Source: Eledone cirrhosa
Taxonomy: Eukaryota
Direction: 5' to 3'
DNA length: 64,000 bases
Assembly (NCBI GenBank): GCA_964016885.1
Contig: OZ024740.1
Span: 331,328,001 to 331,392,000, forward strand
Part shown: positions 1-64,000 of the stretch, piece by piece
How positions within the stretch are numbered: position 1 is the first letter of the stretch
Layout: every line of letters starts with the position of its first letter
Program-made: the position numbers and the translations under genes
The notes under the pieces: generated by a model
What the model was told of the DNA's origin: nothing
What the model saw: only the letters and a program-made list of their open reading frames with translations
Database searches by the model: none

Positions 1-1499
1 ATAAATATAAAACAAATTACATCAACGAAGAAATTAATAGATTGCTTGTTGCTGCTTTAAATAAATTCATTGTAAAAGTAGGAGATGGGATGATAGATCG
101 ACATCATAACATTGTAAAAAAAAAACATTTAGATGAAAGGTTGCTAAGATATAAACCATATAAATAATGAGGCGTATGAAAAATAATATGGGAGAAATTT
201 ATTAAGGATATATTCAAAATTTAAATGTCATAAATAAATATCGCTGGTTTGATGATCAAAGTATAATTGTTAAACAATATGTAAATATATTTATGTACCA
301 AGATTATATTTAAAAAGAGAACAGTGTAGCCCATTTACCAAATAAAGTATGTAATTTACAAAATTATTTATATTAATATACTGTTATATTATCGCCTTTC
401 CTTCATTGTTTTAATGTGGATATTTAATGAAAAACGATAGTTAGTGATTCTGCGAGAATTAGAGATTTATTAGAAGAAACAAACGACGAAGTTTCAGGAG
501 GGAATGAAATTTATTGATACATATTTTATATATGTTGATATCAATTTTGCGCGTGGGTGAGTGTATCTCTTTCAGGTTGTGTGTATAAATATTTGTTTTG
601 TCCGAATTTTTATTTCTGAATATATTTCGAACAAGTCATGTATAAGTTTATTACGTAAGAGTATATGAAATACTTGAGTATAGAGGATGTTTATTTTTCT
701 TTACATTGCAAAGCTATATGATTGCGACATATATAAGAAGTGACGTTGGTATCCACTATGTGCATTTCACATTTTCTATTATGCCATCAAAGGGGAAACA
801 TGGATCTATCAAAATCGTTTATTCGTGGCTGTTTAATTCTGGCCTAAGCGTATCAGCATGGAGCAAACAGTTGAGTCACACACTATGACTGAATGCAGTG
901 CATGTGTCTGGTGCACACGTCTCTGTTCCGGTGATAACAGCTTTGAAGGTCGATCCCACACAGAACTTCCATCCACTCTTGACCAGCAACTGAATGAGCT
1001 GATTGAACCACACTAGACATGAAGTCCATGTGATGGACTCTCCCGACGTATTTCGAAGTATGAGGATCAACATTCGTCTCAGTTCATTGGTAATGGTTAT
1101 GCCTTACCTGGGACATCACCAAGTGCTGATGTACACATCAATCCACATTTTGTGCTGATGACAAGATTTCAAGACGAGCAGGATAGAATGGCTGATAAAA
1201 TTTGGAGTTAGATGATTGCTCACGCATTGGGTCAGTCAATAGTTGTTATAGTTTTATATACCCTAATGGCAGACACCCTCCATTTCGACGGTCAGCAGCT
1301 AGGGCTTCAAAAGAAGTGCTACACTTATATATTTAAGATTGTACTTCAGTTTGTATTTATATCTGACTAATGTTGTGCCTACATTAGGTGAACCATTATG
1401 AAATTGGATGTATAACAGTACCTTTGGTGTGTGGTCCTCAGTCATCTGTAGGCATGACTATCCCATATAAGTTGGATTTGCTTCAGCAATACAACGAAC

Positions 1500-2250
1500 G
1501 AAGATGCCTCATGAGTTAACAAATATAGATGTTTAACCTTTTTTCTTGAAGAGATAGATTATAGAATTTTCGTTAAAATCTTGAGGAAACATTTCCAGAA
1601 ATACCTGAAGAAACGTACGGACCAAATTTGACTACCACAATTGCACATTTCCGCTTAGATGCTTTCTTTACCACAAACTTTATTGGATGACAGCTAATTA
1701 TTCAATTGCTAGCGGTTTCAAGCTCATTTAGGATTGGAGTTTTAGCTAATTCGATTATCCCCTGCCTTTATGGAATAGATGATATTACAATTTCATCTAT
1801 GTTTGACTCACAATTTAGGATCTTTTCAAAATGTTCCTTCTATCGAGAGATCATCTAGCCTTTGTCTGTGTATAGGGTTGTAAAATCAGTGGATGTTTAA
1901 AATGTTGTCCTCGATGTAATTAAATATTATAAACCATTTTTCCGGCGATCTAAACGTATTTCTAAACCACCAATAGTTTTCCTCCAATCACACTCCATCT
2001 ATATCTATTTGTTAACATCTATTGTAATATTTGCTTCTTGAGGATTTTGATTTTGCTTAGTGGTTTTTGTATCGGTTTTAAATTAGTGCTATTTGCTTCT
2101 GATATTCTGATGTTTGGAGTTGTATGGAGCACTGGATCCTATAGTTTAAGAGACAAATATATATCATACTAGGAATAGAATGTTACAAAGTCATAATATG
2201 TGCATGCAAAATCTCAGATGTCGTAAGCAAACTTAGCACATAACAGGTGT
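1500..2250 (-). mobile_element. Highly degenerate CR1/L2-like LINE 3' remnant (tentative)
   Basis: Minus-strand frames give fragments resembling the CR1/L2 RT C-terminus (LYT..RL.DL, SVRFFRYFW, LFKKKVKHL), broken by stops and frameshifts; boundaries approximate. Confidence 0.25.
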
Positions 2251-2499
2251 AATCAATTTGTTTGATTCAGCTAGAGAAATACGCTTTTGATGTGGCAGTT
2301 TAATGTTCTTATGTAAAAAAAGAAAACACATCTTGATACATCACAAAGAAAATTGAATAAACGCAAGAATTGGAAAAAAGCAATCTAGAGATGGCTAGTA
2401 GCAATAACCAGAAAATATCACGGAATGCGGTACACACTTTGAAGAATTTCAAGGCAAGGTGAATAAAAAACGTGGCCTCATTATATTGTTGTCTACATT

Positions 2500-3100
2500 A
2501 ATCATTTTTTGACGAAAACTGACACTCCGAATGTATTTTGTTCAAACCGTTAATAATAATATATAAAAAAATAAACGATTTCTAAAGTTTTTGTTCGGAG
2601 TTACAGTACATGTCCCAAGTGTTCCCACGTAATGAAGTTTAGTATAACGTATTTACACAAATATTTATGGAACACTCATCATATAGCACTAAAGAAAGAG
2701 ATCTGGTACGGCTTAAATTAGGGCTGTTTGGAGCCCACTCAAAATCAGTATTCAAACTAGTCACATGATTTCCAAAGTTATTTTTCAGCCAATCGCCGGA
2801 CGCATTGGATATGTGCCGTCTGGCTCCGACTAGCTGGAACCAGAACCCTTTTATTGGAGCAATATCGGCCAATACGTTACATTTAGCCGACTGGAGTGGT
2901 TTTACAGCTTTTTCAGTGGGTTGCTCTGAGCAGCAGAACCGATAGTTCTTAGGGTTGATCTTTCCATCTAAGTGAAACTGGGCTTCCTCAAGGGTACACT
3001 GCAGAGTCAGACAATTTCGGTTGTTTTCCATCTTCTCTACCAATCTATCGATGTTTAGTCTGTATTACGATCTTCTTAAGATCTCCTTGAACAACCCTTC
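2500..3100 (-). mobile_element. Tc1/mariner-superfamily transposase remnant
   Basis: ORF 2639-3043 contains WFQLVGARRH...WLKNNFG...EWAPNSPNLS, a decayed match to the WFQQDGA.xH...WPxxSPDL catalytic region; no TIRs identified. Confidence 0.6.
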
Positions 3101-3640
3101 TTGCAAGTATCAATTTGCAAATAGAACAGCTTTTAAACCTCAAAAGGCAAAATCTGTCCCTCTTTAAACAGTTTTCCTGTTATTATGTTCCTGTTGAGTA
3201 TTTCATCTAGCAAAACATAATTTTAAACCTATATAAGAAACATGAATAAATGCGTTTATGAATTCAAAGATCGCTATTAATTCGGACAAATTTAGGAATT
3301 TGGTTAGGAGCGATAGCAAATTAACAGACGGATAAAGTATACCAAACAAAAAAACTCGCAAATTATTGGGAACATAGCTGAATAATATTCCTTACATTTA
3401 CATAATCCCATTATTCGCAAAATGATAAGCGTTGGCTTGCTGCAATTCCTAAATCTATGTTGCAAGCTCTTCTATGATAACCAAATATTTAATATATAGT
3501 GTTTCGATTTTCTGATAGGAATAACAAGAACTACGAAGAAATTTCAATACTGCTTAACTATACAAATTTATTCACATAATTTGCATTTATTTTTCATTGG
3601 TAAATGAACACAAACTGCATTTTATTATTGCTTTATATAA

Positions 3641-3797
3641 GGGCGGTGAATTGGCAGTATCGGTAGAGGGTCGGACGCCATGCTTTCCAGCATAGTTACG
3701 TCCCTTTACAGTCTGAGTTCAAATCCCGTCGAGGTTAACTTAAAGTACCAGTAATGAACTGGGTAATTGCTGGCCTTGTGCCAAAAGTAGAAACAAT
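3641..3797 (+). mobile_element. tRNA-derived SINE (octopus-type family), internally deleted copy
   Basis: A-box-like TGGCAGTATCGG, B-box GAGTTCAAATCC, 3' end GCTGGCCTTGTGCC.AAAGTAGAAACAATT shared with other copies in the window. Confidence 0.8.
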
Positions 3798-3853
3798 TTT
3801 TGACTCATATATTTCTTTTAAATAAGACGTAAAATATCCACGTATAGATCGTA

Positions 3854-4696
3854 CTATCCGTTAGGGTATAACGTGGGGCTGTAATACAGGAAAGTGTTGT
3901 GCAATTTATGTTTACAAGCCGAAATTGCCTCAGATTTTTTGTTTAAGATGTGGTCTGTGGCGTAGAGTATTTCCAGGGCCTCAGCGGCGCAGAGGTCACA
4001 TGGTCTTTTATTTCCGTTATACGATCTAGCCCTAGCTAGGATCTCCCAGTGTAACTTATATTGGGTGTGGTTGTCTTTTAGACTCCAGATATAAGCTGAA
4101 AGTGACGTCATATCCTTCTTAGAGGGTAACGAAAATAATGGGTATGCATGTAAAGACGCTGCTTGAAACTACTGGTGGTTAACCCTATGTAGGCCCTACG
4201 GGACGTGGGTGTTACAACCTTACATTTGTAGACAATGTTACTAGAGAGGCATTTCCCGGATAGGGGGCAATCAGCCCGATTCCTACAATTACAGTTAGTA
4301 CTAACTACAGGGTTGCACGTGTTCCTACGGCTAGGTAGTTTAGCTAAATGTGAAGCTGTGATGTTATGTGCAAGGTTAGGAGTCGTAGAATAGGACATTT
4401 TAATAGTATTTCTATTAAAAATGTTACTATATTTATGTGTAGGGGGAAAATGCTTCGTAATAAGGGAAAGAAAGATCTTAGCTAATGGTGTGGCCACCTC
4501 CATATTATATGGTGGGTTAAACCAACAAATGCGACGGGATCTATTTCTACTAGGTCTATTTTCGTACTCTGTATATGCTACCTTATCGACAAATCCACTT
4601 CGAGCAAGAGCTTCATTGTAATAAGTGGAATGGTCGTTGATTTCCCGTCTTTCCACCAACGAGCGCATTTTCAACGACCATTCCACTTATTACAAT
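3854..4696 (-). mobile_element. 5'-truncated Penelope-like element (Naiad-type GIY-YIG C-terminus) with short 5' inversion
   Basis: Frameshifted ORFs 4108-4686 and 3854-4111 give WFNPPY, CNCR..CPLSGKCL, IVYKC..YIGLTTSSFKQR..H, CDLC..E, LN..SE..CKH; about 4614-4647 is repeated inverted at about 4670-4697. Confidence 0.85.
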
Positions 4697-4741
4697 GACC
4701 TCTACCGACCAATCAAAATTGTTTTGACCACAATAATTTTT

Positions 4742-5017
4742 GCAACACGAATTGGCGCGAAACTTATTTTAATACCTCTGGAGCCACTTTTTTCACATAA
4801 AAACAGGTAGAATTTCCAAAACTAACCAGATTAGAGCAAACATCACGGACGCTCTATCTCAAAATTATTTTTGAAAAGCATTAAAAATGCGCAACCGGTA
4901 AAATTTAAAACCAAAACTGAATACTAACCAATACTATTACTAATTTTCACTTATTCCTAATTAAACTATTTTTCACTGTGAACAATTTGTCAGCATTACT
5001 TTTCCGTTTACCAATAT
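4742..5017. repeat. ~275-bp interspersed repeat, copy 1 (copy 2 at 13728-14003)
   Basis: Near-identical sequence starting GCAACACGAATTGGCGCGAAACTT at both loci. Confidence 0.85.
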
Positions 5018-5044
5018 ATCATAACTCATGTGTTACACCTCTAT

Positions 5045-5087
<43 letters not shown>

Positions 5088-5100
5088 TATATATATATGT

Positions 5101-5407
5101 ATATAATAAAACAAGGACTAATGGTTACACCGACATTACTTTTATCGGTTGTTGACGCGCGTTTCGCTGTTTATCCACTGAAGGTTCGATCTGTATTGAT
5201 CTAGCCTGACTCTGTCATCAATGGCTCGGTGGAGCTCTGTGGTAACAGTAACAAAATAAATTACTACCACGGAAGTCCGACGAGCCATTGATTACAAAGC
5301 CGGGTTAGATCGATACAGATCGAATCTTCAGCTGATCAATTGCGAAACGCGCGCCACCAACCAATAAATGTCATGAAGGAGTAAACATTCGTCCTTGTTT
5401 TATTATA
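5101..5407. repeat. Imperfect fold-back element between (TA)n tracts with a degenerate hammerhead-like motif
   Basis: Arms about 5101-5245 and 5262-5407 are diverged reverse complements; CCGACGA...GAAACGCGCG(T/C)C at 5277-5355. Confidence 0.7.
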
Positions 5408-5517
5408 CTACACCCTGTCTAGCTCTGCACGTCGATACCAACGTGAACATAAACATCGAGTGATCACCCGGATGAACCTACAGTAACTCCGCGTTACCCT
5501 ACCTGGAAATATTGTAA

Positions 5518-5630
<113 letters not shown>

Positions 5631-6735
5631 CATATATATACATAATATATATATATATATATATATATATAGTAGAGGGAGAATAATTGGAAATGAATAA
5701 ATCCACTAGTCTTTTGAAAAGTTACGTTAAATCATGATGGTTTATTTAGGTTGAATATGCAAGTTTCAAAACCTAGTGTGTTATTCTAATGGCATGATGC
5801 TCTGTCGCAGTAGGCCATGAAAATCAACGAGCATACATATTTAATTCAGAGGAATTAACCAAAGGCTTTACACCTCCGTTTCAATCATTTAGTTCAACCA
5901 CCGTTTCGATTAAAAGATATACAATTCTAATCGACTAAATTAAGTAGTCATTTAATTAATTATACCAATGATAGAAACAACTCTCCGAATCATAACAGAA
6001 AACAGAATTATTTACATGCGTCACGTGATCCAATTATGTTATTACACAAGCATGTGTTCAAGAATAGAAGAAAATCAAGAAAAGAAAAGGAAAAGGAAAA
6101 GGAAATACATTCTTGGGAAGATGTGGAGATAATGCACATAAATTTAAGCATTATAGGGGTAGTAAGTTAGGCAGTGAAAACGACTGTTATTCCGTCAAAA
6201 TGTTGCGGTGGAGGTTCTATTTCTATTTCAATTCTAAACTTCGTTCTCGTTCCAAATACACTTGTTTACATGCCACTGATAATTTATAGCATTGAGAAAT
6301 AACGGAAAAAGCTGGGTGGTTTCATTGGCGTAATACTTGTCCAAGCAATAAGCGTGGGTCCAATACCCATGTTTGCTGATACACCAAATTTGTTCAATTA
6401 TTAGACTACTATTTAGTCAAAATGTTAAGGTACTGTTTCTATTCCTATTTAAATTCTAAACTTTACAAAGAAAACTTCATAAAAATTTGCTGGCTATGAT
6501 GCAGCACGAGCAAAACCTAATACTATAGAAAACAGTATATATATATATATATATACCACTCCTCCCTCACACCCTCTCGGAACTCTTCTCCTTCCCACCA
6601 TTTTCCCCAACCCACTCTCAAGAGTGAACATAATACCTAACAACTTTCGTAACTGTACACCTTGTTGTTTACTTTTCCAATATATATATATATATATATA
6701 TTTAGTTTTTGTAATAAACAACATAAGACAATTAT

Positions 6736-6796
6736 TTCATTTACCAGGGGTTTCTTGAAGGCAGATGTTATGTCTGTCTTCAATCGTCAGAATGAA
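6736..6796 (-). ncRNA. Type I hammerhead ribozyme
   Basis: UUCAUU-CUGACGA-UUGAAG...CUUCAA-GAAA-CC ccu G-GUA^-AAUGAA; 6-bp helix I, helix II of at least 6 bp. Confidence 0.8.
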
Positions 6797-7023
6797 TAAA
6801 TAATATGGTGTTTTTATTAAATATGGATTTAAAAAAAAAATTTAGGAAATATGAAAGTGAGGCTGCAAAAACGGGCAAAAAGAAATTAGGAGAAACATTA
6901 TATAAAGAAATATCCAGAACATAAATATACACACACACAGCCTTGCGCTTATACGTAAGGTCACTTTCATATTTCCTAAATTTCTTTTCAAATCCATATT
7001 TGATAAAAATACCATGTTATTTA

Positions 7024-7084
7024 TTCATTCTGACGACTGAAGACAGACATAACATCTGCCTTCAAGAAACCACTGGTAAATGAA
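7024..7084 (+). ncRNA. Type I hammerhead ribozyme (inverted partner copy)
   Basis: TTCATT CTGACGA CTGAAG...CTTCAA GAAA CCACTG GTA AATGAA. Confidence 0.75.
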
Positions 7085-7232
7085 ATAAATATCTTATGTT
7101 TTTATTACATAACTAATAAGCTCTGTAGCCTACAGAGAGCACTCTCTTTTCCAGTACCTTTCCTACGGAAATACTTCATTTATAGATATAGATACACACA
7201 CGCACACACACATATACACACACACACATATG

Positions 7233-7323
<91 letters not shown>

Positions 7324-7369
7324 GAAAGGTATAGAAAACATTGTAGCGAAAAGCCAACAGTATTCCATA

Positions 7370-7418
<49 letters not shown>

Positions 7419-7657
7419 CCTGCTGCTTAAGAAGTATTGAAAAATGTTCAAATTTAAATTGTAGTCACCCCAAATGTGAAAAAGACGTCGTCAGTATGTA
7501 TTCCTATTTTATCGCTATTTCTCAACTTTTAATTTCTCAATTTGTAAATGACTCTCATACACATTTGCGTTGGGCGACTAAATTTCAAAAATAGATATAC
7601 CATACAAATACATATTCTACCACCAAGGGTAGACCAGACTGATATATATATATATAG

Positions 7658-7739
<82 letters not shown>

Positions 7740-7920
7740 ATAAATATATATATATATATATATTGGAATAAATGCTCTGAAATAGCGATATATATGTGAA
7801 TATAGACATAGAATATTCGAAAATATTCTGTATGTTTATAATAAACATTTTGAAGACCTAATCGCTATAGAATAGAATACGTCACGTATTACAATTAGAT
7901 TCTCGATAAAAGCAAGGGAA

Positions 7921-7963
7921 GTAATCTACGCGTTTCATTCTTGTTAGAAATCATCAGGACTAC
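7921..7963 (-). ncRNA. Type I hammerhead ribozyme, unit 1
   Basis: GUAGUC-CUGAUGA-U UUCU aaca AGAA U-GAAA-CGC-GUA^-GAUUAC; palindromic helix III ACGCGU; helix I extended by 16-bp AUUCUCGAUAAAAGCA/UGCUUUUAUCGAGAAU (7899-7987). Confidence 0.9.
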
Positions 7964-8230
7964 ATATCCAGTGCTTTTATCGAGAATGACACAGCTAGAG
8001 ACTTATAGAATACTTAGCTGTGTACAGGAACTGGTTTGAAAGAGCGGTTGCCGGTCCGGCAGAAATTAGAAATTGGAATAAATGCTCTGAAATAGCGATA
8101 TATATGTGAATATAGACATAGAATATTCGAAAATATTCTGTATGTTTATAATAAACATTTTGAAGACCTAATCGCTATAGAATAGAATACGTCACGTATT
8201 ACAATTAGATTCTCGATAAAAGCAAGGGAA

Positions 8231-8273
8231 GTAATCTACGCGTTTCATTCTTGTTAGAAATCATCAGGACTAC
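8231..8273 (-). ncRNA. Type I hammerhead ribozyme, unit 2
   Basis: Same sequence as 7921-7963, +310 bp. Confidence 0.9.
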
Positions 8274-8540
8274 ATATCCAGTGCTTTTATCGAGAATGAC
8301 ACAGCTAGAGACTTATAGAATACTTAGCTGTGTACAGGAACTGGTTTGAAAGAGCGGTTGCCGGTCCGGCAGAAATTAGAAATTGGAATAAATGCTCTGA
8401 AATAGCGATATATATGTGAATATAGACATAGAATATTCGAAAATATTCTGTATGTTTATAATAAACATTTTGAAGACCTAATCGCTATAGAATAGAATAC
8501 GTCACGTATTACAATTAGATTCTCGATAAAAGCAAGGGAA

Positions 8541-8583
8541 GTAATCTACGCGTTTCATTCTTGTTAGAAATCATCAGGACTAC
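8541..8583 (-). ncRNA. Type I hammerhead ribozyme, unit 3
   Basis: Same sequence as 7921-7963, +620 bp. Confidence 0.9.
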
Positions 8584-8850
8584 ATATCCAGTGCTTTTAT
8601 CGAGAATGACACAGCTAGAGACTTATAGAATACTTAGCTGTGTACAGGAACTGGTTTGAAAGAGCGGTTGCCGGTCCGGCAGAAATTAGAAATTGGAATA
8701 AATGCTCTGAAATAGCGATATATATGTGAATATAGACATAGAATATTCGAAAATATTCTGTATGTTTATAATAAACATTTTGAAGACCTAATCGCTATAG
8801 AATAGAATACGTCACGTATTACAATTAGATTCTCGATAAAAGCAAGGGAA

Positions 8851-8893
8851 GTAATCTACGCGTTTCATTCTTGTTAGAAATCATCAGGACTAC
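8851..8893 (-). ncRNA. Type I hammerhead ribozyme, unit 4
   Basis: Same sequence as 7921-7963, +930 bp. Confidence 0.9.
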
Positions 8894-9160
8894 ATATCCA
8901 GTGCTTTTATCGAGAATGACACAGCTAGAGACTTATAGAATACTTAGCTGTGTACAGGAACTGGTTTGAAAGAGCGGTTGCCGGTCCGGCAGAAATTAGA
9001 AATTGGAATAAATGCTCTGAAATAGCGATATATATGTGAATATAGACATAGAATATTCGAAAATATTCTGTATGTTTATAATAAACATTTTGAAGACCTA
9101 ATCGCTATAGAATAGAATACGTCACGTATTACAATTAGATTCTCGATAAAAGCAAGGGAA

Positions 9161-9203
9161 GTAATCTACGCGTTTCATTCTTGTTAGAAATCATCAGGAC
9201 TAC
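9161..9203 (-). ncRNA. Type I hammerhead ribozyme, unit 5
   Basis: Same sequence as 7921-7963, +1240 bp. Confidence 0.9.
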
Positions 9204-9470
9204 ATATCCAGTGCTTTTATCGAGAATGACACAGCTAGAGACTTATAGAATACTTAGCTGTGTACAGGAACTGGTTTGAAAGAGCGGTTGCCGGTCCGGC
9301 AGAAATTAGAAATTGGAATAAATGCTCTGAAATAGCGATATATATGTGAATATAGACATAGAATATTCGAAAATATTCTGTATGTTTATAATAAACATTT
9401 TGAAGACCTAATCGCTATAGAATAGAATACGTCACGTATTACAATTAGATTCTCGATAAAAGCAAGGGAA

Positions 9471-9513
9471 GTAATCTACGCGTTTCATTCTTGTTAGAAA
9501 TCATCAGGACTAC
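9471..9513 (-). ncRNA. Type I hammerhead ribozyme, unit 6
   Basis: Same sequence as 7921-7963, +1550 bp. Confidence 0.9.
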
Positions 9514-9637
9514 ATATCCAGTGCTTTTATCGAGAATGACACAGCTAGAGACTTATAGAATACTTAGCTGTGTACAGGAACTGGTTTGAAAGAGCGGTTG
9601 CCGGTCCGGCAGAAATTAGAAATTGGAATAAATGCTC

Positions 9638-9790
9638 TGATTTCTAACAAGAATGAAACGCGTAGATTACTTCCCTTGCTTTTATCGAGAATCTAATTGT
9701 AATACGTGACGTATTCTATTCTATAGCGATTAGGTCTTCAAAATGTTTATTATAAACATACAGAATATTTTCGAATATTCTATGTCTATA

Positions 9791-9795
<5 letters not shown>
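9638..9795 (+). repeat. Inverted partial copy of the 310-bp unit terminating the array
   Basis: TGATTTCTAACAAGAATGAAACGCGTAG...GTCTATATTCA is the reverse complement of unit positions about 7797-7953; TGA shared at the junction; runs into (TA)n. Confidence 0.9.
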
Positions 9796-9862
<67 letters not shown>

Positions 9863-12746
9863 TGTGGTCTACCCTTGCTGGTAGAATATGTATTTGTATG
9901 TCTATTTTTGTATCTACCCTGTTTATATACTATCATTAAAGGTTCTAACTTCATTGTTTCCGAAGAAGACGGTCTGATTATATATGAGGTCTGATAGTAT
10001 ACAATTATAGAATTGCTATAGATTTGACAATATATCAATATGATCACCCCTCGGAAACGATCGTAAACAAATATATGAATAGGTAAAATAACTCGATTTG
10101 TTGCTATAATTTTCATTGTTATTTTAATACCTAATATATATATAAATATATATATATATATATGTGTATGTGTGTGTATGTGTGTGTATGTGTGTGGTGT
10201 GTGTGTGTGTGCGGGCATGTGTGTGCGTGCGCGCCTGTGCGTGTGGGTGTAGCAGATTTTGTTTTATTTGTCCGAAATGAAATACGTTTTCAGTGAAATC
10301 CTTGAATGAATGATTCCGGCAATATATTTTTTGCGCGTTTTTAAGCCAGTGAATATTAAGAAATTGCGAAATCGATGACACGCGCATGTTATATAATTAT
10401 CTTTATTTTGATATAATCTTGTGATTTTTTAAAAATCAAATCACATGAATAAAGGTTTGTAACTGAGGAATATCAATACCAATAGTAATAATCAAAGAAA
10501 ATATATTACCAACGAATCTAGTGGACCAGCAAGATCTGAAGAAGTATTACTTTGATTTGCTGCAGAGTGCTGGTGGTGTTAACGTTGTTGCGTGTTTTTT
10601 CTTGATTTGATAACTCGAATGAAAGGAAAATATAAAAAAAACTACGAAGGGATATTTTCTGACATGTTATGGAGCAGGAGTAAAATGAAAGGAAACGTAA
10701 TTTTTTTGTCGAAACAAGTTTGAATATTAAATGGTGAAACGAAAAGTATTATATTTCATAGACCAAAGGGAAACTTGAGTGAAACAAAGGAATCATAAAA
10801 TATCAGGAGCCACGGGGAAATTTAGAAACTACGGAATCCAGATCGGATGGTAGTACATAAACAGAATTAAACCAAAAATGCCGTAAGGCTGATTCCATTC
10901 CAGAATGTCCAACAACAACAACCATGATATAGAACCTTTTGGCTGAAGGTTATAAATACATCCAAGAGAACAAAAACCGAACATATATTGACGAAAGACT
11001 CTTGATGTTTAAATATTATTATCAGTACAACATACGGTGAAATCCTATCAAAGATTAGACCAAAAACAAATCTGTGTACGTATAGTTTCTGTCACACTTT
11101 TCAGATTATTTCCAAGCCATAAAGTTAGATCCAATTGCAGCGTATTTAGAGAGAATGAAAGCTTCGTCGTATTTTTACGGCGCGATTAATGGTCTGAATT
11201 CAAATTTCGCCCTCATCTCTGATTTTTATCTTTTCAGGTTCGATGAAATAGACTGCCACTACAGTACTGAGATCGATATCATTCCCATTCCGCATCTCTA
11301 CAAATTGATGATCTTGTTTCTAAGATATTGTGGATAGCACAGACGTTATAATTCTGGAACACTATACAAATTAGTGCTACCTTTTTCTTAGAAAGCGTTT
11401 AATTTGCTAATATATGACCGTGATTTAAAACCTCATGGTTTTAAATAGATATCTACTCGGTCACAAATAGCAAACTCTTGTATCTAAAATTGTACATTGA
11501 TGGTTAAACTCTATGAGGAATATGCCGTGTACTTTGGCTGTAATCACATTATTTTGAACAAATATAAAATAGTTTCTACACTTGTATAAGATATTTGCTG
11601 ATAGGTGTAAAGAAGAAAGAACATATGAACTGGTAACTATCTGGAATGGTCATCCATTATATTGACAGTTCAGCTCAACTACTAATTTTAGCACCCGTGA
11701 ATCATCGTTATAGAAATTATATAAATCTTTATGACACTACAGTCAGCCGGTGTGGTATTAAATTTGCAAATTTTCATAATGAAGTCATTAAAAAATATCA
11801 ACGTATAATTATGGAAATTGCAATGTTAAAGACAACTTTAATTCCGTTAGAATATTCGAAATTGATTAATTAAAAACAAAATCAACTTATTAAAAGTAAT
11901 TAATAAAATAATTTTTAAAAAACCGTTCCTTGTATTTATTTACCTCTTTTTAGCAATTATATGAAACAATTATCAAATTATTTGCTTAATATGGTATTTT
12001 TTTGTTATTGCAGACGTGCTTATTTTACTGCCTGCAGAATGACTACGAGTAAATGAGTTACGAATAATAAAATATTTCATTCAGAATACAATTAATATTA
12101 ACAAATCGAAAATTACAAATTCAATAAGATTTCGCATTGCTTATATTTGTAATGCATTTGTCTGGAACAAGTTGCTTTAGCTATGGCTTCTTAATACCCT
12201 CATATGACAGGAGAATTTTAATGAAGCAATATATGTAGCAAGGTAGATCGAGGGTGCAGATATTCAGGAAACACTGTTTCTGCAACTCCTGGAACATGCG
12301 CTGGCGTTTATGTAACGTATCCTAGTAACATTTAGGAGTATTGTAAAACCAATTTCTCTTAAAAGACAAAGAAACTATTTTTAAATGTCATATGAATTAT
12401 CCTAATGTATGTTTTCTCCAAAATTGTTCCAACGTCTATTTTTTTTGCGCCAAATGTAGGTTTGTGTCGGCTGATTGAGATGTCACTGAAAAATAAGTCT
12501 TTCAAAACAAATATGTGTGTGTGTGTAGTAGTAGTAAAGAGGTTCGTTGTTGTGATAATGGTCAGTGGGGATGTGTGTGCGAACCGCAGCCTGTTGACAG
12601 TTCAAATGCCTATTAAGACAAGTGTGTGTGTGTGTGTAGCAGAGTAATTCGTGGTAGAGGGATGGTCAGTAGGAATGTGTCTGTAAGTGTGTGGGGGATA
12701 TTTTAACATGTTAAAGGATATTTTTCAGCTCTTGTCTTATACGGAG

Positions 12747-12838
<92 letters not shown>

Positions 12839-13375
12839 TTGTATGTTAATGTACGCGTGTGTATGTGTGTGCGTATATATGTGTGTGTGTGTATATATGT
12901 GTGTGTGTGTGTGTGGAATGTGTGTGTGTGTGTATGGGTGGACCAGTATTTTTGTAATACTGGTAAAATGGTGTACATTATTCGATATTTTCAGTAAAAA
13001 CGATTCTCTCAATAGAACATGAAAAACCTTAATAATAAAAGGTGTGAAATGATATATAGTATTGGCATAATACCAATGTGTGTGTGAGTGTCCAGATTGT
13101 ACGTACTGCAAGGGGAAACCATTAGGCCTTGCCGTATTGGAATACTTGTGTACAAATATGTTTGTGCCAATCAGTGTGTAATGCATGTGTGCGATTATGT
13201 ATGTGTGTGTGTCGGCACGTTTATATCTATAGACCTCAAAAGGTATGCACATTTGTGTATATTTGTGTTGCACCATAGAACATGTGTGTTTCCGTATGTC
13301 ATTGTGTTTATATGTGGACAGAGATGTATGCTGATGTAGGTATGTATGTTGACGTGTGTATGTTGTGGGTTCGTC

Positions 13376-13727
13376 TTAGGGTAAAGTGTTTAGACGGGGC
13401 CCGTATTTGTTAATAAAGTAAGATTCCTTGCTGATGCGTTGCGTGTGGGTGGCATTATCTTTAAATTTGTAGAGGGGAAAGATTCTGAAGTTGGGATGAT
13501 TTGGGGCAGCACAAGTAGCAATGTGTTCACTCAGTGGTATTTTCCTGTATTCCCGTATTTTAATTTGGGATCTATGGACAGTCATGCGTTGGCGGAGGCT
13601 GTTTTTGGTCTGGCCTATGTATTGTTCTAAACAACCTGAGCAAGTTAATACATATATTAGATTTTCTGATACGCATGTGAAATTGTGTTTTACTATAAAA
13701 CGTTGTCCTTCTTTGAAATAGAATTCC
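13376..13727 (-). mobile_element. 5'-truncated Penelope-like element (Neptune-like GIY-YIG fragment)
   Basis: FTCVSENLIYVLTCSGCLEQYIGQTKNSLRQRMTVH...ESYFINKYGPRLN; the N-terminus of the called ORF runs into an unrelated repeat. Confidence 0.85.
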
Positions 13728-18270
<4,543 letters not shown>

Positions 18271-18275
18271 AAATA

Positions 18276-20853
18276 AATGAGTAGCAGTCTGAGGGTGACG
18301 CTAACCACCCCAGGACCGACAACCCCAACACCAGGGCACGTGTGTGTGTATATGGTAACGGGGGACCACCCCACGATAGATCTCCCAGCGCGGGCAACGA
18401 CCACCCCACAGATTCGGGCCGTGAAGATAGCAAAACGCATAGCTCCCAAAGGGGAAGCAACAGTGCGGGAAAGACCAGCAACCCAACAAATCTCCAACAA
18501 CTCACGACGCTGATGACCCACACATGTAGGAGGAGAGACAGAAAAATCACGTAGTACAACCCACCCTACTCAGCGGCCCTAAAGCACAGCTTGGCCCGAT
18601 CATTCTTTGGAGCACTTGATAAATGATTCCCAAGGTACGATAGATACGACAGGATCTTCAACAGACACACTGTGAAGCTCTCGTATTCCACCACGAGAAA
18701 TCTGGCCCAACACATAGCTAGCATCAACATGAGTAGGCTTAAAAACCACACACAACCAGAAGATGGCAATACAAGCACTCAGCAGAACCATGTGAAAAGA
18801 GGGAAGGGGGGACCCAATGCCCACCCAAGAAACCCAAACAGACCCGGGGACCCCCCACCGTGTCTGGGGGAAGGCCACCATGTAACACCTAACGGGAACC
18901 CCAATCTAGGCACACAGAGGTCGACCACCCTCTGCAACTGCAGAAACCCCGAATCATGCCCCCTTGGTAATGAATGCCTTAAGAAGAACCTAGTATACGG
19001 TTGTAGGGTTAAAACCCCCAACTCCGAACACCTCTACATAGGAGCCACATCCACGAGCTTTAAAGACCGCTGGTACAACCATTGCCATTCCTTCAATAAG
19101 GAAGCCAAAAGGAAAAGCACGGCACTCTCCGACCTGATCTGGAAGCTTAAGCTGGGCAGGACCCCGTACTCTCTGACCTGGTACACAATCAGGAAAGTAC
19201 CACCCGATAAAGGGGGATCTTGCATATGCAAACTATGCCTGAACGAGACACTCGAGATACTAAGAGGTGGAAGCGGCCTGATAAACCTCAGAACCGACTT
19301 CTTCGGGACATGTCGACACATCAGGGGCGGGACCTTCCTCAAGATATATGGACAGTAGCAACACAAGGAGATGGGAACTCCCCTCAAGCTATAGGTATTT
19401 CTACAGAACATGCAGACACCTCTCGGCCACACCTCCCTCAAGCTATATGGGCAATAACAACAACCTAGGTTGAGAAATCCCCTCAAGCCAAAGGGAACAA
19501 CGCAGGCTGTGCAGACACCATGATAGCCTCGACATTGATTCTGACACAGCCATTATAATTTGGCCAACATCTTTATAACACACACACATTTTAATTTATT
19601 TGATTTTTGATTTTTCAATTTTTTAATTTTTCAATTTTGATTTATCATTATTAATTTGTTATTTGTTTTCAGTTCTCTTCACTTTATCACCTTATATTTA
19701 TTTTTAAGTTGAGATTGGTTATAAGACAACACATTTTATTTGATTATCTTATTATTTTACCATATTTATCCTCATACCAATCTATCCAACATATGTCTGA
19801 CCTTGAGATTGGTTATAGCACACACACACTTTATCTTACTTTATTTGATTTTCAGTTCTCCATATTCATTTTCATTACTTTTTCATTACTTTTTCATTAC
19901 TTTTTCATTAATTTTTCATTTATTTTTATTCTCTATTTATTATTTATTTTCTGTTTTCTTCATCGTATTGCCTTATATTTCTTCATATACATGGAATGAC
20001 CCACCCCCCACACACTCACACACATACACACACACACCACCACCAACACGGGACATGGTAGCAGGATGGATGAAGAAACACACACACAGATATTTCTAAA
20101 TTGTCAGCAGCAGCAAGACATAAGCTGACCACAACACCAACAACACTACCAAAATAAGTGTAGGGGCCAGACGTACTTAACAATAGCAATCACAAACACT
20201 ACAGTGAACCTCACCCCAGAAAGAATTTCTATAGACTTTGAACTGAGGAATGCTCTCAAAACTAACCAATGGGAAGTTTGACACTTTTTTTTAAATTGTT
20301 CCTTTACCCTCTTATTCCGTCTACCAATTTATCATTTTTTTTCAGCTAACTCCAACAATAACAACACTACCAACACAAGAATAGAGGACAGATGTACCTA
20401 ACAATAACATCAACAACAACTGCAGATTGGCTTGCCTCAGAACGAATTTCTATAGACTTTTGAATGAGGAATGTTCTAACAACTGACCAATGAGAGGAGA
20501 AGAGGCCCTTTGACACTGAAATTCGTCTGTTTGAATTCATATGACTCCAGTTCCTCAGTGAAATAACAACCCAACAGGAACTGGGCATTTCAGAGTATTG
20601 ACAAAGTTATACACCTCAACAACATATGTACTTTTCTATACCACACTAATTCGGACTGCCTGAAGGGGTCAGAGCCAAAGACGGATGTCACGGAAATATA
20701 TATAGTAGTAATAAACGAAGCTATTTTTAAAACATTTGACTTTTATATTTTATTTTATTTTACATTACTCCTGAGTAACCAAACCAATCTGCGCACTTCG
20801 TCGAGTGCTCCATACTGCATACTGAGGTGTTGGTATACAACCAACATATACTA

Positions 20854-20855
<2 letters not shown>
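18276..20855 (+). mobile_element. Penelope-like element family A, copy 2 (5'-truncated, head-to-head with copy 1)
   Basis: ORF 18672-19358 has CNCR..CPLGNECL, LVYGC..YIGATSTSFKDRWYNH, CKLCLNE; long 3' UTR; decayed HHR at about 20654-20709; short extension into 5'-UTR sequence, then (TA)n. Confidence 0.88.
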
Positions 20856-20933
<78 letters not shown>

Positions 20934-20956
20934 CATACATACATACATACATAGAT

Positions 20957-21010
<54 letters not shown>

Positions 21011-21014
<4 letters not shown>

Positions 21015-22045
21015 AGATAAGCAGAACAAGTAAAATTCAACCAATTTTTCAAAATAAATCAAAATTAATTTAAAATCAAAATTAATCAAAGTTAAAAAAT
21101 ATAATATAAATATTTACCTATTCAAATGGCCCTTACTGTACAGTTTCACTTTGCAAAACATTAGATATCACATGGATATTAATGGAAAAACAAAGATCAT
21201 CAGAGAAGAATTTTCCTTTTCTAGGGTTAAAAAACCCCAGGAACGATAAAATGTATGACTTCTTCCCCAGCTAACACAGGCCTGAAAGGTCGTAAAAGTG
21301 ACCGGTATGTACGCCGGTGTGAAGTGAAGGCGGGAAATCACAGACTTGTTGTCTATAGTCGCCACTAAAAATAGCAGCTAGATAGAACGACAGATTTGTT
21401 CTCTACATAACGGAGAATAATTAATAAAGTTAATATGTCTGAGGGTACAAGGTACCCCCAGAAATACATAGGTTGTCTATGATTCAAGGTGTTTCTATGG
21501 TAATAATTTGATATACCAGAACTTAATATCAAGATAAGCAGAACAAGTAAAATTTAACCAATTTTTCAAAATAAATCAAAATTAATTTAAAATAAAAATT
21601 AATAAAAATTAAAAAATATAATATAAATATTTACCTATTCAAATGGCCCTTACTGTACAGTTTCAATTTGCAAAACATTAGATATCACATGGATATTAAT
21701 GGAAAAACAAAGATCATCAGAGAAGCATTTTCCTTTCCTAGGGTTAAAAAACCCCAGGAACGATAAAATGTATGACCTCTTCCCCAGCTAACACAGGCCT
21801 GAAAGGTCGTAAAAGTGACCCGTATGTACGCCGATGTGAAGTGAAGGCGGGAAATCACAGACTTGTTGTCTATAGTCGCCACTAAAAAAATAGCAGCTAG
21901 ATAGAACGACAGATTTGTTCTCTACATAACAGAGAATAATTAATAAAGTTAATATGTCTAAGGGTACAAGGTACCCCCAGAGATACATAGGTTGTCTATG
22001 ATTCAAGGTGGTTCTATGGTAATAATTTGATATACCAGAACTTAA
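21011..22045 (-). mobile_element. Tandem dimer of a 517-bp hammerhead-containing non-coding unit (putative retrozyme)
   Basis: Units start at 21011 and 21528 with few substitutions; microsatellite on both flanks. Confidence 0.8.
21130..21207 (-). ncRNA. Type I hammerhead ribozyme with enlarged loop II (second copy 21647-21724)
   Basis: UUCU-CUGAUGA-U CUUUG...CAAAG U-GAAA-CUGUACA-GUA^-AGGG; palindromic helix III ACUGUACAGU; helix I rich in G-U pairs. Confidence 0.7.
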
Positions 22046-22053
22046 GGTAAATA

Positions 22054-22087
<34 letters not shown>

Positions 22088-22099
22088 GAAACAAGTAAG

Positions 22100-22193
22100 A
22101 CCCCAACGGCTGAGCTCAAGCCGTTTCGACGGCTAATTCTGTACTGAATGAAAATTTATTCTGGCATTTAAATAGCCGAACTTATCAAGGGGT
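22100..22193 (-). ncRNA. Variant hammerhead (U3-A8 core), inverted copy
   Basis: ACCCC-UUGAUAA-GUUCGGCUA...UAGCCGUC-GAAA-CGGCU ugagcuc AGCC-GUU^-GGGGU. Confidence 0.7.
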
Positions 22194-23598
22194 AATTCCA
22201 TTATGCTCGGAGGAAACATTACAAATGCTGTTTTCGACGGACCAACTCCTAAACAAGAAAGATGAACTGGTTACTGCATGTAAACACCGATTACGTAGGA
22301 CTTACCTCGCCCTCAAACCCCATAATGACCCGGGGGGGGGGGGGGGTTAGACTAGGACTATAACACCCCACTTGCCTATTTTGTAATGGGTAACCCCTGC
22401 TTGCCAATGGAGACGTAAGATCTTCTTTTACATTCTTTTATCGCTTCCTCTATATTTCCTCCTTCCCCCATCCCTCCCTAGTCATTCTACCCCAGTTCCC
22501 TTTCTTTGTCGTCGTCTTTTTCTCGCCCACCCGAGGTAGCCCATCGGTCCCTTGTAGCTTCAGCACCCCACCCCCTCCCATATTCTATGATAGATTTGGC
22601 TGACTCCGCTTTTTATAGCAGAGGTGTTAGACTTCGGATACTCGCCCCCTTCTCCGACCGCTGTCCCTTTTTTCCGTGCCTTCTATATTTCTTAGTGGCA
22701 TCTTTGCTTTAATTTCTCGTTTATCCAGTATTTCTTTTTTCTTTTTCCCTTTTTTTTGCGGGGGGGGGGGGGGGGGGGCGGGGGGGGGGGGGGGGTTCCT
22801 GTATTAATTTTTCGTTCTTTACTTTTACTTCGTACGATCTTTCATGTAGCTTGTATAAGACATTTTGTTTCGTGGCGGTACCCTTAGAGTTAGCACTAGT
22901 TTTTTTTTTTTTGCAGGACACTGAATTATATTCTCGTACTAGTTTACTTTCTTGCACTGGGTGGTTGCTGGCCCTGTGATTGGGGTAGAAACCTTTATTA
23001 TTTTCGTGGTAGTCTCTTTAGTATTCTGGCCCCCCCTTTGTTGATCCGTCACCGTACGATACACGCACTTATACCTCGTATAAGGGTCCCTTTATTTCCG
23101 TCCCACCTTGTTTTTCCTATTATCATTATTTATTTTTTTATTCTACATTATATATATATATATTTTTTTTTTAAATTTATTTATCTATTCTTTTATTTAC
23201 TTATTTGTTTATTTATTTATTTATTTATGTATTTCTTTCTTTGTTTATTTATTTATTTATGTATTTCTTTAGCCTAGCTATAGCGAGAGACTTATGTCTT
23301 AGTAACCAGATTTTGCATTTTTTTTTTCTCTCTCAGTACCTTTTATAGTTTTACCTTTCATTGTTCTACTTACCGTTTCGACCTCCTCCCCTCCCCCACC
23401 CCAGTATCCTCTTTAACCTCACACCCAGCTGTAGCTGGCACTACCAACGCATGAATGGGTCTACTCCACCCTCTCTCCCTTTTTCTCATACCGGCAGGTT
23501 TAGCTACCCCTTCCCCCACCAACTTGCCATCCAAGATTTACTACTAACTTGTGATGTGACCAATCCTGGTGATTATCTCTTTGACCATATATGGAATT

Positions 23599-23692
23599 AC
23601 CCCTTGATAAGTTCGGCTATTTAAATACCAGAATAGATTTTCATTCAGTACAGAATTAGCCGTCGAAACGGCTTGAGCTCAGCCGTCGGAGT
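23599..23692 (+). ncRNA. Variant hammerhead (U3-A8 core) in family B pseudo-LTR
   Basis: ACCCC TTGATAA GTTCGGCTA...TAGCCGTC GAAA CGGCTTGAGCTCAGCC GTC GGAGT. Confidence 0.7.
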
Positions 23693-23807
23693 CTTACTTG
23701 TTCCTATTACCCACTCTACTACCCTAAGTATTGAGTACTTTGGTGCGTTATGGTCCACCTGGTTCCTTACCACATTTCCTTCGTTATATATATATATATA
23801 TAAATAT

Positions 23808-25010
23808 AAGGCGGGTAAAATTCCCGTGATCCATGAACGAGTTCTCTCCAGCGGTATCTGCCCCCCATTATCGCTGCCATGTCCTGCGTCTCCAACAGAC
23901 CAGTGTCTGTCCTTAGGGCATCAACATACGTTAACCTTGGTCTTTCTCTTCTAGTGTGTCCATGTAGGACCTCCCACAGGAGCACTGAGTGCAATGTCAA
24001 CTCTGGATGTCGGTGAGTATGTCCAGCTAACCTCAGTCTCCTCTGTGTCACTTTTGAGCTGACTTTTGGGATGCTCCCATACAGCTCTGAGTTTTTCATC
24101 CTCAGTGTATACTGATTAATGTTCAGAGCCATCCCCAGCATTCTCGTGTAGCACCCATCCACCATCTGAGTGAGTTTCTTGGTCAATGTCCAAGTCTCAG
24201 ACCCATACAGCAGCACAGACACCACTACAGCAATGAAGAGGGGGACCTTCAGATCTCTACGAAGGTCCGACTTCCACACCGATCTCAAGCCGTGGCACGC
24301 CGCCAAGGCCTTGCTCTTCCTCTCAACCACATCATCTTCCGTATTCCCAATCTTTGCTCCCAAATACAGGAAGCCCTCAACCAATTCCAGCGGCTTCCTG
24401 CCTACATTAGTGATCCCCTCTGACTTCGCAACATTCTCTACCAGATATTTTGTTTTAGTCTCATTCATTCTCATTCATTCTCAGCCCCACACTCATCGAC
24501 ACAGTCTCAACCTCCCGCATCAAATCCTCTGCCTCCTTCACTGGATTTATCACCAAAACTATGTCGTCGGCAAATTCAGCATCCGACACCATGATCTACC
24601 ATCTCTGAAGCCGTTCTGGTTGTCCCTGAGCTTCTTCTCCATCTCAGGCTGGATCCTGTTAAGAATCATCCTGTTGAGGGTCTTTGCCACAAGTGACGTC
24701 AGTCAGATCACCCTGTAGTTGTTGGTGTTAGAGAGATCTCCCTTCTTTGGCACTGGGACGATGTTACTGATCCTCCACTGATTCGGGGCAACTCCTTTCT
24801 CCAGTGCCCCGTTACAGAACCCCAGGATGATATCATCAAAATCACACCTCTTCATCACCTCTGATGCCACTCCATCTTCTCCATGAGCCTTGCCCTCCTT
24901 GATCCTCTCCTTGGCTCTCTGAAGCTCCTCTCTGGTGAATGGCTCTGTCTCAACATCCAGTTCTTCAAACAGCCGCCTGATCTCCCCAGTGCTCTGGGCT
25001 GTGGAGGGTG
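23808..25010 (-). mobile_element. RTE-like non-LTR retrotransposon remnant (5'-truncated, internally deleted RT)
   Basis: VPVPKKGDLS..NYRVI, NRIQPE..NQNGFR, EFADD, FLYLG, VLLYGSETWTLT, RRLRLAGH; 3' end abuts (TA)n. Confidence 0.85.
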
Positions 25011-25166
25011 ATTGATTCTTTAGAATCGGGCATATGATCAGTGGCAGTGAGAATTTTCAGTGGCTGGAATCCAGTCCTCGATAGCTGTTCCAGTTGCCGA
25101 ATTATTATTATTTTTATATGAGTCCCCAGTGTCCGCGCATCGCCTGGAGACTCGGCTGAGAATGAC

Positions 25167-25246
25167 CTCCCTGATGACGCAATGAAATTCTCAACAGTTC
25201 ATTACGTAACTGTCTTTATCCCATTGCAGAAACTAATTAGTTCGAG
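25167..25246 (+). ncRNA. Type I hammerhead-like motif, copy 1
   Basis: CTCC CTGATGA C GCAATG...CATTGC A GAAA CTAATTA GTT CGAG; palindromic helix III ACTAATTAGT; first helix I pair mismatched. Confidence 0.6.
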
Positions 25247-25434
25247 TGAAAATTTAAGTAAGTAAGTTAATTTAAAAAAAAAAAAAATTTTAAAGAAATT
25301 TTCTTATTTTACGTCTTATATATTATTGTTCTGCATTCTCCTGCATTGAACCACCTAGGTACTATGACATAACCTGTGTATTTGCTGGCATTAGCGTACA
25401 TCTGTGTGCTTATGTTAGTAGATATATTAAATTA

Positions 25435-25509
<75 letters not shown>

Positions 25510-25921
25510 CTTTCTTATTTACGTATTTCATATAATTGTTCTGCATTCCCCTGCATAGAACCACAAAGTTACTAAGACAAAGCATATATATCTGCTAGTA
25601 TAGGTATGCATCTGTATACATATGTCGGTAGATATATTAATTCTTTATAATTATCTCCAAATTATTTGCTGAGCAAAATTTGCCAAATTACTACTGTGAC
25701 TGATATTAGTAGCTAGGCTCTGTCTTAATAGCACCCCCACTCCAAGCTGGTTAACCTCAGTGTCACGTGATTGATTCTTTTGAATTTGCCACTTGACCAA
25801 GAAGGCAGTGAATTTTTCAATGGCTTGGAATCTAGCCCCGCTCGCTTTTTTCCATCCACTGAATTATTTTTATATAAGTTCCCAGTGTCCCCGCATTGCC
25901 TGGAAACTTAGCTGAGAATAG

Positions 25922-26000
25922 ACTCCCTGATGACGTAATGCTTCTCTATAGTTATTACGTAACTATATTTGTCCCCTTACAGAAACTAGTTAGTTGGAGT
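25922..26000 (+). ncRNA. Type I hammerhead ribozyme, copy 2
   Basis: ACTCC CTGATGA C GTAA...TTAC A GAAA CTAGTTA GTT GGAGT; 5-bp helix I. Confidence 0.7.
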
Positions 26001-26047
26001 GAAATTTTAGTAAGTAAGTCAATTTTCATAACTTTCTTATTTACGTC

Positions 26048-26099
<52 letters not shown>

Positions 26100-26638
26100 A
26101 AATGTGTGTAATCCTTGGTACAGTTAGACAGGGGGGAAGAAAAAATGGCTTCACTTGTGCTTTCAACATATTTATTTTCTTCACAAAATCCAAAAAGAAT
26201 TTTTCTTAAAAAAAATTATTTTATAAATTAAGTTGTTGGTTGTTGGTTAGGTCTTAGGAATTCTTGGTTAACGTAGGAGGTATTGTTTCGCTTTTAGAAA
26301 GACCTTTCACGCTGAGGTGCGCTTGTCAAACTGATGTGTATGTGGTGTGTTGTTCTATATATAGGGATTTAACATGTCTGTGGTGTGGTGGGGGTTTCTT
26401 TTCTCCCCCTTTAATAAGTGCATGGGTGTAGGTGTGTTGAAAAAGTGTTCATAGCTGTAATGAGTTGAGACGGTGAGTAGGGTTGGGTGGGGAGAAATGT
26501 AGCAAGTGCGGCCTGCCCCGGTCATTCTCGAAAAATTCCTTTATTCAGGGGAAAAAGCTTTTAGCATTGCTTTTGTGTTGAGAATGGTCACAGGCAAATC
26601 GCACCTGTCAAGTTTGTGAATCATTATTTTTTTCTTCT

Positions 26639-27502
26639 TTGCAAACCCGTCACCAATACTTAAATTTCCGGTCACCACACCCCTCACATACGAAAAGGAA
26701 CATTCCCTTCAACATGGCAAGGCGCATCTGCACTATAGCAACACACCCCGTACTACAAGAAAAAAGATTATGTGACCTGAAAAAATTCCTTAAAAAACAA
26801 GAATACCCGATGAAACTCATCAACGCAGCCATCTCCAAAGCTGAGAACATCCCAATAACAACACTGAGAAAACCAAACCCACAACATAAAAAAGAAAACC
26901 CTGCTATCTCTTTTGTCATCACTCACAACCCAGGGAACATCAACATTGTGAAAACTGCTAAGCAGTATCTCCCGATTCTACAGCAATCTACCAAAATGAA
27001 TGCACTTTTAAAAAACACACAGATAATTTATAGCAGATGCCAAGCACCCAACCTTAAAAAACTAATTACCAAGGCAAAATTTACGACCAGCATGGAATCA
27101 ATGCAAGTGACGAAATGCGGGGACCGTAGATGTGGAACCTGTGAACTCATCGAAGAGGGCAAACATTTGTCCTTCAAAAACCATGATAATTTCAAGGTCA
27201 ATGCTAACATGAACAGCAAAACGAAAAACCTAATATATTGCGCAACATGTCCACAGTGTAAAGAATATTACATTGGGGAAACCGGAACGGGATTACATGA
27301 TAGAGTCCGGGTACATAAACAACAGATTAAAGACCCCACAGTCAGAAATACCACATGTAGCGCACACTTTGCATCATGCGGGAAGGGAAAATTCACAATC
27401 TTCCCTTTCTTCAAGATATGGTCGGATAACGAACATTTCCGCAGATATAAACAAGAATTCTTCATTGAAAAATTTAAACCACTACTGAACACGAAAAAAT
27501 GA
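26639..27502 (+). pseudogene. PLE ORF fragment: RT thumb, Cys cluster and GIY-YIG endonuclease (5'-truncated, open frame)
   Basis: SPHPSHTKRNIPFNMARR, KCGDRRCGTC, NLIYCATCPQCKEYYIGETG..L.DR.RVH, EFFIEKFKPLLN. Confidence 0.85.
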
Positions 27503-27555
27503 ATTAACACTCGGAGGTAAAATTCCATATCACTACCCCCCCCCCCCCCTCTTCT

Positions 27556-27723
27556 TATGTATACACATGAATATCTGAGTGAACGGTGAAACACACACAT
27601 ATGTGTGTGTAGGGATGTATGGATGTATGTACGTGTGGGTATATATGTATGTGGGTGTGTGTATATGTGTGTGTGTGTATATATGTGTATATGTACATGT
27701 ATGTATGTGTATGTGTGTATATA

Positions 27724-27776
<53 letters not shown>

Positions 27777-28175
27777 ATAGATATGTATGTTTATGTGTGT
27801 GTGTATGTATGTGTATGTACCTATATATATGTGTGTGTGGGGGTATGTATGTGCATATATGTATATATGTGTGTACATATGTGTATGTTTCTGTTTGTGT
27901 ATATGTATGTATGTAGATGTAAGTGTATATATGTATATATATGTATATATATGTGTATGTGTATATGTGTCTTTATGTGCTCGTGTGTACGCACACACAT
28001 ATATATATATGTATATATGTATGTGTGTATGTATGTGTGTATGTGTATATATATGTATATATATATGTATGTATATATGTATATATATATATATATATGT
28101 ATGTATGTACATGTATGTGTATGTATGTATGTGTGTATGTAAGTACTTGTATGTGTATGTGTATGTGTATGTATG

Positions 28176-28213
<38 letters not shown>

Positions 28214-28942
28214 TATATGTATGTGTATATATATATATGGATATATATGTATGTGTATATGTATGTGTATATGTGTGTATGTGTCTATATGTGTTTATGT
28301 GTACATATATGTATGTGTATGTGTGTGTATATATATATAGATGTATGTGTGTATGTGTGTGTGTGTATGCATGTATGTGTGAACGAAGGGGTATATATAC
28401 GGACATATGTATATGTTGTGTGTGTGTGTGTGTGTGTATACACATGCGTGTGTGTGTGTGTGTGTGTATGTGTGCGTGTATGTGTATATATGTATATTTA
28501 GTTATGCATCTTTATGTGTGTATATGTATGTATATGTATGTATGTATATGTATTTATATATGTGTATATATATATATGTGTGTGTGTATATATATATATA
28601 TGTGTGTGTGTGTGTATATGTGTGTGTATGTGTATATGTATGTATATATGTATGTATATATATATATATGTATGTATGTATATATATATATATATATGTA
28701 TGTAGGTATATGTGTATGTGTATGTGTATGTGTGTATATATATATATATATACCCATGTGGAGGTATGAGTACATATTCGTGTGTGTACGTATGTATATG
28801 TGTGTTTTTATATGTGTCTCTATATGTTTTTGTGTATGTATGTCGATGTATTTGTGCATGGGTGTGTGATTGATGGTGTGTGCCTATATGTTCCTACATA
28901 TGCCCGTGTGTGTATGTACGTATATGCGCACATATGTGTGTG
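27556..28942. repeat. ~1.4-kb compound (TG/TA/TATG) microsatellite
   Basis: Almost purely alternating purine-pyrimidine sequence. Confidence 0.95.
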
Positions 28943-29507
28943 GTGAACAAAGGACTAACTTCGGGATGGACGTAGAAAAATTCTTCAGGAAAAAAAGAAG
29001 AAAAAAATTATTATTCACAAACTTGACAGGTGCGATTTGCCTGTGACCACTCTCAACACAAAAGCAACGCTAAAAGCTTTTTCCCCTGAATAAATGAATT
29101 TTTCGAGAATGACCGGGGCACGCCGCACTTGCTACATTTCTCCCCACCCAACCCTACTCACCGTCTCAACTCATTACAGCTATGAACACTTTTTCAACAC
29201 ACCTACACCCATGCACTTATTAAAGGGGGAGAAAAGAAACCCCCACCACACCACAGACATGTTAAATCCCTATATATAGAACAACACACTACATACACAT
29301 CAGTTTGACAAGCGCACCTAAGCGTGAAAGGTCTTTCTAAAAACGAAACAATACCTCCTACGTTAACCAAGAACTCCTAAGACCTAACCAACAACCAACA
29401 ACTTAATTTATAAAATAATTTTTTTTAAGAAAAATTCTTTTGGGATTTTGTAAAGAAAATAAATTTGTTGAAAGCACAAGTGAAGCCATTTTTTCTTCCC
29501 CCCTGTC

Positions 29508-29667
<160 letters not shown>

Positions 29668-29679
29668 TATACATATAAT

Positions 29680-29935
29680 TGGAAAAAATGAAATTTCATT
29701 TCTCACTCTTAGTACGGCTGATACTCAAATATAAGTATGTATACGTACAAACATATATGTATACAGACGTACAGTAGTATGTATATATATACATATATGC
29801 ACACATATATATATATGTAAGTATGGGTTTACCGAACATTTATTATATTGCTTGGTTTGTTTGTAAACAAACAGCCCGAATTATTAGACGTACATTGTTC
29901 GGCAATGATCGTTGCCATTTCGTTCAACTCTGACA
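29680..29935. repeat. Fragment related to the 474-bp family at 50616-51420
   Basis: Shares GAAATTTCATTTCTCACTCTTAGTA...ACAGACGTACAGTAG...TTTGTAAACAAAC. Confidence 0.7.
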
Positions 29936-29952
29936 ATATATATATATATATA

Positions 29953-31957
<2,005 letters not shown>

Positions 31958-31966
31958 TATATATAT

Positions 31967-33299
<1,333 letters not shown>

Positions 33300-33304
33300 T
33301 TATA

Positions 33305-33349
33305 GCTCTGACGAATCCTACGGTTACTTAAGGAAGAAACATTGTAAGC
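33305..33349 (+). ncRNA. Minimal type I hammerhead in a ~200-bp island between (TA)n tracts
   Basis: GCT CTGACGA A TCCT...AGGA A GAAA CATT GTA AGC. Confidence 0.6.
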
Positions 33350-33503
33350 CAATAAAAATGTTTTGATGTTGTAGACGCTCTTGTGTTCTTTATCATATAT
33401 ACGGCTCTGCTCCAAAGCATAGAGCTAATTATTATGCTGCCAATACCTTAATGGGACACGGGTATACAATATCTAACTCCTATTAACCTAAGTATATATA
33501 TAA

Positions 33504-33536
<33 letters not shown>

Positions 33537-33564
33537 TGTGTGTGTGTGTGTGTATATATATATA

Positions 33565-33728
33565 AACAAGAAGTGTAAGTCAACAGGTTTTCTCCAGAAA
33601 TAGCCGTCGAAGCGGCTTAATCTCTGCTGTCGGGTTTAAACACCTTCCTATTACCCACTCTACTACCATAAGTATTGAGTACTCTGGTGCGTTATGGTCC
33701 ATCTGGTTCCTTACCACACTTCCTTCAT

Positions 33729-33764
<36 letters not shown>

Positions 33765-33900
33765 TATAGGAAAAAGTATGACCCTGACGGCAGAGCTCTG
33801 CCGTCGGGGTCATACTTTTTCCTATTTTTCCACTCTACTACCCTAAGTATTGAGTACTCTGGTGCGTTATGGTCCATTGGTTCCTTACCACAATTCCTTT
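33565..33900. repeat. Rearranged fragments of the family B pseudo-LTR end
   Basis: Two direct copies of CCACTCTACTACC.TAAGTATTGAGTACTCTGGTGCGTTATGGTCCA and a small hairpin at about 33768-33824. Confidence 0.7.
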
Positions 33901-36664
33901 GATATATATATATATGGGTGGGGGTCTGTGTGTGGTATGTGTGTGTATGAAAGGAAGAGAATCGGTATAGCGTTGGTCGTTTTCTTACTCAATCTAAAAT
34001 ACAGTCATTACTCAGCCTCCACACTTACAATAATCAACCTGTTAAACGACTTTGTGTGAGTAGTAATGTAATTTATCAAATATCTCTGATATTCCTGCTT
34101 TCTAACTTCTTATCAGTCAACAATCTGTCCACTGTTCACAGAAGATTGGTAAAATCACAAACATTTCATGCTTGTATTATGATATCACGTTTCTTAATAT
34201 GTACTATATTTACATTCTTAATATGAATTATTATTAAAATATATTTACAGAATATTTGTGAGCTGCTGCTGAAACCTTTTGTAAATATTTACATATACGT
34301 TTTCTGCCATACAGATTCGATCTCCAATCATCATCTGATGTCTTTTTGTTTGATGCATATACAATACTCTAATGGAATTCACTTTGTAAGTTCTGTGTCT
34401 AGACTAAGATTATCATTCCTACACTCGTGTACATGTCACATACAAAAACATATATGGTAAGAATTACATAGCTAGATGAGTAATCATTTTTTTTTCTTTT
34501 GATTTTAAATTGCTTGAATCTGGGAGAAACCATACATTATATTGCAATATGTATTATATTATGGTAAACTTTCTTTTCAAATTTCAGCAAATGATTGTTA
34601 TGTCATGTGTTTTCTAAAACATCCGTGTATATAAATTAGATACAATTTGAAACTCAAGAATGTAATGGAAAATGCTAGTACATTCCCTTGCAGATCAAAT
34701 TAATAATGCATGGAAAAAAAACATTCTGTAATAGATATATTTAACAAACCAAAACAATAGCCTCTTCTCTTCACTCTCCAAACATTCATCATATTTCTTG
34801 CAATTTTAAATGGCAATCAATATTAAAATGAAATCGTTCATGGCAAATACTATGAACTTCTTGTGTTGCAGGCTGCCATAGATACGTCAACAACTCTGCT
34901 AGCATTTCAGATTAATGGATAAGGGCGAACTAAAGAGGAAGCTCTATCGCGTGGACATGATATGTCGTCCACAAATCACACCATACTCCCTTTAACAGTG
35001 AAGTAATGTGTGTTAATATGGTTATATGTTACACTATGAAATCAAACATATGAAATAAGTTTGTTTCGGTATAGGTGTAGCGATCGAGGATTGAGTTCGC
35101 GCTGATTAATGAAATTAACTTCACCGGCGTGGGCTAATCAGCTCAACACAATTTTATACCAATTAGTTTTTGGCTAAATCCCCAAAAGCATGAATAGAGA
35201 CTAATGGCATTGTAAAGACGGGTGTGTGCATTTACATTTTAAACATATAACTAAGAACATTGAGTTACTTTAGTATTTTGTGATACATGTTTTCAATGAT
35301 ATTCATGTCATATTCTGCTACTATCTTCATTGCTGCTTATATTTTCAATACTGTACAGAATCCGATTCAGCAGACCTCTGGTCAACATAATGTCAGCCGG
35401 TATCATCAAGTACTTTTGGCGGTATTTTATTGCTAAACAATGTAATAATTAATTTGAGTAAACTAGCATCGTATGAATTGGGCGATATGTGACTTGTATA
35501 TGATTCCTCAACACCTCGTGTTACTAGAATGGAAGTTGAGAAATTTTAGACATGTTTTACGCATTTCTAACACTCACTAAGATTTGATATCAGTACAAAC
35601 GTTTCCTTCGCCAAGTAACAGAGGTCCAGAAAAGGCTAAACATTGATGTTCGCCAGCCCCTTAATAAAGCAGACAGATGCTGGTGACCGATATTACTAAT
35701 TAACGATAACCAAATTTTATTCAAAATTATCCGGACATGAACATGTGATATACACTTAGTATGTCCTTGTATATATATCCAATATGAGAGCTACAAACTT
35801 CACTTATATCTTCAAACGAACATAAACGGCTCATATGTTGCCTCTTCTAAAGCAGATATAACTGCACGTGTATCGAACAACTATCTTCTCTGTAGAACCA
35901 CGAAATCTCTATCACATCCACAAATTATTCAGAATGTATTACTTGCCTCTGTTTTGCAAGGCATCGATAATCAATATCTTAATTCCAGTAAAATTTAATT
36001 TTATCAAATTTGAAATTCAAATATATGCCAAAACTGTTATGATTTAGACTTTGTGAACGCCAGCGTCTCAGTTATTAACAAAAAAAGGTTTCTAATAAGC
36101 AAGTAGAAATGTGTTATTTTCATAATTAGTACAACGTTGTATACGTCATTAAAATAATGATGCAAACGCAACTTCAAATTACATACTTTCACAAGATATT
36201 ATAAGTAAGTGTATATATAATTAGAAATATTAATATTGCTTCAAGTAATCTATTTCGAAACAACTTATTATGTCTTGTTTGTTATTTTATTTTTTCAGAC
36301 GTTCGTTTGACAGGAGAATGACATTCGTCAGAATTTTATATCAGAATACGTATTGCAAAGCAGAACTCTAGTTTTTTCCGTCGGTCGAACCTTTACATTA
36401 ATGTAAAAAATATTACTATAGCATTCGGCAAATAAAACTAATTCAAAACGAATCAGCATGAGATGCACCTTTTAAATATATTATATGCGGTAAACGGGAA
36501 ACATATTTATTTTCCATGTTTTGCATTGCTATAAAAAAATTAAAAAAATGCGAAATAATTAGGCTTGTGACAGCGGATTTTAAAATGACATACTGTACGA
36601 CATAGAGAAATATATATATATATTTCATCTTTTATCTGCTGAAGCAGATAAAAGATGAAATCCC

Positions 36665-39969
<3,305 letters not shown>

Positions 39970-39977
39970 CATATATG

Positions 39978-40035
<58 letters not shown>

Positions 40036-40094
40036 TATATACAGTTTCGATGAGTGTGGGGCAGAGAATAAATGAGACTAAGCCAAAATATATA

Positions 40095-40166
<72 letters not shown>

Positions 40167-40220
40167 TACACTGGTGTGTATGATTGTGTATAGAAGATCA
40201 TATTAATAAAAGGAATTCCA

Positions 40221-40318
40221 ATCGTCAGGTTCATAATGTGTGGTGACACTCAAGTTTGCAATTTTCAACAGTTGAAAGTTGCAAACTTGACTGTCACCAC
40301 ACATTATGAACCTGAAGA
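40221..40318. repeat. ~98-bp near-perfect palindrome overlapping a hammerhead
   Basis: TCGTCAGGTTCATAATGTGTGGTGACA...TGTCACCACACATTATGAACCTGAAGA. Confidence 0.85.
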
Positions 40319-40345
40319 TTGCGAAATCATGAAAGTACTTGTTCA
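40307..40345 (+). ncRNA. Minimal type I hammerhead ribozyme
   Basis: TGAAC CTGAAGA T TG cgaaat CA T GAAA GTA CTT GTTCA; palindromic helix III AGTACT; short helix II. Confidence 0.65.
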
Positions 40346-40457
40346 ATTAACACTTAACATTTAATATTCTATCATACTATTTCATTATAAGACCATTATA
40401 AATATTAAAGGATTGTAAATAAAACGAGTAAATCAGACAAAGTTGCAATTCCTTTTA

Positions 40458-40507
<50 letters not shown>

Positions 40508-40510
<3 letters not shown>

Positions 40511-41233
40511 CAGGTCCACTGTCCTCTTGGCGATTCCATAAGCCTGTAAGATCTTCATCAGGCAGTTACGGTCCATAGAATCGAAGGCCTTCCTAAAGTC
40601 AATAAAAACGATGACCGCTGTAGAAAATGTTGAGAAGCCAGAAGGGATTACTAATGTAGGCGAGAATATGCTGGAATTAGTTGAGGACGTCCTGTATCTT
40701 GGAGCAAATATTGTTAATACGGAAGATGATGTGGTTGAGAGGAAGGGCAAAGCCAGGGCCGCGTGCCACAGCCTGAGATCGGTGTGGAAGTCGGACATAC
40801 GTGAAGACTTGAAGATCCGCCTCTTCATTGCTGTAGTGGAGTCTGTGTTGCTGTACGGGACTTAGACACTGACCAAGAGACTCACTCAGATGGTGGATGG
40901 GTGCTACACGAGAATGCTGAGGATGGCTCTGAACATTAATCAGTATATACTGAGGATGAAGAACTCAGAGCTGTATGGGAGCCTCCCAAAGTCACCTCAA
41001 AAGTGACACAGAGAAGACTGAGGTTAGCTGGACATGCTCACCGACATCCAGAGTTGACACTGTCAGAAACCCTGCATGGACACACTGGAAGAGGAAGACC
41101 ACGGTTAAAGTTTATTGATGCTCTAAGGACAGACACTGGTCTGTTGGAGACGCAGGACATGGCAGCGATAATGAAGGACAGAGACCGCTGGAGAGAACTC
41201 GTACATGGCTCTCGGGAATCTTACTCGCCCTAG
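40508..41233 (+). mobile_element. RTE-like LINE 3' fragment with 5' inversion (same family as 23808-25010)
   Basis: Plus strand 40620-41233 gives ENVEKPEG..LYLG..VLLYG..RRLRLAGH; 40508-40620 reads VFIDFRKAFDS..MKILQAYGI on the minus strand; microsatellite on both flanks. Confidence 0.85.
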
Positions 41234-41246
41234 ATATATATATATA

Positions 41247-41322
<76 letters not shown>

Positions 41323-41944
41323 TAGGGGTGGGGGGAATGTTCAAGTGCATTGTGTTTCAATTTATCTCTATATATAAATACAAGCAGAGGTCTCCCGGCG
41401 TTGCTCGGATATTAAATAGCAATTGTGTATACCATTTATGTCAATACTTCAGTGCTGCTTCGAAAACTCTACTTTTACAAAATCATCGGCTTTTCCCAAA
41501 AGGGGGTTTATGCCCCCAGGGCTCCCCTACCCGATATGTGCCAATTCTGAGAGTTCACATTCATCTCTAGGACAAACGTAGCTCGTGTGTCAAGTTATGT
41601 GAAAAACGGTTGCGAACTCCAGAAGTTATGACGTTTTGTTCCATTGCACTGCAGTGCTTCAGTCGACTCCAAGGAAGTGGTTAAAGTGGTTAAAGGGGTT
41701 ATCTGCCGGTGGGCCCTATAATCAATATCTGAAAAAATGACAGTGCCCATGACCATCCGGAATACATAAGTAACCTATGTCTTAAGTTCGGTGAAAATAC
41801 TGTAGAAATGCATAAGGTTTATACATACGCGCATGCGTTCGTGTGTGTGCGCGTGTGTGTGTTTGTGTGTGTGTGGATGTGTATGTATTTGTGTGTGCGT
41901 ATGTATGTGTATGTCCGTCGGGGCATACGTATGTACTGGCCTAA

Positions 41945-42325
41945 ATCTTCACTATTTACTTTTACTATTTTAATAACCTATGTCATTTTCGTTTTCAATT
42001 GTATTTACATCATTCTTAAAAACCGCGGCTGGAAATCATTCTGTTATTTTAAATAGAATATTAGTCTAACGACTCCATTTATACCATATGCTTGGTCTTG
42101 TCTTTGCATGAAATTGTTCTTCCCGCTCCACATAACGGCGTATTATCCTCGCTTTTTTCCCGTTCATTTCCAGGGAACGTCTTCCCGAATCAAAATATCG
42201 TCTTCCTGTTTTCGTTCGGTTGCAATGTTTCTCAAAATAATTACTTCTGCCTTCACAGATTACTCTCAGTTCAATTTGAATGGGAAATTCCTGTTTCATC
42301 GATTTTCTCCGTAACCATGGAAGAT
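41945..42325. repeat. Unclassified interspersed repeat; diverged inverted copy at about 62305-62520
   Basis: CCAGGGAACGTCTTC.CGAA.CAAA.TATCGTCT.CCTGTTTTC is present on the opposite strand near 62380-62420. Confidence 0.6.
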
Positions 42326-43944
42326 TGTAGCTTGAAAGTCGACCCAACGCCTCCTCGGGTCATTCTGCACAACTGTAAATTTTCGCTGCATTCCACCAAG
42401 GCGTTTCGACGTTTATCCGACTACACCTACATATACAACGTCCGACCACTTCCAATTTATATAGTAGACTAGCAGAAAACTACACGAAAGGCGGTTTTCT
42501 GCTAGTCTATATATCTAAAACAGAGAATGTCTCTCTGTCTGTCAGCTCACTAAAACTTGAGAACGATCCAACCGATTGTTTTCAAACTTTAGACATGTAA
42601 TACTTATGGTCCTGTGAGTGTTTAGAGCAAAGATTATTTCAAATTTTCAATGCCCTAGGGACCGCATTAGGCGATTTAGCATTCTCTATATATAATTCTT
42701 AGTCTTTCTTTTTAGATAGATACATAGATATAACGTTGCACCCTTATAATATCTGTCTGTATGTCTGGCTGTCTGAATTACGTCATTATGACGCGCTCAG
42801 TGTGTGTGTATATATATATATATGTATCGCAATGCAGACACCAAGACATAGCTTTCCTTCCCCTCTTCCAGCATCTCTCTCTCTCTCCCTCCCGCTATCC
42901 CCCTCTTGTAGTCTGTCTCTTTTTTACACTCTCACTCTCTCTCTACGCGTCGGACAGACAGGCAGAGAAATTGCTGGTTATATATTATAAGGAGATTTGT
43001 TTATATATGAATGACAAAAAGAAAAGTACAAAACTATACATGAATTGTTTCTACTGAACCTTCAATTTAAGACACAACCTACATATTTGAATAGGACTCC
43101 AGCTCACTTCCTCTTCTTCTTCTTCTTCTTCTTCTTCTTCTTCTTCTTCACCCCCTCCCCCCAGGAACATTGGGCTGCGAGCTACTCCCACACAACGTGA
43201 TGTTCTGAGTCTGCTTTTCAACTCCACCGTGATGCACGGTGCGTCATGGTGTATCTACCCATTTCTTTAGGTCTTACTACGGCTGATTTCTTTGAGAGAG
43301 AAAGAGAGAGATGGAAAAATGCAGAGAAGATTCATCCCCGGAGGAATAATAAAAAATGTTTACACTGCACATTTCATTTTTTCAAAGCTAAAACTGCCGA
43401 TCCAAAATCAGTAATTCAACTCCCTGAAAACTTTCAAATATATGCTGTTCTAGCATGAATATTATGCTAAGGATAAGCTGTCCACAAAGTAAGATTTACT
43501 TGTATATCCCCGCTCATACAAACACATAAATACATGCATACCTACATTACAGCTGAAATTTGTTTTTATTAAAGCGTTTTCATATTATATATATATAGAG
43601 ACGAAACATAAGTCAATTGCATGAACTCATAATCCTTTATTTACTGCTTTATTTGTATGAAATTGCAATCATATATAGTTTATTACTATTTTAAGCCCCA
43701 GGAACGGCATTTTTCAAGTTAGAGATTTGAAACCTCGTCTATCTGCTTCCTTGGCACTTTTTACATAGGTGTGTAAATTTTCATGTCAGTCCGGCCACGT
43801 CTGCTACCATTTAACCGTGCACATCTGAATTTCAACCACCACCCATTTCACAAATAAATATTAGATATATCAGTATGTATGTATTTGTATATACATCCGC
43901 ACATACATATATGGATATAAGTCTAAATCTGTCTTATGCCAGAA

Positions 43945-44185
43945 GGCTCATTCGGCCGGTGCTTATCCCTGTTTCATGGCGTGAAGCGACTAAGAATACA
44001 AGACTCCCCCCTGTACAGGACGCCAGCCCATCACAGGGTTAAACACCCAGCTATTGCTGGTACTCATTTTCAGGTGAGTAAACTGGAGCAATGTGAAATT
44101 AAATATTTTGCACAAGAACACAACACGCAACTCAGGAATCGAAGCCACGACAAATCCAACACCCTTACAACTAGGCCCCGTGCAT

Positions 44186-44187
<2 letters not shown>
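43945..44187 (-). mobile_element. Second tRNA-derived SINE family (CORE-like central domain)
   Basis: Minus strand: GGCCTAGTTG (A box), GCTTCGATTCC (B box), GTGTTCTTG.GCAA...CACATTGCTCCAG...AAATGAGTACC, tail AACCCTGTGATGG.CTGGCGTCC. Confidence 0.65.
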
Positions 44188-44254
<67 letters not shown>

Positions 44255-44264
<10 letters not shown>

Positions 44265-45115
44265 AAATTTATACGGGAACAAAACAGATAGGCAGAGAAA
44301 TAAAGGTTTATTAGGTTCACGCTTTTGAGAGGTGGGGGGGGGGACGTTTCGGCCATAAGCCCTTCTTCAGGAGTAAATAGGTTAGGAAGGGAGTTCAGAG
44401 GGTGTGTGGAAATACATTTAGAAAAAAGAGGGGAGAAGAACAATTAAAAGTAAAAATAAACGTAAAAATAAACATAAGAATAAACAATAAGATGGACAAG
44501 TGGTGGAAGGGTGTTAGGCGTGTAAAGGTGGTGGTGGGTGGAGTTGGGAGAGAGAGGCCGGGGAACGATGCAAGGAGGGCTGAATGTGGTGTTTGTGTAT
44601 GTGTGTAGGTGTACGTGAGTGTGTGTGCGTGTGTATGTGAGAGTTTGAGGAAGAACGAGGTTCCATGTTCAGGAAAAGGTGTGTGCGTGAATGGGGTGTA
44701 AGTCGGTGTGTGCGTGCGTGTTGAAGGAGAGGGGTCAGAGGTGGGGGAGGTGGCGTGTGGATTCTGGGGGTTGTGTATATGTGGGGGCACGCACGTGTGT
44801 GTTTGTGTTTATATGTGGTGTGGATATGGGTGGCGTGGTGCGAAAAGAAATGTGTGTGTGTATGTTCGTGGGTAAGGTCCTGAGGTTGTTCCGTCAGATG
44901 TGTGAAGAGTTGCTGGATATTTTTCAAGATATGGAGTGGATGGTTGGAGAGATGACCGAAGGTGTAGATTCCAATGTTAGTGGTGCTCGGAAGTGGAGGG
45001 AAGAGGGGTGCGCGCTCAACAGGAAGTGGTCAGAGGGTCAAGACAGGGTGTAGAGATAGCAATAGAGCGGGTGGAAGAGATAGCAGTAGAGCGGGATGAC
45101 AGGTGCAGTGAGGTA
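44255..45115 (-). mobile_element. Decayed Penelope-like remnant with CA-rich 3' UTR and minimal hammerhead core at 44343-44370
   Basis: Remnant PLTL...IHSI.KNIQQL peptide; CUGAAGA AGGGC uuau GGCC GAAACGUC with helix I unpaired. Confidence 0.5.
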
Positions 45116-45305
45116 TATATATAATAGTAATAAACGAAAGATATATACTTTATATCATCTCTAATTATTTTATTATATATATATCTAAGATGCAAAGTTT
45201 TATGTATAACATAAACCAAAACCTAAAACTTTGCATCTTCGAAATATATATAATAAAATAAATAAAGATGATATAAAGTTTATGACTTTCGTTTATTACT
45301 GTTAT
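45115..45305. repeat. Imperfect fold-back (~190 bp)
   Basis: AGTAATAAACGAAAG...AAGATGCAAAGTTTTA / TAAAACTTTGCATCTT...CTTTCGTTTATTACT. Confidence 0.75.
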
Positions 45306-45409
45306 TATTAATAATTATACACCGGAAAAATATATACCGTTGAGTGCTTGGCAGCTGTTATATATGAGAATCAATTGATTACAACTCAACCAACCTCGTT
45401 TTTTATTGA

Positions 45410-45506
<97 letters not shown>

Positions 45507-45507
<1 letters not shown>

Positions 45508-45790
45508 AAGATGAAATCGAAAATGCAACTGTAGTCTTATTTTAAAAATATATATATATATTTATTTGGTTCCTTTACCGATTTCGCAGTTCTTCTGCTT
45601 TTCAAAAGTAGAGTTGGTTGAGATGGAGGGTCTGTGGTTTTTCTCACATCTGATGTGGGAAAAACCACAGACCCTCCATCTCAACTCTACTTTTGAAAAG
45701 CAGAAGAACTGCGAAACCGGTAAAGGAACCAAATAAATATATATATATATTTTTAAATAAGACTCCAGTTGCATTTTCGATTTCATCTTA
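45507..45790. repeat. Near-perfect ~280-bp palindrome adjoining (TA)n
   Basis: Arms fold around about 45651 (CACATC T GATGTG); includes GAAACCGGTA, a possible hammerhead 3' half. Confidence 0.9.
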
Positions 45791-45872
45791 TTTTCTTTAT
45801 ATTTTCACTCGTGTAGGACACCTCGGTTATTTTTCATTTTGTAAAAAAAACCTAACTTTCTAATATATATAT

Positions 45873-45976
45873 ATATTAAAATAAGAGATTAAAGTTCAAG
45901 CAAAGAATCGGTGTTTTCACCCTTAATGGTGAAAGCAGCGATTCTTTGCTTGAATTTTAATCTGTTATTTTAATAA
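45873..45976. repeat. ~100-bp fold-back; related arm at about 62249-62300
   Basis: TATTAAAATAA.AGATTAAA.TTCAAGCAAAGAATCG / CGATTCTTTGCTTGAA.TTTAATCT.TTATTTTAATA. Confidence 0.8.
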
Positions 45977-46065
45977 CTATTTGGTCTACGGTTCTTATAT
46001 ATCTGATATATATTTATCCTTATTGAGCCCTGTTTGGATTTTAGTCGTCAAATTTATTATTATTA

Positions 46066-46126
<61 letters not shown>

Positions 46127-46575
46127 TTTTGAGTATATGTTGGTTGTATACCAACACCTCAGTATGCAGGCTGGAGCAATCGACAAAGTGCGCAGGTTGG
46201 TTTGGTTACTCCGGAGTAATGTAAAATAAAGTTAAATAAAAAGTCAAATGTTTCAAATTTAGCTTCGTTTATTACTGCTATATATATTTCAGTGACAGCC
46301 ATCTTTGGCTGTGACCTCTTCAGGCAGTCCGAATTAGTGTGGTATAGACAAGTACATATGTTGTTGAGGTGTATAATATTGTCAATACTCTGATATGCCC
46401 AGTTCCTGGTTGGGTTGTTATTTCACTGAGGAACTGGAATCATATGAATTCAAACAAACGAATTTCAGTGTCAAAGGGCCTCTTCTCCTCTCATTGGTCA
46501 GTTCTGAGAGCATTCCTCAGTCAGAAGTCTATAGAATTCTGTCTGGGTTGAGGCTCCCTGTAGTGTTTGTGTTTA
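46127..46575 (-). mobile_element. Solo family A pseudo-LTR fragment
   Basis: Matches about 17680-18060; lies between (AG)n and (TA)n. Confidence 0.85.
46274..46328 (-). ncRNA. Type I hammerhead ribozyme (family A)
   Basis: As 17833-17887, with a G-U first pair in helix II. Confidence 0.8.
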
Positions 46576-46585
46576 TATATATATG

Positions 46586-46641
<56 letters not shown>

Positions 46642-46676
46642 ATAAATTAATATATATATATATGTATATATATATG

Positions 46677-46710
<34 letters not shown>

Positions 46711-46753
46711 TATATATATAATATATTAATATATATATATGTATATATATATG

Positions 46754-46837
<84 letters not shown>

Positions 46838-46929
46838 TATGTATATATTAATATATATATATGTATATATATATATGTATATATGGAGGAAAAATTACGA
46901 AATGGAAATGCGGGTATATAGAATTTATT

Positions 46930-47046
46930 AGGTAACAATTGTTTCTATAGTGTATGAGTTACCTATACCTCGCTATTTGAATAATACACAAATATTATCA
47001 AAAACCGAAAGTACACTGTAAGTCAACACACCATGTCATCAGACCT
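46930..47046 (-). ncRNA. Hammerhead with ~75-nt loop II in the downstream pseudo-LTR
   Basis: AGGU-CUGAUGA-C AUGGUGUG...UACACUAU A-GAAA-CAAUU-GUU^-ACCU; palindromic helix III ACAAUUGU. Confidence 0.72.
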
Positions 47047-47456
47047 TTGTATTAGAATGATATGAAAATATTTTATACACTAGATAAAAGATAAAGAAGG
47101 AGGTAGGAAGAGAAGGGGAAGAGGGAAGTGAGTAAGGTGGAGGGAGTCTTAGGGTTTAAGACTGTCAGACTAGTAGAGATTGTGAAGAGAGAATGTTTTG
47201 GCAGCAGTTAGCTTAATGAGGCGTGCTAAGGTTGGCTGGGAAGTAGATACTTCTAGTGGTGTTGTTCGGACAAAATTTAGTTAGAGGGGTCAAAGTGGTA
47301 CAATGTCACAGACAAGTTATTAGGGCTATTATAGTAGCAGGTTATTTCTAAAGGGGTCCAGAAAAACAGTGTTTAGTACTATTATTATAGAAAGCCATAT
47401 TTAGTGTATAAACATATAAGACAGAAATTTGCAAACGTTGGTGTAAAAAGGTAACA

Positions 47457-49739
47457 TTATATGCATTTAAAAAAAGAAAAAGTCGTTTTCAAACGATGGT
47501 TACAGTATAGAGAACGTTCAATTTTGCTGTTCAAAAGTTTGTTTACCGACGTTAAAATGCAGTATATCTCTAAATTGCATAACTTGCAGAATCGATGATT
47601 TTGCTGATATGCAGGCGCAGCTGCAATAATTTGCCAATCAAGGGAGAACGCTTGATTGTTCTTCCGAAGCTGCCAGGCTTTATCGGCGAGGGTTGTTACG
47701 GAGCGCATTTTCTCGTGCCTGATCGAAGATCGATGTTGGTATAGGCGAGCCTTGAAAGAAGTTGCGGTACATCCGACGTAATACCATTTGTTGGTCCCGG
47801 AATTAATTGTACACCGGTAGACAATATTGCGTGCTAGGCACTGGTTATTCAGTGGGCACGTACCTGGTTTGGTGCAGTTACAACTATTTTTATGTTTTGC
47901 AGTAGAATCCTGGATAGTTTGGTGGGGTTGTGGTTGCGTGTTAGTGCGTTGCATGTTGCTATGCTGGTGCGCTGAGTCATTAGGGATGTACTTATTCAGT
48001 ATTGCTGAGTTGAGTTTTCTAATTAGTTGTTCTATGTTAGGTGCAGTGGAGTATGAGAGTCTAATGGTGCGCGAGTTAAAGATTTTATAGTATTTATGTG
48101 AAGTTGTAAAGTGTTTATTGATTAGTGTATAGAATTGTGAGATAATCTTAGTGCTAATAGAAGAGTTGTACACGGGGTTATACCATATGTACTCTCTACG
48201 TCTGACTCTATTTGCTGGTTTGCACCTGTTAGTATGCCTATTGATGTGTGTGTGTGGTGCAATACTAGTTCGACTTAGATGTGTTTTATTCCTAGTACTT
48301 ATGTGGTTATCGTCTAGATATTCAATTTTCTCGCAGTAACCAGCTTTTCTAAGTGCGTCATTATAATATTCAGCATGCTCGTTGAAGGTCTGCAAATTAG
48401 ACGCCAGTCGGGAGATCCTTATGGATATATTTTTAGGGATAGATTTAATAATGGAATGAGGATGGTTCGATTTTACATTAACGTACTTAAGATTTTCATT
48501 AAGTTTGTGAAATGGCTCTATATTACCGTTATTAAGGTTGAAGGTAACATCCAAGAAGTTGACCACCTTAAGATTGTGTTCAAAGGTAATATTAAGCCCT
48601 AGTTCTAAGAAAAGTTTCCTAATGTTTTTACGTCGCCTTTCTAGGTTTTGTTTGTTCATATTCTTGACTAATAGAAGTGTATCGTCGCGGTATATTCCGC
48701 CGTGGAGGTCCGTAAATTCGCTCTGGAGTCTATGGGCTATATAGATCCCAACCAAATCCGTGACCTCCGCCGAATCATTAGAACCCATCGTAATGTCGAA
48801 TTCCGAGGGTCTATCCCTGCGGACCCAATAACTATTTTCAAAGTGCACTACTGTGCGTCTAGCTTCAAGTATAATATTAATTTCCACGTTTGTGAGGTCC
48901 GAGTTAGTCTTAGCAAAAGAGAGGGCCTTATGCAGGGTTTCGGGTGAAATAGAGGAATAGTATTCATCTATATCGAATTGAATAAAAGAAGATTTGTTTT
49001 TGTCCCTAATGTTATTGAACCATCTTATTGCCTGATGAGTATTACCCCATAATTTAATATCTACCTTAGCCTTAACTTGGGGGATAATACGATCTAATAT
49101 GTACTTACTAATCTTACCTATATCGGACTTTGAAGGACATATTAATCTAATTTTAGGGTTAGTATCGAAGTTATCCTTATGGTCCTTCAGATTAAAAGTC
49201 GGTGTAGCTGGGGATAGGGGTACCGTTCTGTCGTCAATTTTCAGTTTCCTAACAATATCACATGCTGCGTTATTAATGTTGGTTAGTGTAGTTGCGTTTG
49301 TTTTTTTGTATTTCCTATGTAATTCCTTACGTATAAAATTGTTATATGTTTCTACATCCAGGGTGTATAGATTCGAAGTTTTGTCTGCCTTTATGATAAT
49401 TCCTTTGGTATTCCTTAGGCTGTTGAGTAGAGTTTTAATATCTCGTTGCAGTTCGTTTTTCCTTCCGTTTGTAAATTTGATTCCGGTTATCATTTTCATT
49501 AAGTCCTGTTCGAAAGAATCCAAAAGAGGGTTAGAGGGTGGGTTTTTGTAGGATTTGAAACCAAACTTCTCGTTGTTGGTGTCCGAAGTTTGTGTAATCC
49601 TTTTCCGATCGAAGTGGAAGGCCTTCCATCTAATCCGCCGAATAAATTCGTTGGTCCTTTGTATCATACCAAGAATGTAATCCTTTTTACCCTGAATGGG
49701 TATGTTTTTTAAGGACATACCACAATGATGTTTTTCCAT
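47457..49739 (-). CDS. Penelope-like reverse transcriptase + C-terminal GIY-YIG endonuclease (760 aa)
   Basis: KADKT, KDHK..PKIRLI, FDIDEYYSSI, ITMGSNDSAEV.DLVG, GIYRDD, VNFLDVT, WYNP, CNC..CPL..CL, IVYRC..YVGCTATSFKARLYQH, CKLC.LE, LN..E..CNH. Confidence 0.95.
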   Translation of the reverse strand: MEKHHCGMSLKNIPIQGKKDYILGMIQRTNEFIRRIRWKAFHFDRKRITQTSDTNNEKFGFKSYKNPPSNPLLDSFEQDLMKMITGIKFTNGRKNELQRDIKTLLNSLRNTKGIIIKADKTSNLYTLDVETYNNFIRKELHRKYKKTNATTLTNINNAACDIVRKLKIDDRTVPLSPATPTFNLKDHKDNFDTNPKIRLICPSKSDIGKISKYILDRIIPQVKAKVDIKLWGNTHQAIRWFNNIRDKNKSSFIQFDIDEYYSSISPETLHKALSFAKTNSDLTNVEINIILEARRTVVHFENSYWVRRDRPSEFDITMGSNDSAEVTDLVGIYIAHRLQSEFTDLHGGIYRDDTLLLVKNMNKQNLERRRKNIRKLFLELGLNITFEHNLKVVNFLDVTFNLNNGNIEPFHKLNENLKYVNVKSNHPHSIIKSIPKNISIRISRLASNLQTFNEHAEYYNDALRKAGYCEKIEYLDDNHISTRNKTHLSRTSIAPHTHINRHTNRCKPANRVRRREYIWYNPVYNSSISTKIISQFYTLINKHFTTSHKYYKIFNSRTIRLSYSTAPNIEQLIRKLNSAILNKYIPNDSAHQHSNMQRTNTQPQPHQTIQDSTAKHKNSCNCTKPGTCPLNNQCLARNIVYRCTINSGTNKWYYVGCTATSFKARLYQHRSSIRHEKMRSVTTLADKAWQLRKNNQAFSLDWQIIAAAPAYQQNHRFCKLCNLEIYCILTSVNKLLNSKIERSLYCNHRLKTTFSFFKCI

Positions 49740-49946
49740 TTCAAAGACGCAGGTTGATAGGTTGCTCGACTGTAAAGGAGTGTGAAGAATTAGATAATTT
49801 GTATTCCAATGTTACTAAGTAGTTGCATTGGATGGAGTCAACTGACGTCAGAGATTGCTCAACGTATAATAAAGTGTGTTTTAAAATCCGGAGAAAATAT
49901 GGAGGAAAAATTTACGAAATGGAAATGCGGGTATATAGAATTTATT

Positions 49947-50063
49947 AGGTAACAATTGTTTCTATAGTGTATGAGTTACCTATACCTCGCTATTTGAATA
50001 ATACACAAATATTATCAAAAACCGAAAGTACACTGTAAGTCAACACACCATGTCATCAGACCT
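49947..50063 (-). ncRNA. Same hammerhead in the upstream pseudo-LTR
   Basis: Same sequence as 46930-47046, 3017 bp away. Confidence 0.72.
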
Positions 50064-50522
50064 TTGTATTAGAATGATATGAAAATATTTTATACACTAG
50101 ATAAAAGATAAAGAAGGAGGTAGGAAGAGAAGGGGAAGAGGGAAGTGAGTAAGGTGGAGGGAGTCTTAGGGTTTAAGACTGTCAGACTAGTAGAGATTGT
50201 GAAGAGAGAATGTTTTGGCAGCAGTTAGCTTAATGAGGCGTGCTAAGGTTGGCTGGGAAGTAGATACTTCTAGTGGTGTTGTTCGGACAAAATTTAGTTA
50301 GAGGGGTCAAAGTGGTACAATGTCACAGACAAGTTATTAGGGCTATTATAGTAGCAGGTTATTTCTAAAGGGGTCCAGAAAAACAGTGTTTAGTACTATT
50401 ATTATAGAAAGCCATATTTAGTGTATAAACATATAAGACAGAAATTTGCAAACGTTGGTGTAAAAAGGTAACATTATATGCATTTAAAAAAAGAAAAAGT
50501 CGTTTTCAAACGATGGTTACAG

Positions 50523-50592
<70 letters not shown>

Positions 50593-50615
50593 TATATATA
50601 TATGTATATATATAT

Positions 50616-51420
50616 GAAACAAAATGAAAACGAAATTTCATTTCTCACTCTTAGTATGGCACTTACTTAAATGTAAGTATGCATGTATACGTACATACAT
50701 ATATGTATACAGACGTACAGTAGCATGCACATATATATATATATATATACATATATACATACATATGCATACAGGTACACATACATATATGCACGTATCA
50801 GTTTAGCGGCGCTTATTATAACGTCGCTTTGTTCGTTTGTAAACAAACTGAACAGCCTGAATTTATGCCATACGGTGTTAAGGCAACCACGTTACCTTTT
50901 TGTTCAACACTGACACAGGAACGATGTACTAGTTTCAAGCTTGTTAGCTATCATCAGCACCGTTTACCCATCTGCCAGATAGTTGAACGTTCGAAAGTAT
51001 ATACTTTCCTTATGAAAATTAACGGCTGAGCAGCCTAATTTGCATATTGAGTGAGTTAAATCGGTCAGGCATACCGAAAACGATAAATTGAAACAAAATG
51101 AAAACGAAATTTCATTTCTCACTCTTAGTATGGCACTTACTTAAATGTAAGTATGTATGTATACGTACATACATATATGTATACAGACGTACAGTAGCAT
51201 GCATATATATATATATATATACATATATACATATATACATACATATGCATACAGGTACACATACATATATGCACGTATCAGTTTAGCGGCGCTTATTATA
51301 ACGTCGCTTTTTCGTTTGTAAACAAACTGAACAGCCTGAATTTATGCCATACGGTGTTAAGGCTGTTCAGTTTATGCCATACGGTGTTAAGGCATAAACT
51401 GAACAGCTTTAACCCATTCG
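50616..51420 (-). mobile_element. ~1.6 tandem copies of a 474-bp hammerhead-containing unit with rearranged/inverted end (putative retrozyme)
   Basis: GAAACAAAATGAAAACG at 50616 and 51090; short inversions at about 51360-51410; (TA)n flanks. Confidence 0.8.
50920..50964 (-). ncRNA. Type I hammerhead ribozyme
   Basis: AACGGUG-CUGAUGA-U AGCU aaca AGCU U-GAAA-CUA-GUA^-CAUCGUU; palindromic helix III ACUAGU. Confidence 0.85.
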
Positions 51421-51441
51421 CTGTTTCGAAAATATTCTTCC

Positions 51442-51493
<52 letters not shown>

Positions 51494-51494
51494 C

Positions 51495-51900
51495 AAAGAG
51501 TCTGTAGTAAGATAACAGGTAGACCATAACGCATCAGAGTACTCGATACTTGGTTTAGTAGAGTGGGTAATATGAAAAGAATCAGGACCCCGGCGGCTTA
51601 GCTCCGGCTGTTTCGGCAGCCAGATCCGAACTAAGCAACCAGTATTAGAACAGCGGGAATCTAGCTGAACTTATGAAGGAGTACAATCCATATATGGACA
51701 TTCAGTCAAAGCCCCCAAAAAGCAAAAATATCTATGAAAAAATTCTTAAATGTTTGTTGATTTCCCTGTCTGTCACGGGGAGTGGTCAGTAATCTGAATA
51801 GTGCATCTAGATTCCCGCCGTTCTAATACCGGTGGCTTAGTTCGGATCTAGCTGTCGAAACGGCTTGAGCTCAGCCGTCGGGGTCCTGAATCTTTTCATA
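51495..51900. mobile_element. Fold-back of a family-B-related pseudo-LTR with decayed or partial variant hammerheads
   Basis: About 51571-51665 is inverted at about 51806-51900; GTCGAAACGGCTTGAGCTCAGCCGTCGGGGTC conserved with family B. Confidence 0.7.
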
Positions 51901-51973
51901 TATATATATATATATATATAAGTTATTCCGGGTTGAATCGGATGTAACCACAGTAAGTAAGGTACTCAATCCT

Positions 51974-52026
51974 GAGCTTCCTGATGATTTCTGCCGAATG
52001 AAACAGTTCCAGTCCTGTAGATGCTC
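51974..52026 (+). ncRNA. Type I hammerhead in a ~110-bp island between (TA)n and (CT)n
   Basis: GAGCTTC CTGATGA T TTC tgcc GAA T GAAA CAG ttccagtc CT GTA GATGCTC. Confidence 0.75.
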
Positions 52027-52027
52027 T

Positions 52028-52144
<117 letters not shown>

Positions 52145-52163
52145 CTCTCTCTCTCTCTCATTG

Positions 52164-52266
<103 letters not shown>

Positions 52267-53671
52267 GAGTTTCAATATTAAAGTTAACGAATAGCGTAGC
52301 ATAAACTAAATTGAAAAATCCAACTCGTCACTAATCAGGGAAAAAGTTCAATTTCCGATTGAACAAAATTCATACCACTTAAGACGGAAATGTACGTGAA
52401 AATTACTTTTCTGAAATAATTGTCTGCGTGTTCATTCAACAATAAATTGATATATCCTTGAAAATGACAGTTGTCAACCATTAATAAAGTGATACGTTTT
52501 CTACAGTCTTACTGGATAATTTAATTCTGATTAAAATAGTAATAAACTATATATGATTGCATCTCACTACATATGAAGTTAATGCTTTCTGTTTATGTTG
52601 ATATACTGTCAAATCTCAAGTTAAAGACGAAGCCAATTTCAGATTAAATAAAGTGATCTTATATTATGAATAAATCAAAGAAATTCTTCGTCAGAAGATG
52701 TCTTTGGATAAAGTCTATAGCATTTTCTTTGCTGTTTAGTCAGTATACTTAAGTATGTTCATGGCTTTCCAGACTTGTAGGAGAAAGTAAGAACAGTTTT
52801 CTCAAACTTGTTACCGGCCCCGAAAGAATACAACTGTATGGGTTACGCTAAAGTCCCTATGCTCCAGGTGGGTGCGTTAAACCAGAAGGCGGTGGATGTT
52901 GTAATGTCTGAAACTATCCTTGTATTTTTTTTTATTTCTATGTCGCTGACTCCCGTAATTTGTTTATAATTGGAAAACATATAGCTCGAATACATTATTG
53001 CAGATATTAAGATTATCTATACCTCTATTTTAAATTAGTCTTTCACCGGGAGTTAGGTAGTGACATTTGTTTTTGTTTATGTTTCGGTAATATTGTATAT
53101 ATATATATATATACTAATTTACATATTTCTCTACACTGTGAATATTATCTGTCTAGAATCTAGACTCTAGATCAAGTCTAACTATCACAGATTTATATCT
53201 GGGATATTGTCTCTCGAGAAGCGGAAGTTTGCTCTCTTGCTTTCTTTTTCTCGATGAGCTGTTTAATTATTAAATAAATTATATTAATCTCTATCGAATC
53301 ATTCACATCTCAAATAAATATTATTAACATTGTATCAGGTAATTCCAAATATTCATAAATAATTGGTCAATGCCATATGCTGGGGTCGTATCTGACGTTC
53401 AATTATGCATTTAGAACAATTCAATCTTAATGTTTGTTATGATATATATTATCTATTCCTTACCAATATAACGTTTAAACGATTCCATATGATTGAAACA
53501 ATAATAGCTGCCGTTCTTATACATGTTGGTCTCATTGTATACGTGTTGTCTTATTCTGAGTTAATCAACCCGGCTAACTGAAACGATGCATAAAGGATCG
53601 ATCGAATATCGTCAAATCGGACCGAGGAAACAATGTTTCCGTTGGTCTTTCCAGTTGTTTGTTAGTACTAT

Positions 53672-53765
53672 CGAACTAGGAATCGAACTAGGAATCGAAC
53701 TAGGAATCGAACTCACAATCTCACGATTGTGAATCCAATTCCCTAACCACTCAGCCACACGCCTT
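53672..53765 (-). mobile_element. tRNA-derived SINE head with a 12-bp tandem triplication
   Basis: Minus strand GTGGCTGAGTGGTTAGG...GAGTTCGATTCC; (TCGAACTAGGAA)x3. Confidence 0.55.
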
Positions 53766-53837
53766 CACCAAACGATGCATATAAGTTACAAATTTATCTA
53801 AATGCATCAAACAATGATCTGTATTTATCCCTTCACA

Positions 53838-54270
53838 GCTCGAGCCGGTGGGGCTGGATCGAGGGGACGGCAAAAGGCCAGATGCATGACCATCTTCCCG
53901 TTCCGCGGTGGCAAACCCCTCCTCTGGGATGCCACTTGTACCGACACTTTCTGCATCCGCAACTTGGTGTAGTCTGCGACTGACCCAGGTTCTGCTGCAC
54001 GTCGGGCTGAGGGGGCCAAACTCCTCAAATACCGGTCGCTCTCCGACAGGTTTGCGGCCGTACCCATGGCAGTGGAGACTTCTCGTGTCCTTGGCCCCAG
54101 GGCTACCTCCTTACTCACAACTATAGGCGCTGAGCTTGCCAGCCGCAGGTGTGAGCCCCGCGAGTTGGAGTGGCTTTTCCAGCGCGTCTCGCTTGCCGTC
54201 CTCCGGGAAAACGCCTTTTCCATTCTGTCCGCCGGGTCTGTGAGTGTACCCCATCGTGTACCGTTGTAGT
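53838..54270 (+). mobile_element. 3' fragment of a CRE-like non-LTR retrotransposon (restriction-like endonuclease domain)
   Basis: GC-rich island encoding LLWDATCTDT..AARRAEGAKLLKY..L...F..VP.AVET..LGP...IG..L...WLFQRVSLAV.R.NA.SIL. Confidence 0.75.
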
Positions 54271-54411
54271 TGTTGTATACAGATATTAACTCATCAAAGT
54301 AAAAAGAGTAGATAACTCGTCTTATCCCTTATAGACTGGATTAGTCTGTTATAAAGACATTATCGTTAGCGTACTCTCCAGAAAAAAGTAAATCAAGTGC
54401 AGTTTCAATTT

Positions 54412-54611
54412 NNNNNNNNNNNNNNNNNNNNNNNNNNNNNNNNNNNNNNNNNNNNNNNNNNNNNNNNNNNNNNNNNNNNNNNNNNNNNNNNNNNNNNNNN
54501 NNNNNNNNNNNNNNNNNNNNNNNNNNNNNNNNNNNNNNNNNNNNNNNNNNNNNNNNNNNNNNNNNNNNNNNNNNNNNNNNNNNNNNNNNNNNNNNNNNNN
54601 NNNNNNNNNNN
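54412..54611. other. Assembly gap (200 N)
   Basis: Run of n, followed by (TA)n. Confidence 1.
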
Positions 54612-54923
54612 ATATATATATATATATTCATATATTTCATTAGGTAAGCAAAACAAGACCACAAATTTTACAAGGAAGACATTATTTAAAGATTGTCAAC
54701 ATATTTTAGTTTGATGTAAGGAATGTAGAAAATAATAATAATAATATTAATAATAATAATGTCAGTTTTAGGCAGATCTCACACAATGCAGCCTCGACAG
54801 AGAATACTGCTCGACTATGGCGGACAATTGATATACCCAGGACACCATAGGGAAATACCAAATATATGGAACATTACATTTCTGTAACACTCTTTCCTTA
54901 TTTTAATTTATATTCCTTTTCAA

Positions 54924-55043
54924 GTTCCGATGAGCTGCTCTATTTTTACCTATGTTAATTATTTTTCAACTGAACCAGATCAATAATGATCTATAATCAT
55001 TTGATCCAGAAATATTATATGGAGTAGCGAAACAATTGTAAAC
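54924..55043 (+). ncRNA. Variant hammerhead (CCGAUGA core, ~80-nt loop II)
   Basis: GTT CCGATGA GCTGCTC...GAGTAGC GAAA CAATT GTA AAC; 7-bp helix II, palindromic helix III, only 3-bp helix I. Confidence 0.6.
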
Positions 55044-55081
55044 GGACATTATTATTATTAATATTAGTATTATTAATATTA

Positions 55082-55197
55082 TGAGTTCAAATCCCGCCGA
55101 GGTTAACTTTGCCTTTCATCCTTACAGCGTCGATAAAAATAAAGTGCCAGTAATGTACTGGGTAATTGCTGGCCTTGTGCCTAAAGTAGAAACAATT
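55082..55197 (+). mobile_element. 5'-truncated SINE
   Basis: B box to 3' end of the family at 3641. Confidence 0.85.
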
Positions 55198-55529
55198 ATT
55201 ATTAATATTATTATTATTATTATTATTCTCTACATTCCTTACTTCAAACTAAAATATGTTGACAATCTTTTAATAATGTCTTCCTTGTGAAATGTGTGGT
55301 CTTGTTTTGCTTAACTAATGCATATTTCCAGCTCTGTGAACCTAACCTCTGCATGAACCCAGCCACCTAGCTGCCTTCCACTGCATATTGCACATTGAGC
55401 ACATGCCTTTACGCTTAGGCTTCTAACTAATTCACCAATCTCTCCTCTCCTATCTCCTCTCCTATCTCCATCTCCTTGAACTGTATATATATATATATAC
55501 GTGTGTGTGTGTGTGTGTATGTTTGTATG

Positions 55530-55572
<43 letters not shown>

Positions 55573-56106
55573 TAATCATATTTTAAAATGGGTTAATCAT
55601 AAATTCAGTTTGCTTAAATTGTATTTGTCATATTTGTCGCCATCACATATATTACATGATCTGTCTAATATTGCTTCAATGTATCGTAAAATAGAAGATA
55701 ATTAAGCACCAAAAAGATAATTTATTTTATTTAACAAAGCATGACAAATAGGCATTAAATATTGTGTATTTAACAATCTTTAATCAGACAGCTACTTGTT
55801 AAAAATAAATTTCATTAGATATGGTGTGTATGAATATTTTAGCTTAAAACATTATTTCTGTAAATTAATTGTGTAATGTCTAAAGTAAAAATGATAAAAC
55901 TATGGGACAGACGTAGAGTGTTGATGTTATAGAGCATTATCTCGCGAAATTGCAGATCTAGTAAATTTGAAAGAGACTTTAAGAAGTACCTGCTTTTCCT
56001 AAAGACGTTACTAATACTTTAAAAGCGGAAATACAATCAGTTGAGGGCTAAAATATCAAGGAATGTTATAACACACGTGAGATTGAAATTTAGATCTCTT
56101 TAAAAT

Positions 56107-56284
56107 AATTGTTTCTACTTTGGTCACAAGGCCAGCAATTACTGGTACTTTCTTTTATCAACCCCGTAAGGATGAAAGGCAAAGTTAACCTCGTCGGGAT
56201 TTGAACTCAGACCGTAAAGGCCCGTATGTCTATGCTGCAAAGCATGGCGTCCGACCCTCTAGGGATACTGCCAATCCACCGCCC
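56107..56284 (-). mobile_element. Full-length SINE with target-site duplication
   Basis: Family match; ATCTCTTTAAAATAAT on both flanks. Confidence 0.88.
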
Positions 56285-57818
56285 TTAAATATCTCTTTAA
56301 AATAATACAAAATGGTAGACACATGCCAGTGAATTAATGTAATGCACACAAACAGAGAAATGCATTATATGATAGTATGCAGCAATCTATTGTATGAGTT
56401 ATCTCAATATCTCTAATCTTCAAATCACTTATTTCAAAACACTTATTTTCTGCTTAAGCCTAGTACTACCCAAAATGAAGGAAGGCCCAATTTTATAAAA
56501 CCATCGTCAATGACTCTTATAGTCTAACACTTGTTAAGAAATGGCATATAGTTTGATTGCTAAAACATAGAGAGTAGACCAAGGAGTACAATTCTAATTC
56601 TAAATAAGCAAAATATACCATATACACCAAATGCGTAGACAGAAAATATATACATCGCAAGCATTTTGAGCAAGTAGTCCTTTCCATATTTTTGCATACA
56701 TCAGGATAAGTACAAACATGTACTTATTCTGATGTATGCAAAAAGTTATCTACATTATATGCTCTCTTCATTACACACAAAATTTCATGTATTATGAAGA
56801 TAACTGTAAATAATATCATATGAAACTCAATTTTGGTTGCTTCTCTATCAGATGTATGTCACAATTATGATGTTCTTAGAAAGAAATACTAATATATTTA
56901 GCATCAGCAACTTTTACTAAAGGTGGTTAGAAAAAAATAATTTAGTTCAGGTGCTTGAGCTCCTTCCATTGCTTATTAATTGAACCGATATGTTATTGGT
57001 TTCTCTTTTATTCCTCAGAATAAGAATACATAACCTACAATCTGTACATTAACATTTCGCTAATGACACACACTCCCACCAAGATTAAACCATTTTATTT
57101 TTTTACACATCTATATACAGGTTTCATTCGCAAGCAAACTATATATATCATGCAGCCGCGCTGGAACCACTTCCAATAGTCGTGTTCCTGAAATGATCAT
57201 AAATATCGAGAATATTATACCTTTTTCTTTTACATATTTTAAGAAAACAGTTATGACGCGTAAACTATCTACTCAAGAAAACACAGTTGAAGCTACCAAA
57301 ACCTCACTTATGTGTACAACTATTAATATGATTTTTAAGATGTAGCATATTGTATTAGAATTTATTAACACATTACCAGTAACGCTCAGTAGAAGAATCG
57401 CATTATTAATTGCTTACGTTTGATTTCTTTCCAATAGTAGGATTGGTTAAAATGTCCGCTGTACATATTATATTTCAACGTATCAATACTTTTGATAAAG
57501 TGGTCCAAATAGACACTTTTATGGAGATCTGTCTAGAGCCCGTTCAATTCTTAATGAAAATAGCTACCGATAACCATTCTTAATATAGAATACTTGAATT
57601 GAGTGACAACGAATACAGTTTTCAGGTATGTTCCATTCAAAGATTGAACATTATAGTTAATTATGTTGATTTAAGGATCGAATACCTCATTAAAAATATA
57701 ATTTCTAAAATGATTATGTAATACATAATTCTCTACAAACATCTAACTGCCTTAATGTTTATAAAATATCTGTTATCTAATCAAATTTCTTGAAAAACAT
57801 TGAAAAACAATTTCCAGT

Positions 57819-57991
57819 AATTGTTTCTACTTTAGGCACAAGGCCAGCAATTACCCAGTGTATTACTGGTACTTTATTTTATCGACCCCGTAAGGATGAA
57901 AGGCAAAGTTAACCTCGGCGGGATTTGAACTCAGAATGGCAAGGGCCGTAACTCAATGCGCCAAAGCATGGCGGCCGACCCTCTACCGATA
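57819..57991 (-). mobile_element. SINE with target-site duplication
   Basis: Family match; ATTTCCAGTA on both flanks. Confidence 0.88.
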
Positions 57992-58861
57992 TGATTTCCA
58001 GTATTACGTTGATGTAAAATGATTTACTTATATTTGGAAATAGCAACATATGAAATAGCAATTTATATTTTCCAATTGTCAAATAATTTTAGAGAATCAA
58101 TAATGAATGTTTTTTTTTCTCTTTTATATTATGCTTTTGTGACATGTAAATAAAATATTAGCTTTCAATAATATTCTAGTTTTTATTTTTTGACTCCATT
58201 GAAATATTAATCCAAGAATTAATTCATCCAAAATAAAATTAAAATTGGGTTTATATCCATATAGCATTTCTTTGATGTTTTAATTGGGAAACACATGATG
58301 TGTTATTTCCATGCTAGTTTTGCAAATACTTGTATCGTGATACCTTGAGATATCCATAATATATATATAGCGGTTAAATATCAACAGTTATATAACATAG
58401 TGTTAAAGTAACTAGGTAATTATATTAGTCATTTCTTTTTTAATTGCCAAAAAACCAATCACATGCGGGTGTCTATTTATATTCTTAACATACGGTGAAT
58501 TACTCTGCTGACGGCAAAATATAATTTATTACAAAATATAATACAGCTTTATGTTCCCAATCTGTGCTTTGCAAAATGCACGGATCAATTAAATTTGAAA
58601 TACCTTAAATAATTAAATATGCTAAGCTAAACGAAAAAGATACTATGAATAGAAAGTATCGTTTATGCGTGAAAAGGAAAATATGACTTGAAATAGCCTC
58701 CACTTTTAACGTGGATTATAGTCAAATGCGCCTAAAATACATTATTTGCTAACAATTTACTATCTGGTTAGATTTGGGGTATATATTTGGAATGAATATT
58801 ATGAATGTATCTAAACCATAGTTCAATGTTTCATTGGGTTATTTCAGCCCCTAAAGTAATT

Positions 58862-59157
58862 AATTGTTTCTATTTTAGGCACAAGGCCAGCAAATACCCA
58901 GTACATTACTGGTACTTTATTTTATCGACCCCGTAAGGATGAAAGGCAAAGTTAACCTCGGCGGGATTTGAACTCAGACCGTAAAGGGACGTAACTATGC
59001 TAGAAAGCATGACGTCCGACCCTCTACCGATACTGCCAATTCGCCGCCCTTAAAGTAATTAATTGTTTGTACTTTAGGCACAAGGCCAGCAAATACCCAG
59101 TGCATTACTGGTACTTTATTTTATCGACCCCGTAAGGATGAAAGGCAAAGTCAACTT
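58862..59157 (-). mobile_element. Full-length SINE (58862-59049) plus adjacent truncated copy (59061-59157)
   Basis: Family match; TAAAGTAATTAAT repeated at both junctions. Confidence 0.88.
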
Positions 59158-60179
59158 CATTAAATAATAGGGTCTGAAAATGAATCTATAAACGCTTAAT
59201 ATGGGAAAGAATATATCTGTAGTCGCTGCATGTGAAACTATGCGGTGTGGTAATGAACTATAGCAGCACTAATGAATGCCGGACTGAGAATGAAACTATA
59301 CGGAGAAATATGAATGTATAGAGACTGGAACGACATTTTAGGGTTGCGATTGAGTGTATAGGAACCGGGAAAGAAACTATGATGAGAGTATAGGGGCTAA
59401 GAATGAATTTAAATAGTCCGAAAGTAAAATATAGCTTCTGGGTGTAACACTGTAGAATTTGGAATGGAAGCTATAAGAGAGGGTTTTATAATGGACTAAT
59501 AAGAGTTTAGAATGTAGATATATTTCCAGTCCCTCCCTACACATGCATTCTTACCCATATAGTTTCAAAGTAAGCCCACCTCTATACATTCATCCATGTC
59601 CCCAGAGGTTCATTCTAAACACTTTCATATTCATTTTGAGACGCTACAGTTAAATTCTTAACTATTATATTTTTATTCACAACTCAACTATTCAACACAC
59701 AGCTCCGATACATTTATTCTTTTGCATATAGTTTCATTCTCAACCTCTACACTTTAATTTTTTCTGTACAGTTTCCTTCTCAGTCGCATAGTTTCATTCT
59801 AAGTCTCTATATTTTCATTCTCTTTTGCTATATTTCCAGTTCACTAATTGTACCATCAACAATGCAGAAATGTGCATCAGAATGTATCTGGAAGAACAGA
59901 ACATCTACAACAAACATGTTTGTCCGTATATTAGTAAGATTTTCCAGAAACTCAATGTTCGGACCAAAAATTATATTTATGTAATTGCCTCATCTTTCAA
60001 AAAATATCTACAAAAATACTGCATCCGAGAAATCGAGGTCAACGTAGAGGCTATGGCGAAGAATATTTGTAATTTACAGATCACAGAGGCCATTCCTTTC
60101 AACCGGTAAAAACCTATTGTTTACAACATATCTGCCAGTCTTTCACACAGTCTTTCACAGAATGAATATTACGAGAATC

Positions 60180-60498
60180 CTTATTAGTTTTTGGTCTGAA
60201 AATATCTATAAGAAGGAGATGCTAGGTAGATGCGAACAGGAGAATTTATCAGCAATCATTCTCAGAAGCAGATGGAAGTGAATAGGGCATGTTCTCAAAA
60301 GATATAGTATCTCAAGAACTAAACTTCACTGGACACCAGAAGGCAAGCATGGAAGGGACAGAAGAGTTGAGGGAGTGATAAAAACTTGGCAACAGCTATG
60401 GGGTGCCATCCTGAAGCTGAACCAGGATAGACAGGAGAAGATGGCCACCTTTGCTACCTTACATGTAAGTGGGCATAACGGGCAGTTTTAGTAGTAGA
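60180..60498 (+). mobile_element. Degenerate RTE-like LINE 3' end
   Basis: RWK*IGHVL...LHWTPEGK.GR, QDR; short (TAG)n tail. Confidence 0.6.
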
Positions 60499-62524
60499 TT
60501 TCTCCTATACGCTGATTAAGTACAAACAATCGTTAATGAAATTTATTTTATAGTATATCACGTGGTGTGATTATTTGCGAGTGGAATACAAGATGTAACA
60601 TGATAATCCTAAATTAATGTCTGACCGCCTTAAAATCTAGCGTTAATATATACTTAACTTTACTGAAAATAAAATCTCATCTATTAATATTTACCCAACA
60701 CGCTGAGAGATAAAATCTCATCGTATCGAGATCAACAGAATGCTTAGCAAATGATGGGTTCTAATTTGGTTGCAAGGATTTTAGGTTTAGATCCCAGCGA
60801 GGGCAACTTTGTTTTACAACTTTCTGGTTGTCTGAAATTAAACACCTGTTTGTATGTAAGGGAGTATTCATTATATCAAATCCTGTATCCGGCTAATGAT
60901 TTATGTTACTGACACCTAGAAGAATAAAAGGAAAATTAGGCTTCGGCGGGATTTGAACATAAGATGACGAAATATATACCGCAAAGTGTTTGTTGGAAAC
61001 TACAACACTCTAATTTTTAACTAATAATGTATTTCAGATGTATCAATTTGCGTCAATATCCCACAACCAATATGACATTATACGAAATGGATAAATCTTT
61101 ATTTCCTCTAACAACATTAAATCTTACTCAAGAATTCATGTATAAAATCTAAAGACAAATGTTGAATAGCCTATTTCGTGTGTGTGGATATTCTAGGTCT
61201 GAAAATTAATATAGAATGTGCAGCTTTGTGAAGGAAACACTATATCTTTAGATCTCTTATCTCACAGAATACAATAAATCTAGACATAGAAATACATTAG
61301 CGGTATATATTATATTCTGGATTGGGTAGACTTAAACACGAACGATAAATATAATCATGAATAGATGACAAGGAAAGAAAATTCATATTTATACACTGTA
61401 TGATCTTCGTTACATCACAAACTATACTCTGGTTGCATGATAAAAACCTCGCCCTATTCATTTTTTTTTATTTTTTGTTTTTTATTTTACTTTGTGGATT
61501 CAGTATTCGGAGATGAATGCTCGCATTTTATTTCAACGGTATAATGTATTTAATTAGTACAACAAAATTCATGAGACTATAAGATGTCACCCGATAAACA
61601 CAACTTATTCGTTTGTATATGTTATTGTTATTGCTATTGATATCATCATCACTCTTATTTGTATTGCGTGCTATAGCTGTATTACCAAGTACAATGTTGT
61701 GGGGTTTGGGCATCTGCTGTGCCGTTTTAGATGTTTTATTTTATTGATAGTACGTTGCATAATATATGAGGAATATCTATGAACACCATGTTTCGTGCGC
61801 ACTGTATATCTTTAAGTCTTGGAATTGGGATTATTAATCCGTCCATGTGTTTTGTATCATTCTTAGATTACCTATCATTGAAAAGTTGGTTTCTGTTTTC
61901 ATCATCGACAACCGGGTTATTTCCAAATCTTCTTATTCGGATAATTCACCATTTCATTCATAGATATATAAACAGTCGCGATTAATATATCAACTAGTAG
62001 GCACTTCTTTTATGTGTATGTGTGTGTGTGCGTGTGTGCGTGTGTGTGTGTGGCGTTTGAGTACAATATTATGCCAGTTGGCATTAATATCCTTGGCTTT
62101 GTGTATTGGCATAGATAAGAATTTCGTTGATGTACCAAACACTGATACAGTTTCAGGTGTATGACGACACCACTTCTTTTTGTTAGTATTTCGTAGAGTG
62201 GGCTTGAGTTCGAGTGTATGCAAAAGCCAACTTCGTGTGTTTATATATATATTAAAATAATAGATTAAATTTTAAGCAAAGAATCGCTGCTTACCCCCTT
62301 AGCGGGATCTTCTGAAACTAAAAAAAATAAATCTGTGAACGCAGAAGTAAATATTTCGAAAAGTTTGTAACTGAAGGAAAACAGGTAGACGATACTTTGG
62401 TTCGTGAAGACGTTCCCTGGCAAAGAACGGGAAAAAGCGAAGATAATACGTCATTATGTGGAGCGTAGAGAACAATTACACGTAAAGATAAAACCACGTT
62501 TATAGTATGAATGAAGTAGTAATG

Positions 62525-62562
<38 letters not shown>

Positions 62563-62569
<7 letters not shown>

Positions 62570-63589
62570 AAGGTTAACACTTACATAAAGTTATAGATAT
62601 ATATGCTGCAACCGGTCACTTTTCGACAGCATGTAGAAACTGACTAAATATACCATCAACCATACACAATTAGGTGTAAAATTAAACTTAGAAGAAATGT
62701 GTACATACCGTTGATGGCATATTTAGTCAGTTTCTACATGCTGTCGAAATGTTGGATAAATACTCTATTGGGGCCACCGCGAAGAGGCCACTTTCGGTTA
62801 TTTGTCGGAGATTTCTTCATAAGAGCCTTTCTTCTTATAGCTTGGTCTAATTGATTTTTTTATATGATTAATTATGCTAATTGGAAGAGGAAATGGTATA
62901 TATTTTATCTAATAATTCTAAGGACATGATTTATGATATATTGCTCTGAATATTTAATTTATTAATTCTTCATAGAGCCTAAAAGTGACCGGTTGCAGCA
63001 TATATATCTGTAACTTTATGTATATGTAAACATTTATATTTAATAATCTCCCGTTAGGTTGAGATTCAATTTGGCGATATTTGGCTGCGCTTTCTAGCAA
63101 CAAGCCTACCTGCCGTAAGCAACCAATCACATTCTTTCTAGCTTGACCACAGCCACATAGCGATTCTTAGCCATTTTTTAATCTAATTTTGGCGCGATCA
63201 AGTTGGAAAACTAAATGTCTGATTTTGAGTTTGTCTCCTGATGAATCCCAACTCAAGACATTCCTATTAATTGGATGTCTAAAAATACGGATGAAACCAT
63301 GGTAGAGATATAATTACGGTATGTACACATTTCTTCTAAGTTTAATTTTACACCTAATTGTGTATGGTTGATGGTATATTTAGTCAGTTTCTACATGCTG
63401 TCGAAATGTTGGATAAATACTCTATTGGGGCCACCTCGAAGAGGCCACTTTCGGTTATTTGTCGGAGATTTCTTCTTAAGAGCCTTTCTTCTTATAGTTT
63501 GGTCTAATTGATTTTTTATATGGTTAATTATGTAAATTGGAAGAGGAAATGGTATATATTTTATCTAATAATTCTAAGGACATGATTTA

Positions 63590-63595
<6 letters not shown>
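62563..63595 (+). mobile_element. ~1.35 tandem copies of a 657-bp hammerhead-containing unit with two inverted 5' segments (putative retrozyme)
   Basis: TTGATGG.ATATTTAGTCAG at 62711 and 63368; 62564-62622 is the reverse complement of about 62980-63040; 62622-62710 is the reverse complement of about 63317-63403; (TA)n flanks. Confidence 0.82.
63232..63310 (+). ncRNA. Type I hammerhead ribozyme with ~40-nt structured loop II
   Basis: TGTCTC CTGATGA ATCC...GGAT GAAA CCATG GTA GAGATA; palindromic helix III ACCATGGT. Confidence 0.88.
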
Positions 63596-63687
<92 letters not shown>

Positions 63688-64000
63688 CTAAGTCTGCGCT
63701 ACCTGAAACTATGAAACAATATTTTTTTATTGTTCTTCCTAAATTTTACATCTTACACCTCATTGCCACTTTTGTGAAATTTATTTTCTACTTCTTCTTC
63801 ATTTAGCTTTCCCGGTCGTATACTATTTAGGGGAGGTTTCTTGCCATCGTTTTCGCCTAGTTTTCTTCAAATCTGTTTTCGATTTATACTTCATATGTTT
63901 CATAATTTCTGATGGCGCTTCTTTTTTATTTTCCCTTTATTCATTAATATTCACCATCTCTTTCGAAATTGTTGGATGCCTTGGTAATAGAAATTAATTA

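What the first reader, a model, noticed from the sequence alone, without database searches (positions are those of the whole stretch)
7763..9795. Six identical 310-bp hammerhead units plus a fold-back tail: candidate footprint of reverse transcription around a circular RNA (retrozyme)
Seen: six head-to-tail copies with no visible differences. Each has a complete type I HHR on the minus strand, with a 16-bp helix I extension and several other hairpins (AGAATATT..AATATTCT, AATACGT.ACGTATT, ACACAGCTA..TAGCTGTGT, GCCGG.CCGGC). The array starts from (TA)n, about 165 nt away from the cleavage site (7926/7927). It ends by switching strand at a TGA microhomology inside the HHR core. Established: metazoan non-LTR retrozymes are tandem HHR repeats of a few hundred nt that yield circular RNAs and are thought to be mobilised by PLEs. 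Inference: one recent insertion in which an RT went round a 310-nt circle or multimer six times and then jumped onto its own cDNA. I do not recognise this family.
Basis: partly seen in the sequence, partly recalled or inferred. Interest (0 to 1): 0.92.

Follow-up and report, generated by a model that had tools for sequence, protein, structure and literature searches.

The report
Double-primed retrozyme insertions in TA repeats
This is one of over a thousand young copies of a small self-cutting RNA parasite, and the way its copies end suggests that a Penelope-type reverse transcriptase pasted each one in by starting from both broken DNA ends at two different fixed sites and running repeatedly round a circular RNA.

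Summary
In detail: 6.06 identical 310-bp units, each with a type I hammerhead motif on the minus strand, plus an inverted arm joined at TGA. The locus is not a one-off. The family has at least 1,250 dispersed insertions in (TA)n. Outer ends sit at only two sites (unit nt 125-139 'A', 165-170 'B'), and 76 of 76 complete two-armed copies carry one of each, head-to-head. This is the 'tail plus inverted copy' signature of Penelope-like elements (PLEs); an autonomous PLE in the window shows it too. Fold-back onto the RT's own cDNA is not supported: either arm can be the longer (33 v 43) and junctions are not palindromic. Both arms share a haplotype in 57 of 59 loci, junctions are not inherited, and none of 162 inner ends lies at the ribozyme cut. 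That favours a circular monomer as template (about 65%). A 64%-identical sister family keeps the helices by compensatory change and uses the same two ends. Not shown: cleavage, any RNA, the partner PLE. Verdict: an animal non-LTR retrozyme whose insertion anatomy gives genomic evidence for a mobilisation step that the papers I read only propose.

The parts
7642..7763 (.). Left target microsatellite, (AT)n with a (GT)n insert
7762..9640 (-). B arm: 1,879 nt, 6.06 identical units; outer end at unit nt 165 (site B), inner end at nt 147. Unit numbering starts at the base after the predicted cut.
7762..7787 (-). PLE-type 'tail' (unit nt 140-165), present at this end and absent from the other
   Evidence: compare PMC11167929, PMC8557442
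7899..7987 (-). Hammerhead 1 with 16-bp helix I extension; predicted cut 7927/7926
   Evidence: extension keeps 16 of 16 pairs, 8 with both sides changed, in the sister family
8209..8297 (-). Hammerhead 2 (cut 8237/8236)
8519..8607 (-). Hammerhead 3
8829..8917 (-). Hammerhead 4
9139..9227 (-). Hammerhead 5
9449..9537 (-). Hammerhead 6
8037..8116 (-). Conserved domain (unit nt 121-200, one copy shown) holding site A (8098-8107), site B (8067-8072) and the helix that closes the B loop; candidate RT-loading element
   Evidence: 15-17 of 20 identical per 20-nt bin to the sister family against 64% overall
9638..9640 (.). Head-to-head junction, 3-nt microhomology (unit nt 147 against nt 284)
9638..9803 (+). 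A arm: unit nt 284-310 then 1-139; crosses one predicted cut (9664/9665), partial hammerhead; outer end in the AU run (site A)
9794..9859 (.). Right target microsatellite (AT)n

Best explanation
A non-autonomous, hammerhead-bearing retroelement (animal non-LTR retrozyme) inserted by the RT and GIY-YIG nuclease of a Penelope-like element. (1, inferred) Read-through transcripts of tandem arrays are cut by the hammerheads into 310-nt monomers and ligated into circles. (2, inferred from conservation) A PLE protein binds the conserved nt 121-200 domain. (3, pattern shown, cause inferred) Both strands of a (TA)n target are cut and both 3' ends prime cDNA synthesis, one at site A, where the primer can pair with an 8-9 nt AU run, and one at site B, 26-35 nt downstream, with only 2-3 nt of pairing; each insertion uses each site once. 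(4, inferred) Each cDNA runs through the ligated ribozyme site for a variable number of rounds (median 3.3 units). (5, pattern shown) The two cDNA ends are joined head-to-head by microhomology or short templated insertions. Each new array can be a new source. Some long arrays were extended later by local duplication. Step odds: retroposition by PLE machinery 0.9; two independent primings 0.85; covalently closed monomer as the usual template 0.65-0.7.
For: Dispersed family: 4,177 exact 43-nt core matches, 0 for the reversed control; 1,252 A ends and 1,339 B ends joined to (TA)n. One-of-each rule: 63 of 63 outward-facing pairs among the first 100 A and 95 B hits on C1 (29 AB, 34 BA, 0 AA, 0 BB); 76 of 76 complete two-armed elements, including 9 of 9 found by the ribozyme core alone and 12 of 12 found by one end only; 20 of 20 outer ends in view in core-ascertained loci lie at A or B next to TA-type repeats. 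The same rule holds in the autonomous PLE family of the window (5 of 5 two-armed copies with both ends visible) and in the sister family (6 of 6 where both ends were detected). Junction microhomology of 2 nt or more in 33 of 54 junctions without inserted bases, 18% expected (p = 4e-12). For a monomer circle: arms share the majority haplotype in 54 of 59 loci (57 of 59 when variants seen once in a locus are ignored; two random loci share with p = 0.10); 34 majority haplotypes in 83 loci; 10 of 67 loci with 3 or more units carry a private variant in most or all units; 147 of 152 arms cross a cut site; 0 of 162 inner ends at nt 1-11 (5.7 expected); no excess of errors within 5 nt of the cut (3 against 3.8); 81 distinct junctions among 83, the one shared between loci being the 16-bp helix on different haplotypes. 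For a functional RNA: variants fixed in arrays keep pairing 9:5, minor variants 8:35 (p = 0.002); none of 24 fixed variants lies in the ribozyme core. In vitro precedent for two adjacent internal starts and extension of both strands: PMC11167929.
Against: Cleavage and circularisation were not tested; the 10.1-11.1 pair is U.U, helix III is 2 bp, and PMC-listed precedents are mixed (1 of 9 Xenopus dimers cleaved in 10.64898/2026.07.22.740005; cleavage was not needed for insertion in vitro in PMC11167929). Inner ends are over-represented at nt 12-23 (17 of 162, about 6 expected; overall uniformity p = 0.03), which could be run-off at the cut followed by trimming. A sister-family locus (L191) is a ribozyme-less 163-bp tandem with the same B end, so tandem structure alone does not need a hammerhead. 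L071 and L112 mix two haplotypes, so one template molecule is not the whole story. Arm lengths are uncorrelated (rho 0.13, p = 0.25). Shared haplotype could mean one dominant source locus per cell, not one molecule. No autonomous PLE sharing sequence with the unit was found. Most loci were taken from contig C1 and most were found through (TA)-joined end patterns.
Confidence: 0.65

Rival explanations
1. Same PLE double priming, but the template is a linear, uncut multimeric transcript of a long homogeneous source array; the hammerhead is slow or acts at another stage.
For: PLEs normally copy tandem transcripts and uncleaved RNA was the dominant substrate in vitro (PMC11167929). Arrays of up to 45 units exist. 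A ribozyme-less tandem exists (L191).
Against: It needs many long homogeneous sources (34 haplotypes in 83 loci). With a median arm of 3.3 units, copies should often run into the source's junction or flank; none was inherited, and the one long foreign insert (L036) comes from an unrelated repeat cluster with no unit beside it in 9 of 9 donor loci checked. It gives no route for private variants to fill every unit of both arms.
Confidence: 0.15
2. The template is a cut monomer held closed by the long helix I (a nicked circle), and the RT jumps precisely from its 5' to its 3' end each round, as bacterial DRT2 RTs do on their RNA.
For: Explains the monomer bottleneck equally well; the 16-bp extension holds the two ends together; the excess of inner ends at nt 12-23 may be trimmed run-off; template switching is evident (L071, L036).
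Against: No inner end at nt 1-11 and no scar at the cut in 637 units. Circles dominate in the animal retrozymes examined in PMC7229834.
Confidence: 0.12
3. One reading: one priming, several rounds, then a jump onto the RT's own cDNA; the second end is joined to (TA)n by microhomology. Related to the self-priming idea for head-to-head PLE copies in PMC3846280.
For: Explains why both arms share a haplotype; site A has 8-9 nt of homology to (TA)n; single-armed copies exist.
Against: No arm type is consistently longer (33 v 43); site B is a fixed end with only 2-3 nt homology; junction offsets are uniform; 0 of 21 minor variants within mirror reach appear in the other arm (weak, since they may postdate insertion); L071 and L112 contradict mirror copying.
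Confidence: 0.04
4. A satellite spread at DNA level, or an assembly or amplification artefact that creates fold-backs.
For: Higher-order blocks in long arrays (7-unit in L034/35, others in L097/98 and L036) show DNA-level expansion. The copy number at this locus is not confirmed by long reads.
Against: Two fixed RNA-sense 3' ends, non-mirrored flanks, unique junctions, locus-specific haplotypes and selection on pairing; short-read contigs of run X2 hold the unit at very high depth with joints between the arms and TA loose ends (X2 may be the assembly's own source, so it is not independent).
Confidence: 0.03

Closest known systems
Animal non-LTR retrozymes (Cervera and de la Pena 2020, PMC7229834; Li et al. 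2026, 10.64898/2026.07.22.740005)
   Same: Non-coding 310-bp tandem unit, 34% GC, one type I hammerhead motif per unit with a weak palindromic helix III, dispersed dimers to multimers, PLEs abundant in the same genome.
   Different: Insertions are mostly two arrays head-to-head with fixed, non-equivalent ends in (TA)n. 'Inverted' does not occur in the main text of PMC7229834 and only in a reference title in Li et al., with 'tail' and 'initiation' absent. PMC7761336 says these repeats show no conserved motif pointing to the mobilising element; here one is visible. No homologous pLTR was found, unlike 24 of 57 Xenopus families.
EN+ Penelope-like element insertions: inverted 5'-truncated copy and one-sided 30-40 bp tail (PMC3846280, PMC8557442); two internal RT start sites of Poseidon PAc (PMC11167929)
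   Same: Two adjacent fixed ends, head-to-head arms, variable inner truncation, AT-rich target, hammerhead upstream of the start sites.
   Different: No ORF; many-unit arms; the tail is 26-35 nt; site A is homologous to the target, whereas PAc starts were reported as non-homologous; the strict one-of-each pairing is quantified here, while the papers say the tail is 'often' or 'optionally' at one end.
L1 twin priming (recalled, no call)
   Same: Both target ends prime on the RNA and the two cDNAs join by microhomology, giving an inversion.
   Different: In L1 the second priming site is variable and the arms do not overlap in sequence; here it is fixed and both arms are concatemers of the same unit.
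Non-autonomous Chlamys elements such as MRC1 (PMC8557442)
   Same: PLE parasites with multicopy head-to-tail insertions.
   Different: They resemble their autonomous partner at the 3' end and that clade lacks canonical hammerheads.

Membership tests
Animal non-LTR retrozyme | Tandem non-coding unit of 150-450 bp, GC below 50% | tested here: met
   310 bp, 34% GC, no ORF of 150 aa or more over the array
Animal non-LTR retrozyme | Type I hammerhead motif in every unit | tested here: met
   Core, three helices and GUA site by inspection and folding; compensatory changes in the sister family. Below Rfam gathering score.
Animal non-LTR retrozyme | Self-cleavage of the RNA | not testable with these tools
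   Indirect only: no fixed variant in the core, pairing kept
Animal non-LTR retrozyme | Accumulates as circular RNA | tested here: inconclusive
   No RNA holder listed; genomic footprint favours a circle
Animal non-LTR retrozyme | Dispersed copies, mobile | tested here: met
   At least 1,252 A ends and 1,339 B ends
Animal non-LTR retrozyme | No LTR, PBS or PPT | not tested
   No LTR-like layout seen in 80 loci; PBS and PPT were not searched for
Animal non-LTR retrozyme | Sequence homology to a PLE pLTR (seen in 24 of 57 Xenopus families, so not required) | tested here: inconclusive
   None in the window, in 30 loci of the window's PLE or 30 GIY-YIG loci; the one hit was an adjacent sister-family insertion. 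Only a small part of the genome's PLEs was sampled.
PLE-type insertion (works like) | One-sided tail between two fixed RT start sites | tested here: met
   76 of 76; tail 26-35 nt
PLE-type insertion (works like) | Inverted, 5'-truncated copy joined head-to-head | tested here: met
PLE-type insertion (works like) | AT-rich or microsatellite target | tested here: met
   20 of 20 ends in core-ascertained loci
PLE-type insertion (works like) | Target-site duplication | not testable with these tools
   Hidden inside (TA)n
Autonomous PLE (membership) | Encodes RT and GIY-YIG nuclease | tested here: not met
   No ORF in the unit; it is not itself a PLE

The most novel reading that the evidence does not exclude
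Each insertion is the record of one ribozyme-generated RNA circle being copied twice by rolling-circle reverse transcription: a dimeric PLE enzyme delivers the two cut DNA ends to two different sites of one RNA, which is why every two-armed copy has one A and one B end and one haplotype. The conserved nt 121-200 domain is the PLE-loading signal, and the family evolves as viroid-like RNA circles under selection for structure, with the genome as their store.
Probability: 0.4. Interest if true: 0.85.

Novelty: new variant of a known kind. Interest (0 to 1): 0.68.

Why it matters
How animal retrozymes get back into the genome is open: circles have been shown in vivo, but the enzyme and the template are only proposed (PMC7229834, PMC7761336), and the 2026 preprint links them to PLEs by co-occurrence and pLTR homology, not by insertion anatomy. 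Here more than a thousand near-identical insertions carry the PLE tail and inversion, name two exact start sites, and fit a circular template better than a linear one. The strict one-of-each rule also constrains the unsolved second-end step of PLE transposition. A 310-nt RNA with two predicted start sites is a small, direct substrate for the existing in vitro PLE assay.

Tried and rejected
DNA search of the genome with the whole unit returned nothing, even at the window's own place, because common words are skipped; patterns were used instead. Rfam at gathering threshold: no hit. No RNA holder listed; this says nothing on expression. Runs X1, X3 and X6, of unknown kind, each hold one 340-nt contig (310 + 30, as a closed cycle would give) at depth 10-15 with no differences; a tandem array, a circle or trace carry-over would all give this, so it is not used. 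Search for the partner PLE failed: no similarity to the window's PLEs, to 30 loci of the 760-aa family or to 30 GIY-YIG loci, and two motif patterns returned only sister or own-family copies. My guess that the window's PLE has a second end about 30 nt upstream was wrong; its second end is about 110 nt downstream. The idea that arms end by run-off at the cut was tested and not seen. The 272-nt insert in L036 was tested as a 5' transduction of a source flank and rejected. Alignment A1 was out of register and discarded. No PDB relative of the PLE protein. Rows left out: L110 (duplicate of L057), L043 (double junction) from junction statistics, L034/35 from haplotype statistics, units overlapping junctions from then on, and five elements with one end out of view. 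Of 69 end hits without a partner, 26 were examined.

Full report
Observation. A perfect 310-bp period runs from 7762 to 9640. An inverted arm follows at 9638-9803, overlapping by TGA, and (TA)n lies on both sides. The minus strand of each unit has a type I hammerhead motif: CUGAUGA, short helix II, GAAA, a 2-bp palindromic helix III, GUA, a 6-bp helix I and a 16-bp extension. Rfam scores it only weakly (HH9, 19.2 bits against 52). I number the unit from the base after the predicted cut.

The family. An exact 43-nt core occurs 4,177 times in the genome, the reversed control never. In the first twelve regions fetched, nearly every element was a minus-strand array followed by a plus-strand array, so the RNA 3' ends point outwards. 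The outer ends lay at nt ~130-139 (A) or 165-170 (B). End patterns joined to (TA)n gave 1,252 A and 1,339 B hits, a lower bound of about 1,300 insertions. Among the first 100 A and 95 B hits on C1, 63 outward-facing pairs lay within 20 kb; all 63 were one A and one B. Of the fetched elements, 76 were two-armed with both ends in view, and all were A+B. This includes 9 found by the core alone and 12 found by one end only. Nine were single-armed or cut by a gap, five had one end out of view, and one had a double junction.

What this pattern is. PLE insertions often carry an inverted 5'-truncated copy and a 30-40 bp tail at one end (passages of PMC3846280 and PMC8557442). Frangieh et al. showed in vitro that a PLE protein cuts and extends both strands of AT-rich DNA and starts at two adjacent internal sites, the tail being the stretch between them (PMC11167929, main text). 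The window's own autonomous PLE shows the same layout, with ends about 110 nt apart and one of each in 5 of 5 two-armed copies. So the retrozyme carries a PLE integration footprint. The partner itself was not found.

Two primings, not fold-back. The A arm is longer in 33 elements and the B arm in 43, and lengths are uncorrelated. The offset between inner ends is uniform. In L071 the short arm has the haplotype of the long arm's outer units, not its inner ones. Junctions without inserted bases show 2 nt or more of microhomology in 33 of 54 cases (18% expected), and 27 of 81 have inserted bases, often copied from nearby. This looks like end joining of two cDNA 3' ends; the likeness to polymerase-theta joining and to L1 twin priming is from recall.

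The template. Among 692 full units there are 118 haplotypes. Arrays are nearly homogeneous (3.5e-4 minor substitutions per bp), yet 83 loci hold 34 majority haplotypes, and both arms agree in 54 of 59 loci, or 57 of 59 after ignoring variants seen once. Each insertion therefore seems to pass through one unit. A cut linear template should give run-off at nt 1; none of 162 inner ends lies at nt 1-11, and the cut site carries no excess of errors. An uncut read-through template should carry the source's junction or flank into daughters; 81 of 83 junctions are distinct and the one shared between loci sits on different haplotypes at the strongest internal inverted repeat. A closed monomer fits all three results. 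Against it: 17 inner ends cluster at nt 12-23, which trimmed run-off could explain as well as the helix there; two loci mix haplotypes; a ribozyme-less tandem exists (L191); an earlier, unchecked note from this scan (e1-7881736) describes a ribozyme-free tandem family with PLE-type ends in another genome; and there are no RNA data.

The RNA is under selection. Variants fixed in arrays cluster at the variable core position N7, loop II and the 10.1-11.1 pair, and none of 24 hits a conserved core base. In helices they keep pairing 9:5, against 8:35 for minor variants (p = 0.002). A colinear sister family, 64% identical, keeps all 16 pairs of the helix I extension, 8 with both sides changed; over the whole predicted fold 25 of 89 pairs appear broken, some through alignment shifts. 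It uses the same two ends in 6 of 6 copies where both were detected among 30 loci. The best conserved part is nt 121-200, around the two start sites.

Comparison with print. The unit meets the tested features of animal non-LTR retrozymes (PMC7229834, parts 2 and 4 of 6 and passages; PMC7761336, passages). Those papers propose PLEs as the mobiliser and circles as templates. Li et al. 2026 (parts 1-3 of 5, through the discussion; supplements closed) add co-occurrence and pLTR homology. My searches and term counts found no description of head-to-head retrozyme arrays, fixed start sites or the one-of-each rule; most subscription journals are not covered. DRT2 (PMC12039810) was seen only as a search listing.

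Verdict. A real, young and abundant retrozyme family, so not a new class of element. Its insertion anatomy is not described in what I could read, it ties retrozymes to PLE machinery by mechanism, and it makes the circular-template model directly testable. Interest 0.68.

Noticed in passing
window 47457-49739 (-), direct repeats about 46880-47520 and 49900-50520: Open 760-aa PLE ORF (DKT, YRDD, a cysteine-rich linker, GIY-YIG-like end) with pLTRs, in (TA)n. 357 matches of a pLTR motif; two fixed ends about 110 nt apart, a much longer tail than the 30-40 nt in print; one of each in two-armed copies.
   Followed up: partly
window 50620-51440 (-): A second hammerhead-bearing repeat (unit about 480 bp, loop II like this family's, palindromic helix III, U.U at 10.1-11.1) with an inverted piece; also seen in L125 and L177.
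   Followed up: no
L185-L214, L064:3132-3441: Older sister family, about 320 nt, 64% identical and colinear, about 6% from its own consensus, with U and A in place of the C3-G8 core pair and covarying helix II; same A and B ends. A third subfamily with a canonical core is in L154, L190, L195.
   Followed up: partly
L191:1330-2040: Four-copy 163-bp tandem of the sister family with the whole ribozyme deleted, ending at site B in (TA)n.
   Followed up: partly
L036:2599-2870: 272 nt captured at the junction of the two arms, 96-98% identical to a repeat clustered on contig C25; suggests a template switch to another RNA or DNA.
   Followed up: partly
window 7586-7641 and 9859-9910: The flanks are 88% inverted copies of each other, probably ends of two older insertions pointing into the same (TA)n; a similar arrangement flanks L031.
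   Followed up: no
window 6702-7116: Another head-to-head element with a hammerhead-like core start in each arm.
   Followed up: no
L037, L100, L105, L111, L115, L120, L113: Single-armed copies are mostly A type (6 of 11 unpaired A hits against 1 of 14 unpaired B hits, p = 0.02, tallied by hand), hinting that A is the more robust or first priming.
   Followed up: partly
L034/35, L097/98, L036: Higher-order blocks (7 units, 4 units, longer) show later local duplication; one arm reaches 45 units.
   Followed up: partly
runs X1-X6: The unit is held at 97-100% of words by runs labelled as four different organisms; close kin, carry-over or transfer cannot be told apart here.
   Followed up: no
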